Assembly (NCBI GenBank): GCA_964357635.1 | Contig: CAYHLZ010000001.1 | Span: 133,166-197,165, forward strand | Direction: 5' to 3' | DNA length: 64,000 bases | Origin: an uncultured Candidatus Saccharibacteria bacterium | GTDB taxonomy: Bacteria; Patescibacteriota; Minisyncoccia; Phycocordibacterales; Zambryskibacteraceae | Shown: piece by piece, positions 1 to 64,000 of the stretch | How the letters are laid out: each line of letters begins with the position of its first letter | Position numbering within the stretch: position 1 is the stretch's first letter | Notes under the pieces: generated by a model | What the model saw: the letters and a program-made list of their open reading frames with translations, nothing else | Told to the model about the DNA's origin: nothing | Databases searched by the model: none | Program-made: the position numbers and the translations under genes

Positions 1-1105
1 TTCTATAAAGGAGCATAAACAACAGGTATACCGTCTAGTTTGGGCGACAGTAAGCCTTGCTGTTCTCCTTACGTCGTTTCTATTTGCTAATTTCTTTGGT
101 ACTTACTTTGTAGCTTATGAAATAAGTCAGCTTGGTCACGTTGCGGTACCTATTTTCGCCGCTCTTCTCGCTTATATAACCATAAGATTTGACACACTAG
201 AGTCTAGAATTTTGCTGATTGACGTGCTGACTTCAAGCCTTACTATTTTAATATTCTCCCTACTGTTTATCAGAAATGAAGATGCTCAAACCGTGGTTGT
301 CCTTATATCTTTGGCCCTATCAATACCTACGGCTTACACGCTAATGTCGGGTATTAGAAAAGAGGTTCATTCAAGGCAACGTATAGAACAACTAGCAGGA
401 GATCTCAGGCGGGCAAACGAGGGGCAGTCTAACCTGATACACATTATTAACCACCAGATTAAGGGTTACTTGGCGAAAGCGAGAAACATCTTCTCCGAGC
501 TTTTGACCGAGCCGTCCTACGGACCGATGCCAGAGACAGCCAAACCGATGCTTGATGAAGGACTCAAGTCTCTCACTGAGGGAGTGGACTTCGTCAAAGA
601 TTTTCTTGATTCTGCAAACATAGAAAAAGGTTCTTTTGCCTACAGTATTGAGCCTCTAGACTTTAAGGCAATGGTGCTAGATGCGGCGGAGAAACAAAAA
701 GGTTTGGCAAAAGAGAGAGGACTCTCCTTTGAAGTTAAGATTGCCGATGGTGACTACAAAACCAAAGGAGACAAGACCCAGCTCGGACAAGCAACCAGAA
801 ATATGATTGATAACTCTATCCGCTACACTCCTAAAGGCTCTGTTACGGTAAACTTGGCTCGCGCTGGTAACAAAATTTTGTTCTCGGTAAAAGACACTGG
901 AGTTGGTCTCTCGGAGGAACTCAAGCCGAAGCTCTTCACCCAAGGGGGCAGAGCAGAGAACTCAATTAAAATTAATATAAACTCAACCGGCTTCGGTCTC
1001 TCGTTTGTTAAGTCTGTGGCAGAAGGACACAAGGGGCGTGTCTGGGCAGAGTCTGCGGGGGTAAACCAAGGCTCCACTTTCTATATGGAGTTGCCGGTCG
1101 TTTAA
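1..1105 (+). CDS. Sensor histidine kinase, 5'-partial (frame is open back to the window start)
   Basis: The C-terminal HATPase_c motifs 'DNSIRYTPKGSVTVNL...VKDTGVGLSEE...GFGLSFVKS' and the H-box region 'HQIKGYLAKARN' are present. An N-terminal TM segment precedes them. The reading frame of the 212..1105 ORF has no stop between position 2 and 212. Confidence 0.8.
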   Translation, partial: SIKEHKQQVYRLVWATVSLAVLLTSFLFANFFGTYFVAYEISQLGHVAVPIFAALLAYITIRFDTLESRILLIDVLTSSLTILIFSLLFIRNEDAQTVVVLISLALSIPTAYTLMSGIRKEVHSRQRIEQLAGDLRRANEGQSNLIHIINHQIKGYLAKARNIFSELLTEPSYGPMPETAKPMLDEGLKSLTEGVDFVKDFLDSANIEKGSFAYSIEPLDFKAMVLDAAEKQKGLAKERGLSFEVKIADGDYKTKGDKTQLGQATRNMIDNSIRYTPKGSVTVNLARAGNKILFSVKDTGVGLSEELKPKLFTQGGRAENSIKININSTGFGLSFVKSVAEGHKGRVWAESAGVNQGSTFYMELPVV

Positions 1106-1106
1106 T

Positions 1107-1559
1107 ATGGAATACAAAGGGAGAAGCAGAAACATCAGAGCAGTACTCGGGATTCTTAAAAACGAGGTGGACGGAGCCGTGGTGGCGGCCTTTGACAAGA
1201 TGGCAGAGGATTACTCCATGACCTGGATGTATGAGCGTGGTGGAAAGCTTTTTCCTAGTACCGGCAAAAAAGTCACGCAAGAGATGGAAGAAGCGTATTC
1301 TATCAAGGGCAGGAAGTATGACATTAGAAACATTGCAGAGGCGGACAACACAGTCTTTGTTGAACTTGTTGAAAGTTACCCTGACCTAGAGAGTGGTAAG
1401 AAGTATCGCACTCCGCTTGTCCTCGTACTTGAGATGGAGGACGGCAAGATAAAAACGGGTCGCCACTACTGTGACCCACAGGTCTCGTTTATGCACCTGA
1501 CAGAGAAGGAGATAGATAGGGGGCTCAAAGATGCTCCTTCAAAAATCATAATTGATTAA
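1107..1559 (+). CDS. Hypothetical protein, possibly NTF2/SnoaL-like fold
   Basis: 150-aa ORF with weak resemblance to NTF2-like/ketosteroid-isomerase-like proteins. It abuts the kinase gene by 1 nt. Confidence 0.35.
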   Translation: MEYKGRSRNIRAVLGILKNEVDGAVVAAFDKMAEDYSMTWMYERGGKLFPSTGKKVTQEMEEAYSIKGRKYDIRNIAEADNTVFVELVESYPDLESGKKYRTPLVLVLEMEDGKIKTGRHYCDPQVSFMHLTEKEIDRGLKDAPSKIIID

Positions 1560-1569
1560 TAACTACACA

Positions 1570-1587
1570 CCCCTTATTCTCACGAAT
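1570..1587. repeat. Left copy of an 18-bp perfect inverted repeat (ccccttattctcacgaat) flanking arsR; putative operator
   Basis: Its exact reverse complement occurs at 1909..1926. This copy lies in the arsR promoter region and overlaps a local hairpin ACCCCT...AGGGGT. Confidence 0.6.
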
Positions 1588-1614
1588 GAGGGGTATATGA
1601 TATAGTGTGTAAGC

Positions 1615-1881
1615 ATGAAAGAAAAAGAACTTGAAAAAATTTTTAAAGCTTTAGGCAACAGGAGAAGACTACTGATTCTCATTTTTATCAAAAAGAGAAA
1701 AAAGGCAAACGTCGGCGAAATTTCTGAAGCGATAAAACTTTCTTTCAAATCGACATCACGACACTTGAGCATTCTCGTTTCGGCCGGTATTTTAGAAAAG
1801 GACCAGTTCGGGCTATTTTCGATATACTCACTCTCCGAAGAGATGGGGGATATGCTGAAACGCATTCTCTCCTCACTCTAA
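1615..1881 (+). CDS. ArsR/SmtB-family HTH transcriptional regulator
   Basis: The HTH signature 'LGNRRRLLIL...VGEISEAIKLSFKSTSRHLSILVSAGIL' is present in an 88-aa protein. Confidence 0.8.
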   Translation: MKEKELEKIFKALGNRRRLLILIFIKKRKKANVGEISEAIKLSFKSTSRHLSILVSAGILEKDQFGLFSIYSLSEEMGDMLKRILSSL

Positions 1882-1908
1882 ACACACCTCAATTTCCCTA
1901 TAGGACAT

Positions 1909-1926
1909 ATTCGTGAGAATAAGGGG
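1909..1926. repeat. Right copy of the 18-bp inverted repeat (attcgtgagaataagggg); putative operator upstream of the membrane-protein gene
   Basis: Reverse complement of 1570..1587. It lies between the arsR stop and the start of the 1957 gene. Confidence 0.6.
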
Positions 1927-1956
1927 GATAGAGGTGTATTAGAAAGAATAAAGAGT

Positions 1957-2466
1957 ATGGGGGTGACATGTAAACTCTATAATTGTATATTACTACCAAT
2001 GAAACCATATCTTACGCCCAACGAACCGCTTGCCTTTGTGATTCAATGGGGCCTACTTATAGTTTCAATACTTTTGGTTTTTTCTCCGTTTATATACTTA
2101 GGTATTAGAAAGTGGAAGAAACAACTTACTGTCGGTTGGTGGCAGGTAATGGGTGCATATATCGCGTCAGTTGTGATATTCGTGTTCTATATGTATTTTG
2201 CTAGTAGTAAGTTGGGGGATTGGCTAGTAGCCAAGTACCCATGGTTAGATTATCCATTTGTAGAAGCACTTTCCCACTTATTATTGGTATTCCCGTTAGT
2301 TTTAGTACTATCGGTATTTTATTCAACACTACTAATTAGATCAAAATTCACAATATTAAATATAATAGTATCAATATTAATAGCCGCTATTATAACTTGG
2401 ATATTTATTTTGTTGCTACCATATGCGGTAGGGTTGATGCTGGGGTATATTAGAAGTCATATTTAA
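1957..2466 (+). CDS. Polytopic small membrane protein (hypothetical), likely ArsR-regulated
   Basis: 169 aa with 4-5 predicted hydrophobic helices. It sits immediately downstream of arsR and the second inverted-repeat copy. Confidence 0.5.
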   Translation: MGVTCKLYNCILLPMKPYLTPNEPLAFVIQWGLLIVSILLVFSPFIYLGIRKWKKQLTVGWWQVMGAYIASVVIFVFYMYFASSKLGDWLVAKYPWLDYPFVEALSHLLLVFPLVLVLSVFYSTLLIRSKFTILNIIVSILIAAIITWIFILLLPYAVGLMLGYIRSHI

Positions 2467-2472
2467 TTAAAT

Positions 2473-4338
2473 ATGCAAAAAATAACTATTGCAATAGTAA
2501 CAGGACTAGTATTTATACTGCCATTTAATTCTAATGCCCAAACACTTCCTGATCCTATAATCATAGTTCCTGGAATAATGGGTTCGTGGAATTCGGAGGT
2601 TATTTTAAGTAGTAATACTGGTGTGGGTACATGGTCGTTTTTTCCACTAGACCACACTTGGGACAACATAATAAGCGCCTTGGAAGATGCTGGATATGAG
2701 AGGGATTTGAATTTATTTGTTGCATTCTATGATTGGAGACAAAGTAATATTAACTCTGCTACTGACTATCTGATTCCTACAATAGACCAAGCTCTTTTAA
2801 ACTCTCCAACAGGAAAAATAAACATCATTGCTCACAGCATGGGAGGTTTAGTGGCTCGTAGATACATCCAAAGCCATAATTACAGAGGAGATGTTAATGA
2901 ACTAATAATGCTTGGTACGCCAAATTACGGCTCTTCCGATGTATATACTCTTTGGGAGGGGGGTTTTGTACCAAAGAATTGGGATTTTGGTACTCGAATC
3001 TTTGCAAATAACGTAATAGATATTCTAAATATCAAGGATATTACAACAGATGACGAGTATGATACTGTCCATAAATATATTCCTTCAATAGGAGAACTTT
3101 TACCAGTTTATGATTTTTTGGTGGATTCGGAAAATGAGAATAATTTAAAAACATATGATGGTTTAATAGAGGCACAAAACCCATTTTTAGCAAATCTGAA
3201 TTTTAGTGGTACGGGGGTCGAACTCCAAGGTCTTAGTGGTATTACTGTGGTAGCTGGTAGAGGGGAAGGAACTGTTGGGAATATTCCGGTAGTTGGTCGA
3301 CCAGTGCCAGAAACCAAACTTTGGGCAGATGGCAGACCTGAACCACTTTCGCCAGCGCAAGATAATATGGAAGGTGACAACAGAATACTTCTTTCTAGTG
3401 CCCATATAGACGAAATCGTTTTTCCCATATCGCCAGCGCGAGGTTTCTGGGATAAGCTTTTTGCCCTCTTTTCTCCGAAAGTCCACGCACAACTTCCAGA
3501 AGAAGAATTCTTAAAACACATAGAAATAGATTCCAAACACGGCGATTTGCCGACCACCGCAATTGATTATGTTTTTGATGCCCTAGGAATTATTAGACCG
3601 ATAGGAGACTTTGTGCCTCCGCCAGAGCCGGATAACATCACTTCTTTCTGGCTTGCCTCTCCTGTAGAGGTCAAAATTACTGACCCGCAAGGAAGAGTTA
3701 TAACAAGAGATTCAAACAATGTCCCAGATGCAGTCTATACAGGCGAGAGTGATCCAAATGGAGTAAAAATTATAATAATTCCAAACGGACCCTCGGGGGA
3801 TTATGAAATTGAACTTACAGGTATGGCAGATGGCGAGTATCATATGGGGGTATCTAATCTCTCCGACGTTGTTGATGAAACGGTAATAACACAAAAAAAC
3901 GTCGTAGAAGGAGAGATTGTTGAATACACCGCTAATATTAATCATGAAGCACTATCATCTTCTATTAATTTAAGTGAACCAACAGTAACTGAACCTGAAA
4001 CTGATTCTCCAGTCGATTTAACCAAGGCCCTAATCTCAAGGTTGAAAGATTATTATGAAAATGGCGCGATTAGTAGCAAGGGAGTTTACCAGTCTCTTTT
4101 TAATCACCTTAAAATTGCCCTTGCTGCCCTTGAGGAAGTGGAGATTAAAAGACCGATTGGAGAAAAACATCAAAAACTTCACGAACTTAAGGTCGCATTG
4201 GCAAAAAGACTTGCTCAAAAAACGCTAAAATCTTTCATATCGGAGGTAAAGAAACAAAATAGCAAAGATCGCATTACTAATGAAGCGACACAGAATCTTA
4301 TTAGTAGTGCGGAGGCAATTATCATAAAGGTCGACTAA
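2473..4338 (+). CDS. Secreted alpha/beta-hydrolase lipase/esterase (LCAT/PGAP1-like, GxSxG = AHSMG) with a long C-terminal extension
   Basis: Signal peptide 'MQKITIAIVTGLVFILPFNSNAQT', followed by 'IIVPGIMGSW' and the nucleophile elbow 'IIAHSMGGLVARRY'. Confidence 0.7.
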   Translation: MQKITIAIVTGLVFILPFNSNAQTLPDPIIIVPGIMGSWNSEVILSSNTGVGTWSFFPLDHTWDNIISALEDAGYERDLNLFVAFYDWRQSNINSATDYLIPTIDQALLNSPTGKINIIAHSMGGLVARRYIQSHNYRGDVNELIMLGTPNYGSSDVYTLWEGGFVPKNWDFGTRIFANNVIDILNIKDITTDDEYDTVHKYIPSIGELLPVYDFLVDSENENNLKTYDGLIEAQNPFLANLNFSGTGVELQGLSGITVVAGRGEGTVGNIPVVGRPVPETKLWADGRPEPLSPAQDNMEGDNRILLSSAHIDEIVFPISPARGFWDKLFALFSPKVHAQLPEEEFLKHIEIDSKHGDLPTTAIDYVFDALGIIRPIGDFVPPPEPDNITSFWLASPVEVKITDPQGRVITRDSNNVPDAVYTGESDPNGVKIIIIPNGPSGDYEIELTGMADGEYHMGVSNLSDVVDETVITQKNVVEGEIVEYTANINHEALSSSINLSEPTVTEPETDSPVDLTKALISRLKDYYENGAISSKGVYQSLFNHLKIALAALEEVEIKRPIGEKHQKLHELKVALAKRLAQKTLKSFISEVKKQNSKDRITNEATQNLISSAEAIIIKVD

Positions 4339-4368
4339 GGTTCGAATAAACTGGTATTATTAAGAGAT

Positions 4369-5373
4369 ATGGCAGAGAAGAAAGTCTTGGTCTCGGGAGT
4401 TAAGCCGACAGGCAGGCCGCATATCGGCAACTACTTTGGCGCGATGAAACAGTTTGTTGAATTGGGAAATCTATATGAAAGTCACGTTTTCATCGCTGAC
4501 CTGCACGCCATAACCAGTCTCCAGAACGGTAAGGAGTTGAGTCAAAACAGCTTTGAGGTGCTCCTAGACTACCTTGCCATCGGTCTTGATCCGAAAAAGA
4601 TTGCTATCTACAAACAGTCCGATGTGCCACAAGTGACAGAGCTCACATGGATTTTCAACTGCCTCATCACCATGCCGTATCTTGCGCGTGCCCACGCATT
4701 TAAGGCTGCATTAGGCGATTTAACTGACGCAACTCCATCACAGAGACTTCTTGTCAAAAAACTTGAACAATTACCCGAAATTAACGTTGGAGTATTTGAA
4801 TATCCACTACTCATGGCAGCAGACATCTTGATACAAGGTGCTGATGTGGTACCAGTTGGAGCAGACCAGAAACAACACGTGGAGATTGCTCGAGATGTGG
4901 CTTTGAAATTTAACAATACTTTTGGAGAGACATTTAAACTTCCGGAAGCTTTAATAGTAGATAACGTAGCAACTGTCCCTGGGACTGACAGCAGGAAGAT
5001 GAGCAAGAGTTATGGCAACACTATAGAACTTTTCGCCACAGACGAGGAGATAGAAAGAGCGGTGATGGGCATAGTGACGGACTCGGCAGGTGAGACACCT
5101 GAAAATGTATTTAAAATTCACCAACTCTTAAGGTCAAAAGAAGAGTTAGATAAACTCTATGACGCAAATAAGGGTAAATACAAAGTACTTAAAGAAGCTC
5201 TGGCCGAAGATTTGAAAAAGTTTATTAAACCCATGCGAGAGAAAAGAATGGCTCTTTCTAAAGACAGGAAGCAAGCACTAAGTATTCTTGAATCCGGTGG
5301 CAGACAAGCACGACTACGAGCAGAGAAGAAGATGGAGGAGGTGAGAAAGAAAGTTGGGCTAACACTATCATGA
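4369..5373 (+). CDS. trpS: Tryptophanyl-tRNA synthetase
   Basis: HIGH motif 'GRPHIGNYFG' and KMSKS motif 'KMSKS'. 334 aa, ending at a TGA stop. Confidence 0.92.
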   Translation: MAEKKVLVSGVKPTGRPHIGNYFGAMKQFVELGNLYESHVFIADLHAITSLQNGKELSQNSFEVLLDYLAIGLDPKKIAIYKQSDVPQVTELTWIFNCLITMPYLARAHAFKAALGDLTDATPSQRLLVKKLEQLPEINVGVFEYPLLMAADILIQGADVVPVGADQKQHVEIARDVALKFNNTFGETFKLPEALIVDNVATVPGTDSRKMSKSYGNTIELFATDEEIERAVMGIVTDSAGETPENVFKIHQLLRSKEELDKLYDANKGKYKVLKEALAEDLKKFIKPMREKRMALSKDRKQALSILESGGRQARLRAEKKMEEVRKKVGLTLS

Positions 5374-6611
5374 TACAAGGATTCGTACATGCTCTACGGG
5401 CGCAGTCTAAAATAGTTTTTGTTATTGTCAGAAATCTCTCTGGACTAACACAGGTAGTGGTTACGGCAGATAACCCAGAGTTTGAGACGGCAAAAAACCT
5501 TTCTCTTGAGTCAGTTATCAGGGCAACAGGAGAAATGAAGAAGGAGAAGAATGCACCAGGTGGCATTGAGATACATCCTACAAAGATTGAAGTTTTATCA
5601 AAATCAGAACCAGAACTTCCTATACCTGTTGTTACCCTAAAAGGTGGGGAAGAGACAGATGCTCCACTTCGATTTGATTACCGATGGATTGACCTTAGAA
5701 AGCCAGAGAAGGCAAAGATTTTCAAAGTTTGGACGGAGTTTGAAAAAGGTTGGAGAAAGTATTGGAGCGACAACAACTTTATCCAGCTTTACCCACCAGC
5801 GTTTATGTCTACACCATCGGAGTCAGGTTCAGAAGTTTTTGAAGTAAATTACTTTGACCGCAAGGCTTACTTGGCTCAGTCCCCGCAGTTTTACAAACAA
5901 ATGGCGATGGCTGGAGGGTTGGAGAAAGTTTTTATGGTTTCCCCGGTGTTCCGAGCAGAACCTTCCTTTACCACCCGTCACCTTACCGAATTTACTGGCT
6001 GGGACTTTGAAATCTCTTATATTGAAAACTATCATTCTGTTATGGATGCGGAAGAGGGGATGATTGTATCTGGCTTTAAACAACTTCTGGAAACCTTTCC
6101 AGACCTCGGCATAACAGTACCCACACAACCATTTCCAAGAATGACTATGGTAGAGGCCAAAAAAATCCTTGAGAAAGAAGGAGTCCCAAGCCCAGAAGAA
6201 CACGACCTTTCTCCAGAAGAAGAACGCGCTATTTCAGAATATGTAGAGAAAAAACACAAACACGATTTTGTCTTTATCACTGATTACCATAAGTCTAAAA
6301 GCGCTTTCTACCACATGCGACTAGAAGAAGGTTCGGACAGAAGTAGGCGAGCCGACCTACTCTACAGAGGTGTTGAGGTGACAACTCTGGCCCAACGCGA
6401 ACACAGACCAGAAGTCTTAGAAAAACAAGCAAAAGAAAAAGGTATGGATCTTCTACCACTCAAAGACTACATAAACTTCTTCCGCTACGGCTGTCCGCCA
6501 CACGGAGGTGGTGGAGTGGGTCCCGCACGCTTCATCATGAAGATTCTTCTACTACCAAATGTCCGCGAAGCAACCTTCGTTCCTCGTGATGTCAAAAGAC
6601 TGAACCCTTAA
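5370..6611 (+). CDS. aspS: Aspartyl- (or Asp/Asn-) tRNA synthetase, archaeal/eukaryotic-type class IIb, 413 aa
   Basis: N-terminal OB anticodon-binding domain. Class II motifs 'FRAEPSFTTRHLTEFTGWDFE' and 'GCPPHGGGGVGPARFIM'. ATGA overlap with trpS. Confidence 0.8.
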   Translation: MIQGFVHALRAQSKIVFVIVRNLSGLTQVVVTADNPEFETAKNLSLESVIRATGEMKKEKNAPGGIEIHPTKIEVLSKSEPELPIPVVTLKGGEETDAPLRFDYRWIDLRKPEKAKIFKVWTEFEKGWRKYWSDNNFIQLYPPAFMSTPSESGSEVFEVNYFDRKAYLAQSPQFYKQMAMAGGLEKVFMVSPVFRAEPSFTTRHLTEFTGWDFEISYIENYHSVMDAEEGMIVSGFKQLLETFPDLGITVPTQPFPRMTMVEAKKILEKEGVPSPEEHDLSPEEERAISEYVEKKHKHDFVFITDYHKSKSAFYHMRLEEGSDRSRRADLLYRGVEVTTLAQREHRPEVLEKQAKEKGMDLLPLKDYINFFRYGCPPHGGGGVGPARFIMKILLLPNVREATFVPRDVKRLNP

Positions 6612-6663
6612 GCACTAGATACCTGTAATTGAGTAAACTTTCGTTTTATGGTGTAATAGCACG

Positions 6664-8463
6664 ATGCAAATTAAGAATGAGAATAAGACAGAAAAAGCTG
6701 AAATCAAGAGAGGGATAAGGGCTATCTGGCGACACATTAGTCCTTTTAAGAACCAACTCACTTTTCTAGTTGCCTTAGGTCTAATTTCCGCTATGGCCAA
6801 TGGCGCAGTTCCATATGTGACTGGGCGCTTTTTCGATGCTCTTGTGGATCTATCGCAAAACGAAGGAAGTGTGGGGTTAGGAAATCTTCCTGTTTGGGTC
6901 ATCTTTCTTGCTATTTGGACCATCATACAACTCATAGCAAACAATATTGACTGGGTAATGGATAGACTACGTCGAAACGTTGATGACAAGGTTCATTTCA
7001 ACATACTAGCTGAAGGATTTGTTCATCTTCTACAACTACCTCTTAGTTATCATAAAAATGTTCACATAAACGGAGAATTACAAAAGATTTCTCATGCGGG
7101 TTGGAGGATATCGGCGATATTGAGGACAATTATTCAAATTGCCCCTCAATTTCTTAGTATAGTTATTGGTATTGTTTTGGCTGCGAGTATAAACGTAATG
7201 CTTGCCGGTGTTCTTTTGGCTGGGGTAGTTCTCTACACTCTTCTACTGGTTAGGATTTTACTACCAATAGCATCCATAGACTTTGCTGCACATAAAGTTT
7301 GGAATGAAAGTTGGGATGATTCGGCTGCTGCGATACAGCAGATAGAGAGCGTAAAACAAGCCACCGCAGAACCTTACGAATCAAAGAGAGTAAAAAATTC
7401 TTTTCTTGAGAAAACATATTTCTTGTGGCAAAAGATTGAAAAGAATTGGAGCAATGTCAGTTTTTTCCAAAGAACGATAGTGTTTTTCACTCAACTAACG
7501 GTATTTATTTTTTCAGTTAAATTAATTTCAACAGGGGTAATAAGTGTTGGAGAACTTGTGGCACTTAATGGCTATGCCCTTATGTTTTTTGGTCCATTTG
7601 TTCAGCTCGGCTATAGCTGGCAAACGATTCAGAATGGTATCACCAGTGCTACACGAGCTGAAGATATCTTTGAGACTGAGCCAGAAAAATATACTCCGAT
7701 AAACGCCGTTAAGTTAGGTAAGATAAGGGGTGAGGTAAATTTTAAAAATGTTTCATTTAAATATACCAAGGAACAACCAGAGATATTAAAAAGTATCAAT
7801 TTTACAGTCAGCCCTGGTGAAATTGTTGCCCTGGTTGGTGAGTCAGGGGTTGGTAAAAGCACAAGTATTTCCTTGATTTCTGGTTACTACTTTCCTACAA
7901 ATGGGGAAGTACTTATAGACGGATTGAATGTTAAAAATCTTAATTTACATGATTTACGAAAACAAATAGGAGTAGTGCCTCAAGAAGTAGCCTTGTTTAA
8001 TGACACAATTGAAACAAACATTCGTTATGGCTCTTTTGATGCAAATGAGGAAAATATTAAAAGGGTTGTCAAAGAGGTTCACTTAGATGAATTTATTGCT
8101 ACTCTGCCGGAAGGTTACAAAACTCTGGTGGGTGAGAGAGGTATCAAACTTTCTGTTGGGCAGAAGCAGAGAATTTCTATAGCTCGAGCAATGTTACGCA
8201 AACCAGCAATTCTTATACTAGATGAACCAACCAGTGCCCTAGATGCACAAACTGAACGGACCGTTACAGAAGCACTTGAAAGATTGATGCAAGATAGAAC
8301 AACTTTTATCATCGCTCACCGTCTCTCTACTGTCCGCAAGGCAGATAAAATTTTGGTTTTCCAGAAAGGAGAAATTGTAGAAATAGGCACGCACGACAAA
8401 CTCATTAAGAAAAAGGGTGGAGTTTATCGCCATCTCTATGAGTATCAAGTGGGCTTACACTAA
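6664..8463 (+). CDS. ABC exporter, fused permease plus ATPase (MsbA/Lipid A-export-like)
   Basis: Six-TM N-terminal half. Walker A 'GESGVGKST', ABC signature 'LSVGQKQRISIARA' and Walker B 'ILILDEPTSALD'. Confidence 0.88.
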   Translation: MQIKNENKTEKAEIKRGIRAIWRHISPFKNQLTFLVALGLISAMANGAVPYVTGRFFDALVDLSQNEGSVGLGNLPVWVIFLAIWTIIQLIANNIDWVMDRLRRNVDDKVHFNILAEGFVHLLQLPLSYHKNVHINGELQKISHAGWRISAILRTIIQIAPQFLSIVIGIVLAASINVMLAGVLLAGVVLYTLLLVRILLPIASIDFAAHKVWNESWDDSAAAIQQIESVKQATAEPYESKRVKNSFLEKTYFLWQKIEKNWSNVSFFQRTIVFFTQLTVFIFSVKLISTGVISVGELVALNGYALMFFGPFVQLGYSWQTIQNGITSATRAEDIFETEPEKYTPINAVKLGKIRGEVNFKNVSFKYTKEQPEILKSINFTVSPGEIVALVGESGVGKSTSISLISGYYFPTNGEVLIDGLNVKNLNLHDLRKQIGVVPQEVALFNDTIETNIRYGSFDANEENIKRVVKEVHLDEFIATLPEGYKTLVGERGIKLSVGQKQRISIARAMLRKPAILILDEPTSALDAQTERTVTEALERLMQDRTTFIIAHRLSTVRKADKILVFQKGEIVEIGTHDKLIKKKGGVYRHLYEYQVGLH

Positions 8464-8510
8464 CCTCTAAAGTTCTTTCCAAAGAGCCTAGAAACGCCTA
8501 TAATAAAGGG

Positions 8511-9257
8511 GTGAAAGAAGCCTCATATACCGTAAAAACAGACGTTTTTGAAGGTCCTTTGGACCTTCTTCTTGAACTGGTGACCAAGAGAAAACTCTTT
8601 GTAAACGATGTCTCGCTCTCTGAAGTGACAGACGACTTTATCGCCTATTTGGAGAAGCATGATGAGTTTCCTATAGGAGAATCGGCAGAATTTATCGTGG
8701 TGGCTTCCACCCTGATGCTCATAAAGTCTCGCTCTCTTCTGCCGATGATAAAGCTTACGGACGAGGAGGAAGAAAGCATTCATGACCTTGAAAACCGCCT
8801 CGCCATCTATGCCAAGGTAAAGGTCTTAGCAGCAAGTCTCAAAAGTATTTTTGGCAAAAAAATTATCTTTGAGAAAACTCCTTCAAAAAACATGTTGGTA
8901 GTTTTCTCTCCAGACTCTAAAACCGATACAGCAAATCTCTTGTCTGCCCTTGATAGGGTAATAGAGTCTTTGCCGAAGAAGCAAAACCTACCTAAGCTTG
9001 TCGTTAGAAAAGTCATTAGTCTTGAAGAGATGATTACTAGACTCTCGGAGAGGATCTCTAAAGCAAGTAAAATTAATTTCAAAGACTTCCATGCTACAAA
9101 AGGTGCTCTTACGTATGAGAAAAAAGTTTCTATCATTGTCGGATTCTTGGCGATGCTTGAGCTTGTCAAACGTGGTGCTATCCGTGTGACGCAGGAAGGT
9201 AGCGGTGACATTGAGATGGAGAACGAATCTGTCCAAGCGCCCGTCTATGCCAAATAA
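8511..9257 (+). CDS. scpA: Segregation and condensation protein A
   Basis: 'FEGPLDLLLELVTKRKLFVNDVSLSEVTDDFIAYL' is characteristic of ScpA. Confidence 0.85.
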   Translation: MKEASYTVKTDVFEGPLDLLLELVTKRKLFVNDVSLSEVTDDFIAYLEKHDEFPIGESAEFIVVASTLMLIKSRSLLPMIKLTDEEEESIHDLENRLAIYAKVKVLAASLKSIFGKKIIFEKTPSKNMLVVFSPDSKTDTANLLSALDRVIESLPKKQNLPKLVVRKVISLEEMITRLSERISKASKINFKDFHATKGALTYEKKVSIIVGFLAMLELVKRGAIRVTQEGSGDIEMENESVQAPVYAK

Positions 9258-9810
9258 TATGCTTAGTCTAGAATCAAAAATTGAATCAGTGCTTCTTTTC
9301 AAAAACGAGCCAGTTTCCATAACAGAGCTTGGTAAGTGGCTCTCCGAGAAACCCGAGACGATTAAAGAAGCCCTAACAAACTTAACAAATTCTTATAAAG
9401 ACAGGGGTTTGGTGATAGTTTCGGACAAAGAGTTTGTGAGTCTCGGCACGCATCCGGAAGCAAGTGTTCTTATAGAAAATTTACAGAAAGAAGAATTATC
9501 GCGAGAACTCGGCCGTGCCGGACTTGAAACACTCTCAATTGTTCTCTACAAAGGACCGATTTCTCGCCGTGAGATTGACCATATCCGCGGTGTTAACTCA
9601 AGCTTCATCCTCCGCGCACTACTGATACGAGGGTTAATTGAACGCACAGAAGGGACAGAAAGAAGCTATAGTTACAAAGCGACCCTTAAGCTCTTACAAT
9701 ATCTTGGTATTACTCGTATAGAAGATCTACCCGAGTACGAGAACGCCTTTAAGAAAATTGAAGAGTTTAAGAACACAACTCCACTAGAAGAAACCGAACA
9801 AAATGGATGA
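9205..9810 (+). CDS. scpB: Segregation and condensation protein B (the start is probably at an internal Met near 9247)
   Basis: Winged-helix pair with 'LETLSIVLYKGPISRREIDHIRGVNSSFILRALLIRGLIERT'. Confidence 0.82.
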   Translation: MTLRWRTNLSKRPSMPNNMLSLESKIESVLLFKNEPVSITELGKWLSEKPETIKEALTNLTNSYKDRGLVIVSDKEFVSLGTHPEASVLIENLQKEELSRELGRAGLETLSIVLYKGPISRREIDHIRGVNSSFILRALLIRGLIERTEGTERSYSYKATLKLLQYLGITRIEDLPEYENAFKKIEEFKNTTPLEETEQNG

Positions 9811-10744
9811 CCAAAATACTATAACCGAAGGTCCAGAAATACGACTTTTCATAATTTTACTCTGCGCCCTTTTACTTTTGTTTGTGGCATCTTTCATCTT
9901 TGATATTGGTAAACGAGATGCTTCAACTTCTTCTGGAGTGGCCTCCAAGGCGTTTCCGGAAGTTAATATAAGTGCTCGCGCCGCCTATGTTTACGACATT
10001 CGCAAAGAAATTGTTTTGTATGCAAAAAATGAAGACACCCGTCTCTCACTTGCTTCCTTAACCAAGGTTATGACGGCTCTTGTGGCAGAAGACTTAAACC
10101 CGCTCCACAGTACCGTCACAATAAATACTGAGGCGCTCCGTGCAGAAGGGGATAGTGGTTTGTACAAAGATGAGAAGTGGTCGCTCAAAGACATTTTGGA
10201 CTTCTCCTTAATCTCTTCTTCCAATGACGGCATGCGGGCCGTGGCTCTCGCTCTCGGCGCAATCTCAAGGTCCAATGCCACCACGGAGGAGATTATCACC
10301 GACTTCGTAAGAGAGATGAACATGAAAGCAAGTGAGCTTGGTCTCAAAAATACTTATTTCTGGAACGAGACTGGACTTGATGAGTCAGATGTTAAGGGCG
10401 GTGCTTATGGGACGGCAAAAGACATGAGCATGCTTTTTGAATACATTCTTAAAAATAAGCCAGAACTCATAGAGGCGACCAAGGAATCCGTAGAATCATT
10501 CTCTTCTTTGGATCGTCGCACGCACACCGCCAAGAACACCAACATTATTACAAGCAAAATCCCTGGACTCTTGGCTTCAAAAACTGGTTCCACTGACACG
10601 GCTGGAGGGAACTTGATAATTATCTTTGACCCAGAACTTGGCAGGCCGATTATCGTTTCTGTTCTTGGTTCAACCGAAGAAGGCAGGTTTAAGGATGTTG
10701 AGATTCTAGTCAACGCGACAATGAAGTATATAGAAAACAACTAA
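9803..10744 (+). CDS. D-alanyl-D-alanine carboxypeptidase (peptidase S11, PBP5/6-like)
   Basis: N-terminal TM segment. SxxK motif 'ASLTK', an SxN-like motif and 'KTGS'. It overlaps scpB by 8 nt. Confidence 0.82.
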   Translation: MDDQNTITEGPEIRLFIILLCALLLLFVASFIFDIGKRDASTSSGVASKAFPEVNISARAAYVYDIRKEIVLYAKNEDTRLSLASLTKVMTALVAEDLNPLHSTVTINTEALRAEGDSGLYKDEKWSLKDILDFSLISSSNDGMRAVALALGAISRSNATTEEIITDFVREMNMKASELGLKNTYFWNETGLDESDVKGGAYGTAKDMSMLFEYILKNKPELIEATKESVESFSSLDRRTHTAKNTNIITSKIPGLLASKTGSTDTAGGNLIIIFDPELGRPIIVSVLGSTEEGRFKDVEILVNATMKYIENN

Positions 10745-10748
10745 GATT

Positions 10749-12575
10749 ATGTGTGGCATCGCCGGAATAATTGGACACTCTCAAAAAAACTCTATAAAAG
10801 AGATGGTTTCTGCAATCGAGCACCGTGGACCAGACGATGATGGTTATTTTTCTGACAACCTTGTTTCTTTGGGCATGAGACGACTCTCCATCATTGACCT
10901 TGTCGGAGGGAAACAGCCCATAACCTCAAGTGACGGTCGGTTTCAAATCTTTTTTAATGGAGAAATATACAATTTCAAAAACCTTCGTTACGAGCTCTTG
11001 GATAAGGGAGAAATATTTAAAACCTCAAGTGATACAGAAGTAGTCTTAAGATTGTTTGAAACCTACGGCACAAGCATGCTCACGCGCCTGCGCGGCATGT
11101 TCGCCCTCGCCATTTATGACAAGAAATATGGCAAAGTTACTCTAGCCAGAGACTTCTTCGGCATTAAACCACTCTATTATTTAAAAAAAGGAGAGAGCGT
11201 CACCGCTTTTTCTTCAGAGATTAAAAGCTTTTTGACGTTTCAAGATTTTACTAGAGAGATAAATGATGCTGCGGTTTTCAATTATCTTTCGTACCAATAC
11301 AACCCACTGGCGGAAACTTTTTTCAAAGGAGTTTTCAAGTTACCACCGGCGCACTTTATGGAAATAGATGTCAAAACAGGAAAATTTGAAATAAAGAAGT
11401 ACTGGCAGTTTAAATTTAGGCAAAAGAATTCTCTTTCCGAGGAAAAGACTCGCCACAAAATTTTGGAAACCATGGACGACTCTGTCACTCATCATATGGT
11501 CGCTGATGTAGCGGTCGGCGCCTTCCTTTCTGGAGGCATAGACTCAAGCATCATTGTCGCCCTGATGCAGAAAATTCGTGGCAAGGACAGGGTAAAGACC
11601 TTTAACATGAGTTTCGGGTCTTTGTCAGAAGCAGACGAGGCAAGGGAAACTGCCGAACTACTCAAAACAGAACACCACGAGATTATTGTGGGTAGAGAAG
11701 AATACTTCAAACACTTGTCAAAAGCTGTCTGGCACTTCGACGAACCGGTGGCTGACCCTTCTGCTATCGGACTATATTTTCTAGCGCGGGAAGCCAGTAA
11801 ACATGTCAAAGTAGTGCTCTCTGGGGAAGGCGCTGACGAACTCTTCGGTGGCTACAATATTTACCTAGAACCTTTTGCCAGAAGGAAAATCCTTGGTCTG
11901 CCGAAAGCCTTGTTAAATTTCTTTATAAAACTTCCTTTTGAATTTAAGGGTAAAAACTTTGCTCGCCGGGGAAGCCTTAAACTTGAAGACTGGTACATCG
12001 GCAATGCCTCCATCTTTAAGAGGGCAGAGGTGGCAAAACTTTGGACTGGAAGTCCACAAAAGCCGTTTTTACTTCACGGTTTATATAACGAGGTTAAAGA
12101 TTTGAGCGACTCTACCAAAATGCAGTACATTGATATCAACACTTGGCTTGTCGGAGATATCCTCGCCAAAGCCGACAAAATGAGTATGGCACACTCGCTT
12201 GAACTGCGAGTACCATTTCTTGATATAGAAGTTTCTCGTCTAGCAGAAGTGCTGCCTGACCGCTTCAAGTGGAGTGGGGGTACTACTAAACACCTTTTGC
12301 GCCAAGCTTTCAAAAAAGTGTTACCGGAAGCTGTCCGTAAAAGAAAAAAGCTTGGATTCCCAACGCCCATTAAAGACTGGATAGCAAAAGAAAAAGAAAG
12401 CATTACCACCACCATAGTCAGCAACCCGTACATAAAAACTCATTTAAATCTTCGGTATGTTAGGCAACTCATTGACGAGCACGTTTCAAAAAAGAGTGAT
12501 AACGCAAGAAAGATTTACCTCCTCCTTATGCTTGCAATCTGGTACAATACTTTTATTGAAAAAAGAGCACTCTAA
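10749..12575 (+). CDS. asnB: Asparagine synthetase (glutamine-hydrolysing)
   Basis: 'MCGIAGIIG' Cys-2 nucleophile of an Ntn glutamine amidotransferase domain, followed by an AsnB synthetase domain containing 'SGGIDSS'. Confidence 0.9.
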   Translation: MCGIAGIIGHSQKNSIKEMVSAIEHRGPDDDGYFSDNLVSLGMRRLSIIDLVGGKQPITSSDGRFQIFFNGEIYNFKNLRYELLDKGEIFKTSSDTEVVLRLFETYGTSMLTRLRGMFALAIYDKKYGKVTLARDFFGIKPLYYLKKGESVTAFSSEIKSFLTFQDFTREINDAAVFNYLSYQYNPLAETFFKGVFKLPPAHFMEIDVKTGKFEIKKYWQFKFRQKNSLSEEKTRHKILETMDDSVTHHMVADVAVGAFLSGGIDSSIIVALMQKIRGKDRVKTFNMSFGSLSEADEARETAELLKTEHHEIIVGREEYFKHLSKAVWHFDEPVADPSAIGLYFLAREASKHVKVVLSGEGADELFGGYNIYLEPFARRKILGLPKALLNFFIKLPFEFKGKNFARRGSLKLEDWYIGNASIFKRAEVAKLWTGSPQKPFLLHGLYNEVKDLSDSTKMQYIDINTWLVGDILAKADKMSMAHSLELRVPFLDIEVSRLAEVLPDRFKWSGGTTKHLLRQAFKKVLPEAVRKRKKLGFPTPIKDWIAKEKESITTTIVSNPYIKTHLNLRYVRQLIDEHVSKKSDNARKIYLLLMLAIWYNTFIEKRAL

Positions 12576-13621
12576 TGGATATTATTAAAATCATTTTTCC
12601 GACCATTTTAAGTTTCTTCATCGGTCTTTCCATTACCCCTTTCTTCTCCCGATACTTCTACCAGTACAGAATGTGGAAAAAAATGCCGAGAATAGATCCA
12701 GAATTCTCAAAAACTTTTAGCGAGCTCCACGACACCGATACAGAAGTAAAGACTCCTCGTGTCGGCGGCATCATCATTTGGGCAGCGGTTCTCTTTACTG
12801 TCTGTGTTATTTATCTACTCTCTGTATTTTTCCCATCTGAATTAACTTTTGAACTTAATTTTTTCTCAAGAAGTCAGACCCTGGTACCACTGGGTGCATT
12901 CTTTTTCGCGGCGTTTATCGGACTTGCCGACGACATGCTTCAGATTACTGGTATGGGTGCCTATGCTGAAAATGACCTGCTTTATCGCAAGCTAAAAATT
13001 GTGATTGTGGGCCTAATCGGCGTTGTTATCAGCCTCTGGTTCTACTTTAAACTGGACTTTAACTCTGTTCACATCCCTTTTTCGGGCGACCTCAACCTTG
13101 GATTATGGTTTATCCCGTTTTTCATCTTTGTGATGCTTGCCACTTTCTCTACCTCGATCATTGACGGTCTAGATGGCCTTTCTGGCGGGGTGCTTGCTTC
13201 TGCCTTTAGCGCCTTTGCCTTTATCGCTTATACCAACAGTCAGTTTGATATCTCTGCTCTTTGCGGAGCTATTGCCGGCGCCATCCTTGCATTCTTGTGG
13301 TTCAACATTCCACCCGCGCGGTTCTACATGGGGGAGACGGGGATTCTTGCACTCACGGTAGTACTCTCTGTTGTTGCCTTTCTTACAAACTCGGTTCTTC
13401 TTTTACCCATTATCGCTTTTCCTTTGGTTATGACCTCTCTCTCGGTAGTGATACAACTTGTTTCTTTCCATTTATTTAATGGGAAGAGAGTCTTTAGAGT
13501 GGCTCCGCTTCACCACCACTTCCAAGCGCTAGGCTGGTCAAGAGAAAAAGTGGTGATGCGTTACTGGATCGTCTCCGTTATTTCGGCTTTTACTGGCGTT
13601 ATCCTCGCGCTCTTAAGCTAA
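12575..13621 (+). CDS. mraY: Phospho-N-acetylmuramoyl-pentapeptide transferase
   Basis: Polytopic protein. GT4 motifs 'DDMLQITG' and 'IIDGLDGLSGG', and the C-terminal 'PLHHHFQALGWSREKVVMRYWI'. TAATG overlap with asnB. Confidence 0.85.
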   Translation: MDIIKIIFPTILSFFIGLSITPFFSRYFYQYRMWKKMPRIDPEFSKTFSELHDTDTEVKTPRVGGIIIWAAVLFTVCVIYLLSVFFPSELTFELNFFSRSQTLVPLGAFFFAAFIGLADDMLQITGMGAYAENDLLYRKLKIVIVGLIGVVISLWFYFKLDFNSVHIPFSGDLNLGLWFIPFFIFVMLATFSTSIIDGLDGLSGGVLASAFSAFAFIAYTNSQFDISALCGAIAGAILAFLWFNIPPARFYMGETGILALTVVLSVVAFLTNSVLLLPIIAFPLVMTSLSVVIQLVSFHLFNGKRVFRVAPLHHHFQALGWSREKVVMRYWIVSVISAFTGVILALLS

Positions 13622-13628
13622 TTAATTT

Positions 13629-14153
13629 ATGCCAAAAAAAGTTCCACAAGTAATATTTAAAACCAGAGTCCGAGACGAGAAGTTAAAAGGGGACAACCCT
13701 TACCGCTGGCAAGATGTCTCCACCGATGAAATCTTTAAGGGAAAGTCGGTGGTAGTCTTTGCTTTACCCGGCGCGTTTACTCCAACATGTTCCTCCACAC
13801 ACCTGCCCGGGTTTGAAGCGAAGTATGACGAAATAAAAGCTCTCGGAGTTGACGAAGTTTATTGTCTCTCGGTCAATGATGCGTTTGTTATGAATCAGTG
13901 GGCAAAGCATCAGAACGTGAAGAAAGTAAAAATGTTGCCAGACGGCTCAACTCAGTTCAGCAAAGGCATGGGAATGTTGGTAAAGAAAGATGACCTCGGT
14001 TTCGGAGAGAGGTCTTGGAGGTACAGTATGTATGTAGTAGATGGTGAGATAAAAAAGATTTTTTCTGAACCTGGGTTTATGGACAACTGCCCAGATGACC
14101 CATTTGTCACCTCCGATGCCGACACGATGATTAAGTATCTAAAAAGTTTATAA
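13629..14153 (+). CDS. Peroxiredoxin, Prx5-like (AhpC/TSA family)
   Basis: 'FALPGAFTPTCS' peroxidatic-Cys motif. Confidence 0.85.
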   Translation: MPKKVPQVIFKTRVRDEKLKGDNPYRWQDVSTDEIFKGKSVVVFALPGAFTPTCSSTHLPGFEAKYDEIKALGVDEVYCLSVNDAFVMNQWAKHQNVKKVKMLPDGSTQFSKGMGMLVKKDDLGFGERSWRYSMYVVDGEIKKIFSEPGFMDNCPDDPFVTSDADTMIKYLKSL

Positions 14154-14159
14154 ATAAAA

Positions 14160-14552
14160 ATGGATAGGTATGCATCAAGAGTTTTGAGAATAGGCACTGC
14201 TTTAGTCTTTATCTGGTTTGGCTTTGAACAACTGACCAATGTTAATGAGTGGACAGGCTGGCTTCCGAGTTACACCTCTGGTTTTCCGATAAGTGCTACC
14301 ACCCTTGTCTATATAAACGGTGCTTTTGAGACCATTTTCGGACTTCTTCTCTTGGTTGGGCTCTATACAAAGCTTTCTGCCTCCTTACTTGCGCTACACA
14401 TGGCACACATTATCTCTGTGGTCGGCTACGGAGAAATAGGGGTACGAGACTTCGCCATCTTTGTTGCCGTACTATCGGTGGCGCTTAGTTCCTCTCACGA
14501 CTTTAGCCTAGACACATTCTTTTCCCGAAGGAAAACAGAACAAGTTCAATAA
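14160..14552 (+). CDS. DoxX-family membrane protein
   Basis: 130 aa with four hydrophobic helices. 'RIGTALVFIWFGFEQL' is DoxX-like. Confidence 0.6.
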   Translation: MDRYASRVLRIGTALVFIWFGFEQLTNVNEWTGWLPSYTSGFPISATTLVYINGAFETIFGLLLLVGLYTKLSASLLALHMAHIISVVGYGEIGVRDFAIFVAVLSVALSSSHDFSLDTFFSRRKTEQVQ

Positions 14553-14585
14553 GTAAGCACATTTTTAGTGTTATAATCGGCAATT

Positions 14586-15689
14586 ATGACGACTAGCCGA
14601 TTGAGAGTTGATAAACCTTTTTTAATCATCTCCATCATCCTCATGACTGTGGGGTTCTTTATCTTCAACTCGGCATCCTTAGCCCTCTTGGCCAAGGAGA
14701 ATTCAAACTACGGAGACATTGCCTTCTCCCAAATGGTCTTCGGACTTTTCTTCGGCACTATTGCGATGATAGTGGTAGCGCGCAAAGATTTCAAAATCTG
14801 GAAGAAACTAGCTTTCTACCTCCTGATAATTGCAATTATTCTAAACATCTTGGTTTTGGTGCCAAGCATCGGCTTTGAACATAACGGTGCTAGACGTTGG
14901 ATTAGACTTCTGGGCATTTCCTTCCAAACTTCAGAAGTGATGAAGCTTGCCTTCATCCTCTACTTCGCTGCGTGGGCAGGCTCTATCAAAGATAGGATAA
15001 AAACTTTCCGTTGGGGATTCCTGCCACTCCTTATTCTCTTTGGTATCTCTGCCTTCCTCTTACTCCAACAGCCCGACACAGACAACTTTCTTTTAATTGT
15101 TATCGCTGGTATGAGTATGTTTGTCGCAGCGGGAGGACAGTGGCGGCATATTTTCTTCATTATCTTCACGGGCATTATCGGTCTTACGATGCTTTACTTT
15201 ACTCAAGGCTATATCAAGGCGCGTATTGATACTTTTTTAAATCCGCAAGCGGATGCTCAAGGAGCAAGTTTTCAAGTCCAACAATCTCTTATCGCCATCG
15301 GCTCTGGTGGTCTCTTTGGTAAAGGCTTCGGACAAAGTGTTCAGAAATTTACTTATCTACCCGAGCCGGTAGGGGACTCTGTCTTTGCGGTGGCGGCGGA
15401 AGAGTTCGGATTTGTTGGTTCGGTTTTTCTGATAGTAGTATTTATCCTCTTTGCTGCCAGAGGTTTAAAAATCGCCGGAGAAACAGAAAACTCTTTCGCT
15501 AGACTGACCGTTGTGGGAATTGTTATAATGATTGTATGCCAAGCATTCGTCAACATTGGCGCGATGCTCGGAGTAATTCCACTCTCAGGCATCACTCTAC
15601 CGTTTGTCTCTCACGGCGGTACCTCACTTTTCATCACTTTAGTTGAAGTGGGTATTGTACTCTCTATTTCTAGGTCTCGAGGATCATAG
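14586..15689 (+). CDS. ftsW: SEDS-family peptidoglycan glycosyltransferase FtsW/RodA
   Basis: 'SLIAIGSGGLFGKGFGQS...LPEPVGDSVFAV' are SEDS hallmarks. Ten TM segments. Confidence 0.88.
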   Translation: MTTSRLRVDKPFLIISIILMTVGFFIFNSASLALLAKENSNYGDIAFSQMVFGLFFGTIAMIVVARKDFKIWKKLAFYLLIIAIILNILVLVPSIGFEHNGARRWIRLLGISFQTSEVMKLAFILYFAAWAGSIKDRIKTFRWGFLPLLILFGISAFLLLQQPDTDNFLLIVIAGMSMFVAAGGQWRHIFFIIFTGIIGLTMLYFTQGYIKARIDTFLNPQADAQGASFQVQQSLIAIGSGGLFGKGFGQSVQKFTYLPEPVGDSVFAVAAEEFGFVGSVFLIVVFILFAARGLKIAGETENSFARLTVVGIVIMIVCQAFVNIGAMLGVIPLSGITLPFVSHGGTSLFITLVEVGIVLSISRSRGS

Positions 15690-15715
15690 TTCCATAAGCT
15701 CACTATAAATAAAAA

Positions 15716-16849
15716 ATGCGCATTTTATTCACCGGTGGTGGCTCTGGAGGGCATTTCTACCCGATAATCTCCATTGCCGAAGAGCTGAACAACTTAACCA
15801 AGGAGAAAAAACTCTTGGAACTTGAGCTTTTCTACATGTCTCCCACTCCTTATAACCCGGGAGTTCTCTTTGAAAACGGTATAATTTATAAGAAAAATAC
15901 TGCGGGTAAGCTTCGCCGTTATTTCTCTATCCTAAACTTCTTTGACCTGTTTAAGACAGGGTGGGGGACACTTACTTCCCTCATCACGGTTTATAGGCTC
16001 TATCCTGACGTGGTTTTCGGTAAGGGTGGGTATGCAAGTTTCCCAGTCTTACTGGCAGCAAAGCTCTTGCGTATCCCTGTGGTGATACATGAGTCGGACA
16101 CAGTGCCTGGTAGGGTAAATAAGTGGGCAGGGAAGTTCGCTAGCCGAGTGGCTGTTTCTTATAAAGAAGCGGCCCAACATTTCCCAGAAGGCAAAGCGGT
16201 TTACACCAGCCAGCCGATACGCAAAGAAATTTCTAAAACAATAACAGATGGTGCCAGAGAGTTCCTGAAAATTGAAGAAAATGTGCCAGTGGTTCTGGTG
16301 CTCGGTGGTTCACTCGGCGCCGAGAAAATTAATGACACAGTCCTTGAAGGTCTCAAGAATTTGGTGGAGAAATACGCCATCATCCACCAGACAGGTAAAA
16401 ACAATATCGTAGAAGCTCGGGCCACCTCCGAGGCAGTCCTCTTTGACTCGCCTCATAAAAACAGATACAAAGCCTTTGACTACCTAAACACTCTGGCACT
16501 ACGCATGGCAGCTGGAGTCGCCTCGGTGGTAGTCTCTCGAGCGGGCTCAACCATCTTTGAGATTGCCGCGTGGGGGATACCCTCAATCATCATCCCGATA
16601 AAAGATTCAAACGGTGACCACCAGAAACAAAACGCCTTTGCCTACGCCCGAGCCGGAGCCTGCTCTGTTATAGAAGAAGGAAACTTGCGACCAAACATCT
16701 TGGCATCAGAAATTGAGCGACTAGTCACAAACCAAGCCGAACGAGAGAAGATGAAGGCAGCGACGGAAAGTTTTTATAAACCCAATGCTTCGCGCCTTGT
16801 GGCAGAAGAAATATTAAAGATTGCCCTCGGGCACGAGTTAGAAAAATGA
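15716..16849 (+). CDS. murG: UDP-GlcNAc:undecaprenyl-PP-MurNAc-pentapeptide GlcNAc transferase
   Basis: 'MRILFTGGGSGGHFYPIISIAEEL' is the MurG N-terminal G-loop. Confidence 0.9.
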   Translation: MRILFTGGGSGGHFYPIISIAEELNNLTKEKKLLELELFYMSPTPYNPGVLFENGIIYKKNTAGKLRRYFSILNFFDLFKTGWGTLTSLITVYRLYPDVVFGKGGYASFPVLLAAKLLRIPVVIHESDTVPGRVNKWAGKFASRVAVSYKEAAQHFPEGKAVYTSQPIRKEISKTITDGAREFLKIEENVPVVLVLGGSLGAEKINDTVLEGLKNLVEKYAIIHQTGKNNIVEARATSEAVLFDSPHKNRYKAFDYLNTLALRMAAGVASVVVSRAGSTIFEIAAWGIPSIIIPIKDSNGDHQKQNAFAYARAGACSVIEEGNLRPNILASEIERLVTNQAEREKMKAATESFYKPNASRLVAEEILKIALGHELEK

Positions 16850-18027
16850 CTCAAAAAGTTATCACCCGCTTTCCACCTTCGCCGACTGGGCCCCTACACA
16901 TCGGCAATGTAAGAACAGCTCTATTTAACTACCTTTTCGCCAAACACAACGGCGGAAAATTTATCTTGCGCATAGAAGATACAGACAAGGCAAGGTCAAA
17001 AGAAGAGTTTGAAAAAGGAATGTTAGAAGGCTTGGAGTGGCTTGGACTCAAGTGGGACAATAAACCCGAGCGACAGTCCGAGAGAACAGGAGTGTATAAA
17101 AAATATTTAGAAAAACTAATTAAAGAAGACAAAGTGTATGTCTCTCTAGAGACAGAAGGGGAGAACAAAGAAGTTATTCGCTTTAGAAATCCAAACAAAA
17201 CAGTTTCATTTGAGGACCTTGTCAGAGGCGAAGTTAAGTTTGACACCAAAGAACTCGGAGACTTTATCATTGCAAAAAATATAAATGAGCCACTTTACCA
17301 CCTAGCCGTCGTCATAGACGACTTTGAAGCGTGGGTTACGCATGTTATCCGCGGAGAAGACCATGTTTCAAACACGCCAAGGCAGATTCTTATCCAAGAG
17401 GCCATAGGTGCTCCTCGACCCGTTTATGCACACTTACCTCTCATCCTCGCCTCTGACAGGTCAAAACTTTCCAAGCGTAAACATGGAGAATCGGTTTCCC
17501 TAGACTACTACCGTAAGAAAGGTTATCTCCCGCAGGCCATCCTCAACTACCTTTCTCTATTGGGTTGGAACCCTGGGACGGATAAAGAAATCTTTACCTT
17601 AGAGGAACTCATAAAAGATTTTGATGTTGAAAAAATTCAGAAAGGTGGAGCCATCTTTGACGAGAAAAAACTGGACTGGGTCAATAAGGAACACGTGAAG
17701 CTCCTCTCGCCAGAAGAGCGCATTAAACTTGTTGCCAAAGACTTTGACGCACAAACCAAGCCAAAACTTGTGAAAGAAAAAATTTCTTGGAAAAAAATTT
17801 CTTCAGAAGAAACAAAAAAACATTTAGAGAAAGCGAAAGAAATTTTGAAAAAAGATGGCGACCTTATGTCTTATGCGAGCGAGATGGGGAAGGGGAATGT
17901 CCTCTGGCCTCTGCGCTACGCCCTGTCAGGACAGGAAGTCTCTCCTGACCCGTTTACTCTCATATCTATCCTCGGCAAGGAGGAGTCAATAAAGAGAATA
18001 GATGAGTGCCTCAAACTTCTAGAGTGA
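16846..18027 (+). CDS. gltX: Glutamyl-tRNA synthetase, short form (393 aa)
   Basis: HIGH motif 'PTGPLHIGNVRT', 'HVIRGEDHVSNTPRQI', and 'KLSKRK' (the KMSKS equivalent). The C-terminus ends with the GluRS-type 'LRYALSGQEVSPDPFTLISILGKEES'. ATGA overlap with murG. Confidence 0.85.
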   Translation: MTQKVITRFPPSPTGPLHIGNVRTALFNYLFAKHNGGKFILRIEDTDKARSKEEFEKGMLEGLEWLGLKWDNKPERQSERTGVYKKYLEKLIKEDKVYVSLETEGENKEVIRFRNPNKTVSFEDLVRGEVKFDTKELGDFIIAKNINEPLYHLAVVIDDFEAWVTHVIRGEDHVSNTPRQILIQEAIGAPRPVYAHLPLILASDRSKLSKRKHGESVSLDYYRKKGYLPQAILNYLSLLGWNPGTDKEIFTLEELIKDFDVEKIQKGGAIFDEKKLDWVNKEHVKLLSPEERIKLVAKDFDAQTKPKLVKEKISWKKISSEETKKHLEKAKEILKKDGDLMSYASEMGKGNVLWPLRYALSGQEVSPDPFTLISILGKEESIKRIDECLKLLE

Positions 18028-18028
18028 T

Positions 18029-19351
18029 ATGAAGAATAAATTACTAATAACTCTCACCCTACTTTTTACCCTTACTGCATTTAACCAAGCCCTCGCTCTC
18101 ACTCCGACTGAATTAGAGCAACAAATTGAACAGGTTAAAAATGAGCGAGAAGACCTTGTCGCAGAGCAAAAGAAGCTTCAGGCGGAACTTGATGCCGTAA
18201 ACAAAGAAAGCCAGACCTTGGGCAGTGCGGTAAAGTCACTTGATGCCACCAAGAAAAAACTTGCTGCGGATATTCGTGTGACACAGTCAAAAATAAATTC
18301 TACCAGTCTCACCATTAAATCCTTGGAAAACACGATGGGGGAGAAGGAACAGCAGATTGTCGTACACCAAAAGGCGATTGCTCTTGCACTCCAAACTCTC
18401 TCCGAATACGATTCTCGCTCTCTGGTCCTAGACTTCCTTTCATCCGCCAACTTCTCTGATGTCTGGAGAGACAGAAGCCAGCTTGAAGGACTTAATGAAA
18501 GTCTTGAGAGCGAGATAAATAATTTGCGCGAGACAAAAAAAGTTTTAAATCAAGAAAAGAAACAGAAAGAGAGGGTAAAAGAAGAGCAGGTAAGTTTACA
18601 GGGACAGTTGAGCGGACAGAAGTCTGTGGTGGAGGAGAGTCAGAAAGCAAAAGAGAGACTACTTGCCGAAACTAAAAATAAAGAAGCAGATTACCAGAAA
18701 AAATTGGCAGAAAATCTTGCCAGACAAAAACAATTTGAAGAGGATCTCTTGCGCCTTGAAATGGAGCTTAAGATTACTCTAGACCCGTCTCTTATCCCAG
18801 ATACACGCCACGGCATTCTTTCTTGGCCTCTTGGCGACGTTTTCGTAACGCAGACTTTCGGTGAGACCGAGTTCTCTCGTAGTGGCGCTTATAGCGGTAA
18901 AGGACACAACGGCATAGATCTGCGTGCTTCCATGGGCACGCCAGTAAAAGCGGCGCTTGCAGGAGTTATAGAGGGCGCAGGCAACACTGATGAAATGAAT
19001 GCGCAATACAGAAGGGCAGGGAAACCCGCTTGTGTCTCGTATGGTCGCTGGGTACTCATAAAGCATGGAAACGGACTTTCTACCGTCTACGCCCACCTCT
19101 CTGCCTCTCTCGTCAAAGTAGGACAAACTGTTCGAACAGGGGAGACAATCGGCTACTCTGGGGGTGCTTATGGGGTCAACGGTTCCGGTTACTCCTTCGG
19201 TCCGCATCTCCACTTCGGGCTTATGGCATCGCAAGGTGTGGAAGTTCGCCAACTTACCAACAGCAAGGGCGGTTGCAGACTCATCTACATGCCCGTAGCC
19301 CTCGGTCTCAATGCCTATCTTGACCCGCTTGATTATCTTCCGTCTCTCTAA
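18029..19351 (+). CDS. Secreted coiled-coil protein with a C-terminal M23/LytM endopeptidase domain (EnvC-like)
   Basis: Signal peptide, then ~230 aa of heptad-rich coiled coil, then 'GKGHNGIDLRASMGTPVKAALAGVI' and 'HLHFG', which are M23 motifs. Confidence 0.85.
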   Translation: MKNKLLITLTLLFTLTAFNQALALTPTELEQQIEQVKNEREDLVAEQKKLQAELDAVNKESQTLGSAVKSLDATKKKLAADIRVTQSKINSTSLTIKSLENTMGEKEQQIVVHQKAIALALQTLSEYDSRSLVLDFLSSANFSDVWRDRSQLEGLNESLESEINNLRETKKVLNQEKKQKERVKEEQVSLQGQLSGQKSVVEESQKAKERLLAETKNKEADYQKKLAENLARQKQFEEDLLRLEMELKITLDPSLIPDTRHGILSWPLGDVFVTQTFGETEFSRSGAYSGKGHNGIDLRASMGTPVKAALAGVIEGAGNTDEMNAQYRRAGKPACVSYGRWVLIKHGNGLSTVYAHLSASLVKVGQTVRTGETIGYSGGAYGVNGSGYSFGPHLHFGLMASQGVEVRQLTNSKGGCRLIYMPVALGLNAYLDPLDYLPSL

Positions 19352-19355
19352 TAGA

Positions 19356-19390
19356 CCCCGCCCCGTTTGATATTAAATAAGAGGCGGGGT
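19356..19390 (+). terminator. GC-rich hairpin after the M23 gene (ccccgcccc...ggcgggg); no clear T-tract
   Basis: 9-bp G/C stem 5 nt after the stop codon. Confidence 0.45.
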
Positions 19391-19404
19391 AGACTTATAA
19401 GTAT

Positions 19405-19632
19405 ATGAAAAAGCAAGGTGGATTCATCTCTTGGCTTATCCTTATCATCGTCGGTTTGGCGCTTCTTAAGTATTTCTTCAATTGGTCTATCTTTGACGCC
19501 GCTTCGTCTGAAAAAGGTCAAGCTACGATAAGTTATCTAAGGGATATTCTTAACCTTACATGGAAGTATATTGGCACCCCTGTCATGTGGCTCTGGGATA
19601 GGGTAGTGGAGCTCTTGCCTGCCCGATCGTAA
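19405..19632 (+). CDS. Small membrane protein (hypothetical, 75 aa)
   Basis: A single N-terminal TM helix 'FISWLILIIVGLALL'. Confidence 0.45.
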   Translation: MKKQGGFISWLILIIVGLALLKYFFNWSIFDAASSEKGQATISYLRDILNLTWKYIGTPVMWLWDRVVELLPARS

Positions 19633-19842
19633 TAAAAAATTATGAAGCCCTTAAAAGTAATTGGTTTTTTTCTATTGGCGCCGATTTATATTCCGCTATA
19701 TTTTATTATGAACTTCACCTTTAAGTGGTGGTCAGGTCTGTTAGACGATTAGTTAGTATGCCCCTAGGGGGCCTAAACCCCTCTATTGCGCCTCTCCGGC
19801 GCATCCGCCGAGGAGGCGGAATGGATGTCACAAAAGATATAT

Positions 19843-19855
19843 TGTGCGACACCTA
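19843..19855. repeat. 13-bp direct repeat tgtgcgacaccta (copy 1), upstream of the NUDIX gene
   Basis: Identical 13-mer at 20384..20396. The two copies bracket the NUDIX gene. Confidence 0.6.
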
Positions 19856-19911
19856 TATAATCGGCCAAAGCCACTTCCCCTCGGCACTAAGGAGTAATAT
19901 TATGTAAATCT

Positions 19912-20373
19912 ATGAAGATTGCGACACTTGCTATCATTGTTAAGGGTAATAAAGTGCTACTGGGATATAAAAAGAAAGGCGAAATCGGTACAAATACCCT
20001 AAATGGCCCTGGGGGCAAATGTGAGCCAAATGAGTCCCCTATTAACTGCCTCATACGAGAGACTAAGGAGGAGCTAGATATCACTTTGGATGCCAAATAT
20101 CTTGAAAAAATATCTGTAATTACTTTTTTCTTCGCCGGAGTAGCAAGTTTTGAGGTCCATGTGTTCCGCACAGATAGGTTTGAAGGCACCCCAAAAGAGA
20201 CCGCAGACATGATACCTGACTGGTATGACGTCAATAACCTACCCCTAGACAAGATGCTTGAGTCCGACCGCGAGTGGTTTAGTAAAGCAATACGAGGCGA
20301 AAAATTTAACGCCAATGTTTATTACCGCGCCCGCGCCTCCAACTTCGAAAAAATTGAGTTTTTACCTACCTAA
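19912..20373 (+). CDS. NUDIX hydrolase
   Basis: Nudix box 'GGKCEPNESPINCLIRETKEELDI' (GX5EX7REUXEEXGU). Confidence 0.85.
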   Translation: MKIATLAIIVKGNKVLLGYKKKGEIGTNTLNGPGGKCEPNESPINCLIRETKEELDITLDAKYLEKISVITFFFAGVASFEVHVFRTDRFEGTPKETADMIPDWYDVNNLPLDKMLESDREWFSKAIRGEKFNANVYYRARASNFEKIEFLPT

Positions 20374-20383
20374 TTAACCCCCC

Positions 20384-20396
20384 TGTGCGACACCTA
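20384..20396. repeat. 13-bp direct repeat tgtgcgacaccta (copy 2), downstream of the NUDIX gene at the edge of the AT-rich segment
   Basis: Exact copy of 19843..19855. Confidence 0.6.
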
Positions 20397-20403
20397 GATA
20401 TTA

Positions 20404-20646
20404 TCACTCTGCTGAACCACCTTCTACTGATATAACCTTCATATCTTTACTATTCAAATATATTCTCAACCAATCAATAAATTCAGCAGAGGGTTTAATA
20501 TTTAGATGTGGAAATATTTCCTTCCCTGCCGTAGTTAAATCATAGCAATTTGGAAAATGCCAATTATCATCATCTGACTTTGGTTCAATTTTTACAATAA
20601 TTTCACAATATTTAATTGTAAAAATTGAATTTTTTTCACATTCCAA
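20404..20646 (-). CDS. C-terminal continuation of the upstream ORF in another frame (frameshift at the A7 tract). This is either a pseudogene, a phase-variable gene or a sequencing error.
   Basis: 80-aa ORF that overlaps 20592..20646 of the upstream ORF. A one-nucleotide slip in the A7 run fuses the two into a single protein of about 290 aa. Confidence 0.4.
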   Translation of the reverse strand: MECEKNSIFTIKYCEIIVKIEPKSDDDNWHFPNCYDLTTAGKEIFPHLNIKPSAEFIDWLRIYLNSKDMKVISVEGGSAE

Positions 20647-21272
20647 GATCTTGTATAGTCTCCTGCCTGAATTAACCCTAGGTTCTGTAAATCAAGAAAA
20701 TCAGAGTAATCTACATCAAGCTTCAGTCTTAAATTATAAGCATCTTTTTTCATGCTAAAAAAATCAGCCAGAAATCCATGTTCTTTTAAATAAAAACTAC
20801 CAAAGAAAGACATTTTTTCTAATTCTTTTTTACTAAGTGATTTTAAAATTTGTAACGTACTCATGGAATAAGTGCCCGGTTTATTATATTCTCCAGCTAG
20901 TATCTTCGCTATCACTTCTTGCATCTCATCATTTGAAACCGTTTGAGCATGATCTAATAGACCCCAAAAAACATCATTTTCTATTCCAACCTCGCTCTTT
21001 TTCGCTGGATCGATATACCTTGCTACTTTTGTACCAACATTAATCAAGTTAGCACTTGAACGAAAGGTGCTCACATATTGAAGACCCAAACCTTTCCGTT
21101 TGGCTTCTTCAAAACCCTCTAATATTTGTTTTTTCACTACCTCTCCTTGTGCACCCCACTCGCTAACCTTAAAGCCCAATAATTTATCAATTATTGTAGC
21201 GAAAAATGGAGTGCCAGCCACTTTTGTTGAATTGTTAACAGCGGCTGATAAGGCTGAAGTTGGATCAAACAT
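20592..21272 (-). CDS. Hypothetical protein, N-terminal part of a gene split at an A7 tract; AT-rich, compositionally atypical
   Basis: 226-aa ORF with no recognisable motifs. A -10-like TATATT sits 6 nt before the ATG with no SD. The ORF terminates just after the minus-strand 'gtgaaaaaaattc' run at 20630..20636. Confidence 0.5.
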   Translation of the reverse strand: MFDPTSALSAAVNNSTKVAGTPFFATIIDKLLGFKVSEWGAQGEVVKKQILEGFEEAKRKGLGLQYVSTFRSSANLINVGTKVARYIDPAKKSEVGIENDVFWGLLDHAQTVSNDEMQEVIAKILAGEYNKPGTYSMSTLQILKSLSKKELEKMSFFGSFYLKEHGFLADFFSMKKDAYNLRLKLDVDYSDFLDLQNLGLIQAGDYTRSWNVKKIQFLQLNIVKLL

Positions 21273-21350
21273 GCTAAATATAAAAAATTAAAAAGTAATT
21301 CAACACAAAGTCTATCACATTTAATGCCATAATCTCCCTTACAATAACAC

Positions 21351-21377
21351 AAACCCCGCCTTGCGGCGGGGTTTGGT
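21351..21377. terminator. Bidirectional intrinsic terminator aaaCCCCGCCttgcGGCGGGGttt
   Basis: Perfect 7-bp GC stem flanked by A3 and T3-GG-TTT. It lies between the SLT gene and the AT-rich gene. Confidence 0.7.
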
Positions 21378-21384
21378 TTAAGGA

Positions 21385-21792
21385 TTATCTCCTTGCGATT
21401 TCAGATTGGCTGAACTTAGCCCAACAGGCGGATGAGGACATCCAAGGCTTGGCTCCTTGCTTCTCGTAGAGATAACGTGCATATTTCACGTTATCATCAA
21501 GATCATGGACATCCAAACCCATCTCCTCTGCATCCTCGGCGTGATACAAGACGTTAATCTGCATCACTCCTCTGTCAAAGCTATTTTCCTCCCCTCTTAA
21601 GACATTACCTTTAGAGTTGAAGTGACGGTAATGCGACTCGCATCCTGCAATCTTGGCAAGGACGGGAATATCGGCGAAGTAATCATTAATGAATCTTTCA
21701 ATATTCTTAGAATCTGTAATCGGCTGATAGTCTTCTGACTTGACCTCCCTAGGTGCCGGTTCTACCGCCACCACTCTTCCCGTCGGTAACAC
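21385..21792 (-). CDS. Lytic transglycosylase (SLT/lysozyme-like domain), probably secreted. The true start likely lies upstream near 21858 with a non-ATG initiation codon.
   Basis: 'AGCESHYRHF...DRGVMQINVLYH' are the SLT catalytic Glu and GLMQ-type motifs. The in-frame upstream peptide 'LQLTTISLLLSLSSSAVDVL' looks like a signal peptide. Confidence 0.65.
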   Translation of the reverse strand: MLPTGRVVAVEPAPREVKSEDYQPITDSKNIERFINDYFADIPVLAKIAGCESHYRHFNSKGNVLRGEENSFDRGVMQINVLYHAEDAEEMGLDVHDLDDNVKYARYLYEKQGAKPWMSSSACWAKFSQSEIARR

Positions 21793-22080
21793 TAGCGATG
21801 GAATCGCTGGTAATACGTCAACGGCTGAAGACGAAAGGCTTAAAAGAAGACTAATCGTCGTGAGCTGTAAAATAACAGTAGTTTAAACTTCTAATTTTAG
21901 GTTGCCGTGTCCGTAATTCGTCCACGCCGTTGGCGGGATAAACTCTCCTAAATGAAAAGCCAGCACCTGGCTGACTTATTAATATACTAGCACATTAGAG
22001 ACTTGCTGTCAAGAGTTTTGTGTGGTGAAATTTATAAGAAACGGCTCTGTTGAGCCGTATTATGGCCAAAATAACAAAGC

Positions 22081-22488
22081 TTAACGAGGCTTACAATTGG
22101 CTGCTAGGGTGTATCCGGCCGATTCTGCCAAACTAGGGCTCGCAAAGACGATTTTGTTCTCTTCTTTTATCTGTTTGGCGCCGGAACAGTGTAAATAATG
22201 ATATTTTTCTCCATTTTTTGAGACTACTACAGTCTGTGAAGCGTTCACAGGAACCGAAGGAAGCTCTTTTACGGCACTTATGGCAGAAGCAGTGTTTGAA
22301 ACTGTATTTAACGAAGAGTCGTACTCAATCTTTATAGGCTCGCCCTTCCCCATCATGGAGAGTCTGCCAATGCCAAACGAAAGCGTGGCTACCAAGATAA
22401 TGACAAGAGAAAGGAAAAGCTTCTTAAAGAGCGGAAAGCGCTCTACTTCCCCATCCTTGTCATAAGTCACCTCTTCTGATATATTCAT
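22081..22488 (-). CDS. Membrane-anchored hypothetical protein with a C-terminal Ada-like metal-binding-type motif
   Basis: TM helix 'LFLSLVIILVATLSF'. The C-terminal 'GEKYHYLHCSGAKQIKEENKIVFASPSLAESAGYTLAANCKP' resembles the Ada N-terminal Zn-binding arrangement (H/C...N.I.F.S...A..GY...C). Confidence 0.4.
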   Translation of the reverse strand: MNISEEVTYDKDGEVERFPLFKKLFLSLVIILVATLSFGIGRLSMMGKGEPIKIEYDSSLNTVSNTASAISAVKELPSVPVNASQTVVVSKNGEKYHYLHCSGAKQIKEENKIVFASPSLAESAGYTLAANCKPR

Positions 22489-22539
22489 ATGGCTCTAATT
22501 ATACCCTTCGACAAGCTCAGGGTAAATGTTAAAACATTT

Positions 22540-22818
22540 ATGGCACATAAGAAATCAGCAGGTACAAGTAAAAACGGCCGAGATTCCAACCCAAAATACC
22601 TTGGAATTAAGGTTACTCACGGCGCCCTCGCCAAGGTTGGCTCTGTTCTCGTGCGTCAGAGAGGTACCGATGTCCTCCCCGGGAAGAATGTTTCCATGGG
22701 TTCGGACCACACCCTTTTTGCTATCAAAGACGGCAGAGTTTCTCTCACCTATAAAAGAAAGGTTCACTTTGACAACAAAGTTATGAAGAAGAAGGTTATG
22801 AACGTTGTTCCTGCCTAA
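22540..22818 (+). CDS. rpmA: 50S ribosomal protein L27 (C-terminally extended)
   Basis: '[25 protein letters not shown]...[24 protein letters not shown]'. The called ORF start at 22489 is an upstream artefact, and the canonical MAHKK start is at 22540. Confidence 0.88.
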
Positions 22819-23062
22819 ACTTCTCAAGCTCCAAGTGTTTTGCCTCTCGTTTTGATTCCTTTTCTTTAATCTCTTGTTCTAGAATAAGTTTCTTTGCCTC
22901 ACTCTGCTCTTTGAGTTGTTTGACCATAGATTCATTCTGTTTGGTGAACGGGAGAGCAAGTTTTTTTGGTATGAGGAAATTTATGCCGTAACCATCCGAA
23001 ACATTTTTTTCTTCAAATTTTCTGCCCACTCCTTTTACATCCTGTAATAAAATGACTTTCAT
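22796..23062 (-). CDS. rplI: 50S ribosomal protein L9, N-terminal domain plus helix only (88 aa)
   Basis: '[40 protein letters not shown]' matches the L9 N-domain. The C-terminal globular domain is absent. Confidence 0.7.
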
Positions 23063-23063
23063 T

Positions 23064-24287
23064 TCATTGTTGTTTCAAAATTTCCAAAGCTTTCGCCATC
23101 TGGGGATCACGCTTGGCTTCCCTATCTTCAACTGTATATTTGACGAGGTGTGTCGGTGTGATACCACCGTCAGAAATGGAGACGCCGTTTGGAGTGAGCC
23201 ATCTTGCAATGGTGACCTTAAGAGAAGTCTCCGAAGTAATGTCCACAAGTTCCTGAACAGAACCTTTGCCAAAAGTTTTATCTCCGACGAGTATTGCTCT
23301 GCCGTGCTCCGCCAGAGCTCCAGCCAAAATTTCTGAGGCAGAAGCTGACCCGCTATCAACGAGTATCACAAACTTTAGGTTGTCGTTGAAGACGTCATAA
23401 CCCTTGCTTCTATAGACCTTCTCCTCATCTCCGGCACCGAAGTCTTCTCTCACGACCACCTTGCTTGAAGGCAGAAACCAGCTTGCCATATCTATGGCAG
23501 CCTCTAGGTATCCACCTGGGTTGTTTCTAAGGTCTAAAATGAGCTTGTCATTTTTAGAAACGATAAATTCTCGCAGTGCCGTGCGGAAAAGGTTTGGCGA
23601 CTGCGCCGAGAAGCTATATAGCTCAATGACAAAGACGCCTCCCGGCAGCTCTTTTGTAGCTATCGTGGGGATGTCTATAACCTCACGCACCACATCTATT
23701 TCAAAAGGTTCTGCAACACCATCTCTAAAGATAGTGAGATTTACTTTTGTCCCCTTCTCTCCGCGGATAAGTTGCACCGCATCCTCTGTTCTAAGGCTGG
23801 CGGTATTCTTGTCGTCAATTTTTATAATTTTATCTCCCGGTAAGATGCCGGCTCGTGCCGCAGGAGAATCCTTCAATGGTGCAACGACAGTGATGGCACC
23901 GTTCTGCGCCAAGATTTCCATCCCAACACCTTCAAAGTTGCCACGGATATCTGCTTCAAAGAGTTCTGCCTCTACTGGTGGGAAAAAGACCGTGTACGGG
24001 TCGCCCAGAGAACTCGTCAAACCTTGGATAGCACCCCAAACTTTTTCTTGGTTGCCAACTGTCTTCGTTGTGGAGGAGGCTGGCACATACTTTTCATTTA
24101 TTAGATTCCAAGCTTTCCAGAATGGTGCGAAGTCAACATTGACGGGCTCTCCCTCCGTCTTGTTTTCTAGACCCTCAACGGAGCGAGTCAAACTCTCTTC
24201 TCCAGAGTTGAAGCCTACTAGGTATGAGCCGACGATGAGAACAAGTCCTAGTGTCAGGAGTGCGGCGTATCTTTTGAAAAATTCCAT
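23064..24287 (-). CDS. ctpA: Carboxyl-terminal processing protease (peptidase S41)
   Basis: N-terminal TM segment and a PDZ domain. '[23 protein letters not shown]' and '[36 protein letters not shown]' are present. Confidence 0.88.
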
Positions 24288-24325
24288 TTAGGAGATTATA
24301 ACATCTTTCCTGTTATAATGAAGCT

Positions 24326-25699
24326 GTGAGTATCAAACTCCACAACACACTCTCTGGCACTCTTGAAGAATTCCGGCCGATAAAGCCCGGTGAGGCTCTC
24401 ATGTATCACTGCGGTCCGACGGTTTACAATTATGCGCACATTGGCAATCTTCGTTCATATGTCTTTGCCGACATCTTGAGACGAACACTAGAATACCTTG
24501 GATTTGAAGTGACTCAAGTTATAAACATTACCGATATTGGTCACCTTACTTCAGATGCCGATACTGGAGACGACAAAATGCTCAAAGGTCTTAAGCGAGA
24601 AGGTTTGGCCATAAGCTTGGAGGGTCTAAAAGAGCTTGGAGACAAGTACGAAGACGCCTTTAAGAAGGACCTTGAGGCTCTAAATATAGAAACACCGCAT
24701 CACTTCCCTAGAGCGACAAAATATCTAAAGCAAGATATAGAGCTGGTGCAAAAGCTTGAACAGCTTGGATTTGCCTACAAACTTGCCGATGGTGTTTACT
24801 TTGATACCGGAAAATTAAAGGATTATGGCAAACTTGGTGGACTCACCCCCACAAGCGAGGCACTTGCTCGTGTGGGTAGCGATGAGAAGAAGAATCCTAG
24901 GGACTTTGTGCTCTGGAAGCTCTCTAAGGACGACCATTTAGGATTTGAAAGTCCGTGGGGTGTGGGCTTCCCCGGCTGGCACTTGGAGTGCTCGGTGATG
25001 TCAAAAGCAATTTTGGGTCAGCCGTTTGACATCCACACTGGTGGGATAGACCACATTCCAGTGCATCACAACAACGAGATTGCTCAATCCGAATCTGCAT
25101 ACAACTCAGCACTTTCAAACTTTTGGTTACATAATGAATTCTTAACACTTGCCGACGGTAAGATGGCAAAGTCAGAAGGTAACGAAATTATTCTAAATAC
25201 TTTGGTAGAAAAAGGATTCTTCCCACTCGCCTACCGCTACTTCCTCCTCATGGCGCACTACAGAACTCCTGTTAATTTTTCCGACACAGCACTTTCTGCT
25301 GCACAGAATGCATATAGGAAACTTAAAGACGTGCTAACTCTCTTACCTAAGGACGGCAAAATTTCTCCTAAATATAAAAAAGATTTTCAAAGTGCACTTG
25401 AAGACGATTTGAACACTCCCGAAGCGCTTTCTCTGGTCTGGGGATTAATAAAGGACGATAGTATCTCTCCCGCCGATAAGCGAGCCACTCTTCTAGACTT
25501 TGACCAAGTGCTTGGGCTCAATCTTTTGAAAAATGAATTCTTGGATATTCCAAAAACTATTTTGGAGTTGGGAGAGAAAAGAAAATTGGCAAAAGAGAAA
25601 GGAAATTTCCAAGAATCAGATAAGATAAGAGAAGAGATAGAGAGTCAAGGCTTTGAAATAAGAGATACGGGTGAGACTTTTGTGATATTTAAACGATAA
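24326..25699 (+). CDS. cysS: Cysteinyl-tRNA synthetase
   Basis: 'MYHCGPTVYNYAHIGNLRSY' HIGH motif, the Zn ligands and the 'KMAKSEGN' KMSKS motif. Confidence 0.92.
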   Translation: MSIKLHNTLSGTLEEFRPIKPGEALMYHCGPTVYNYAHIGNLRSYVFADILRRTLEYLGFEVTQVINITDIGHLTSDADTGDDKMLKGLKREGLAISLEGLKELGDKYEDAFKKDLEALNIETPHHFPRATKYLKQDIELVQKLEQLGFAYKLADGVYFDTGKLKDYGKLGGLTPTSEALARVGSDEKKNPRDFVLWKLSKDDHLGFESPWGVGFPGWHLECSVMSKAILGQPFDIHTGGIDHIPVHHNNEIAQSESAYNSALSNFWLHNEFLTLADGKMAKSEGNEIILNTLVEKGFFPLAYRYFLLMAHYRTPVNFSDTALSAAQNAYRKLKDVLTLLPKDGKISPKYKKDFQSALEDDLNTPEALSLVWGLIKDDSISPADKRATLLDFDQVLGLNLLKNEFLDIPKTILELGEKRKLAKEKGNFQESDKIREEIESQGFEIRDTGETFVIFKR

Positions 25700-25780
25700 T
25701 TTTTAATCCCCAGCTTACTCCCGCTGTTCTCAACAAATTTCCATTTGTAGAAGATAGCCAAAAGTTGCTAAGATGGGGGT

Positions 25781-27199
25781 ATGAAAATTTTGACTCTAGA
25801 CGAAAAAAGCGGTCTCCGTATCCCACCCCATTCTCTCGAAGGCGAGGCAGCCCTTCTTGGCTCTATCATGCTCCGCCCCGATGCTATTTATGAAGTGCTT
25901 GATATCGTTACGCCAAGCTCGTTTTATTTTGAAAAGCACAAAACAATTTTTGAAACCATGCTTGAACTCTTCGGCAAGCATCAGCCGATAGATATCCTCT
26001 CACTCTCTTCTAGACTCAAGGAAAAGGACTTACTGGAACGGGTCGGGGGCGCAACTTTCCTTACCGAACTTTCCTCCGCTGTCCCCTCTTCCGCTAATGC
26101 TAAGCACTATGCAGAAATTGTCATGAAGAAATTTATGATGCGCCAACTCATAGAAGCATCAGAGTTTCTCTCACATCTTGGTTTCAACGAAGCTGGTGAC
26201 TTGGAAGAAATTCTTGACAACGCAGAGAAAAAAGTTTTTGACATCACCGAACGTTTTGCCGGTACTGCTCGTTTCAAAGATCTTGTTCCCCTACTTCACG
26301 AAGCCTTTGACCGTTTTGAAAAACTTTCTTCCTCGGAGCACAAACTCCGCGGAGTGCCGACAGGTTTCAAATCTCTTGACGATATTTTGGGCGGTTTCCA
26401 AAACTCTGACCTTATCATCATCGCTGCTCGTCCTTCTGTCGGTAAAACTGCTCTTGCCCTTGATATTGCTCGCAGGACCGCGAGCCTGCATCAGACACCT
26501 GTGGGCATTTTCTCTCTTGAGATGAGTGCTGACCAGTTGGTAGATAGAATCGTGGCTGCCCAGTCACGCACCGACTCTTCTGTCATTAGAAAAGGTATCA
26601 AGACTCAAACGGGCACTTGGCGTGATGATGTTTTCAAAAATATTCGCGACGCACTTGATGAACTCTCTCGCACCCCAATATATATTGACGACCAAGCCGG
26701 CAACACCATCATGAAGATGCGCTCGGCTGCCCGCAAACTTAAGATTGAAAAAGGACTGAAACTCTTGGTGGTGGACTACCTACAACTAATGGCACCTTCA
26801 ACTGCCCGCGTGAACGACTCCATGGTCCAGCAAGTCACCGAGATTTCTCGCTCACTCAAACACTTGGCACGCGAATTGAATATCCCAGTGGTAGCACTCT
26901 CACAACTTTCTCGCGCCGTTGAGACTCGTGGCGGTAAACCCAAACTCTCCGACCTCAGAGACTCTGGTTCTATAGAACAAGATGCCGACCTTGTGATGTT
27001 TATCCACTCAAACGAAGAAGACATTCGCGACGAGTCAGGCAAGATAAAAGAAGTTCAGAGAAAAGAGCTCATCATCGCCAAGCACAGGAACGGTCCCTTG
27101 GGTGTCGCAACTCTTGACTACCACACCCGCTTCAACACCTTTGTTGAGATAGATTATTCAAACTACGGCAAGGCTGAAGAAGAGTTTAAAAACCTTTAA
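25781..27199 (+). CDS. dnaB: Replicative DNA helicase DnaB
   Basis: 'PHSLEGEAALLGSIML' N-terminal domain. Walker A 'ARPSVGKTALAL' and the RecA-like fold motifs. Confidence 0.92.
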   Translation: MKILTLDEKSGLRIPPHSLEGEAALLGSIMLRPDAIYEVLDIVTPSSFYFEKHKTIFETMLELFGKHQPIDILSLSSRLKEKDLLERVGGATFLTELSSAVPSSANAKHYAEIVMKKFMMRQLIEASEFLSHLGFNEAGDLEEILDNAEKKVFDITERFAGTARFKDLVPLLHEAFDRFEKLSSSEHKLRGVPTGFKSLDDILGGFQNSDLIIIAARPSVGKTALALDIARRTASLHQTPVGIFSLEMSADQLVDRIVAAQSRTDSSVIRKGIKTQTGTWRDDVFKNIRDALDELSRTPIYIDDQAGNTIMKMRSAARKLKIEKGLKLLVVDYLQLMAPSTARVNDSMVQQVTEISRSLKHLARELNIPVVALSQLSRAVETRGGKPKLSDLRDSGSIEQDADLVMFIHSNEEDIRDESGKIKEVQRKELIIAKHRNGPLGVATLDYHTRFNTFVEIDYSNYGKAEEEFKNL

Positions 27200-27201
27200 T
27201 C

Positions 27202-27807
27202 TTGATGAATTCTATAGATAAGCTCTCAGAGATTTTTGCTCGTTTTCCGGGTATTGGCCCAAGGCAGGCCAAGCGCTTTGTCTACTTTCTCCTCTCTAAG
27301 AATGGCGATTATTCCGGTGAAGTTATTAAGGCCATAGAGAACCTCAAGAAAGACATTGTCCAGTGCGAATCTTGCATGCGTTTTTTTGTCGGTAATGGAG
27401 CAAAGAAAAAAGTTTGTTCTATCTGCTCCGATGATACTCGTGACACTTCCATGCTCATGCTTGTGCCAAGAGATATAGACTTTGAAGCGGTAGAGAAAAG
27501 TGGCAGTTATAAAGGACTTTACTTTATCCTCGGTGGCGTGATACCAATTTTAGAAAAAGAACCAGAGAAAAGAATTAAACTAAAAGAACTAGAGAGCCGA
27601 ATCAAGAAGAGTAAAAATCTTAAAGAAATTATTTTAGCCATGAACGCCAATCTTGATGGCGAGAACACTGCCGAATTTATCAAACAAAAGTTTTTACGGA
27701 CGGGCATAACCTTCTCCACTTTAGGCAGAGGTTTATCTACTGGTATAGAACTTGAATACGCTGACCCGGAAACTCTCAAGAACGCATTTCTGCACCGAAC
27801 TAAGTAA
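27202..27807 (+). CDS. recR: Recombination protein RecR
   Basis: 'FARFPGIGPRQAKRFVYFLL' HhH motif, a C4 zinc finger 'CESC...CSICSD' and a Toprim domain. Confidence 0.92.
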   Translation: MMNSIDKLSEIFARFPGIGPRQAKRFVYFLLSKNGDYSGEVIKAIENLKKDIVQCESCMRFFVGNGAKKKVCSICSDDTRDTSMLMLVPRDIDFEAVEKSGSYKGLYFILGGVIPILEKEPEKRIKLKELESRIKKSKNLKEIILAMNANLDGENTAEFIKQKFLRTGITFSTLGRGLSTGIELEYADPETLKNAFLHRTK

Positions 27808-28219
27808 TTGAATCAATCTTCACCTCAAAGTAAGGTTGGCGGTGTCCGTATTTTTTAAAGTAGCGCGACTTCTGTTTGTACTTGATGACGTCAATAGTTT
27901 TGTATCTGCCGATTTTATTTAAAGTAGCATTAACTTCTGCCCCCTTGATGTAAGGCGTGCCGATAGTGGCCGTACTCTTACCATCATCAACCAGAAGCAC
28001 TTTGTCAAAGACAATTTTGTCCCCTTCTTTATGTTCATCACCCAATTTTTCAATCTTAACCAAATCCCCTATACCAACGTGATACTGTTTGCCACCAGTA
28101 GAAAAAACTGCACAAGTGCCATTCTTTTGCGGAACTTCTTTAGTAGCTTTTGCCACCACCTTTTTGACAGGGGTCTTTCTTGGGGCCTTGGCTACCTTGG
28201 GCTCTTTGGCTTTAACCAT
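27800..28219 (-). CDS. rplU: 50S ribosomal protein L21 with a Lys/Ala-rich N-terminal extension
   Basis: 'CAVFSTGGKQYHVGIGDLVKIEKL...KYGHRQPYFEVKI'. Confidence 0.88.
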   Translation of the reverse strand: MVKAKEPKVAKAPRKTPVKKVVAKATKEVPQKNGTCAVFSTGGKQYHVGIGDLVKIEKLGDEHKEGDKIVFDKVLLVDDGKSTATIGTPYIKGAEVNATLNKIGRYKTIDVIKYKQKSRYFKKYGHRQPYFEVKIDSIT

Positions 28220-28226
28220 AGGTTCA

Positions 28227-29282
28227 CTATTCTACCGATGGTTTGTCTAAAGTCAACGGCTCAAGGTCTATGCCAGATCCGGTGATACGGAGAACGTCTT
28301 TATCTACCTTGCCAAGCTCCTTATAGCCGGAGTTATAGTGGTTTATGGTTGTGGAGAGGGCGTTACCGAGCTTGGTGTAGTACTCTTCATAGCTTTTGAG
28401 GTGTTTACCCAGTTCCTCTACCCTCTTTATAATCTCAACCGCCTTCTCTTCTATATGTAGAGCGTTTAGACCCTGTAAAACAGTCTGGAGGTAAGCAAGA
28501 AACGAGGTTGGAGAGACTATTAGTACATGGTATTTGGACGCAGCACGCTGGATTAGAGTCTCGGAGTCCTCTTTCAGTGCTCCAATCTTGTTTATTATGA
28601 GGTCATAGTAGATGGCTTCGTGCGGGATGAACATAAAAGCGAAGTCCATGGTGCCTTGAGAGGGCTGAATATACTTGGCAGTCTCGGTAATACGGTTTTT
28701 CAAGTCGGCGACAAAGGCTTTTTCCAATTTTTCTTTCTCAACTTCATTTTTTTCTTCAATAATTCTATTGTAATTCTCCAAAGAGAACTTGGAATCAACT
28801 GGAATGATCTTGTCTTTGACGAAAACGGCGGCATCAACAATAGTGCCGTCTTTGAAAGCGTATTGCATCTGGTAAGAGCCGGGTGGTAAAACATTTTTCA
28901 ATAAAGTTTCCAAATAATATTCACCAAGCACTCCTCTCTGCTTAGGATTTTTTAAAATATCTTGCAGAGATTGCAGTTGATCTGCAAAAGAAACAACCTG
29001 TCTGTTTGTCTCATCAAGTTTTGTCAGTCCCGTTGTTACTTCGCGAATAAGTTTTGCCGACTCACCGAATTGCGCCCGCACCGACTCGTTCATCATTTTA
29101 TTTGTCTCCGCCATCTTCTGGTCCACGGTGCGAGAAAATTCATTGAGCTGTGTCAAAAGTAATTTCATCCCCTCTCCATCAGTCTCCGATTTTTTTCCGC
29201 TAAATCTTTTTGCAAAGACAAAAAGTGCGATAGCATTGACTACTACAAGAGAGACAACTACCACTAGAACGAGATTAGACAT
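28227..29282 (-). CDS. rmuC: DNA recombination protein RmuC (start at the TM helix MSNLVLVVVV)
   Basis: N-terminal TM helix, a coiled coil and a C-terminal RmuC nuclease-like domain containing 'MDFAFMFIPHEAIYYDLI'. The longer ORF start at 29396 would overlap the next gene and is rejected. Confidence 0.85.
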   Translation of the reverse strand: MSNLVLVVVVSLVVVNAIALFVFAKRFSGKKSETDGEGMKLLLTQLNEFSRTVDQKMAETNKMMNESVRAQFGESAKLIREVTTGLTKLDETNRQVVSFADQLQSLQDILKNPKQRGVLGEYYLETLLKNVLPPGSYQMQYAFKDGTIVDAAVFVKDKIIPVDSKFSLENYNRIIEEKNEVEKEKLEKAFVADLKNRITETAKYIQPSQGTMDFAFMFIPHEAIYYDLIINKIGALKEDSETLIQRAASKYHVLIVSPTSFLAYLQTVLQGLNALHIEEKAVEIIKRVEELGKHLKSYEEYYTKLGNALSTTINHYNSGYKELGKVDKDVLRITGSGIDLEPLTLDKPSVE

Positions 29283-29302
29283 TCTTGTATTATAATAGAT
29301 AT

Positions 29303-29776
29303 ATGTCACTTCACCAAGATATTCGCCAAGAAATGACAGAGGCGATGAAAGCCAAAGATGCCTTATCTTTAAACGTTTTACGGGGACTCCTATCAAGCTT
29401 TACTAATGAAGCAGTTAGCAAAAAAAGAAAGCCAGATGAAGAACTTTCTGACGAAGAAGCACTTACCGTCATCAGTCGCGCTGTTAAACAGAGAAAAGAT
29501 TCTATCTCTCAATTTGAAAAAGGAAATCGTGCTGATTTGGCAGAAATAGAAAAATTAGAGCTCAAAATTCTTGAAAAATACCTCCCCGCCCAGCTCTCTA
29601 AAGAGGAAATTTCGGCCTATGTAAAGTCTAGACAAGCCGAACTTAATATGACAGATTTTTCCAAGAAAAATATCTTTATGGGTACGATAATGAAAGAATT
29701 AAAGGGTAAAACCGACGGCGCGCTCGTTAAGGAGGTTATTGACTTGGTCTTCTCCCCAGATTTTCCTTCCAAATAG
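29303..29776 (+). CDS. GatB/YqeY-domain protein
   Basis: 'LRGLLSSFTNEAVSKKRKPDEELSDEEALTVISRAVKQRKDSI' is YqeY-like. The ATG lies 7 nt downstream of a TATAAT at 29291..29296 with no SD, so the transcript is possibly leaderless. Confidence 0.8.
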   Translation: MSLHQDIRQEMTEAMKAKDALSLNVLRGLLSSFTNEAVSKKRKPDEELSDEEALTVISRAVKQRKDSISQFEKGNRADLAEIEKLELKILEKYLPAQLSKEEISAYVKSRQAELNMTDFSKKNIFMGTIMKELKGKTDGALVKEVIDLVFSPDFPSK

Positions 29777-29840
29777 TTACGCAGAACCACTCTCGGGGAC
29801 TATAATAGAGAGATAAATTATTAGTATTAATTTTAGCACC

Positions 29841-32183
29841 GTGAAGAAAAATACCACCGCCAAAAAATCAGTTCTCGCAAAAATTATCAAGCGAGACAAG
29901 TCAGTTGTTGCCTTTGATGCAAAAAAAATTGCACGCGCGGTGGAAAAAGCGATGCTCGCAGCTGGAGAGTTCCGTGCTGGGCAAGCCGAGAAGATAACAG
30001 ATGCTATTTCCGACAAACTTTTGGCGCAGAAAGAGACGGAACCAAACTTTGTTCCAACAGTTGAAGGTGTCCAAGACTTGGTGGAAGCAGAACTGATGCT
30101 CCACAAGTTCCCTGCTACTGCCAAGGCATACATTCTTTACCGTGCCGAGCGCACTCGCGTGCGAGTAGAGCGTGGTGATGTGCCAGAACACGTACGAGTC
30201 CTTGCAGAAGAGAGTAAAAAACATTTCAAAAATAATCACCTTGGAGAATTTATTTATCTCCGCACTTATTCCAAGTGGATAGAGTCAGAAGGCCGTCGCG
30301 AGACTTGGGTTGAAACTGTGGACCGCTATGTTAACTTCATGAAAGAAAGTCTCGGTAACAAACTTACAACGGCAGAATACTCCGAAGTTCGTGAAGCAAT
30401 CTTGAAACAAGAGGTTATGCCATCAATGCGACTGATGCAATTTGCTGGAGAGGCAGTACGAAGATGTAATACTTGTGCGTACAACTGTTCTTTTATTGCT
30501 CCGGCGAAATTGGGTGACTTCGCGGAGATTATGTATCTTTCAATGATGGGTACTGGCGTTGGTTTCTCTGTTGAGAGTCAAAATATTGAAAAACTTCCAC
30601 AGATAAAAAAACAAACTGGGAAAAAACTTGCCCCCCACGTTATTGAAGATTCAAAAGAAGGTTGGGCCAACGCTCTAACTCTTGGTCTTAAGACTTGGTA
30701 TGCGGGTAAAGATATAGAATTTGATTATTCCCTCATCCGTCCAGCTGGTGCCAGACTAAAAACTATGGGTGGCAAGGCTTCCGGACCAGAACCACTTCGC
30801 TCTCTCTTGGTTTTTGCTCGCGAAAGGATTCTTAAACGCCAAGGTAGACGTCTCCGGGGCATAGATGCACACGATATCACTTGTAAAATCGGCGAATGTG
30901 TCGTCGCTGGAGGTGTCCGAAGGACGGCCATGATTTCTCTCTCTGATTTGGATGATTCTGATTTGCGTGATGCCAAGAAGGGCCAATTTTTCCTCACTGA
31001 CCCACACCGCTCGGTCGCAAATAACTCTGCAGTCTATGAGACAAGACCCTCAAACACAGAACTCATGACAGAATGGGTTTCTCTAATGAAGTCCGGTTCT
31101 GGTGAACGAGGCATCTTCAACCGTGGGGCTATCGGCAACACCCTACCAGAACGCCGTGCCAAATATTTTAGAAAAGCTGGATTTATAGACGCAGACGGAG
31201 TGGTGCAGGGCCCTATTGGTACCAACCCGTGTGGAGAGATTCTTTTGCAATCAAAACAGTTTTGTAATCTCTCCGAAATTATCGCTCGTGCGGGAGATTC
31301 TCGAGAAGAACTTGTTCGCAAGGCACGCATAGCTTCTATTCTTGGAACGTATCAGTCCACTCTTACAAAGTTTAGGTATATCTCAAAAGACTGGAATAAG
31401 CACTGTGATGACGAACGTCTCTTGGGTGTCTCTATCACAGGTCAGTGGGACTCTGAGGTCGCTCGCGAACCAGAAAGTATGCAAGCAATGCGCGACACCG
31501 CTGTTGAGACAAATCAAATTTATGCCAAAAGATTTGGAATTAAGCCTTCCACTTCTGTTACCGCAGTCAAACCTTCTGGCAATGTCTCACAAACTTTCAA
31601 TTGCTCATCTGGTATTCACCCCCGCCACTCCAAGTACTACATCAGACGTGTAAGAATTTCTGCCACCGACTCACTCTTCAAAATGCTGAAAGACCAAGGT
31701 GTACCGTATAACCCAGAAGTTGGTCAACAAGAAGGCACGGCATCTACCTATGTCATTGACTTCCCTGTTGAAGCCCCGGGCGGTTCTACTTTCAAAGACG
31801 ACTTAACTGCACTTGATCAACTTGAATACTGGAAGAAAGTAAAAATGAATTTCACCGAACACAATCCTTCAGCCACTATCTCTGTCGGAGAAAATGAATG
31901 GATCGGTGTTGTGGACTGGCTCCAGAGAAATTGGGATATCATCGGCGGACTCTCCTTCCTGCCACGCACAGACCACGTCTACCGCCTTGCTCCCTACGAA
32001 TCTATAGACCAAAAGCGTTATGAGGAACTCAAAGCAAGTTTCCCTAAAGTGGACTACGCCAAACTCGTTACTTACGAAAGAACTGACGATACAGACCAGA
32101 AGAAAGAAATGGCCTGTGTTGGAAATGTCTGCGAGATTGACTCCGTTGAGATGTCAGGCGTTGCCACCCAATCTAGCTCCTAA
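29841..32183 (+). CDS. nrdJ: Adenosylcobalamin-dependent (class II) ribonucleotide reductase with an N-terminal ATP-cone; GTG start
   Basis: ATP-cone 'KRDKSVVAFDAKKIARAVEKAM', the active-site 'NPCGEI' and thiyl-radical Cys motifs. 780 aa. Confidence 0.9.
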   Translation: MKKNTTAKKSVLAKIIKRDKSVVAFDAKKIARAVEKAMLAAGEFRAGQAEKITDAISDKLLAQKETEPNFVPTVEGVQDLVEAELMLHKFPATAKAYILYRAERTRVRVERGDVPEHVRVLAEESKKHFKNNHLGEFIYLRTYSKWIESEGRRETWVETVDRYVNFMKESLGNKLTTAEYSEVREAILKQEVMPSMRLMQFAGEAVRRCNTCAYNCSFIAPAKLGDFAEIMYLSMMGTGVGFSVESQNIEKLPQIKKQTGKKLAPHVIEDSKEGWANALTLGLKTWYAGKDIEFDYSLIRPAGARLKTMGGKASGPEPLRSLLVFARERILKRQGRRLRGIDAHDITCKIGECVVAGGVRRTAMISLSDLDDSDLRDAKKGQFFLTDPHRSVANNSAVYETRPSNTELMTEWVSLMKSGSGERGIFNRGAIGNTLPERRAKYFRKAGFIDADGVVQGPIGTNPCGEILLQSKQFCNLSEIIARAGDSREELVRKARIASILGTYQSTLTKFRYISKDWNKHCDDERLLGVSITGQWDSEVAREPESMQAMRDTAVETNQIYAKRFGIKPSTSVTAVKPSGNVSQTFNCSSGIHPRHSKYYIRRVRISATDSLFKMLKDQGVPYNPEVGQQEGTASTYVIDFPVEAPGGSTFKDDLTALDQLEYWKKVKMNFTEHNPSATISVGENEWIGVVDWLQRNWDIIGGLSFLPRTDHVYRLAPYESIDQKRYEELKASFPKVDYAKLVTYERTDDTDQKKEMACVGNVCEIDSVEMSGVATQSSS

Positions 32184-32190
32184 TACCGTC

Positions 32191-32445
32191 TTAAGCCTTC
32201 AGGAAGCCTTCTTTTCTCAAGATTTTGACCTTGGCGAGGTGTCCCGACCTATACCCGCCTATATCACCATTTGAGCGAATGACCCTGTGGCAGGGCACTT
32301 TTGGGCTAGTGTTTTTATTCAAAATATTTCCTACTGCCCGTGAGGCCCCTGGATTCCCCGCCCTCTTTGCCACTTCTTTGTATGTCAAAACTTTTCCCTT
32401 CGGGATCTTTGCTACCACCGCATAAACTTTTTCTTTAAAAGTCAT
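32191..32445 (-). CDS. ogt: Methylated-DNA-protein-cysteine methyltransferase, catalytic/DNA-binding domain only (85 aa)
   Basis: 'PCHRVIRSNGDIGGY' active-site Cys motif. The start is taken at 'MTFKEKVYAVV'. The longer ORF start at 32541 would run through a terminator hairpin. Confidence 0.85.
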   Translation of the reverse strand: MTFKEKVYAVVAKIPKGKVLTYKEVAKRAGNPGASRAVGNILNKNTSPKVPCHRVIRSNGDIGGYRSGHLAKVKILRKEGFLKA

Positions 32446-32466
32446 TGGTTTATATATTACACGATA

Positions 32467-32506
32467 TGTATAAAATAAAAGACGCCGTACCCGAAGGTCG
32501 TGCGTC
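32467..32506 (-). terminator. Intrinsic terminator on the minus strand: GACGCACGACCTTCGGGTACGGCGTC followed by TTTTATTTTAT
   Basis: Stem-loop with a UUCG-type loop followed by a U-rich tract when read on the minus strand. It sits at the end of a 650-bp ORF-free region and upstream of ogt. Confidence 0.7.
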
Positions 32507-33000
32507 TGGCTAGCTAGGCGATCAGGGAGTGGAGATTCCACAACGATTTTGTTTGACTGGCGGTGAAGCCTGCCATTCTAGTCGTTGAGGAGGTTCCCCA
32601 ACTACCCTGATGCCCTGCACCCGTTGGCCCTAGTTTTTTAGTCTATGACCAAAGATACCCTTTTTTACCGTTGACACCGGAATGTATGTCTTTGGATCCC
32701 AAGGAATGGGGAATCAACTCTTCTAAGCCATCTGTTTAGTTTTGCAACCAATCGCGGTTATCCTACCCGCGACCCAGGGGCATTTGCCTTTTGTGAGAGT
32801 CTCTTAGGATTAGAGACTATTCTCACTGAGACAATTTTTCGTTGAGTCAATGATACGAGTGACTGCTCGTGTTTAGGATACTCCTTTCGGAGATCCTTTG
32901 AAGGAAGATCGCTCTCCCAATGATTACTGGTATTGAAACCAGAAACAAGGTATTCCTCCCTGTCCCATAACCATTACAGTCTTTAGTACACAGATCTAAC
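32507..33000 (-). ncRNA. Unassigned structured ncRNA candidate (possibly more than one RNA); identity not established
   Basis: There is no ORF of 60 aa or more on either strand across 32446..33113. The segment is packed with stable local hairpins, e.g. GTGAGAGTCTC...GAGACTATTCTCAC, GGATACTCC-TTTC-GGAGATCC and CGCGG...CCGCG. On the minus strand a candidate promoter TTGACA-N16-TAGTAT lies at ~33035..33006. The minus-strand terminator is at 32467..32506. Confidence 0.4.
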
Positions 33001-33113
33001 AGGAAATACTATCAGTTTAACTTTTAGTGTCAATTGACTTTTATCGTTTTTGTGGACTATTTTGTGGATAAATTGTTGATAAAGACCAAAATTTTCGCTA
33101 TTCTTGGCTTCAC

Positions 33114-33185
33114 GGCCCTATCGTCTATCGGCTAGGACGGAGCCTTCTCAAGGCTCAAAGCGGGGTTCGATTCCCCGTAGGGTCA
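33114..33185 (+). tRNA. tRNA-Glu (anticodon CTC), 72 nt, CCA not encoded
   Basis: Cloverleaf: acceptor GGCCCTA/TAGGGTC; anticodon stem GAGCC/GGCTC with loop TTCTCAA; T-arm CGGGG-TTCGATT-CCCCG. Confidence 0.85.
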
Positions 33186-33320
33186 CAAATTGACTTCCCT
33201 ATTTTATTGTCATTGACACGGGCGCCTTTTAAATTCCGAAAAAATTTTGTCCACAATTTTTTCCTAAATTGGGAGATTTTTAAATTAAGATTAAGAAAGA
33301 CTTTTGTGAGGGCTACTTTT

Positions 33321-33650
33321 ATGCGAAAGCGACGAAGACGAGTACAGGTAACCTGTCTCTGTTCGGCTTACGAGTTTCCCCACCGTATCGGTGGAGGACG
33401 CTGTTCTGGAGGTGCTTGGGCCAGAAGCTACATGGAAACTGTCGGCGAGTGTTGCAAGCACTGCGTTGCCAACCGAGGTGCCTCCGAGTGTGACGTGGCA
33501 GATGGTGCCGAAACCATTGCACACTGCGAAGGCTTCAGAGACCACCTTCTCTACCAACCGACCATTCGTCTCCCTGTCAGGGTGGAGACACTTATGGAGA
33601 GACGTCTCTTCTACTACGAGTATGCGGAGCTTGTCTTTGACCGGGCGTAA
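33321..33650 (+). CDS. Hypothetical basic Cys-rich small protein (109 aa) in a GC-rich segment; coding status uncertain (ncRNA is the alternative)
   Basis: ATG preceded by GAGGG at -13. 'MRKRRRRVQVTCLCS...GECCKHCVANRGASECDV...HCEGF'. The stop codon is embedded in a perfect terminator hairpin. Three overlapping ORFs here reflect high local GC content. Confidence 0.35.
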   Translation: MRKRRRRVQVTCLCSAYEFPHRIGGGRCSGGAWARSYMETVGECCKHCVANRGASECDVADGAETIAHCEGFRDHLLYQPTIRLPVRVETLMERRLFYYEYAELVFDRA

Positions 33651-33683
33651 CATGAAGAATGTTACGCCCGACTTCTTTTTGTT
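33643..33683 (+). terminator. Intrinsic terminator GGGCGTAACATgaagaATGTTACGCCC followed by GACTTCTTTTTGTT
   Basis: Perfect 11-bp stem plus a T-tract. Confidence 0.85.
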
Positions 33684-33699
33684 AAGTTATACTTAGCAA

Positions 33700-34365
33700 G
33701 TGAATATAGAAAACAAACCGCTTCGCTACCCTTCAAACGAACTTACAAGTGGCCTGCTCCACCTCGTGGGAGCTCTCTTTGCCATCGTGGTACTAGTAGT
33801 GCTTATTGTTCTTGGTGCACGCTACGGAAACTCTTGGCACGTGGTGGGTTACAGTCTCTACGGTGCAGGACTTATCCTTCTCTACGTGGCGAGCGCCTCT
33901 TACCACCTGATCCCATCCAAATTTGAGCGAGCAAAAGGGATCGCGAGGCATCTTGACCACGCCATGATTTTCGTCCTCATCGCCGCGACTTACACCCCAG
34001 TCACTTTTCTTGCACTTGAGGGTGCGTGGCGCTGGTCGATTTTTGGCACCATCTGGGGACTCGCCATCCTCGGCGTTGCGATAAAACTTTTTCGCATACC
34101 ATTTCATCCCGCACTCTCCACCGCTCTCTACCTCTTCTTGGGCTGGCTTATCGTTCTTGCCATTGCTCCCCTCCGCGCTTCTTTATCTCCCGCAGAACTT
34201 GCTCTTCTCTTTTTTGGCGGTCTTTCTTATACTCTTGGCGTAGTCTTCTTTGCTCTAGATAAAGTGTTGGCGCCGAGAAAACACTTCTGGATGCATGAAA
34301 TTTTTCATGTCTTTGTTCTAGGTGGCAGTACCCTTCACACTATCCTCATGTTTCTCTTGCTCTGA
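33700..34365 (+). CDS. Hemolysin-III / PAQR-family membrane protein
   Basis: Seven-TM protein. His-rich motifs 'ASASYHL', 'HLDHAMIF' and 'HEIFHVFVLGGSTLH' are typical of HlyIII. Confidence 0.85.
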   Translation: MNIENKPLRYPSNELTSGLLHLVGALFAIVVLVVLIVLGARYGNSWHVVGYSLYGAGLILLYVASASYHLIPSKFERAKGIARHLDHAMIFVLIAATYTPVTFLALEGAWRWSIFGTIWGLAILGVAIKLFRIPFHPALSTALYLFLGWLIVLAIAPLRASLSPAELALLFFGGLSYTLGVVFFALDKVLAPRKHFWMHEIFHVFVLGGSTLHTILMFLLL

Positions 34366-34378
34366 TAATTTGTTTTTT

Positions 34379-34909
34379 CTATTGCCCAAACCACTGGTTC
34401 AAAAGAAACCCGACAGCAAACGCAAGTGTCGCAGCAACACCACCGATGAAAAGCGTTCTTAAGGCGGTGAGAGATTTATTTTTTTCTGTGATGTAACCCT
34501 GTATTCCGCCAACTACTAAGAATGCCACAGCAGCGAAGGCAAAAGAAAATATGGGTGTGTGAGTGCTAATGAGTGGAGAAAACGGTGCCACAAGAAATGG
34601 CAGAAGCGGGACAAATCCAACTACGACAAAAGAAGCAAAGGTTGTAAGACCACTGGCCATGGGATTTTTCCAATCAGGGTGTTCGCGGTTGTGCGCCGCC
34701 ACCAGATCGTTTTGTGAACGAGTAGATAGATAGTCAGAAACTCCCATGGAGAAACCATCTGCCACGAGGTTTGCAAACCCTAAAATGATAACAATAAGAG
34801 GACTCAAAGCTGCGCCCATCGCCCCAGCCATGATGGCCAAAGTAGTGATGGCGCCATCAATCCCGCCATAGACAAAGTCCGAGAGGTATTCGTTATCTTT
34901 CCCTAGCAT
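34379..34909 (-). CDS. VIT1/CCC1-family iron/manganese transporter-like membrane protein
   Basis: 'DFVYGGIDGAITTLAIMAGAMGA' is the VIT-family N-terminal motif. Five TM segments. Confidence 0.8.
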   Translation of the reverse strand: MLGKDNEYLSDFVYGGIDGAITTLAIMAGAMGAALSPLIVIILGFANLVADGFSMGVSDYLSTRSQNDLVAAHNREHPDWKNPMASGLTTFASFVVVGFVPLLPFLVAPFSPLISTHTPIFSFAFAAVAFLVVGGIQGYITEKNKSLTALRTLFIGGVAATLAFAVGFLLNQWFGQ

Positions 34910-34928
34910 TGTATATATAGCTTACTAC

Positions 34929-34967
34929 ACAAACAAAAAAGCGGGGGCGTCTTTCAACACCTCCCGC
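34929..34967 (-). terminator. Intrinsic terminator on the minus strand: GCGGGAGGTGTTGAAAGACGCCCCCGC followed by TTTTTTGTTTG
   Basis: Located directly after the stop codon of the basic-protein gene. Confidence 0.8.
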
Positions 34968-34968
34968 T

Positions 34969-35331
34969 TCACACCATGAGCTCAAGCTGTCCTCCCGCTC
35001 CGAGCTTGGAAGGGATGATTCCCTTTTCTTCAACTCGACTGGGTATACCACGGACACGCTTGGAAGCCCTGATAAGGCCACCACGTCGACCGAAGTATGC
35101 ACCGAGTGCAGAGTTGTAAGCTCGACGTACCTTCTTGTCCTTGATGTGGCAATCATTGAGAGCGTTACGTCGCACATCAATGAAAGACATATCGGTATAC
35201 TTCTTGCGGATCTCACCCATCTTCTTGATGATGATCTCCAGAGTCTGTGGATGGACTTTGGCCGAGTGCTTTACTACGGCCTTCTTGATGACAGCTATTT
35301 CAGCGTCTGTGAAGAACGAATTTGAATTCAA
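34969..35331 (-). CDS. Abundantly expressed small basic protein of unknown identity (TTG start, 120 aa); possibly a ribosomal or RNA-binding protein
   Basis: Consensus promoter TTGACA-N18-TATAAT. Perfect SD AAGGAGGTGA 6 nt before the TTG. Own terminator. 'MNSNSFFTDAEIAVIKK...KKVRRAYNSALGAYFGRRGGLIRASKRVRG'. Confidence 0.55.
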   Translation of the reverse strand: MNSNSFFTDAEIAVIKKAVVKHSAKVHPQTLEIIIKKMGEIRKKYTDMSFIDVRRNALNDCHIKDKKVRRAYNSALGAYFGRRGGLIRASKRVRGIPSRVEEKGIIPSKLGAGGQLELMV

Positions 35332-35354
35332 GGTAATCACCTCCTTTCTACCAA

Positions 35355-35388
35355 GTATTATAGTACACAATAGCCTCAATTGTCAAGT
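35355..35388 (-). promoter_or_regulatory. Near-consensus sigma70-type promoter (TTGACA-N18-TATAAT) driving the basic-protein gene
   Basis: The plus strand reads attata at 35357..35362 and tgtcaa at 35381..35386, i.e. TATAAT and TTGACA on the minus strand. Confidence 0.7.
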
Positions 35389-35392
35389 ACTG

Positions 35393-37153
35393 TTAAGAAC
35401 GAGGCGGGGGTGGCGCTTCCCTATCTGGGGCGATGTTGTAGTAGTTAATAAGAAACTTGGCCATTTCTATAAAACTTTCTGTCAGAGTTTCTGATGCGTA
35501 CTTAACGTTCTTGGGATAGTAAGTAAAGAGAAAGACCAGAAACTCTGGATCATATGCCGGGAAGTAACCGAAGAAAGAGTGAAAGTAGCGGTCCTCGTAG
35601 TAACCTCCTCCGCCCGGTTTTGCAATCTGTGCTGTGCCGGTCTTTGCGGCAATAGAATGATGTTCTAGTCGCACGGTGCCGTCGCGAAGAGACCTGTCAA
35701 CAACTTCGGTAAGCATGCGCGATATCTCTGCTGAAGATTCTTCGGACAAGACTCGGACTCTTTCTTCTTCTGTGGGATACGAAATAATTTTGGTTGTGCC
35801 AATTTTATATTTAACCTCTTTTACTAAGTGCGGAGTGATAAGTGTCCCGCCATTGGCCAGAGCCGAAAGAGTTCGCACCATCATGATAGGAGTAAGAGCA
35901 ATACCTTGCCCGAACGAAGCTTGAGCGGGCTCCAGGTCACGATTTGTTTTCAAATTGGAAACCAGAGACTTGCCTTCATTGGGCAGGTCAATGCCGGTAG
36001 TTTCTTCAAGACCGAAGGCAAGCATGGCTTTACTAAACTTCTCGCTTCCCACTCGAGAGACAACGTGAGCTGCTCCGGTGTTTAGTGATTTGGAGAGTAC
36101 TGTCTGCATTGAAATGTACGTGCCGTGCGACTTACCGTCATAATTGCAGAAGTTTCTGGTGTTTAAAGTTATACAACCTGGGTCGTTGTAAGTGGTTCTT
36201 GCTGTGATAGCACCCTCGTTAAGCCCAATGGCAAGAGTCACTGCTTTCAAGATTGAGCCCATCTCATAACGGTCTTCTACTAACTTATTTCTGAAGACTC
36301 CAGCACCACTTTCAGACTGTGGAGAGTTGGGGTTAAAGGTTGGTGTGAGTGCCATGGCATATATCTCTCCAGTATTTGGGTCAATAACTACTCCACCGGT
36401 AAAATCGGAAGAATAAGTTTGAGATACCTTTGCTATCTCTCGTTCAAGAAATGCTTCAACAGAGGGCTCTATGGTCGTTACGATATCCCCTTCCAAACTT
36501 TCATCTTCACTAACCACTTTCTTTATATTTGAGAAGATTTCAGCAAAGAAATTAACAAAAATCCCTTCAGCATCTCTTTTGAGTACCGGCTCAAAAAGGC
36601 TTTCTAGTCCGTAGCGCCCCGCAAGCTCATCTCCACTGTAGCCAACGAGCCCAAGCACATGCGCCGCCGCCGTCTCTCCCGGATAAGCGCGCCATCTTTC
36701 TCCAGAGACAAGAACACCAGGGATTTTAAGAGCCTTTATTTTCTCTGCTGTGCTTGCTTGCAGGCGCCTTGCCAATTCTTCGTAGGGGTCACTAGTCTTC
36801 TTTGCTTTAGCCAAAAATTCTTCTTTATCTATCTCTGTAATGTTTGTAATCTTTGTATATGTTTCTTCCAAATTGCTATTCTCACTCAAAATACTTGGGT
36901 TTATGTGGAGAATGAATCCAGTCTTAATAGATGCTCCTGGGACCAAGCTGCCATTTTTATCTGTGAAGAAAATGGACCCACGGTCAAAATAATTCTCCCC
37001 TGCTAGGTATTGGTCCTCTGCTCTTACTTCGTAACGCTCACTTGTGACAATCTGGACAAAATAAAGTTTTGCTATAAGTAAAAGAGCAAAGATAAGTATA
37101 AAAAGGGAGAGGAGTCGCAGTCGGCCACTATGAGCACTCTTGTGAGCACGCAT
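35393..37153 (-). CDS. ftsI: Penicillin-binding protein 2 / FtsI-type transpeptidase
   Basis: N-terminal TM segment, a PBP dimerisation domain, and a transpeptidase domain with 'SILKAV' (SxxK) and 'KTGTA'. Confidence 0.88.
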   Translation of the reverse strand: MRAHKSAHSGRLRLLSLFILIFALLLIAKLYFVQIVTSERYEVRAEDQYLAGENYFDRGSIFFTDKNGSLVPGASIKTGFILHINPSILSENSNLEETYTKITNITEIDKEEFLAKAKKTSDPYEELARRLQASTAEKIKALKIPGVLVSGERWRAYPGETAAAHVLGLVGYSGDELAGRYGLESLFEPVLKRDAEGIFVNFFAEIFSNIKKVVSEDESLEGDIVTTIEPSVEAFLEREIAKVSQTYSSDFTGGVVIDPNTGEIYAMALTPTFNPNSPQSESGAGVFRNKLVEDRYEMGSILKAVTLAIGLNEGAITARTTYNDPGCITLNTRNFCNYDGKSHGTYISMQTVLSKSLNTGAAHVVSRVGSEKFSKAMLAFGLEETTGIDLPNEGKSLVSNLKTNRDLEPAQASFGQGIALTPIMMVRTLSALANGGTLITPHLVKEVKYKIGTTKIISYPTEEERVRVLSEESSAEISRMLTEVVDRSLRDGTVRLEHHSIAAKTGTAQIAKPGGGGYYEDRYFHSFFGYFPAYDPEFLVFLFTYYPKNVKYASETLTESFIEMAKFLINYYNIAPDREAPPPPRS

Positions 37154-37158
37154 GACTC

Positions 37159-37482
37159 TTATCTGTTAAGAGTGTTGAATGAGAGAGAATTTGCTTGCGT
37201 GCGGGAGACATAGAGAGGATTCTTGTTCTCCTTGAAACCGCGCTCAAAGGCAAGTTCTAAAGTGACATTGTTCTTTAATCTAATGTAAGCAAACTCCAAT
37301 GAGTCAAGGTTTGCCCCATCTCGCGCCATTTGTCTTTCCAAATTTTGTCCAAAAGCGGCATTTCTAGCAGTAACGTTTATAGCGTAGATATAGACAACGA
37401 GAGAAAGTATTGAAAGGGCGGACATAATCCAGAAAAAGCGCACTCTGTCTTGGTATGAAATTGTTTTTATTTTACTAATCAT
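37159..37482 (-). CDS. ftsL: Cell-division protein FtsL-like (bitopic membrane protein)
   Basis: 107 aa with one TM segment. Its position between rsmH and ftsI matches the conserved gene order. Confidence 0.65.
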   Translation of the reverse strand: MISKIKTISYQDRVRFFWIMSALSILSLVVYIYAINVTARNAAFGQNLERQMARDGANLDSLEFAYIRLKNNVTLELAFERGFKENKNPLYVSRTQANSLSFNTLNR

Positions 37483-38342
37483 ATTTTTTCTATAACTCGT
37501 AACTTGGCACTTCGTGAACGCGGGTTTCTTTCCATCTCCTCCTTACTTGCTGTTATTGGTTTTATTCTCTTGCCAACCCTTCTTGCAGATCCTTCTTTTA
37601 TTCTGTCGCGGAAGAAGTTTTTTACTATCCTGTCTTCTCCGCTGTGGAAGGATATAACCACAAACCTTCCTTCTTCTTTTAGTACTCTGAAGCCTTTCTC
37701 TAAACCGTGCTCTAGGGCGGTGAGTTCGTCGTTGACCGCAATGCGCAAAGCTTGAAAGGTCTTAGTGGCAGGATGAATCTTGTCTCTGAAAGTTCTTGGT
37801 CTTACCTTAAGCACCGTATCTACGAGGTCAAAGGTGGTTTCAAATGGCTTTCTTTGCCTCCTTAGAACAATTTCTCTTGCAATTTTTTTTGAGAATTTTT
37901 CTTCCCCAAAACCACGTAAGACCACCTCAAGCGCAGATTCGTCCCAAGAGTTGAGTAAATCTTTTGCCATGATCCCTTCAGCCGACATGCGCATATCTAG
38001 CGGTTCATCTCTAAGAAAAGAGAATCCCTTACCCGAGTGTTCTAGTTGGTCACTAGATATCCCGAGGTCAAAAAGAATGGCGTCAACTTCTCCGACAGAG
38101 AGTTTTTTCAAAACTTGGTCAAGGTTCCTGAAACTTTCTTGTCTTGTTTCTATCCCCAACTCTTGGGCGTGAAGAACCGCATCTCTGTCACGATCTAGTC
38201 CAACGATTTTTACTTTCGGAAAGCGCCGCAACACTTCCCGAGAGTGTCCGCCTCCGCCAATGGTAGCGTCGAGGAAGATTTCTCCGTTTTCTAGATCAAG
38301 AGCACTAATTGTTTCCTGTAAAAGAACGCTTATATGGATCAT
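37479..38342 (-). CDS. rsmH: 16S rRNA (cytosine1402-N4)-methyltransferase RsmH (MraW)
   Basis: 'HISVLLQETISALDL...DATIGGGGHS'. Confidence 0.9.
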   Translation of the reverse strand: MIHISVLLQETISALDLENGEIFLDATIGGGGHSREVLRRFPKVKIVGLDRDRDAVLHAQELGIETRQESFRNLDQVLKKLSVGEVDAILFDLGISSDQLEHSGKGFSFLRDEPLDMRMSAEGIMAKDLLNSWDESALEVVLRGFGEEKFSKKIAREIVLRRQRKPFETTFDLVDTVLKVRPRTFRDKIHPATKTFQALRIAVNDELTALEHGLEKGFRVLKEEGRFVVISFHSGEDRIVKNFFRDRIKEGSARRVGKRIKPITASKEEMERNPRSRSAKLRVIEKI

Positions 38343-38343
38343 T

Positions 38344-38775
38344 TCACTTTAGAGAAACTGTGCCCAGTTTCTCAGCCATCATGTCAGCTTGGGACTCAAT
38401 CTTTCTTTTGTAGGCATCCCAACGTTTCTTGTTCCAGATTTCAATGCGGTCATGGACACCGGCAAAGATTACTGGACTTAGAAGTTCCGCAAACTCTCGG
38501 AGATAGTCTGGGATAAGGATTCTACCCATAGAGTCAACATCTATCTCGGATGCGCCACTAAACATAAAGCGAGTGAAGCCTCTGGCATCGGCACGCCAGC
38601 CAAGTTTTGCCATCTCCTTGGAATTTGCCTCCCAAGTTTTTTGGGGAAAGAGAAAGAGACAATTATCTAAGCCTCGAGTAACAACCACTTTCTTACCAAG
38701 TTCCTTACGGAACTTGGCTGGCAGTGAGATTCTATTTTTGTCATCTACTGTGTGTTTATACTCGCCGATTAGCAT
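38344..38775 (-). CDS. mraZ: Transcriptional regulator MraZ
   Basis: 'MLIGEYKHTVDDKNRISLPAKFRKELGKKVVVTRGLDNCLFLFP' contains the duplicated SpoVT/AbrB-like halves. Confidence 0.88.
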   Translation of the reverse strand: MLIGEYKHTVDDKNRISLPAKFRKELGKKVVVTRGLDNCLFLFPQKTWEANSKEMAKLGWRADARGFTRFMFSGASEIDVDSMGRILIPDYLREFAELLSPVIFAGVHDRIEIWNKKRWDAYKRKIESQADMMAEKLGTVSLK

Positions 38776-38896
38776 AATAGTTTGTTTCCCACTCTTTCCC
38801 ACCTGACTGAAAGTATATCCCACCACTTGCCACACTACTACCAAAGTTATCCACTTTCTATCCACACGTGCCTCATGAGAATGCTAATATAAAGCT

Positions 38897-39532
38897 ATGA
38901 ATAGCCCTAAAAAAGGAAAAACTATTTTTATTTTTTCCATATTTTTTGTTGTTTTAATTGTCTTTTTATATTTTATGTTTACTGGAAATAAAAATATAAA
39001 AAATTATCCCTCAGAAGGCGAAGACATTATTGCTTTTGGAGATAGTTTGGTGGAAGGAGTGGGTGCCTCAAGTGAAGAGAATAATTTTGTTTCACTTCTG
39101 GGAGAAAAAATTGGAAAACCAATTATAAATCTTGGTGTCTCCGGTAATACCACAGAAGATGGACTGGAGCGTCTTAATGAGCTTGATGAATATAATCCTA
39201 AAATAGTTTTACTTCTTTTGGGTGGCAACGATCATCTTAAAAAAGTTCCAAGAGAAACCACATTCCAAAATTTGGGAAAAATAATAGAAAACATCCAAGC
39301 CAGAGGTGCGGTAGTTATCCTCTTGGGTGTGAGGGGCAATCTCTTTGTAGACGGTTTTGACGAAGAGTTTGAAAAGCTAGAGAGTAAGTACAAGACAGCT
39401 TATGTCTCTGATGTTTTAGACGGACTCTTTAACAACACTAAGTATATGTCAGATGTCATACACCCAAACGATCTTGGGTATGAAAAAATTGCTTTGCGAA
39501 TCTATCCAGTATTACTAGAAGTTTTAGAATAA
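38897..39532 (+). CDS. SGNH/GDSL-family hydrolase (lipase/acylesterase), membrane-anchored
   Basis: 'IIAFGDSLVEGVG' block I, plus downstream 'GGND' and 'DxxHP' blocks. Confidence 0.8.
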   Translation: MNSPKKGKTIFIFSIFFVVLIVFLYFMFTGNKNIKNYPSEGEDIIAFGDSLVEGVGASSEENNFVSLLGEKIGKPIINLGVSGNTTEDGLERLNELDEYNPKIVLLLLGGNDHLKKVPRETTFQNLGKIIENIQARGAVVILLGVRGNLFVDGFDEEFEKLESKYKTAYVSDVLDGLFNNTKYMSDVIHPNDLGYEKIALRIYPVLLEVLE

Positions 39533-39533
39533 A

Positions 39534-41495
39534 CTAAACATCAAGGACTGCTTTCTTGGCGTTAGATTGGATAAAACTTTTTCTTGACGGCACATCACTA
39601 CCCATAAGGACATCAAAGATACGATCTGCTTCCCTTCCATCTTCCACCGTGACCTGTTTCAAGACTCGTGCCTCTGGGTTCATGGTGGTTTCCCAAAGTT
39701 CTTCAGAATTCATTTCTCCCAAACCTTTGTAACGCTGGATGTCTGCACCGGAGACAGTTTTTGCATCCTTCTCTTTGTCGGAATAGGCATAAATAATTTC
39801 CTTACCTTTCTTAATTTTATAGAGCGGTGGTTGCGCTATGTAGACATGTCCGGCATCAACGAGAGGGCGGAAAAATCTATAAAGAAGCGTCAGTAACAAA
39901 GTTCTAATGTGTGCACCGTCCACATCAGCATCGGTGGCAATAATAATTTTATGATATCTAAGTTTTGTAATATCAAAGGTATCCCCTATGGCTGTACCAA
40001 AGGCCACTACCAAGTTTTTTATCTGTTCACTGGCAAGCATTTTATCAAGGCGGGCTCGTTCAATGTTTAAAATCTTACCGCGTAGTGGCAGGATGGCTTG
40101 AATGCGTCTGTCTCTTCCCATCTTGGCAGTACCACCCGCCGAGTCTCCCTCTACAATAAAAAGCTCTGACTCTTCTGCTGAACGCGACTGGCAGTCTGCA
40201 AGTTTACCTGGAAGAGTCATGCCTTCAAGTGCACCCTTACGCAAAACAGAATCTTTGGCTGCCTTTGCCGCCTTTCTCGCTTTAAGGGCCAACACTACTT
40301 TCTGGATAACACTCCTTGCATCATCTGGGTTTTCTTCTAGGAAGTTTGAGAAAGCGTCTCCGAAAACGCTTGTTACCATGCTCTGCGCCTCAACGCTACC
40401 GAGTTTAGACTTGGTTTGTCCCTCAAATTGAATTTCACGTAATTTTATTGAAATTACCGCTGTCAGACCTTCAAGAACGTCGTCTCCAGTGAAATTATCC
40501 TCTTTTTCACTTACCAGATTATTTTTGCGGGCATAAGTATTTAGGCTTCTCGTTAAAGCTGTTTTGAAACCCGTGACGTGAGTACCCCCTTCAGCGGTAT
40601 AAATGTTGTTGGCAAAAGGCAGGATTCTAGAAGAAATGTCATCAACATACTGAAGCGAAACCTCAACCGTTTCGTAATCATTACCATTGGCCTTCTTTTC
40701 AACATAGAAAATATTTTTGTGTATCGGCTTGGAGTGCTCGTTTTCAAATCGCACCAAGGATACAAGCCCTCCTTCAAAATAAAAAGACATTGATGGAGTA
40801 TCAAGTCCCAACTCTCTCATATAGAAGACTTTAGAATCATCTACCTTCGCTATCTCTCTTGCGTCTAAAACAGAAATACGAAGACCCTTTACTAAATAAG
40901 CTTGCTGGCGAAGATGGTTGGCAATGCGGTCAAAGTTAAAGTTGGTGTCTGGGAAAATGGCGGAGTCTGGTTGAAAAGTGATAATAGTGCCGTTAAGTTT
41001 TGAGCTACCAATCTTTTTAACGGCGCTTTTACGTTTACCTTGGCTGTATTCTTGCATAAAGACACCACCGTCTCTGTGCACCTCTGCCTTGCAGTATATT
41101 GACAAGGCGTTCACCACGGAACCACCAACACCATGGAGTCCGCCGGATATCTTGTATCCCTCACCACCAAACTTTCCTCCCGCGTGCAAGGTTGTCATGA
41201 TAGTCTCAAGAGCAGAAACTTTTGTTTGCTTGTGGGTATCAACTGGGATACCTCTGCCGTTGTCTGCCACTCGTACCCTGTTTCCTGGCATCAAGGTAAT
41301 CTCTATGTTATTGGCAAAGCCACCCATGGCTTCGTCCCTAGAGTTGTCAAATATCTCCGTTACCAAGTGGTGAAGACCATCTGGTCCGGTGGTACCAATA
41401 TACATACCCGGTCGCTTGCGGACCGGTTCTAGACCCTCTAGAACTGTGATAGATTCAGCACTGTAATTGCCACTAGTTTTGACTGGTTTCGGCAT
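39534..41495 (-). CDS. gyrB: DNA gyrase subunit B
   Basis: 'YSAESITVLEGLEPVRKRPGMYIGTTGPDGLHHLVTEIFDNSRDEAMGG' GHKL ATPase domain. Toprim motifs 'EGDSAGG' and 'IIATDADVDGAHI'. Confidence 0.9.
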   Translation of the reverse strand: MPKPVKTSGNYSAESITVLEGLEPVRKRPGMYIGTTGPDGLHHLVTEIFDNSRDEAMGGFANNIEITLMPGNRVRVADNGRGIPVDTHKQTKVSALETIMTTLHAGGKFGGEGYKISGGLHGVGGSVVNALSIYCKAEVHRDGGVFMQEYSQGKRKSAVKKIGSSKLNGTIITFQPDSAIFPDTNFNFDRIANHLRQQAYLVKGLRISVLDAREIAKVDDSKVFYMRELGLDTPSMSFYFEGGLVSLVRFENEHSKPIHKNIFYVEKKANGNDYETVEVSLQYVDDISSRILPFANNIYTAEGGTHVTGFKTALTRSLNTYARKNNLVSEKEDNFTGDDVLEGLTAVISIKLREIQFEGQTKSKLGSVEAQSMVTSVFGDAFSNFLEENPDDARSVIQKVVLALKARKAAKAAKDSVLRKGALEGMTLPGKLADCQSRSAEESELFIVEGDSAGGTAKMGRDRRIQAILPLRGKILNIERARLDKMLASEQIKNLVVAFGTAIGDTFDITKLRYHKIIIATDADVDGAHIRTLLLTLLYRFFRPLVDAGHVYIAQPPLYKIKKGKEIIYAYSDKEKDAKTVSGADIQRYKGLGEMNSEELWETTMNPEARVLKQVTVEDGREADRIFDVLMGSDVPSRKSFIQSNAKKAVLDV

Positions 41496-41564
41496 CTGTT
41501 TTTACTATTTTCTATAAGCCCATTTTAGCATAAATAGGCTTTAAAAGAAAGGACTTTTTGGGGA

Positions 41565-42719
41565 TTAGACCCTGCGAATTTCGGCTCTAAAATCAGCCAC
41601 AGTCTTGTCTTCTAATCCAGCGTGCAAGGTGTTAACTTCTGCATTGGTTAAAGTTCTCTCTAGGCTCCTATAAGTGATACGGAAGGTATAACTTAACTTC
41701 CCTTCTCCGAACTTTTTATCATTCTCAAATTTGTCTAAAAGAAGAACTTCTTCCGCAAAATCGCCAAGGTGGTCTCGAATTAAGTCAAAATAATTGTTCG
41801 GGATAAAGCTTTTAGGAACAACAAAAGAGATGTCACGGACGACTGGTGGGAACTTAGAAACCTCTTTAAACTTGTTACCAAGCTTTAACTGCTTCAGGAC
41901 CCGCTCGTCTTCTGACCAGAGAAGTCTAATATCCGGTAGATCCATGGAAGCGATTGCCAAACGCTCAAGACCAAAGCCGAATGCCCAGCCGTTGTAACCC
42001 TCCAGTCCAAAGTTTGATAAAACAGTCTTTCTCGGCAGACCAGAACCAAGCATTTCCATCCAGTTACCATTGATTTTTGCCTCCATCTCAAAACTTGGAT
42101 CAGTATAAGGAAAGTTGTGATCATAGAATCGGAATTCAACTTTATCTCCAAATATGTTTCTAGCAATTTCACTTAGAACATTTTTAAGATCTTCCGGAGT
42201 TACCTTTTGTTTTGAATCAGGAGCAAGATATAGTCCACCTATCTGATGGAAGACGTTCATGTGTTTCCTGTCAATCTCGTCTTTGCGATAAACTTTACCG
42301 TAACAGATTACCCCCAAAGATTCTTTATTCTCAATTTTCTCCTTAATTTCTGGATGATTAAGAAAGTAGTACCACATAACTGTGTCATGAGTGCGCAAGA
42401 TGAAATCATCGTTTACATAATATGTATCTGATTTACTTCTTGCGGGATGTCCTACTGGCATGTTGAAAAGGTCAAAAGTAACTTGAGTTGGCACTATTTC
42501 AGGAATTTTAATAACATCAAAACCCTTTAAACCTGCTGTTTTTAGGGTTTTTTCTACAATCTCATGAAGTGGACTTCCTTGGGTACGCGAAAGGTCTTTC
42601 ATGTTTAAAAACCGCCTTAGGCGCTCTGATTCTGGGTCTTTCTTCTTCCCCAGCTCTTTCAAAAGCTTCTTTTCCTCCTCTGATTCAATGATTATAGTTT
42701 CGTGCATGTAATCACTCAT
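41565..42719 (-). CDS. pheS: Phenylalanyl-tRNA synthetase alpha-type catalytic subunit fused to a C-terminal FDX-ACB (PheT-type anticodon-binding) domain
   Basis: Class II core containing 'FPYTDPSFEMEAK...GWAFGFGLERLAIA'. The C-terminal ~100 aa 'SKFPPVVRDISFVVPK...KLSYTFRITYRSLERTLTNAEVN' matches the FDX-ACB domain normally found at the C-terminus of PheT. No pheT is adjacent. Confidence 0.85.
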   Translation of the reverse strand: MSDYMHETIIIESEEEKKLLKELGKKKDPESERLRRFLNMKDLSRTQGSPLHEIVEKTLKTAGLKGFDVIKIPEIVPTQVTFDLFNMPVGHPARSKSDTYYVNDDFILRTHDTVMWYYFLNHPEIKEKIENKESLGVICYGKVYRKDEIDRKHMNVFHQIGGLYLAPDSKQKVTPEDLKNVLSEIARNIFGDKVEFRFYDHNFPYTDPSFEMEAKINGNWMEMLGSGLPRKTVLSNFGLEGYNGWAFGFGLERLAIASMDLPDIRLLWSEDERVLKQLKLGNKFKEVSKFPPVVRDISFVVPKSFIPNNYFDLIRDHLGDFAEEVLLLDKFENDKKFGEGKLSYTFRITYRSLERTLTNAEVNTLHAGLEDKTVADFRAEIRRV

Positions 42720-42784
42720 TATACGAAAAAAGCTTGAAAAAGTCTAAATAAGCCTATACAATCTAGCAATTGTAGTTTCAAGTC

Positions 42785-44023
42785 ATGGACATCCAAGATA
42801 TTATTTTATACGTCTCGCTCTTTATCTCTCTCTTTTTTGAGGTTTTTCTTTTGATTACTTATCTCGAAGTGCGCGAGGAGCTTGTTTTGGAAAAAAGACA
42901 TCTTGCTAAAGATATAAAACAGTTTCCAACGGTAAGCATTATTGTGCCATGTTTCAATGAGGAAAAAACAGTTGTCTCCACCTTAGAGTCACTTCTCAAG
43001 CTTGATTATCCTAAAGAAAAACTTTCTATCATTGTTGTGGACGATGGCTCAACTGATAACACGGCCGAAGAACTTCTTAAATTTAAAGAGCACTCTCAAA
43101 TCAGTATTTTGTCTAAAACGAATGGTGGTAAGCACACAGCGCTTAATTTTGCTCTAGAGAAGATAAATACTGACTTAGTTGGATGTCTTGATGCTGATTC
43201 TTTTGTTAATCCCGACGCGTTAAAAAAGATTATTCCCTTCTTTGATGATCTGGATATTAAGGCTGTTACCCCGTCTATCAAGGTATTTGAGCCTAAAAGC
43301 GTCTTACAATATGTGCAAAAGATTGAATACAGCTGGGGAATATTCTTGCGCCGAATGCTCTCATCTTTAGGGGCACTCTATATTACCCCTGGGCCATTCT
43401 CAATTTTTCGCACCCAAGTGTTCAAAAGTCTCGGTGGATATGTGCACGGGCACCACACGGAAGATTTGGAAATGGCCCTACGTCTTCAGAAAAATCGCTA
43501 CAAAATTGTTAACTCTCATGGTGCGCATGTCTATACCTCTACCCCAGCGCAACTCCAGGGACTTTTTAAGCAAAGAGTTCGTTGGACATACGGTTTTCTA
43601 AATAACGCTATAGATTACCGAGAAATGTTCTTTAATAAAAAATATGGCAATATTGGCTTCTTTATTCTCCCTATCGCGACCGTCTCAATTTTCACTGTTC
43701 TATACACTGTTGGCAATGTAGTCTGGAACAGTCTGTCCAGGGTTTTTGACGCAGTAATCAGATATCGTACTGTTGGCATAAGTTGGGAATTCCCTTCTTT
43801 TGATTGGTATTTTCTCAATACCAATGTTACGGCAATTCTTGCCATAAGTGCTATCATATTTACTTTTGTGATTCTTTACCTCTCAATCAAGATGGCTGAC
43901 GGTAAAGCCAAGTTCTCAAAAGGCGTTTTCTATTATCTGGTACTCTACATTTTCCTAGTGCCCTTGTGGTTGACCAAAGCACTGTTTAACACCATTTTTA
44001 AGAGACAAATCAGCTGGAGATGA
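42785..44023 (+). CDS. Processive family-2 glycosyltransferase (PgaC/NodC/cellulose-synthase-like), membrane-embedded
   Basis: 'VSIIVPCFNEE', 'VVDDGSTDNT', 'LDADS' and 'QRVRWTYG' (QxxRW motif). Multiple C-terminal TM segments. Confidence 0.85.
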   Translation: MDIQDIILYVSLFISLFFEVFLLITYLEVREELVLEKRHLAKDIKQFPTVSIIVPCFNEEKTVVSTLESLLKLDYPKEKLSIIVVDDGSTDNTAEELLKFKEHSQISILSKTNGGKHTALNFALEKINTDLVGCLDADSFVNPDALKKIIPFFDDLDIKAVTPSIKVFEPKSVLQYVQKIEYSWGIFLRRMLSSLGALYITPGPFSIFRTQVFKSLGGYVHGHHTEDLEMALRLQKNRYKIVNSHGAHVYTSTPAQLQGLFKQRVRWTYGFLNNAIDYREMFFNKKYGNIGFFILPIATVSIFTVLYTVGNVVWNSLSRVFDAVIRYRTVGISWEFPSFDWYFLNTNVTAILAISAIIFTFVILYLSIKMADGKAKFSKGVFYYLVLYIFLVPLWLTKALFNTIFKRQISWR

Positions 44024-44721
44024 TGGATTCAAAGAAGTACATCGTGGCGTTTCTTATCACTGCTGTTATCTTTGGCACTGCTATTTTTGTATCCAACATC
44101 CTGAATCAGAAAAAACTGGAAGATGTTCGTGTCATAGAAAACCGCGTAGCATTAGACATCCTCTCTTCAGAAACACAATTTGCTCTTCTTGAAGAGACTT
44201 CTTGTTCAGATATTGGCCCAGGATTTCTATCTAAAGAACTTGGTTCTCTCGGAGAGAAACTTACTTATGCAGAAAATCAGACCGACCTTATAAGTGCCGA
44301 CCTTGAATATCTTAAACGCTCTTATTTCTTACTTGAAATTAAGGATTACCTCTTGATGAAGCGTCTGACAGAGAAATGTGGTATTAAACCAACTTTTATC
44401 CTCTATTTTTATTCAACTGAAAGTTCTTGTGATGATTGCGAGAGAATGGGCTATGTTCTGACTGCTATGCGGGATAAATATCCAGATCTTCGAGTATATT
44501 CATTTGACTACAACTTTGATGTTGGTGCCATAAACACCCTTGTTTCCATATATAAAATTGAGCCAAATCTGCCTGCCATGATTATTAACTCCGATCCATA
44601 TTACGGCTTCTATTCTATTGAAGACCTAGAAACCAAGGTGCCTGCCATACAAAGACTTGCGACAACCCGCACCAAGGCTCTTAAAGAAGCCACCTCAACT
44701 CTAGAAACCCCCACTAACTGA
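44020..44721 (+). CDS. Membrane-anchored hypothetical protein (possible thioredoxin-like CxxC 'SCDDC'), translationally coupled to the GT2 gene
   Basis: ATGA overlap with the GT2 gene. N-terminal TM segment. No confident family assignment. Confidence 0.45.
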   Translation: MMDSKKYIVAFLITAVIFGTAIFVSNILNQKKLEDVRVIENRVALDILSSETQFALLEETSCSDIGPGFLSKELGSLGEKLTYAENQTDLISADLEYLKRSYFLLEIKDYLLMKRLTEKCGIKPTFILYFYSTESSCDDCERMGYVLTAMRDKYPDLRVYSFDYNFDVGAINTLVSIYKIEPNLPAMIINSDPYYGFYSIEDLETKVPAIQRLATTRTKALKEATSTLETPTN

Positions 44722-44793
44722 GCCACCTCCCGGGCTTGAACCGGGGACCTTTACTTTACAAAAGTATTGCTCTACCAACTGAGCTAAGGTGGC
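44721..44793 (-). tRNA. tRNA-Thr (anticodon TGT), 73 nt
   Basis: Acceptor GCCACCT/AGGTGGC; D-arm GCTC-AGTTGGTA-GAGC; anticodon loop TTTGTAA; T-arm CCCGG-TTCAAGC-CCGGG. The 3' end overlaps the stop codon of the upstream gene by 1 nt. Confidence 0.85.
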
Positions 44794-44821
44794 AATGTCC
44801 CGCTATAGCGCGGACGGACTT

Positions 44822-45247
44822 CTACTTTAACTCTTTTTTGTCTTCTTGAGAACTATCTGGGTAAACTTCGTTTACCTCGCCATTCCCCTTCTCTACATCA
44901 GACATATTCTTAAAAAACTCTGATATGCCGTCAGGTTTTTTTAAGAGTCTTGAGTCTCTCATGTTTCCGACATACTGCTCCCTTTTTTCCTTAATGAAAG
45001 AAATTAATTTATTTAATAGATTTCTTGAGCGTATAGGAACTTGTTTTTTAAGGAGAAACCAACTCTTCTCCTTGCTATCTGAATATAAATGCACCATCCT
45101 GTGGTAAAGAGAACGAACATGGATATCGCCACTTGAGATTAGAGTTAGAACGAAGAAAGGTTTTCTTCGTTTTCTCTCTAAACTCTTAGCAGAAAGAAGA
45201 GTTAAGATGGCGAGCCCGGAGACAGTGAATATTGCTATCAATGTCAT
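44822..45247 (-). CDS. Hypothetical membrane-anchored protein
   Basis: 141 aa with an N-terminal TM helix 'LIAIFTVSGLAILTLL'. Confidence 0.45.
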   Translation of the reverse strand: MTLIAIFTVSGLAILTLLSAKSLERKRRKPFFVLTLISSGDIHVRSLYHRMVHLYSDSKEKSWFLLKKQVPIRSRNLLNKLISFIKEKREQYVGNMRDSRLLKKPDGISEFFKNMSDVEKGNGEVNEVYPDSSQEDKKELK

Positions 45248-45260
45248 TTTTGATTTTTTC

Positions 45261-45713
45261 TTAGTCTAAAGAAAAACGCACGAAGCGTCCCACCTCGGTT
45301 CTCTCACCAAATTTCTGAACGGTGTTGCTTATAAGGTCACTTACTTTTAGTGACGGGTCCTTGATAAATGGTTGTTCTAGAAGTTCTTTGGTATCAGAAG
45401 GCTTCATGGCAGCAATGTGCATACCAATATCACGAGCCACTGATTTAAATTCAGGATTTTTAGAAACGAAATCCGTTTCGCACAGAAGCTCAAGCATTAC
45501 TCCCACCTTTTCTCCGGTGTGAATATAAGAAGCGACAACGCCTGCGCCTAGGGTGCGGTCACCTTTTTTGCGAGCGATTTCATTGCCTTTCTTTTTAAGT
45601 AGTTCTATTGCCTTACTTTTGTCTCCCTTAGCCTCTTCAAGCGCCTTTTGGCACTGCATTACAGAAAGACCAGTTTCCTCGCGTAGGGCTTTTATTTCCT
45701 TTGTGGTTATCAT
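45261..45713 (-). CDS. tsf: Elongation factor Ts, short form (150 aa)
   Basis: 'ITTKEIKALREETGLSVMQCQKALEEAKGDKSKAIELLKKKG' UBA-like N-terminus plus a single dimerisation core. Confidence 0.85.
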   Translation of the reverse strand: MITTKEIKALREETGLSVMQCQKALEEAKGDKSKAIELLKKKGNEIARKKGDRTLGAGVVASYIHTGEKVGVMLELLCETDFVSKNPEFKSVARDIGMHIAAMKPSDTKELLEQPFIKDPSLKVSDLISNTVQKFGERTEVGRFVRFSLD

Positions 45714-45715
45714 TT

Positions 45716-46456
45716 TTATTCAGATTTAGCTGCCTCAAGGTTCGCCTGATCCCTTCCTCTTTTATATGCGGATACAATTTCTTGAATTATGAAACCAATG
45801 CTCTGTCTTGAGGAATCATTGCCAGGGATGACATAATCAAGTTCGTATAAATTGGAATCGGAGCTAGCCAGTGCTACTACAGGAATTCTCATCTTACGAG
45901 CTTCTGCAACAGCGATGTATTCTTTCTTCGGATCCATGACTACTAAAACTTTTGGTAAAGATTTTAGAGTGCTTAGACCTCCAAAATAAAGAGAAAGTTT
46001 CTCTATATCACGATCAAAGAGCAGGCGTTCCTTTTTGGTATATTTGCCAAGTTCCCCCTTCTCTCTTTGAGTTGTGAGTTCTTCTAGTCTCGCTATACGC
46101 TTTTTAATCTCGCCAAAATTAGAGAGAGTACCACCAATCCAGCGTCCTGCGACAAACGGCATTTCAAGCTCGCGACCTGCCTTCCTGACCGCTTCTCTTG
46201 CCTCACTTTTGCCTCCAACCCAAAGGACAAGCACCTTTTCCCTACCCTTGCCTTCTACGAAGGCGAGAGCCTTCTCAAGTTCCTTGCTGGTCTTGGTGAG
46301 GTCAAATATTTCTATGTTGTTTTTGGAGCCAAGAATAAATGGTTTTGCTGAAGGGTGTCGGCGGGATTTGACGAAGCCGAAATGAGCCCCAACAGAAAAG
46401 AGCGCGTCCACTACGCTACCTTTATTACTATTTTTAGTTTCCTTTGTTTTTTCCAT
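45716..46456 (-). CDS. rpsB: 30S ribosomal protein S2
   Basis: 'LFSVGAHFGFVKSRRHPSAKPFILGSKNNIEIFDLTKT'. Confidence 0.9.
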   Translation of the reverse strand: MEKTKETKNSNKGSVVDALFSVGAHFGFVKSRRHPSAKPFILGSKNNIEIFDLTKTSKELEKALAFVEGKGREKVLVLWVGGKSEAREAVRKAGRELEMPFVAGRWIGGTLSNFGEIKKRIARLEELTTQREKGELGKYTKKERLLFDRDIEKLSLYFGGLSTLKSLPKVLVVMDPKKEYIAVAEARKMRIPVVALASSDSNLYELDYVIPGNDSSRQSIGFIIQEIVSAYKRGRDQANLEAAKSE

Positions 46457-46488
46457 ACAGGTTAGAGATTTTAGCAGAAAATAAGAAC

Positions 46489-47385
46489 TTAGACAATAGG
46501 CTCACCATACCCTTTTAATGAATCTAATATTGGCTCTATTTCTCCACCCAAAATTTTTTCAATATTGTGCCAAGATTTTTTAATCCGATGGTCAGTTACT
46601 CGGTCTTGAAGAATGTTGTAGGTTCTGATTTTTTCCGAACGATCAGCTGTTCCAATCTGAGTCTTTCGGTTGAGAGAGTGCTTGGCGGCCTCTTCTTCTT
46701 CTTTCATCATTTCAAGCTTTGCCGAAAGGATGCGCATAGCATTCTCACGGTTTTTGAGCTGACTTCGCTCGGCGGTGGAACGAACGTCAATACCAGTAGG
46801 TTTATGAATTATTCTTACTGCAGTTTCAACCTTATTGACATTTTGTCCTCCTGCTCCGCCTGAACGAGAAAACTCTATCTCAAGGTCGGTCGGCTTAATT
46901 TCCATCTTAACTTTTTTCCTTATTGGCAAGATGGCAACCGAGGCGGTGGAAGTGTGTACTCTACCCATCTTCTCTGTTTCTGGCACTCTCTGGATACGGT
47001 GAACTCCTGTCTCAAAACGCAATTTCTCAAATACTCCTTCACCCCTGATTTCTATTGCTGCTTCTTTGTATCCACCCAAGGAACTTTCTGAGGTATATAA
47101 AATTCTTGAACCCCAATTTCTTAAACCAGCGTACATGATGTACATGTCAGAAAGCTCTTTAGCAAAGAGGGATGCCTCTTCCCCACCGGCACCGGCGCGA
47201 ACTTCTAAGATAATTTCATTTGGAAAAGCATCATTTTCAGGCACTTTTTCGACAGAGAGTATTTTCTCCATTTCCTCAAGCATCATTTCTCTTGATTCTT
47301 TATCTTCTGGCGGTAGTCGCAAAAAAGCTTGCGCTAAATACGCTGTTTTAGGGTTATTTTTGTATTTTTCTATATCAAAACTCAC
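46489..47385 (-). CDS. prfA: Peptide chain release factor 1 (short, 298 aa)
   Basis: GGQ motif '[16 protein letters not shown]'. The codon-recognition tripeptide lies in '[14 protein letters not shown]' (PxT-type, not SPF), and '[13 protein letters not shown]' is RF1-like. No internal frameshift site. Confidence 0.8.
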
Positions 47386-47663
47386 TTCTTCTTTGCTTTG
47401 GCTTGTCCCGCCGCGGCGGTGGCGCGCTTCTCTTTGAAGCGTTCAACTCTACCGGCAGTGTCAAGAATTTTCTCTTGACCAGTATAAAACGGATGCGTAG
47501 CAGACGATATTTCAACACTAAAGAGAGGGTAGTCTTTTTTATCCTTTTTAGACTTTTGAGTTTCCTTGGTTACAACCGTAGAAGGAATGATAAATTCAGT
47601 GCCGTTTGAGTTATCAACAAAAAGCACTGGTCTATAGTTCTTTGGGTGGATATCTTTTTTCAT
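47382..47663 (-). CDS. rpmE: 50S ribosomal protein L31
   Basis: '[15 protein letters not shown]...[20 protein letters not shown]'. Confidence 0.85.
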
Positions 47664-47686
47664 AGAAAGCCTATTCTAGCGCCAAA

Positions 47687-49105
47687 TTAAAGGTTTTGCA
47701 AGAAATCTATATCTCGCTGAAGTGCTGCCGCTCTTTCCATAACTTTATTGCCATAACTTAAGCCAACATTGGCTCTGCCATTGGTGTAGCAAGTTTTACC
47801 GGAATAATATCTACAAGCAGCGGTGCGTTCGTTGGTGTAGTCTCCTGTTGAAGCCCCTAAGTCACCAAGGAAAATTGCCGAAGCCATAATGGCGTCAGCT
47901 GGATTCCACGGGTCAGGAGTGTTACTTCCGGTGGCAGAGGCAATCTTTGAAACCATTAGGTTCCAAGTTGAAGGGATAAACTGTGCTGGGCCCATCGCTC
48001 CTCCATACCCGAAAGTACTGGAAACTGGGCATGATACTCGTGTCTCATGCGGGTCACGCCCAAGATCTTTCAAGATATTTTCAAGGAGTGGTAAATCTCT
48101 CGTTGGATGTATACCATTTGAAAATATTTTTCCCGAATTAACACTCTTTGTCTCACCACTACTGAGGCTTAGTATCACACAAGAACCAACATTGGCGCCC
48201 AAATTTGATTCTTGCTGAAGTATTGCCAATATAAATGCCGGTCTTACGCCAGTTTTTTGACTAGCTGCTTCGGCATATTGAAGTGCAGTACCGAACGGGA
48301 TGGCAACAGAGTCTCTCAAAGGAAAAAGAACTGCTCTAATTTGTGCTGCCTTAGCCTGTTTGTCTGCCAAGACTTGGGCATAAGTTTTTTCCTTGGTTTG
48401 GTTAATGGCAAGAAGAGTTTTCTTCTCCGCTTGGTTGACCTCTACCTCCTTTTTAGCCACCTCTATGGCTGCTTTCGCTGCTGACTCGGCTTCCTTTTTT
48501 TTATTCAATTCTTTTTTCTCTGCTTCTGTTTGCGTTTTGATACCGCGTAGTTCATCAAAGAGATCGGCTAGAGCCTTTTCTGTGGAAGCATAAGTATCTA
48601 TATCCACAAAGAATTCTGACAAGTTTTTATCAGAAAGCATTGCCTCAACCAGTGAGTAAGAGTTAATCTCATTAGTTTTGCGCAAAATGTCGGCAATAGC
48701 TTGTTTGCCCTTATTTAGGCGAGTATCTAAAACAGAGATTTCTTTCTGTTTTACCGCAATATCTTTTGTCAGGTTGGAGATGGCAATATTTTTACTTTTT
48801 ATATTGGCTTGGGCAGCGTTAATCTTGGCCGTCAGGGCCGCGATGTCTCTAGAAAACGAAGCGCTGTCTTGTTTAGTCTTATTTAAAATCTCTGTCCATT
48901 CGGCAATTTCTTTGTTACAGGCCTCTAGTTCCCTCTCAAGCTGTGCCCTATCTTTACCACCAATTTGATCTGTACAGGCAGCTTGGGCGTGAGCATTATT
49001 ATTTTGCACAGCAAAAAAGCCCAAAATTAGCAAAAGAGCAAAAACTACTTTAAATGAATTATTGTTTAGGAGCCTCTTTTTTCGCTTCAGTGGGTTTGGC
49101 TTCAT
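47687..49105 (-). CDS. Secreted coiled-coil protein with a C-terminal MltB-like lytic transglycosylase domain. The start is chosen at MKPNPLKRKK and overlaps the rplY 3' end by ~46 nt.
   Basis: Signal peptide '...FKVVFALLLILGFFAVQNNNAHAQA'. About 230 aa of coiled coil. The C-terminal 'ILQQESN...GAMGPAQFIPSTW' matches the MltB 'GAMGQxQFMPST' motif. Confidence 0.75.
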   Translation of the reverse strand: MKPNPLKRKKRLLNNNSFKVVFALLLILGFFAVQNNNAHAQAACTDQIGGKDRAQLERELEACNKEIAEWTEILNKTKQDSASFSRDIAALTAKINAAQANIKSKNIAISNLTKDIAVKQKEISVLDTRLNKGKQAIADILRKTNEINSYSLVEAMLSDKNLSEFFVDIDTYASTEKALADLFDELRGIKTQTEAEKKELNKKKEAESAAKAAIEVAKKEVEVNQAEKKTLLAINQTKEKTYAQVLADKQAKAAQIRAVLFPLRDSVAIPFGTALQYAEAASQKTGVRPAFILAILQQESNLGANVGSCVILSLSSGETKSVNSGKIFSNGIHPTRDLPLLENILKDLGRDPHETRVSCPVSSTFGYGGAMGPAQFIPSTWNLMVSKIASATGSNTPDPWNPADAIMASAIFLGDLGASTGDYTNERTAACRYYSGKTCYTNGRANVGLSYGNKVMERAAALQRDIDFLQNL

Positions 49106-49736
49106 TGGTTTCTTCTTCAGTTTCTTCTTTACCCTTCTTCTCAACCTCTATCTGTGATAGATCGACGTCTACAACCTCTTCTTCTTTCTCCTCACGTGGT
49201 GCTGCTACAAGGGCAACGACTTCTTCAGGATTTTCTTTCAGAGTAACACCATCCCCAAGTTTAATATCTTTGGCCAAAATTTGGTCCTCAAAAGTGGCAA
49301 GCGCACCAATGTCTATATTGATACCGTGAGGCAAATCCTTGGGCATTGCTTCTATTTTTACTTTATAGAGAACTTTGACCAATACCCCACCAAGATCTTT
49401 AATAGCTGGAGAAACTCCAGTGAATTCTATTGGCAACTCCACTTCTACCTTGTGACCCTTCTCAAAGACGTAAAAATCTGCGTGTCTCGGTGCGCCTGTA
49501 ACTGGGTCTAGGTCTACGTCTTGAATTAGGCTTTCTTTAATACCTTTTGGTGTTTCTAGGCTAACCACGCTGTATTCTCCGGCTTTCTTCCAGATTTTTA
49601 GAAACTCAACTTTAGGAATGGCTATCGCTGTAGATGCTTCTTTTTTACCATAAAAGACTGCGGGAACCTTTCCCGCAAGTCTTACCACCTCTGGTTTTGT
49701 ATGAATATCCCGTATTTCTGCCTTTAAAGTTAGCAT
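49059..49736 (-). CDS. rplY: 50S ribosomal protein L25 / general stress protein Ctc, with an acidic C-terminal tail
   Basis: 'LKAEIRDIHTKPEVVRLAGKVPAVFYGKKEASTAIAI' N-domain and a beta-barrel C-domain. Confidence 0.85.
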   Translation of the reverse strand: MLTLKAEIRDIHTKPEVVRLAGKVPAVFYGKKEASTAIAIPKVEFLKIWKKAGEYSVVSLETPKGIKESLIQDVDLDPVTGAPRHADFYVFEKGHKVEVELPIEFTGVSPAIKDLGGVLVKVLYKVKIEAMPKDLPHGINIDIGALATFEDQILAKDIKLGDGVTLKENPEEVVALVAAPREEKEEEVVDVDLSQIEVEKKGKEETEEETNEAKPTEAKKEAPKQ

Positions 49737-49783
49737 CCGCCCATTCTACTTTATTAGGACACGATATTCAAGACGTCTTTGCC

Positions 49784-50632
49784 TTACAATTTATTGAATA
49801 GTTTTAGTTTGTTTTCTATAACCGCCTCCATCTTTTTGACTCCCTCTGCCATAAATTTATAAGGAGCCACCTCTTCCGATTTGATTCCGATTTCTACTCC
49901 ACTTTTGTATGCCACTCGTATTTCTGTATTAATGTGAACAATCCTTATCCCCGCTTCTATTGCCTCACGAATGTCTTCGTCGCTATTACCTGATGCCCCA
50001 TGCAAAACCAAGGGAACACTGACAGCACTAGCTATTTCTCTAATGCGACCAATATTGAGTCGCGGTTCTCCCCCACGGACCATTCCATGAATATTGCCAA
50101 CCGATGGCGCGAATAAATCTATATCGGTTAACTCAACAAATTTCTTGGCATCTTCGGGTTTTGTCTGCGTTTCTTCCGAGACGCCTTCCGGCACACCCTC
50201 CAATATTTTCGACGATTGGCCAATGAATCCCAGTTCTGCCTCAACCAAAACCTTGTCACCCGTGCTTTTAGCATATTCAACACACTCTCTAGTCAAGCGA
50301 ACATTTTCTTCAAAAGACTTGTCGGCACGGTCTATGATAACCGAATCAAACCCAGCATCTATAGCTTTTTTAGCTTTCTCTACAGAATAAGTATGATCCG
50401 CGTTCAAAAAAACCATCAAGCCCTTTTCTCTCTCTACTCTTACTAGAGCAGCAACTTCTTCCAAACCGATAAAATCTCTTTCTCCTTCAGAAACCCCGAC
50501 AATTACCGGAACACCAAGCTTCTTTGCCACCCCGACGACAGCAGTAAATCCTTCCGAGTCGGAGACATTGAAGTGTCCAATAGCAACTCGCTTTTCTTTT
50601 GCCCACCCTAGAGCCTCTCGTAAATTTTTCAT
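49784..50632 (-). CDS. fba: Class II fructose-bisphosphate aldolase
   Basis: 'VAIGHFNVSDSEGFTAVVGVAKKLGVPVIVGVSEGERDF' with Zn-binding His/Glu motifs. The start is taken at MKNLREALGW. Confidence 0.85.
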   Translation of the reverse strand: MKNLREALGWAKEKRVAIGHFNVSDSEGFTAVVGVAKKLGVPVIVGVSEGERDFIGLEEVAALVRVEREKGLMVFLNADHTYSVEKAKKAIDAGFDSVIIDRADKSFEENVRLTRECVEYAKSTGDKVLVEAELGFIGQSSKILEGVPEGVSEETQTKPEDAKKFVELTDIDLFAPSVGNIHGMVRGGEPRLNIGRIREIASAVSVPLVLHGASGNSDEDIREAIEAGIRIVHINTEIRVAYKSGVEIGIKSEEVAPYKFMAEGVKKMEAVIENKLKLFNKL

Positions 50633-50663
50633 TGATTCAATTCTAACATGATATACTTTTTGT

Positions 50664-51647
50664 ATGCATGACTTCATCGCCATAGGAGATATGGTTACCG
50701 ATGCGTTTATCAAACTCAAGGATGCTAGTGTCCACTGTGACATTAACGAGGAGCACTGCACTATCACCATGGCTTTCGGTGAAAAGATTCCCTACGAATC
50801 AGTAGAGGTAGTTAGGGCGGTTGGTAACAGTGCCAATGCCGCTGTTTCTGCTTCAAGACTTGGGCTCTCTTCTGCCCTCGTCTCTAACATAGGAGATGAT
50901 GAAAACGGTAAGGATTGTCTCAAAAGTTTAAAGAAAGATAACGTTGGAACCGAATTTATCTCTATTCATAAAGGAAAAAAGACTAACTACCACTACGTTT
51001 TATGGTATGAGAGCGATAGAACTATTTTAATTAAACACGAAGAATATGATTATCACCTGCCAGAAATTAGTGAACCCAAATGGCTCTATTTGTCTTCTCT
51101 GGGAGATAAAACCTTGAACTTCCACCAAGAAATAATTGAGTGGGTTAAAAAACATCCAAATGTTTCTCTTGCATTCCAACCAGGAACTTTTCAGATAAAA
51201 CTGGGAGCAAGTGTTCTTAAGGATATTTATACTAGAGCAAACATATTCTTCTGTAATGTAGGTGAGGCAGAAAAAATTCTTGGACTTACAACACTGGGAG
51301 TAGAAGAGCTCTTGAAACGCATGCATGCTCTTGGTCCAAAGATTGTTGTTATTACCGATGGCCCCAAAGGCGCATACGCTTTTGATGGAGAAAAAATGTG
51401 GTTTCTCCCTGAATATCCGACACTGGATGCTCCTTTTGAGAGAACTGGGGCGGGTGATGCTTTTGCCTCCACCACTGTAGTTTCATTAGCTTTAGGAAAA
51501 GACCTTACAGAAGCACTTCGTTGGGGTGCAGTTAACGCCATGTCGGTAGTGAGCCAAGTGGGTGCACAAAAAGGCCTTTTAAAACTCGAAGATATTGAGA
51601 AATATCTTAAGGATGCTCCAGACTTTAAGGCAAAGTTACTTAAATAA
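50664..51647 (+). CDS. PfkB-family carbohydrate kinase (ribokinase/fructokinase/phosphofructokinase-B-like)
   Basis: N-terminal GG motif and the C-terminal 'GAGDAFAS' anion-hole motif. Divergently adjacent to fba. Confidence 0.8.
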   Translation: MHDFIAIGDMVTDAFIKLKDASVHCDINEEHCTITMAFGEKIPYESVEVVRAVGNSANAAVSASRLGLSSALVSNIGDDENGKDCLKSLKKDNVGTEFISIHKGKKTNYHYVLWYESDRTILIKHEEYDYHLPEISEPKWLYLSSLGDKTLNFHQEIIEWVKKHPNVSLAFQPGTFQIKLGASVLKDIYTRANIFFCNVGEAEKILGLTTLGVEELLKRMHALGPKIVVITDGPKGAYAFDGEKMWFLPEYPTLDAPFERTGAGDAFASTTVVSLALGKDLTEALRWGAVNAMSVVSQVGAQKGLLKLEDIEKYLKDAPDFKAKLLK

Positions 51648-51649
51648 AT

Positions 51650-52636
51650 TTATCGTTTCAGGATTTTATTTACTGCTTTCAAAATATCCTTAGTACCCAT
51701 ATTGTAGTGTTCTATGAGCTCATCTGGTGTGCCTGACTGACCAAACTGGTCATCTACCCCAATAAATTCTATAGGTACTGGAAAATTTTTCGCCAAGCAT
51801 TCGGAGACAGCACTACCCATTCCCCCTCTAATTTGGTGCTCTTCAACAGTCACAATTCTTTCTGTTGTTTTTGCAAGTGAAATTAAGGCTTTTTCATCTA
51901 AAGGTTTTATTGTCGCCAAATTCATCACCAAACTTTCTATACCAGACTTCTCAAGTTCTTTAGCAGCCTCTAATGCCTTATATAAGAGAGCCCCTGTCGC
52001 AACAATACCAACTTTAGGATTCTCACTCTGCCAGAAAATTTGTGCTTCACCTATTTTAAAAGGTGTTTTCTCCGTCGTCATAATAGGAGTTTTTTCTCTA
52101 GCCAAGCGTAGGTAAACTGGTGTACCAGTTTCTACACTTGCTAAAGTTGCCTTCTTTGCCTCTATAGCATCACAGGGGGAAATAACTACCATACGCGGGA
52201 TGACACGGGTAATGGCAATGTCTTCTATGGCTTGATGTGTGCCTCCGTCTGGTCCGACAGAGACGCCTGCGTGTGAACCAACAATTTTTACAGGTCTGTT
52301 GTTGTAGCAAATCGTAGTACGAATTTGTTCCCAATTTCTCCCAGGAGAAAACATGGCGTAAGAACTTATAAAAGGGATTTTACCCATGGCTGCTAAACCA
52401 CTTGCGACACTAGCCAGATTTTGCTCCGCCACACCTATTTGGATAAATCTGTTAGGAAACTTATCTGCAAAAAGATTCATTTTGGTGGATTCTGTTAAAT
52501 CGGCACAGAGCCCAACTACATTCAAGTTCTTCTCCCCTGCTTCCAGAAGCCCTTCGCCGAAACCTTGGCGAATCGGTAATTGCTCGACATTTTTGTCAAA
52601 CAATTTTGTATTCAGTTTTAATTCTGGGTTTAACAT
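51650..52636 (-). CDS. tktB: Transketolase, C-terminal subunit (pyrimidine-binding plus C-terminal domains)
   Basis: 'FIQIGVAEQNLASVASGLAAMGKIPFISSYAMF' is the Pyr domain of a split transketolase. Confidence 0.88.
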   Translation of the reverse strand: MLNPELKLNTKLFDKNVEQLPIRQGFGEGLLEAGEKNLNVVGLCADLTESTKMNLFADKFPNRFIQIGVAEQNLASVASGLAAMGKIPFISSYAMFSPGRNWEQIRTTICYNNRPVKIVGSHAGVSVGPDGGTHQAIEDIAITRVIPRMVVISPCDAIEAKKATLASVETGTPVYLRLAREKTPIMTTEKTPFKIGEAQIFWQSENPKVGIVATGALLYKALEAAKELEKSGIESLVMNLATIKPLDEKALISLAKTTERIVTVEEHQIRGGMGSAVSECLAKNFPVPIEFIGVDDQFGQSGTPDELIEHYNMGTKDILKAVNKILKR

Positions 52637-52658
52637 TATTTATAGTGAGTTAGTCGAA

Positions 52659-53552
52659 CTATTGATGTTCGCTTCTTATTTTCCCGCCGAGAGTGCGTAG
52701 TTCTCCCAGCGCCACCTCTCCCTGTTTATCAGCGGGTACCTTGTCAGTCGGACCCTTACCTGGTGGATTACCGTGCCAGCGATAGTCGCGCTCAAATTCT
52801 GGCACACCCTTGCCAGCAATGGTGTGGGCGATAATGACCGTAGGTTTACCAAACACTGCTCTCGCCTTTTCAAAAGCATCTGCAATTTCTTCAATATTGT
52901 GACCATCAATTTCAATAACATGCCAATTCCATGCAAGCCACTTGTTTGAAAGTGATTCAAGAGGCATCACGGTTTCTGTGTAGCCATCAATCTGAATATT
53001 GTTTCTATCTATGACAGCAGTTAGATTCTGAAGTTTTTCTTTACCTGCAAGCATCGCTGCTTCCCAAGTCTGCCCAGATTCCAGTTCGCCATCAGAAAGG
53101 AGGGCATAAATGCGCCTATCGCTTGTCAGACCATGGTCAATCTTGTCAGAGAGTGCCATACCAACCGCCTGAGAAAGTCCAGAAGCCAGTGGCCCAGAAC
53201 TTGTCTCTAAGCTAGGCAAGAAGTCTCTGTGCGGATGTCCTTGGAGGCGTGAGCCAAATTTACGAAGAGTTTTGAGTTCTGCTATGGGGAAATAACCCGC
53301 ATGAGCCATTGTTGAATAAAGCACAGGGCAGATATGCCCGTTTGAGAGGACAACCCTGTCTCGTTCTGGCCAGTCAGGTTTTTTGGGATTATGTTTAAGG
53401 GTGTGGAAGAATAGAACCGTAAAGATGTCGGCCATATCAAGCGGTCCTGCGGTGTGTCCAGAGCCAGCAACAATGAGCGCCTCAATAAGTGAGATTCTTA
53501 TATTGTTTGCTTTTTCCTTGAGCTCAACTAATTTTTCGTCAGTGATTTCCAT
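52659..53552 (-). CDS. tktA: Transketolase, N-terminal subunit (TPP-binding)
   Basis: 'GSGHTAGPLDMADIFTVLFF' and the 'GDGELESGQTWEA' TPP-binding motif. Confidence 0.88.
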   Translation of the reverse strand: MEITDEKLVELKEKANNIRISLIEALIVAGSGHTAGPLDMADIFTVLFFHTLKHNPKKPDWPERDRVVLSNGHICPVLYSTMAHAGYFPIAELKTLRKFGSRLQGHPHRDFLPSLETSSGPLASGLSQAVGMALSDKIDHGLTSDRRIYALLSDGELESGQTWEAAMLAGKEKLQNLTAVIDRNNIQIDGYTETVMPLESLSNKWLAWNWHVIEIDGHNIEEIADAFEKARAVFGKPTVIIAHTIAGKGVPEFERDYRWHGNPPGKGPTDKVPADKQGEVALGELRTLGGKIRSEHQ

Positions 53553-54085
53553 AAATCTTTGAAACCTGATCCAACAACAAACCTGTCTACCCCCACCTGT
53601 TTTAATTTCTCAAAATTGGTCACATTGACTCCCCCATCAACACTTATGACAAGTGTCGGAAACTTTTCTCGAACTATCTTAATTCTATCAAAAATTCTTT
53701 CATCTAAGGGATTTCCTTGTTTGCCAATAGTAGCGATACTCATAAGGTGTAAAAAATCTATTTTTGAAACGAACGGAAAAACTTTTTCTAAAGGCACGTG
53801 TAGTTCCACCGCCAAACCTATCTCAACCCTGCCTCTAAAAGAGTTAATCTTGTCATTGAGCTCATGAACAATTATTTTTGTGGCACCTCTCTTTATCCAA
53901 GTTTCTACAATTTCTTCTGGATGAGAAACCATTAAATGTGCTTCAAAGTTGAGATTTGTTTCTGTCCAAATATCTTTTTTGAGAACATCTATGTGTACCA
54001 ACTTAAATTCAGATGGTATCTCTTTCAACTTCAAACTAAGGTCGCTTTCGTTTTCGGCTAAGATTGCCGGTATTACTTCAATCAT
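53528..54085 (-). CDS. rpe: Ribulose-phosphate 3-epimerase
   Basis: 'IPAILAEN', 'HIDVLKKD', 'HLMVSHPE' and 'VISVDGGVNVTNFEKLKQVGVDRFVVGSGF'. The start is taken at MIEVIPAIL. Confidence 0.82.
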   Translation of the reverse strand: MIEVIPAILAENESDLSLKLKEIPSEFKLVHIDVLKKDIWTETNLNFEAHLMVSHPEEIVETWIKRGATKIIVHELNDKINSFRGRVEIGLAVELHVPLEKVFPFVSKIDFLHLMSIATIGKQGNPLDERIFDRIKIVREKFPTLVISVDGGVNVTNFEKLKQVGVDRFVVGSGFKDLWKSLTKN

Positions 54086-54554
54086 GAATACGAGCCATTT
54101 TAGAAAGACGTCTCCTGTGTCGTTCGTTACCAACAAAATCTGTATTCAACCATTCAAAAACAGCTTTCTTCATTTCTTCTTCTGTTATAAAACGCGCGCC
54201 GAGCGATAAGATATTTGCATCATTGTGCTCTCTTGAAAGTTTTATGATGGACTCATCTTCTTCTTCAACTACACAATGTCCTTGTCCGTAATAAACGGCA
54301 GCACGAACATCGCTAAATTTGTTGGCGGCCATAGCCTCTCCTTGACCAGAACCACCAAAGATAATGCCTTTCAATTCATTTGGTCTTTGTGATATATCTC
54401 GTGCCAAGGGAATGATGAAGTCCGGATAATCGTCTTCCTCATTGTATTCAAAGGCACCCTTATCTTCAACCTCATAGCCAAGTTCTTGAAGGTAAGTGAT
54501 TAACTTTTCCTTTAATCCAAACCCAGCATGATCACTACCAACAAGTATTTTCAT
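54078..54554 (-). CDS. rpiB: Ribose-5-phosphate isomerase B
   Basis: 'MKILVGSDHAGFGLKEKL...GIIFGGSGQGEAMAANK'. Confidence 0.88.
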   Translation of the reverse strand: MKILVGSDHAGFGLKEKLITYLQELGYEVEDKGAFEYNEEDDYPDFIIPLARDISQRPNELKGIIFGGSGQGEAMAANKFSDVRAAVYYGQGHCVVEEEDESIIKLSREHNDANILSLGARFITEEEMKKAVFEWLNTDFVGNERHRRRLSKMARIHD

Positions 54555-54555
54555 A

Positions 54556-55581
54556 TTACTTTTTAATGTGACTTCCTAATTTAATAACATGGTCTAAGAG
54601 GGTGTAGCAGTATCCCATTTCATTGTCATACCAAGCCAAAACTTTTACCAAATTACCACCCACTACACGAGTAAGACTAAGATCGGCAATAGAACCATAA
54701 GGACTGCCAAGGATGTCGGAGGAAACAAGCTCTTCTTCTGTGGCAGTAAATATCCCTTGCCACCTCTTATCAAGCGCTGCTTTTCTTAAAATATTGTTTA
54801 CTTCTTCTCTGTCTGTCTTTCTCTTGGATATAAAAGTTATATCAACGAGTGAACCGCTCACTATAGGAACTCTAAGAGCAATACCATCAAAGAGTCCTTG
54901 AAGTTTGGTAAAAGCTTTTGTCACCGCAATAGCCGCCCCTGTTGAAGATGGCACAATGTTTTGTGCTGCAGCCCGTCCTTCTCTGAAACCTCTTTTTGAC
55001 GGTCCATCTACCAATCCTTGAGAGGCGGTATAACCGTGAGTAGTGTTTAAAACCGCTTTCTCAACACCTATTGCTTCATCAAGAATGGCTATCAAAGGAC
55101 TTCCGGCGTTAGTGGTGCAAGAAGCATTTGAGGTGATAAGGCAAGTTGAAAGTCTTTCTTCATTAATCCCCATAAGGATAGTGCCACCTTCAATGGAAGC
55201 ATCTGGGTCATCTTTCATTGGTGCTGTAACCACCACTCTCTTCGCGCCAGCGTCTAAATGAGCTTTGGCGCTCTGGAAACTGGTAAAGAATCCTGTGGAC
55301 TCAACCACCACATCTATATCCAGTTTTTTCCAAGGTAGAAGCGCAGGGTCCTTTTCGGAGATAAATTTCACCTCCTTTTTATCCACCATGAGTTTGCCGT
55401 CCTTCACGAGAACTTCAAAATTACTTTTACCGTAAACAGTGTCAAACTTCAGTAGATAAGCAATATTAGAAATATCACCCAAGTCGTTTATAACCACTAT
55501 TTCAAGCTCCTTGTGTTCCCGAGCCAATTTAAAGAAAGCTCTGCCGATTCTCCCCGCTCCATTTATCGCTACTCTTATTGC
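54556..55581 (-). CDS. gap: Glyceraldehyde-3-phosphate dehydrogenase
   Basis: 'MAIRVAINGAGRIGR' Rossmann motif and the 'ASCTTNAGSP' catalytic Cys motif. Confidence 0.9.
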   Translation of the reverse strand, partial: AIRVAINGAGRIGRAFFKLAREHKELEIVVINDLGDISNIAYLLKFDTVYGKSNFEVLVKDGKLMVDKKEVKFISEKDPALLPWKKLDIDVVVESTGFFTSFQSAKAHLDAGAKRVVVTAPMKDDPDASIEGGTILMGINEERLSTCLITSNASCTTNAGSPLIAILDEAIGVEKAVLNTTHGYTASQGLVDGPSKRGFREGRAAAQNIVPSSTGAAIAVTKAFTKLQGLFDGIALRVPIVSGSLVDITFISKRKTDREEVNNILRKAALDKRWQGIFTATEEELVSSDILGSPYGSIADLSLTRVVGGNLVKVLAWYDNEMGYCYTLLDHVIKLGSHIKK

Positions 55582-55591
55582 CATTTGACTA

Positions 55592-56032
55592 TTATTGTAC
55601 CACAGCACCTATGTCAATACGATATTTGTTGGCTGACCCGGAAGCTAGTTCAAGCACATATTTTGCCGGCACGCTGGGGTAAAAAACATTTGGATAAGTT
55701 TCTGGCTCTACCGCCCTTTCTACGTGCACTACTTGGCCGTTTTCACTAATCCAGATTATATCTATCGCAAACTTCATATCTTTCATCCAGAAACCATGGG
55801 TATCCGAAGTATTAAAGATAAAAAACATACCCTCTTTGTCCCCAAGACTCGGTTTTCCAGATAATCCTTGCTGTCGAGTTTCTGCTGTATCCGCAAGTTC
55901 TACTTGAAAACTTATATCGTTTATCTTTACGACTTCGCCCACCTTATCCATGTTTACTGGTCTGTTCCATAAGAGATAAACAGAACCAAATATTACTAGG
56001 AGACCTAAAAGGAGGAAGAAAAAATTTTTCAT
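55592..56032 (-). CDS. DUF192-family protein (COG1430), membrane-anchored or secreted
   Basis: 'GLSGKPSLGDKEGMFFIF...GFWMKDMKFAIDIIWI' matches DUF192 conserved blocks. Confidence 0.65.
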   Translation of the reverse strand: MKNFFFLLLGLLVIFGSVYLLWNRPVNMDKVGEVVKINDISFQVELADTAETRQQGLSGKPSLGDKEGMFFIFNTSDTHGFWMKDMKFAIDIIWISENGQVVHVERAVEPETYPNVFYPSVPAKYVLELASGSANKYRIDIGAVVQ

Positions 56033-56040
56033 GCTCTAAA

Positions 56041-56060
56041 TTATAACAAAAAACCCGCTT
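56041..56060 (-). terminator. Intrinsic terminator (CCCGCGCAAGCGGG plus T6 on the minus strand) after the RRM gene
   Basis: The plus strand reads aaaaaacccgcttgcgcggg. The hairpin is flanked by A6/T5 runs, so it is near-bidirectional. Confidence 0.7.
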
Positions 56061-56100
56061 GCGCGGGATTTTTGATTCACTCCGTTTGAAACGGGGTTAC

Positions 56101-56379
56101 TTACATTGGTCTGCGGTCGTTGTTGCGAGGTTCAAGCGGGCGAGCAACGTTTACAGTCAATTTTCTTCCTTCGAAGTCTTGACCATTAAACATGTTGATA
56201 GCTGCTTGAGCTTCTTTGTCGTTTGACATTTCAACGAATCCGAAACCCTTGCTTCTGCCGGTCATGCGATCAATTATGATTGATGCAGAGGAGACAGCTC
56301 CTGCTTTAGCGAAAAGATCACTAAGAGCAGCTTCTGTCGTAGAATATGGAATTCCACCGACGTATAGCTTTGTTGACAT
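56101..56379 (-). CDS. RRM-domain RNA-binding protein (92 aa)
   Basis: RNP-2 'LYVGGI' and RNP-1 'KGFGFVEM'. Confidence 0.85.
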   Translation of the reverse strand: MSTKLYVGGIPYSTTEAALSDLFAKAGAVSSASIIIDRMTGRSKGFGFVEMSNDKEAQAAINMFNGQDFEGRKLTVNVARPLEPRNNDRRPM

Positions 56380-56510
56380 TTTATTTGCGCCGACATTATT
56401 TTAACCATGTAAGTGTCGGTCCCATCTCATTTCGCGCTCTCTTTCGGTTCTACCTAAAGTAACCTCTCAACGAGAACCTTACATACCACCATTATAGTCT
56501 ATAGTCAAAC

Positions 56511-57305
56511 TTATGTCAAGCCACCCCTCTTTTCCCAGTTTAAGATTTTCTTTGCCAGCTTGTAGCGCACACTCGGAGTCCAGTCTCTAAGCATATAATT
56601 CTTGCCGACTGATGGATCTTGAGCAATTCTTGGCAGATTTCCACCTTTATAAAGTTTCTGTATGATCTCAAGATATAGTTCTTTTGCCTTTTTATTTAAT
56701 TCTAGAAAAAGATCTCTCGGCCTCTTTGAGATGTCGGCACTCAAAGTTTCAATAACATCACCAGTGTCCACCCCCTCTTTTACGTAGTGGATGGTAGCAC
56801 CCAAACGGTTTGGCTCGTCATTGATTAAGGCATATTGATTTGCCACTGAACCACGATAATACGGACATAAACCCATATGTAGATTTAGCACCTTCTCTGC
56901 CGTGGCAAGAATATCCTTTTTAAGAATAGTATTTCCCCAAACAACAAGAATTTTTGGTTTTATTTTCTTGAGGATTTCTAGAACCTCTGGGCTATTTACA
57001 GAAGAGACTTCTATAGTTTTTGTTAGATATGTTTTCTCTGTTTCCACATCTCCAAAATTTCTGAAATATTCCAAAACCTTTTGCGCCGGTTTATTGAATC
57101 TCAAAAGTAGCGCGTAAAAAAGTTCTCTTGGTAAAGCAGGTAGTCCAACAGCTCTTTTAAGTCGCCCAATACTCTCAGTAAAAGATTCGTTAAAAATTTT
57201 AGACTTCTGAATTATTACAAGTTCTACGCACCCAGTTTTTTTATGGAGAGAGTTTGCAAAATCACGCCTCTCCCCTCCTGGTATCGTGATAACGACAATA
57301 CTCAT
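56511..57305 (-). CDS. Formyltransferase-family protein (Fmt/PurN N-terminal domain-like), 264 aa
   Basis: 'ILVVWGNTILKKDILATAEKVLNLHMGLCPYYRGSVANQYALINDEPNRLGATIHYVKEGVDTGDVIE' matches Formyl_trans_N (SLLP..RG...H...D.G). Confidence 0.7.
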   Translation of the reverse strand: MSIVVITIPGGERRDFANSLHKKTGCVELVIIQKSKIFNESFTESIGRLKRAVGLPALPRELFYALLLRFNKPAQKVLEYFRNFGDVETEKTYLTKTIEVSSVNSPEVLEILKKIKPKILVVWGNTILKKDILATAEKVLNLHMGLCPYYRGSVANQYALINDEPNRLGATIHYVKEGVDTGDVIETLSADISKRPRDLFLELNKKAKELYLEIIQKLYKGGNLPRIAQDPSVGKNYMLRDWTPSVRYKLAKKILNWEKRGGLT

Positions 57306-57523
57306 GAGTGATGATTTTTACTAGTAGCTTTCTTCCCCCAGTGCTTAAGTTTATTCCAAACACGAGCTCTAACCCCAAGCATTTCTAATCCTAGTATCAA
57401 AAGAAAACCTACTGGCGTAAACGGAGTAATGATAGAAAGAAGGCCGACAATGATAAGAGTAGTGCCTGTTGCTCTTATCAATTTAGGACTCTCGGCCCAA
57501 TACTTCTTTAGACGACCTTTCAT
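57302..57523 (-). CDS. Small membrane protein (hypothetical, 73 aa, 2 TM)
   Basis: Overlaps the formyltransferase gene by 4 nt. Hydrophobic hairpin. Confidence 0.4.
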   Translation of the reverse strand: MKGRLKKYWAESPKLIRATGTTLIIVGLLSIITPFTPVGFLLILGLEMLGVRARVWNKLKHWGKKATSKNHHS

Positions 57524-57625
57524 AACTTTAATTGTAGCAATTTTATCTCTGTACTAAAAACTTTTTAAGGAAAAGGCGCCCAGTTTGGTGTCTGGGCGCC
57601 CCTGTGTTCTGGACGAAAAAAGGAT

Positions 57626-57931
57626 TTAACCTTTGCGCCCGGCGTAGATGCGTCCGCTCCCGTTGGGGCCGCCAGGGATGACATAGATCCAGTAGAATTC
57701 CAGCGCTTTTTCGGGGGTGGTTTTGTAATAGGCTGCGACCACCCTCAAAGCAAAGTCTCTTGTGGCATCTGAATCTCCATAGTGATGGCCTTCATTATTG
57801 TAGGCATCACCGACGAAGCTCGGCATCTGTTCCCAGCTTTCATCAAGTTCAGGAATCTGCCCAACATTGAATATTGGAACAGTAAGTGGAGAGATTTCCC
57901 GTCTTTCTCCGTTGGTGGGCTTTTCAAACAT
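57626..57931 (-). CDS. Hypothetical protein (start taken at MFEKPTNG)
   Basis: An ORF with no recognisable motifs. It is followed on the minus strand by a terminator hairpin GGCGCCCAG...CTGGGCGCC plus a T-rich tract at 57570..57598. Confidence 0.4.
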   Translation of the reverse strand: MFEKPTNGERREISPLTVPIFNVGQIPELDESWEQMPSFVGDAYNNEGHHYGDSDATRDFALRVVAAYYKTTPEKALEFYWIYVIPGGPNGSGRIYAGRKG

Positions 57932-58085
57932 TTCTTTCTCCTTAGGGTTCGGGTGTCTCACTAATATATAGCACAAAATTTACTTAGAGTCAATTTAGAA
58001 TTTATTTAAAAATGTTCATTGACAAAGATGTCTCTTTGCGGAGAATACAAAAAGGAACAGGCTTAACTGAACAAGGGAGACAGCC

Positions 58086-58622
58086 ATGAAATTAAGTATT
58101 AGTCGAAAGCGTAAGGTGGTGTCCTTGTGGATACTTATCCTTTTCGCATTCAGTGTCGGAAACTACATTGCCACTGAACCTGTGGAGTCGGAAAAACCAC
58201 AACGAGTTCAGAACGCATTGCCACTCTCAACCTCAATCATTCGCGGTGACTACGGCAATATTCACACGGAACAGAGAATGGCCAGAGACGAATTCGAAAG
58301 AATCGTTGAGGCCTCTCCGTACGAAGTTGACATCCTGAATGTGAAGTACTTTTTCACCCCAGACGGCTTCATCGTCAAAATCGTCCCTGCTTTCTCGACA
58401 AGGCGGAAGACGATACACACGCAGTATCGCTATCTTGCTTTCGTCAGTAGCGATAAGGAGTTCGTTACGTATCTCACTTCAGGGTTTGAGGCATTTGAGC
58501 ACGAGGTCATCAGGAATGACGAAGTTTTTGAGAGCGGTGCCGAACTAACAGCGCCTGTCGGTGGCACAGAGGTTCCGGTTCTCATTCTCATCAAGACCAA
58601 ATCTATTTTGACCAAAACCTAG
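58086..58622 (+). CDS. Hypothetical secreted protein (178 aa)
   Basis: Signal peptide 'VVSLWILILFAFSVGNYIA'. Own terminator GGCACCCT...AGGGTGCC followed by TTTTGTT at 58642..58672. Confidence 0.45.
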   Translation: MKLSISRKRKVVSLWILILFAFSVGNYIATEPVESEKPQRVQNALPLSTSIIRGDYGNIHTEQRMARDEFERIVEASPYEVDILNVKYFFTPDGFIVKIVPAFSTRRKTIHTQYRYLAFVSSDKEFVTYLTSGFEAFEHEVIRNDEVFESGAELTAPVGGTEVPVLILIKTKSILTKT

Positions 58623-58739
58623 AGTAACAACTGTTTACTCGGCACCCTACCCAAGGGTGCCTTTTGTTAAAAAGAAAGAGGCGGAAAAAGATTTCTCTCG
58701 TCCGCCCCCGATGATGTTGTCACCATGTGTACTGACTGG

Positions 58740-58973
58740 TCAGAAGAACAGCTTAAGTTCCCTTGTTATACCTTTCTTGTCGTGAACGAGAAGCGTGTCC
58801 CCAGAACGAGCGAGATCAATCATGTGTTCGTAGAGCTTGAGCGCGTTCTTGGTGACTTCGGCGTAAGAGGATGCCTCCGTCTTGTCTTTGAGTGACCTTA
58901 GCCTCTTCATGGACACCGGAGACAATTCTAACTGGACTCTGGTGCTTGTTTTGCTCGGCATTTTTAGCTCCAT
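58740..58973 (-). CDS. Small hypothetical protein (77 aa), possibly a ribbon-helix-helix-like DNA binder
   Basis: Weak resemblance only. Own minus-strand terminator at 58683..58712. Confidence 0.3.
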   Translation of the reverse strand: MELKMPSKTSTRVQLELSPVSMKRLRSLKDKTEASSYAEVTKNALKLYEHMIDLARSGDTLLVHDKKGITRELKLFF

Positions 58974-59365
58974 TCGTTTCTAAAGATTCTGGTGGAGATG
59001 GTGAAGCTCAAGATAGAGATGACTATCGTGAGAATTACTTGCGCTCCGATGTACCACATGTAGAGGTATTCCACCATGAGGTACAACAAGAGTGTGTTGC
59101 CGATGAGAAAGGAAATGGTCATGGCGACATACAGCGCGAGCTGACGGCCAACCATGTGAGTTCCTTTGTTCTGGACATTCCAGAATTTCTGAAGCGTGAA
59201 GTTCAGTCCTGTGTTCAGAACGAACCCAATCACCGCAGAAATGACATACCAGACGCCGAAGTACTCCGTGAGGCCGTACAGCGCAGTGTAATAGGCAATG
59301 ACGCCGGCGACTCCTACAACGCAGAACCGCACGACTTGCCCGAGGCGAGACGTTTTGGTTCGCAT
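58964..59365 (-). CDS. GtrA-family membrane protein
   Basis: 'RFCVVGVAGVIAYYTALYGL' and four TM segments are typical of GtrA. The start is taken at MRTKTSRLGQ. Confidence 0.7.
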   Translation of the reverse strand: MRTKTSRLGQVVRFCVVGVAGVIAYYTALYGLTEYFGVWYVISAVIGFVLNTGLNFTLQKFWNVQNKGTHMVGRQLALYVAMTISFLIGNTLLLYLMVEYLYMWYIGAQVILTIVISILSFTISTRIFRNEWS

Positions 59366-59436
59366 TGAGGATTCCCCTTCTCTGATTGTTGAAATGTGCG
59401 GTTCGGTTAGTAAATTATCAGGAATAACCTTAAAAA

Positions 59437-59676
59437 TCAAACAATTTCAAAAACTTTTATTTTGGACGTGGCGCCGGAGATGAGTCGGACTTGCAAGCGA
59501 GAAACTTTAAAATGTTCAGCTAAGATTTTTATAATTGCTTCATTGGCGCGACCTTCCACAGCTCGTTCTTTGACGGAAACTGTGTAAAATTCTTTACCGT
59601 CAGGCATGAGCTTAAGCGGTGGAAGAACAATCTTGTTTTCCTTTGCTCCCGGCTTGGCTTTAACAAAAATTTTCAT
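59437..59676 (-). CDS. DUF167 (YggU)-family protein. The ATG immediately abuts the CCA end of tRNA-Ser.
   Basis: 'MKIFVKAKPGAKENKIV...VKERAVEGRANEAIIKILAEHFKVSRLQVRLISGATSKIK' matches DUF167 blocks (KPxAK...V.A.P..GKAN..L...L...). Confidence 0.7.
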   Translation of the reverse strand: MKIFVKAKPGAKENKIVLPPLKLMPDGKEFYTVSVKERAVEGRANEAIIKILAEHFKVSRLQVRLISGATSKIKVFEIV

Positions 59677-59764
59677 TGGCGGAGGCGAAGAGATTCGAAC
59701 TCTTGAGAGCTTGCGCCCTACACGCTTTCCAAGCGTGCGCACTAGACCACTATGCGACGCCTCC
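59677..59764 (-). tRNA. tRNA-Ser (anticodon GGA), class II with a long variable arm; CCA encoded
   Basis: Acceptor GGAGGCG/CGCCTCC; D-arm GCAT-AGTGGTCTA-GTGC; anticodon stem CACGC/GCGTG with loop TTGGAAA; 16-nt variable arm; T-arm AAGAG-TTCGAAT-CTCTT; then G-CCA. Confidence 0.85.
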
Positions 59765-60010
59765 TAAGTAATTTTTTAACTTTTCCTTTAACACCTCTCT
59801 GCCATGACCGCTCTTAAAGTATTTTTCTGCGATACGAGCGTCTGTCTTATTAAGATACGCTTCATAGAACACTAAATCAAATTTTCCGTTCCTAGATGCA
59901 AAAGATGAACCCCTTGCTTGATGTTCCCTTATTCTCCTTTTTAAATCTTCTGTGTAACCATAGTAAAATTTACCATTGGATCTAAATCTTAATACGTAGA
60001 AGTAAAACAT
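59750..60010 (-). CDS. GIY-YIG nuclease-family protein (UPF0213-like, 86 aa). Its last 5 codons overlap the tRNA-Ser 5' end.
   Basis: 'FYFYVLRFRSNGKFYYGYTEDLKRRIREH' is the GIY-YIG motif. Confidence 0.75.
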   Translation of the reverse strand: MFYFYVLRFRSNGKFYYGYTEDLKRRIREHQARGSSFASRNGKFDLVFYEAYLNKTDARIAEKYFKSGHGREVLKEKLKNYLGGVA

Positions 60011-60067
60011 CTTCTAATCCTAAATCCGCCTCCTCGGCGGATGCGCCGGAGAGGCGCAAGCAAATTT

Positions 60068-60664
60068 TCAAGAAACTTCCGAATACCTAACCACTTTATT
60101 TCGTCCGCCGTGTTTTGCAGCATAAAGTGCTTTGTCAGCACGCTTAACAAGCTCTAGAACATTAACTCCCGTTTCGGAAGAAGCAATGCCGGAGCTTATA
60201 GTTATGCGCAAATCTTCTAGTTCTGGAAAAACTATTTTCTCTATCGTTTCCCGTATTTCCTCCGCCTTGTCTCTAGCATCAGATTCGTCTGCACCCAAGA
60301 GAGATACGACAATCTCTTCCCCACCCCAACGTGAGGCAGTATCCCCTGTTCTTAAGCCACCTTGTATAGTTTCTGAAACTTTTTTTAAAACTATGTCACC
60401 GGTTTCGTGCCCGTATTTATCATTCACCGACTTAAAGTGATCTATATCAAAAAAGATAATGCCAATGTTTTTGAACCCGAACCATTCTTTTCTTTTTCCT
60501 TCCTTGTTTTGTGCTATAGCTCTTAAATAGACATCAAGTTCTTCTTCAAAAAAAGCTCGGGTTTTGAGTCCAGTAAGCGCATCATGGATAAGATCTTTTT
60601 CCAGGCCATGAACCTGCGCCTCAAGTTCGGTTATCCGGTTTTCCAGATTGTTGTTTTCTTTCAT
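60068..60664 (-). CDS. Diguanylate cyclase (GGDEF domain, active-site variant GGEEI) with an N-terminal coiled coil
   Basis: 'FFDIDHFKSVNDKYGHETGD...SRWGGEEIVVSL'. Confidence 0.82.
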   Translation of the reverse strand: MKENNNLENRITELEAQVHGLEKDLIHDALTGLKTRAFFEEELDVYLRAIAQNKEGKRKEWFGFKNIGIIFFDIDHFKSVNDKYGHETGDIVLKKVSETIQGGLRTGDTASRWGGEEIVVSLLGADESDARDKAEEIRETIEKIVFPELEDLRITISSGIASSETGVNVLELVKRADKALYAAKHGGRNKVVRYSEVS

Positions 60665-61560
60665 ATATTTTTTACTCCAACAAGGGCGCTAACTCTTTCT
60701 TCCACAGGTGGATGGGTCATGAAAAGTTTGTGTAAACCAGAAATCCTTTTTTCACCAAACGGGTTTGATATGAAAAGATGTGCTGTTGCATCGTTGGCGG
60801 TCCTCATGGGTGTCGGCACCGAACTAATCTTTTTTAAAGCACTTGCCAATCCTTCCGGGTAACGGGTCAGAAGTGCGCCACTTGCATCCGCCAAGAATTC
60901 TCGTTTACGTGAAATAGCTAAACGAATAAGAGTGGCTGCTAATGGCGCAAGTATGGCAAATATCAGTCCCACCAGTACTATGACAGCACCCGCTCTACCG
61001 TTGTCTCGCCCACCACCCCCATGAATTCGTGAACGTAAAAAGATATCTGATACAAGAGTAATAAACCCCGCAAGTACTACGACCACTGTGGAGAGAAGCA
61101 TGTCACGATTACCAATATGAGAGAGCTCATGTGCAATTACACCTTCAAGTTCATTTTTTTCTAAAATAGAAAGTAAACCTGTTGTTACTGCTACAACGGC
61201 ATGGCTCGAATCTCTGCCTGTGGCAAATGCATTTGGAGCGGAGTCTTCAACGATATAGAGTTTTGGCATCGGCAGACCTGCAGCGATGGAGAGGTTTTCT
61301 GTAGCATTCCACAGGTCAAAATACTCTTGTCTCGTGGCTAGTCTTGCTTTGTGTAATTTTAAAACAATCTTATCTGAAAACCAGTATGAGAAAATATTCA
61401 TAAAGATAGCGAAGAAAACTGCAAAATATAAAATACCTGGGCTTTCAAAATAGTAAGAAATAAACCAGCCCAGAACAATGACTAGGGCAAAGAAGAACGT
61501 CATCAGGAACCAGGTTTTAAGGATGTTCCTGTCTTGGTGAGTGTATAGATTCATAGACAC
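60661..61560 (-). CDS. htpX: Membrane zinc metalloprotease HtpX (M48)
   Basis: 'HELSHIGNRD' HExxH motif plus four TM segments. Confidence 0.88.
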   Translation of the reverse strand: MSMNLYTHQDRNILKTWFLMTFFFALVIVLGWFISYYFESPGILYFAVFFAIFMNIFSYWFSDKIVLKLHKARLATRQEYFDLWNATENLSIAAGLPMPKLYIVEDSAPNAFATGRDSSHAVVAVTTGLLSILEKNELEGVIAHELSHIGNRDMLLSTVVVVLAGFITLVSDIFLRSRIHGGGGRDNGRAGAVIVLVGLIFAILAPLAATLIRLAISRKREFLADASGALLTRYPEGLASALKKISSVPTPMRTANDATAHLFISNPFGEKRISGLHKLFMTHPPVEERVSALVGVKNI

Positions 61561-61602
61561 CCCGCTACTTGCCCCGCCATGGCGGGGTGAAGCGGGGCAA
61601 GC

Positions 61603-62157
61603 TTAGAACTTAACTTCAACTGGGCTACGGCCTGCTATCTCCTCAAGTTCAAAGAATTCCATTTTGGCAAAATGAAATGCCTTAGCAATAAGGTTTGAAG
61701 GAAAAGATTCAACAGAAGTGTTCAAGTCACGAACATTGGTGTTATAGAAACGTCGCGCAGCCTGAATTTTATTTTCAGTATCAGATAATTCTTTCTGAAG
61801 TTCAAGAAAGTTGGTGTTCGCCTTAAGGTCCGGATAAGCTTCAGCAACGGCAAAAAGAGATTTGAGAGCTCCTGTTAGCATGTTTTCTGTCTTACTTTTT
61901 TCTGCGAGGTTTCCAGCACCCATGGCAAGCGCGCGCGCCTTGGTAACATTTTCAAATGCGCTTGATTCGTGCTTCGCGTAACCTTTTACAGAATTAACAA
62001 GGTTTGGGATAAGATCGTAACGGCGCTTGAGTTGAACATCAATATCTGCCCATGCTTCTTTAGCCCTGTTGATAATGCGGATAAAGTGGTTGTAAGCAAA
62101 AATTACCCACAAAACGAGAAGGGCAAGAATTGCTAAGACAATAAATGTTAATGACAT
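61603..62157 (-). CDS. lemA: LemA-family protein
   Basis: N-terminal TM segment followed by 'FIRIINRAKEAWADIDVQLKRRYDLIPNLV', which is LemA-like. Confidence 0.85.
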   Translation of the reverse strand: MSLTFIVLAILALLVLWVIFAYNHFIRIINRAKEAWADIDVQLKRRYDLIPNLVNSVKGYAKHESSAFENVTKARALAMGAGNLAEKSKTENMLTGALKSLFAVAEAYPDLKANTNFLELQKELSDTENKIQAARRFYNTNVRDLNTSVESFPSNLIAKAFHFAKMEFFELEEIAGRSPVEVKF

Positions 62158-62175
62158 ATCTTTATTATAACAAAA

Positions 62176-63840
<1,665 letters not shown>

Positions 63841-64000
63841 TTATTTAATGACTGCTAAAACATTATCTTCTTTCAATAAATAAAGCTCTTCTCCGTCTTG
63901 AGAAACTTCATCATATCCATACTTAGAAAAAATGATCGTATCCCCCACCTTTATATTTATCGGCACAAGTTTACCCTCTAACCACTTACCTTCCCCAACC
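63841..64000 (-). CDS. groS: Co-chaperonin GroES, C-terminal part (5' end beyond the window)
   Basis: The reverse-complement translation ends '...VKVGDTIIFSKYGYDEVSQDGEELYLLKEDNVLAVIK*'. Confidence 0.85.
   Translation of the reverse strand, partial: VGEGKWLEGKLVPINIKVGDTIIFSKYGYDEVSQDGEELYLLKEDNVLAVIK

What the first reader, a model, noticed from the sequence alone, without database searches (positions are those of the whole stretch)
41565..42719. PheS fused to the PheT-type FDX-ACB anticodon-binding domain, with no pheT adjacent: a candidate monomeric, mitochondria-like PheRS in a bacterium
The protein has the class II catalytic core of PheS, containing FPYTDPSFE and GWAFGFGLERLAIA. Its last ~100 residues (SKFPPVVRDISFVVP...KLSYTFRITYRSLERTLTNAEVN) match the ferredoxin-fold anticodon-binding domain. 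In bacteria that domain ends PheT. In mitochondria it is fused to the single-chain PheRS. The canonical pheS-pheT operon partner is absent: the downstream gene is gyrB and the upstream gene is a glycosyltransferase. This suggests the (alpha-beta)2 enzyme has been reduced to a single chain.
Basis: partly seen in the sequence, partly recalled or inferred. Interest (0 to 1): 0.6.

Follow-up and report, generated by a model that had tools for sequence, protein, structure and literature searches.

The report
Bacterial single-chain phenylalanyl-tRNA synthetase
This groundwater bacterium, like hundreds of related ultra-small bacterial species, appears to charge tRNA-Phe with a compact one-piece enzyme of the type previously described for mitochondria, not the four-subunit enzyme that reviews describe as universal in prokaryotes.

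Summary
Window 41565..42707 (-) encodes a 380-aa protein; the first ATG, at 42719, probably lies inside the promoter. The protein is a PheS class II catalytic core (PF01409, E=2.5e-53) fused to a PheT-type FDX-ACB anticodon-binding domain (PF03147, E=1e-19).

It is 35% identical end to end to human mitochondrial PheRS. Its AlphaFold model (pLDDT 93) superposes on 3CMQ (TM 0.79). The catalytic motifs and all four G34-contact residues are conserved.

I found no pheT and no second pheS in the window, in 20 kb of extra flank, or in 1.35 Mb around 80 homologous loci.

At least 597 GTDB species carry the gene, mostly Paceibacteria. It evolves as slowly as GyrB. In a public marker matrix, 32 of 273 CPR genomes have FDX-ACB without PheT's B5 domain, and 31 of those 32 also lack the PheS N-terminal domain.

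Best reading: this is the organism's only PheRS, a single chain without an editing domain, in a bacterial sister clade of mitochondrial PheRS.

Still untested: whole-genome absence of pheT in this MAG, oligomeric state, and enzyme activity. NCBI labels the protein "hypothetical", and I found no paper describing it.

The parts
41565..42707 (-). CDS of the single-chain PheRS (380 aa plus stop), using the second ATG as the start
   Evidence: ORF. Homologs, including the 100%-identical P0001, are 380 aa. Gene callers place the same start on four independent assemblies.
42708..42719 (-). Four extra codons (MSDY) upstream of the likely start. Probably not translated.
   Evidence: The first ATG overlaps the -10 hexamer of a promoter-like site. 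No homolog carries this extension.
42718..42746 (-). Sigma-70-like promoter match (TAGACT, 17 nt, TATAAT; 10 of 12). It would give a leaderless or nearly leaderless mRNA.
   Evidence: Consensus scan only. Inference, not shown.
42528..42707 (-). N-terminal helical region (residues 1-60). It contains the conserved ...DLSRTQGSP... segment and replaces the long coiled coil of canonical PheS.
   Evidence: AlphaFold helices at 10-21, 25-35 and 46-55. It aligns with the 'LPGRRIENGGLHP' segment of E. coli PheS. No PF02912 hit.
41889..42593 (-). Class II catalytic core (PheS type). Motif 2 is YRKDEID...FHQIGG, the Phe pocket is FPYTDPS, and motif 3 is GWAFGFGLER.
   Evidence: PF01409, E=2.5e-53. Invariant across 41 family members: R141, D143, E144, F153-H154-Q155, F199-P200, G240-G246 and R249. 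35% identical to both the FARS2 core and the E. coli PheS core.
41859..41888 (-). Linker or hinge between the core and the anticodon-binding domain. It starts where canonical PheS ends (...LKQFK).
   Evidence: Alignment with E. coli and T. thermophilus PheS. It corresponds to the hinge described for human mitochondrial PheRS.
41574..41858 (-). FDX-ACB (B8-type) anticodon-binding domain carrying the G34-contact residues D325, F327, S339 and R378 (380-aa numbering)
   Evidence: PF03147, E=1e-19, full-length profile match. 42% identical to the FARS2 ABD (E=3e-23) versus 24% to E. coli PheT B8 (E=2e-5). The role of these residues comes from PMC7540514. Invariance.
39534..41495 (-). gyrB, immediately downstream on the same strand. 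Context only, not part of the enzyme.
   Evidence: Pfam domains. gyrB is directly downstream in 24 of the 55 related loci that have gyrB within the flank.

Best explanation
The gene encodes a single-chain phenylalanyl-tRNA synthetase with the same architecture as mitochondrial PheRS (family PheRS-M). It is most likely the only PheRS of this Patescibacteria (class Paceibacteria/Minisyncoccia) cell.

Proposed mechanism:
1. The class II core activates Phe with ATP and transfers it to A76 of tRNA-Phe.
2. The C-terminal FDX-ACB domain, joined by a short hinge, reads anticodon base G34. An Asp (D325) hydrogen-bonds N1/N2, an aromatic residue (F327) stacks on the base, and a Ser (S339) and the near-C-terminal Arg (R378) contact O6/N7.
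3. As in the human enzyme, the domain probably swings from a closed resting state to an open tRNA-bound state.
4. The enzyme has no B3/B4 editing domain, so accuracy must come from the synthetic site alone.

What is shown: the domain architecture, the conservation of catalytic and G34-contact residues, the predicted fold, the wide distribution, strong purifying selection, and the absence of pheT near the gene.

What is inferred: enzyme activity, monomeric state, the conformational switch, and the complete absence of canonical pheS/pheT from this genome.
For: **Architecture and homology**
- PF01409 plus PF03147 are present and PF02912 is absent.
- The best PDB matches are human mitochondrial PheRS at E=2e-63, versus bacterial PheS at about 5e-32.
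- The protein is 35% identical to FARS2 over residues 23-382 versus 54-450, E=7e-73.

**Structure**
- The AlphaFold model has pLDDT 93.4 and pTM 0.90.
- It superposes on 3CMQ with TM 0.79/0.74 and 3.3 A over 387 columns. Canonical PheS chains cover only the core, with TMq about 0.53.

**Functional residues**
- Motif 2 and motif 3 residues and the equivalents of human Asp364, Ser375 and Arg414 are invariant in 41 sequences that are only 40-83% identical to the query. The Phe366 position stays aromatic.

**Selection**
- Across 80 species, mean identity to the query is 66.9%. GyrB is 66.2%, PrfA 60.3%, RpsB 55.6% and Tsf 52.9%.
- pN/pS is 0.16-0.24 with dS saturated.

**Distribution**
- More than 7000 database proteins match.
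- At least 597 GTDB species representatives carry a relative, including a closed 829-kb chromosome.

**No canonical partner**
- None in the window, none in 10 kb of extra flank on each side, and none in 1.35 Mb around 84 loci.

**Genome level**
- Among 273 public CPR genomes, 32 have FDX-ACB without B5. In canonical PheT these two domains sit on one polypeptide, so incomplete assembly cannot produce this pattern.
- 31 of those 32 also lack the PheS N-terminal domain, against 102 of 146 having it when B5 and FDX-ACB are both present (Fisher p=6e-13).
- These genomes are as complete as the others and share a distinct marker profile.

**Context**
- The gene sits among housekeeping genes: gyrB, mraZ-rsmH, rpsB-tsf and prfA.
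Against: - Only about 84 kb of this genome could be inspected, so a pheST operon elsewhere is not excluded.
- Some Parcubacteria do keep a canonical pheT-pheS pair (PMX_810_sub). The marker matrix cannot show whether some genomes carry both forms.
- The matrix genomes are anonymous, and I transcribed the rows by hand.
- The protein scores just below the curated cutoff of the mitochondrial model TIGR00469 (242.4 versus 258.35).
- In the query's clade, the motif 2 acidic residue (Glu220 in T. thermophilus, Glu in human, Asp in other bacterial members) is Gly. An Asp appears instead next to the conserved His (THDT). This holds in 120 of 120 sequences. Whether this preserves binding of the Phe amino group is untested.
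- There are no biochemical data, and the oligomeric state is unknown.
- AlphaFold was trained on 3CMQ, so the closed-state resemblance may be partly learned.
Confidence: 0.8

Rival explanations
1. The protein is an accessory paralog. A canonical pheS-pheT operon lies elsewhere in the genome, and this fused protein does something else: a second PheRS for stress conditions, a tRNA-dependent or tRNA-independent amino-acid ligase, or something like NCBI's 'PheS-related mystery ligase SrmL'.
For: - NCBIfam lists SrmL (NF051887) as the second-best hit, 216.5 bits over nearly the whole model, so bacterial PheS-plus-ABD paralogs of unknown role exist.
- Some Parcubacteria have canonical pheST.
- Most of this genome could not be inspected.
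- The query clade has lost the motif 2 carboxylate.
Against: - The SrmL score is far below the cutoff (216.5 versus 300). None of 20 related representatives reaches it either.
- 32 CPR genomes have FDX-ACB but neither B5 nor, in 31 of them, the PheS N-terminal domain.
- The gene is as conserved as GyrB, and each of the 84 fetched loci holds exactly one copy.
- The context is housekeeping genes rather than a biosynthetic cluster.
- The G34-reading residues are invariant, which only makes sense if the substrate is a tRNA with a G34 anticodon.
Confidence: 0.12
2. The protein is a genuine PheRS but not a free-standing monomer. It needs a partner: itself, as a class II-type homodimer, or a separate tRNA-binding protein such as the stand-alone PheT-B2-like OB-fold protein encoded just upstream in some relatives.
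For: - In 11 of 80 related loci, a 134-aa tRNA_bind (PF01588) gene ends a few nucleotides before the fused gene on the same strand. It is most similar to PheT B2 domains.
- Most class II synthetases are dimers (general knowledge).
Against: - The window has no such gene, and neither do the other 69 loci within +/-10 kb.
- Mitochondrial PheRS is fully active as a monomer (PMC3275996).
- The B2 domain is reported to be dispensable for aminoacylation in E. coli PheRS. That reading rests on the title of Roy & Ibba 2006 as cited.
Confidence: 0.15
3. The gene is foreign or artefactual: a recent transfer from a eukaryote or giant virus, or a mis-binned or chimeric contig, and not a native bacterial gene.
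For: - The nearest characterised relatives are eukaryotic mitochondrial enzymes.
- Related compact forms are carried by giant viruses and a phage-like contig.
Against: - The same gene, with the same neighbours, is found on contigs from four assemblies (three independent ENA metagenome assemblies and one Logan assembly); the longest with the PheRS gene read here is 171 kb, and 265 kb is on record for P0001.
- GC content around the gene is unremarkable for the window.
- The bacterial proteins form their own clade, 199 of 200 bootstraps, separate from the eukaryotic and viral clade.
- Within that clade the protein is only 61-80% identical across species, tracking GyrB. This indicates long vertical inheritance.
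Confidence: 0.02

Closest known systems
Mitochondrial phenylalanyl-tRNA synthetase (human FARS2, yeast MSF1; family PheRS-M; TIGR00469; PDB 3CMQ and 3TUP)
   Same: - Same two-module architecture: PheS-type class II core plus a C-terminal FDX-ACB domain.
- No coiled-coil N-terminus, and no B1-B7 domains, so no editing site.
- 35% identity over the full length, and 42% in the anticodon-binding domain.
- Same G34-contact residues.
- The predicted fold superposes on the closed form 3CMQ.
   Different: - Encoded by a bacterium for its own cytoplasmic translation, with no transit peptide.
- Lacks the ~45-residue insertion after motif 2 that human FARS2 has.
- Has ~10 extra residues after the THxT segment and a different N-terminal motif (...DLSRTQGSP...).
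- Forms a separate clade.
- Scores below the curated TIGR00469 cutoff.
- The query clade has Gly in place of the motif 2 Glu.
Canonical bacterial (alpha-beta)2 PheRS (PheS TIGR00468 plus PheT TIGR00472; PDB 3PCO, 1PYS)
   Same: - The catalytic core is homologous to PheS (35% to E. coli).
- The C-terminal domain is homologous to the B8 domain at the end of PheT (24% to E. coli).
- The fusion point is exactly where PheS ends.
   Different: - One gene instead of the pheS-pheT operon.
- Lacks the PheS coiled coil and PheT domains B1-B7, including the B3/B4 editing site.
- Scores below both curated cutoffs (169.8 versus 237.45 and 64.6 versus 402.65).
- According to the 2010 review, neither alpha nor beta alone is active in the canonical enzyme.
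NCBIfam NF051887, 'PheS-related mystery ligase SrmL'
   Same: It is a bacterial family whose 349-position model aligns with residues 54-367 of the query, covering the core and most of the C-terminal domain.
   Different: The query scores 216.5 against a cutoff of 300. None of 20 relatives tested reaches the cutoff, and no database homolog carries that name. I found no literature on SrmL, so its biology could not be compared.
Virus-encoded compact PheRS-M-type proteins (giant-virus MAGs and a phage-like contig)
   Same: Same core-plus-FDX-ACB architecture in about 340-370 aa, with no transit peptide.
   Different: They pass the mitochondrial model's cutoff and cluster with eukaryotic sequences, not with the bacterial clade.

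Membership tests
PheRS-M (single-chain, mitochondrial-type PheRS; TIGR00469) | Class II PheS-type catalytic core | tested here: met
   PF01409, E=2.5e-53. Motif 2 and motif 3 residues are invariant in the family.
PheRS-M (single-chain, mitochondrial-type PheRS; TIGR00469) | FDX-ACB (B8-type) anticodon-binding domain fused to the C-terminus of the same chain | tested here: met
   PF03147, E=1e-19, profile positions 1-94 of 94. 42% identical to the FARS2 ABD.
PheRS-M (single-chain, mitochondrial-type PheRS; TIGR00469) | Absence of the PheS coiled-coil N-domain and of the PheT domains B1-B7 (no editing site) | tested here: met
   No PF02912, PF03483, PF03484 or PF01588 hit in the protein. The protein is 380 aa in total.
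PheRS-M (single-chain, mitochondrial-type PheRS; TIGR00469) | G34-recognition residues (human Asp364, Phe366, Ser375, Arg414) | tested here: met
   The query equivalents are D325, F327, S339 and R378. D, S and R are invariant in 41 sequences, and the aromatic position is F or Y.
PheRS-M (single-chain, mitochondrial-type PheRS; TIGR00469) | Full-length fold like 3CMQ | tested here: met
   Predicted model only: TM 0.79/0.74, rmsd 3.3 A over 387 columns.
PheRS-M (single-chain, mitochondrial-type PheRS; TIGR00469) | Score above the curated equivalog cutoff of TIGR00469 (258.35 bits) | tested here: not met
   The query scores 242.4 bits. The related P0121 scores 264.3 and passes. The model was built from eukaryotic sequences, and the bacterial clade straddles its cutoff.
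PheRS-M (single-chain, mitochondrial-type PheRS; TIGR00469) | Active as a monomer in charging tRNA-Phe | not testable with these tools
   Needs recombinant protein, SEC-MALS and aminoacylation assays.
PheRS-M (single-chain, mitochondrial-type PheRS; TIGR00469) | Replaces the heterotetrameric enzyme in its compartment or cell | tested here: inconclusive
   There is no pheT or second pheS in about 84 kb of this genome. 32 of 273 CPR genomes show FDX-ACB without B5 or the PheS N-domain. The rest of this MAG could not be read.
Canonical bacterial PheS (TIGR00468) | Score above the curated cutoff (237.45 bits) and presence of the Phe_tRNA-synt_N coiled coil | tested here: not met
   169.8 bits. No PF02912 hit.
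Canonical bacterial PheS (TIGR00468) | Adjacent pheT partner gene | tested here: not met
   The neighbours are gyrB and a GT2 gene. No B3_4 or B5 signal in 84 loci.
SrmL, PheS-related mystery ligase (NF051887) | Score above the curated cutoff (300 bits) | tested here: not met
   216.5 bits. The 20 relatives tested score 195-274 bits.

The most novel reading that the evidence does not exclude
The single-chain PheRS was not invented inside eukaryotes. One ancient fusion of a PheS core to a PheT B8 domain gave rise both to the Patescibacteria enzyme and to the mitochondrial or plastid enzyme of all eukaryotes. On this reading, eukaryotes acquired their organellar PheRS by lateral transfer from a CPR-like, or other non-alphaproteobacterial, bacterium. 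The less likely alternative is that the ancestor of a large CPR radiation took it from an early eukaryote.

Either way, a major bacterial radiation translates without any PheRS editing domain. In some of its lineages, a surviving fragment of PheT (a free B2 domain) still works with the enzyme in trans.
Probability: 0.35. Interest if true: 0.8.

Novelty: new member of a known kind. Interest (0 to 1): 0.62.

Why it matters
**It contradicts the review-level picture of PheRS.** Reviews describe three forms of PheRS. [quoted passage not shown] A conserved bacterial clade of the single-chain form, present in at least 597 species, contradicts that.

**It makes three questions testable.**
- Where did mitochondrial PheRS come from? 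The bacterial clade is its sister, and the two share an anticodon-binding domain much closer to each other than to PheT.
- How does a free-living or episymbiotic bacterium keep Phe/Tyr fidelity without the B3/B4 editing site?
- How small can a class II synthetase be in a cellular cytoplasm?

**It has practical consequences.**
- NCBI annotates these proteins as "hypothetical", so many Patescibacteria MAGs would appear to lack a recognisably annotated PheRS, and pheT-based markers will probably under-score them (inference).
- The enzyme is a compact candidate for orthogonal-translation engineering.

Tried and rejected
- **Whole-genome test for pheT in the source MAG.** Not possible. The tools return at most +/-10 kb around a gene, and I could only extend the window by 10 kb on each side.
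- **Published gene tables for cultivated Paceibacteria.** The M. archaeiphilus table is truncated in storage and has no Phe-related entry in the stored part, so it is uninformative. The PMX_810_sub table shows a canonical pheT-pheS pair, which proves the class is not uniform.
- **KO tables in two Hainich papers.** There are no K01889 or K01890 entries. One supplement turned out to be the anvi'o CPR marker matrix, which I used instead.
- **tRNA-Phe identity elements.** There is no tRNA-Phe gene in the window or in the 50 flanks scanned.
- **SrmL.** A literature search returned only unrelated acronyms, and no homolog reached the family cutoff. I rejected it as the family.
- **SepRS.** I considered it because Parcubacteria have unusual SepRS variants. 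I rejected it because the C-terminal domain is FDX-ACB, the best matches are PheRS, and the window encodes a normal CysRS.
- **First tree attempt.** It timed out, and I redid it with my own NJ code. With only two verified canonical outgroups, the deep rooting is weak.
- **Structural test of the Asp108/Gly157 swap.** Model coordinates are not exposed, so I could not measure distances.
- **Literature.** Seven searches found no description of a bacterial or CPR single-chain PheRS. Subscription journals are not covered, so prior description cannot be excluded.
- **Third large protein search.** No available query would have pulled out a PheT from the same genomes.
Full report
**1. The observation**

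Pfam finds the PheS-type class II core (PF01409, residues 43-277, E=2.5e-53) and a complete FDX-ACB domain (PF03147, residues 288-382, profile positions 1-94 of 94, E=1e-19). The canonical PheS N-terminal coiled-coil domain gives no hit.

Downstream on the same strand lies gyrB (39534..41495). Upstream, transcribed divergently, is a GT2 glycosyltransferase (42785..44023).

The same gene with the same neighbours occurs on contigs from four assemblies (three independent ENA metagenome assemblies and one Logan assembly) of Hainich groundwater (well H41, 0.1 um fraction). The longest contig read here with the PheRS gene is 171 kb, and 265 kb is on record for the identical protein P0001. NCBI labels the identical protein [quoted passage not shown].

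One correction to the coordinates. All close homologs are 380 aa. The first ATG overlaps the -10 hexamer of a promoter-like site, TAGACT-17 nt-TATAAT. The probable start is therefore the ATG at 42707, perhaps on a leaderless mRNA. The promoter is a consensus match only.

**2. What the protein resembles**

Against all PDB sequences, the best matches are human mitochondrial PheRS chains (E=2e-63). Bacterial PheS alpha chains reach about 5e-32, and PheT beta chains match only the last ~100 residues (E=1e-5).

Against a recalled FARS2 sequence, the protein is 35% identical from residue 23 to 382, E=7e-73. The aligned parts of that recalled sequence agree with the PDB alignment printed. Human FARS2 carries a ~45-residue insertion after motif 2 that this protein lacks.

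Split by domain:

| Region | vs human FARS2 | vs E. coli PheS or PheT |
|---|---|---|
| Anticodon-binding domain | 42% (E=3e-23) | 24% to PheT B8 (E=2e-5) |
| Catalytic core | 35% | 35% to PheS |

The multiple alignment shows that canonical PheS ends at ...LKQFK, exactly where the fused proteins continue into a short linker and the FDX-ACB domain.

An AlphaFold model built on a 41-sequence alignment is confident (mean pLDDT 93.4, pTM 0.90). It superposes over its whole length on the closed form of human mitochondrial PheRS (3CMQ: TM 0.79/0.74, 3.3 A over 387 columns). It fits the open tRNA-bound form less well (3TUP, TM 0.58). Canonical PheS chains match only on the core (TMq about 0.53). AlphaFold has seen 3CMQ, so the closed-state resemblance is suggestive rather than independent evidence.

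**3. Are the functional residues intact?**

In human mitochondrial PheRS, G34 of tRNA-Phe is read by four residues: Asp364 (whose loss abolishes activity), Phe366 (stacking), Ser375 and Arg414 (PMC7540514). By my count on the alignment, these correspond to D325, F327, S339 and R378 of the 380-aa protein.

In an alignment of 41 family members only 40-83% identical to the query, D325, S339 and R378 are invariant, and position 327 is F or Y. Also invariant are the motif 2 arginine and acidic residues (R141, D143, E144), F153-H154-Q155, F199-P200, the GWAFGFG..R motif 3, and the Ala that sets Phe specificity in E. coli. That last role is from my own knowledge of E. coli A294.

One irregularity stands out. 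The motif 2 carboxylate, which contacts the Phe amino group in T. thermophilus (Glu220, from my knowledge of that structure), varies by group:

| Group | THxT segment | Motif 2 |
|---|---|---|
| Query clade (120 of 120) | THDT | FHQxG |
| Other bacterial members (118 of 118) | TH(T/M/A)T | FHQxD |
| Mitochondrial and viral proteins | THTS | FHQxE |

In the model, D108 sits at the N-terminal cap of a helix next to the conserved His. This looks like a relocated carboxylate fixed in one clade. Whether it compensates is untested, and I count it as the main sequence-level caveat.

**4. Is it a one-off?**

No. The word-indexed search returned more than 7000 proteins at E<=1e-10. The best 120 are 345-445 aa (nearly all 375-404), all carry both Pfam domains, and all come from Patescibacteria, Parcubacteria, Paceibacterota or Minisyncoccia MAGs.

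The best 80 cover nearly every named Paceibacteria lineage: Zambryski-, Giovannoni-, Taylor-, Sungi-, Yanofsky-, Wolfe-, Nomura-, Jorgensen-, Harrison-, Kaiser- and Colwellbacteria. They include a closed 829-kb chromosome and contigs of 645 kb to 1.21 Mb.

More distant members occur in two other places:
- an Oligoflexia MAG (P0125, 42% identity);
- sequences with W at conserved Gly positions, which is what UGA=Gly genomes (Gracilibacteria or Absconditabacteria) look like when translated with the wrong code.

In the exhaustive representative search, only 220 clusters score better than 1e-30. Of the best 150, I fetched the 60 longest and read them. Apart from a few truncated or frameshifted entries (for example P0127, P0233), they carry the C-terminal FDX-ACB region, and none is a canonical PheS.

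**5. Is it the cell's PheRS or a paralog?**

*Direct evidence.*
- The window has no PheT domain in its ten largest ORFs.
- tblastn with E. coli PheT (verified identical to 3pco_B) hits only this gene's own tail.
- The window holds only one PheS-like gene.
- Ten more kilobases on each side of the window have no PheS or PheT domain.
- In 1.35 Mb around 84 loci there is exactly one PheS-like gene per locus and no B3_4, B5 or B6/7 signal.

*Selection.* Across 80 species the protein is on average 66.9% identical to the query. GyrB is 66.2%, PrfA 60.3%, RpsB 55.6% and Tsf 52.9%. pN/pS is 0.16-0.24 with synonymous sites saturated.

*Genome level.* Supplement 1 of PMC8672522 is anvi'o's CPR training matrix, giving presence or absence of single-copy Pfam markers in public CPR genomes. 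I transcribed 273 rows.
- Thirty-two genomes have FDX-ACB but not B5. In canonical PheT these two domains are on one polypeptide, so incomplete assembly cannot create this pattern.
- 31 of those 32 also lack the PheS N-terminal domain. By contrast, 102 of 146 genomes with both B5 and FDX-ACB have it (Fisher p=6e-13; p=9e-10 for the more complete genomes).
- The 32 genomes are as complete as the rest (0.54 versus 0.59 of the other markers). They also share a distinct profile: enolase is rare, and PNPase and RbfA are enriched. They are therefore a lineage and not detection noise.

*Limits.*
- The matrix genomes are anonymous, and my transcription was by hand.
- A genome with both forms would be counted as canonical.
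- At least one Parcubacteria genome (PMX_810_sub) has an ordinary pheT-pheS pair.

So replacement is well supported for a subset of CPR. For this particular MAG it is inferred.

**6. Family assignment**

NCBIfam ranks the mitochondrial model TIGR00469 first, at 242.4 bits against a cutoff of 258.35. Next come "PheS-related mystery ligase SrmL" (216.5 versus 300), canonical PheS (169.8 versus 237.45) and PheT (64.6 versus 402.65). The protein therefore fails every curated cutoff, which explains the "hypothetical protein" label.

A 57%-identical relative, P0121, passes TIGR00469 (264.3). None of 20 relatives reaches the SrmL cutoff, no homolog is named SrmL, and I found no paper on SrmL.

By architecture, residues and predicted fold, the protein works like PheRS-M. 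By the curated HMM it sits just outside the model, which was built from eukaryotic sequences.

**7. Phylogeny**

I built a neighbour-joining tree of 201 catalytic-core columns, excluding FDX-ACB. The outgroups were E. coli and T. thermophilus PheS, both verified against PDB.
- The bacterial fused proteins (query, other CPR, Oligoflexia, UGA=Gly lineages) form one clade in 199 of 200 bootstraps.
- That clade is sister to a clade of eukaryotic mitochondrial and compact sequences (126 of 200). Neither is nested in the other.

With two outgroups and a distance method, the root is weak. Combined with the much closer anticodon-binding domains and the identical fusion point, the simplest reading is a single fusion event ancestral to both clades. 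The direction of any transfer between bacteria and eukaryotes is open.

**8. Literature**

[quoted passage not shown] AARS Online and Douglas et al. 2023 list PheRS-M as a "mitochondrial-like" family typified by 3CMQ. Mukai et al. 2017 note only that many CPR PheRS-beta chains lack B2.

Seven full-text searches found no description of a bacterial single-chain PheRS. The library omits most subscription journals, so I cannot rule out an earlier report.

**9. Side findings**

- In 11 of 80 related loci, a 134-aa gene ends a few nucleotides upstream of the fused gene on the same strand. It is a stand-alone tRNA_bind OB fold (PF01588, E=1e-16 to 1e-17). It is most similar to the B2 domain of PheT (E=1e-20), ahead of a generic tRNA-binding protein (2e-13). 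The window lacks it. It looks like a surviving fragment of PheT that may help bind tRNA in trans.
- The compact 340-370-aa proteins that pass TIGR00469 are largely viral. One sits on a 160-kb phage-like contig. A scan of IMG/VR found 48 loci, many of them on giant-virus MAGs and contigs up to 1.47 Mb.

**10. Verdict**

The gene most likely encodes the sole, editing-less, single-chain PheRS of a Paceibacteria bacterium. It belongs to a large, previously unannotated bacterial sister clade of mitochondrial PheRS (confidence about 0.8).

It is a new member of a known kind and not a new mechanism. Its interest lies in its distribution, what it implies for the origin of mitochondrial PheRS, and what it implies for translational quality control in bacteria.

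Noticed in passing
L031 9582..9986 (+). Also L019, L026, L032, L036, L045, L047, L048, L052, L068 and L083, in each case just upstream of the fused gene.: A stand-alone ~134-aa tRNA_bind (PF01588) OB-fold gene ends a few nucleotides before the fused PheRS gene in 11 of 80 related loci. It is most similar to the B2 domain of PheT (35-44% to E. coli PheT residues ~41-150). It is absent from the window. It may be a remnant of PheT acting in trans.
   Followed up: partly
L085 (Logan SRR32456865, 160-kb contig) and L086-L133 (IMG/VR): Compact (340-370 aa) mitochondrial-type PheRS genes with no transit peptide sit on a phage-like contig (ThyX, dCMP deaminase, dNMP kinase, mostly unannotated same-strand genes). 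They also occur on 48 viral contigs, including giant-virus MAGs up to 1.47 Mb.
   Followed up: partly
window 42384..42386 (Asp108) and 42237..42239 (Gly157), 380-aa numbering: A clade-specific coupled substitution. All 120 closest homologs have THDT plus FHQxG. All 118 other bacterial family members have TH(T/M/A)T plus FHQxD. Mitochondrial types have THTS plus FHQxE. The motif 2 carboxylate seems to have moved. The query clade also has FPYT instead of FPFT.
   Followed up: partly
P0126 and P0129 (representative proteins; P0129 is on an 80-kb contig): These homologs have Trp at positions where Gly is otherwise conserved (for example NWRAFGIWVERIAM). This suggests genomes that read UGA as Gly (Gracilibacteria or Absconditabacteria) translated with the wrong code. 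The fused PheRS therefore extends beyond Paceibacteria.
   Followed up: no
P0125 (MBX7144632.1, Oligoflexia MAG, 41-kb contig) and its relatives P0283-P0291: A high-GC, non-CPR-labelled bacterium carries a 42%-identical fused PheRS. This could be a real occurrence outside Patescibacteria or a binning or labelling error. I did not check whether that genome also has pheST.
   Followed up: no
window 42718..42746 (-): A promoter-like site whose -10 box (TATAAT) contains the first ATG of the ORF. This implies that the second ATG (42707) is the start and that the mRNA is leaderless or nearly so.
   Followed up: partly
L011 and L037 (JACQLT010000001.1 and JACQLT010000003.1, same MAG): One MAG carries two copies of the fused gene on two long contigs (117 and 102 kb), both about 68-70% identical to the query. 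This could be a mixed bin or a true duplication.
   Followed up: no
L022 (JBEBJM010000053.1, labelled Nitrospira sp., 4.2-kb contig). Also many loci labelled 'uncultured Candidatus Saccharibacteria'.: The record titles conflict with the Paceibacteria-like gene content. They probably reflect bin contamination and generic pipeline labels, so organism names in these records should not be taken at face value.
   Followed up: no
window 45261..45713 (-): EF-Ts here is only 150 aa. From my own knowledge, typical bacterial EF-Ts is roughly twice that length. The same 150-aa gene is called on the independent assemblies.
   Followed up: no
L135 1..853 (just outside the window on the source contig): A gene for a 2927-residue protein with GH94, glycoamylase and beta-sandwich domains (cyclic beta-1,2-glucan synthase or phosphorylase-like). 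That is very large for such a small genome.
   Followed up: no
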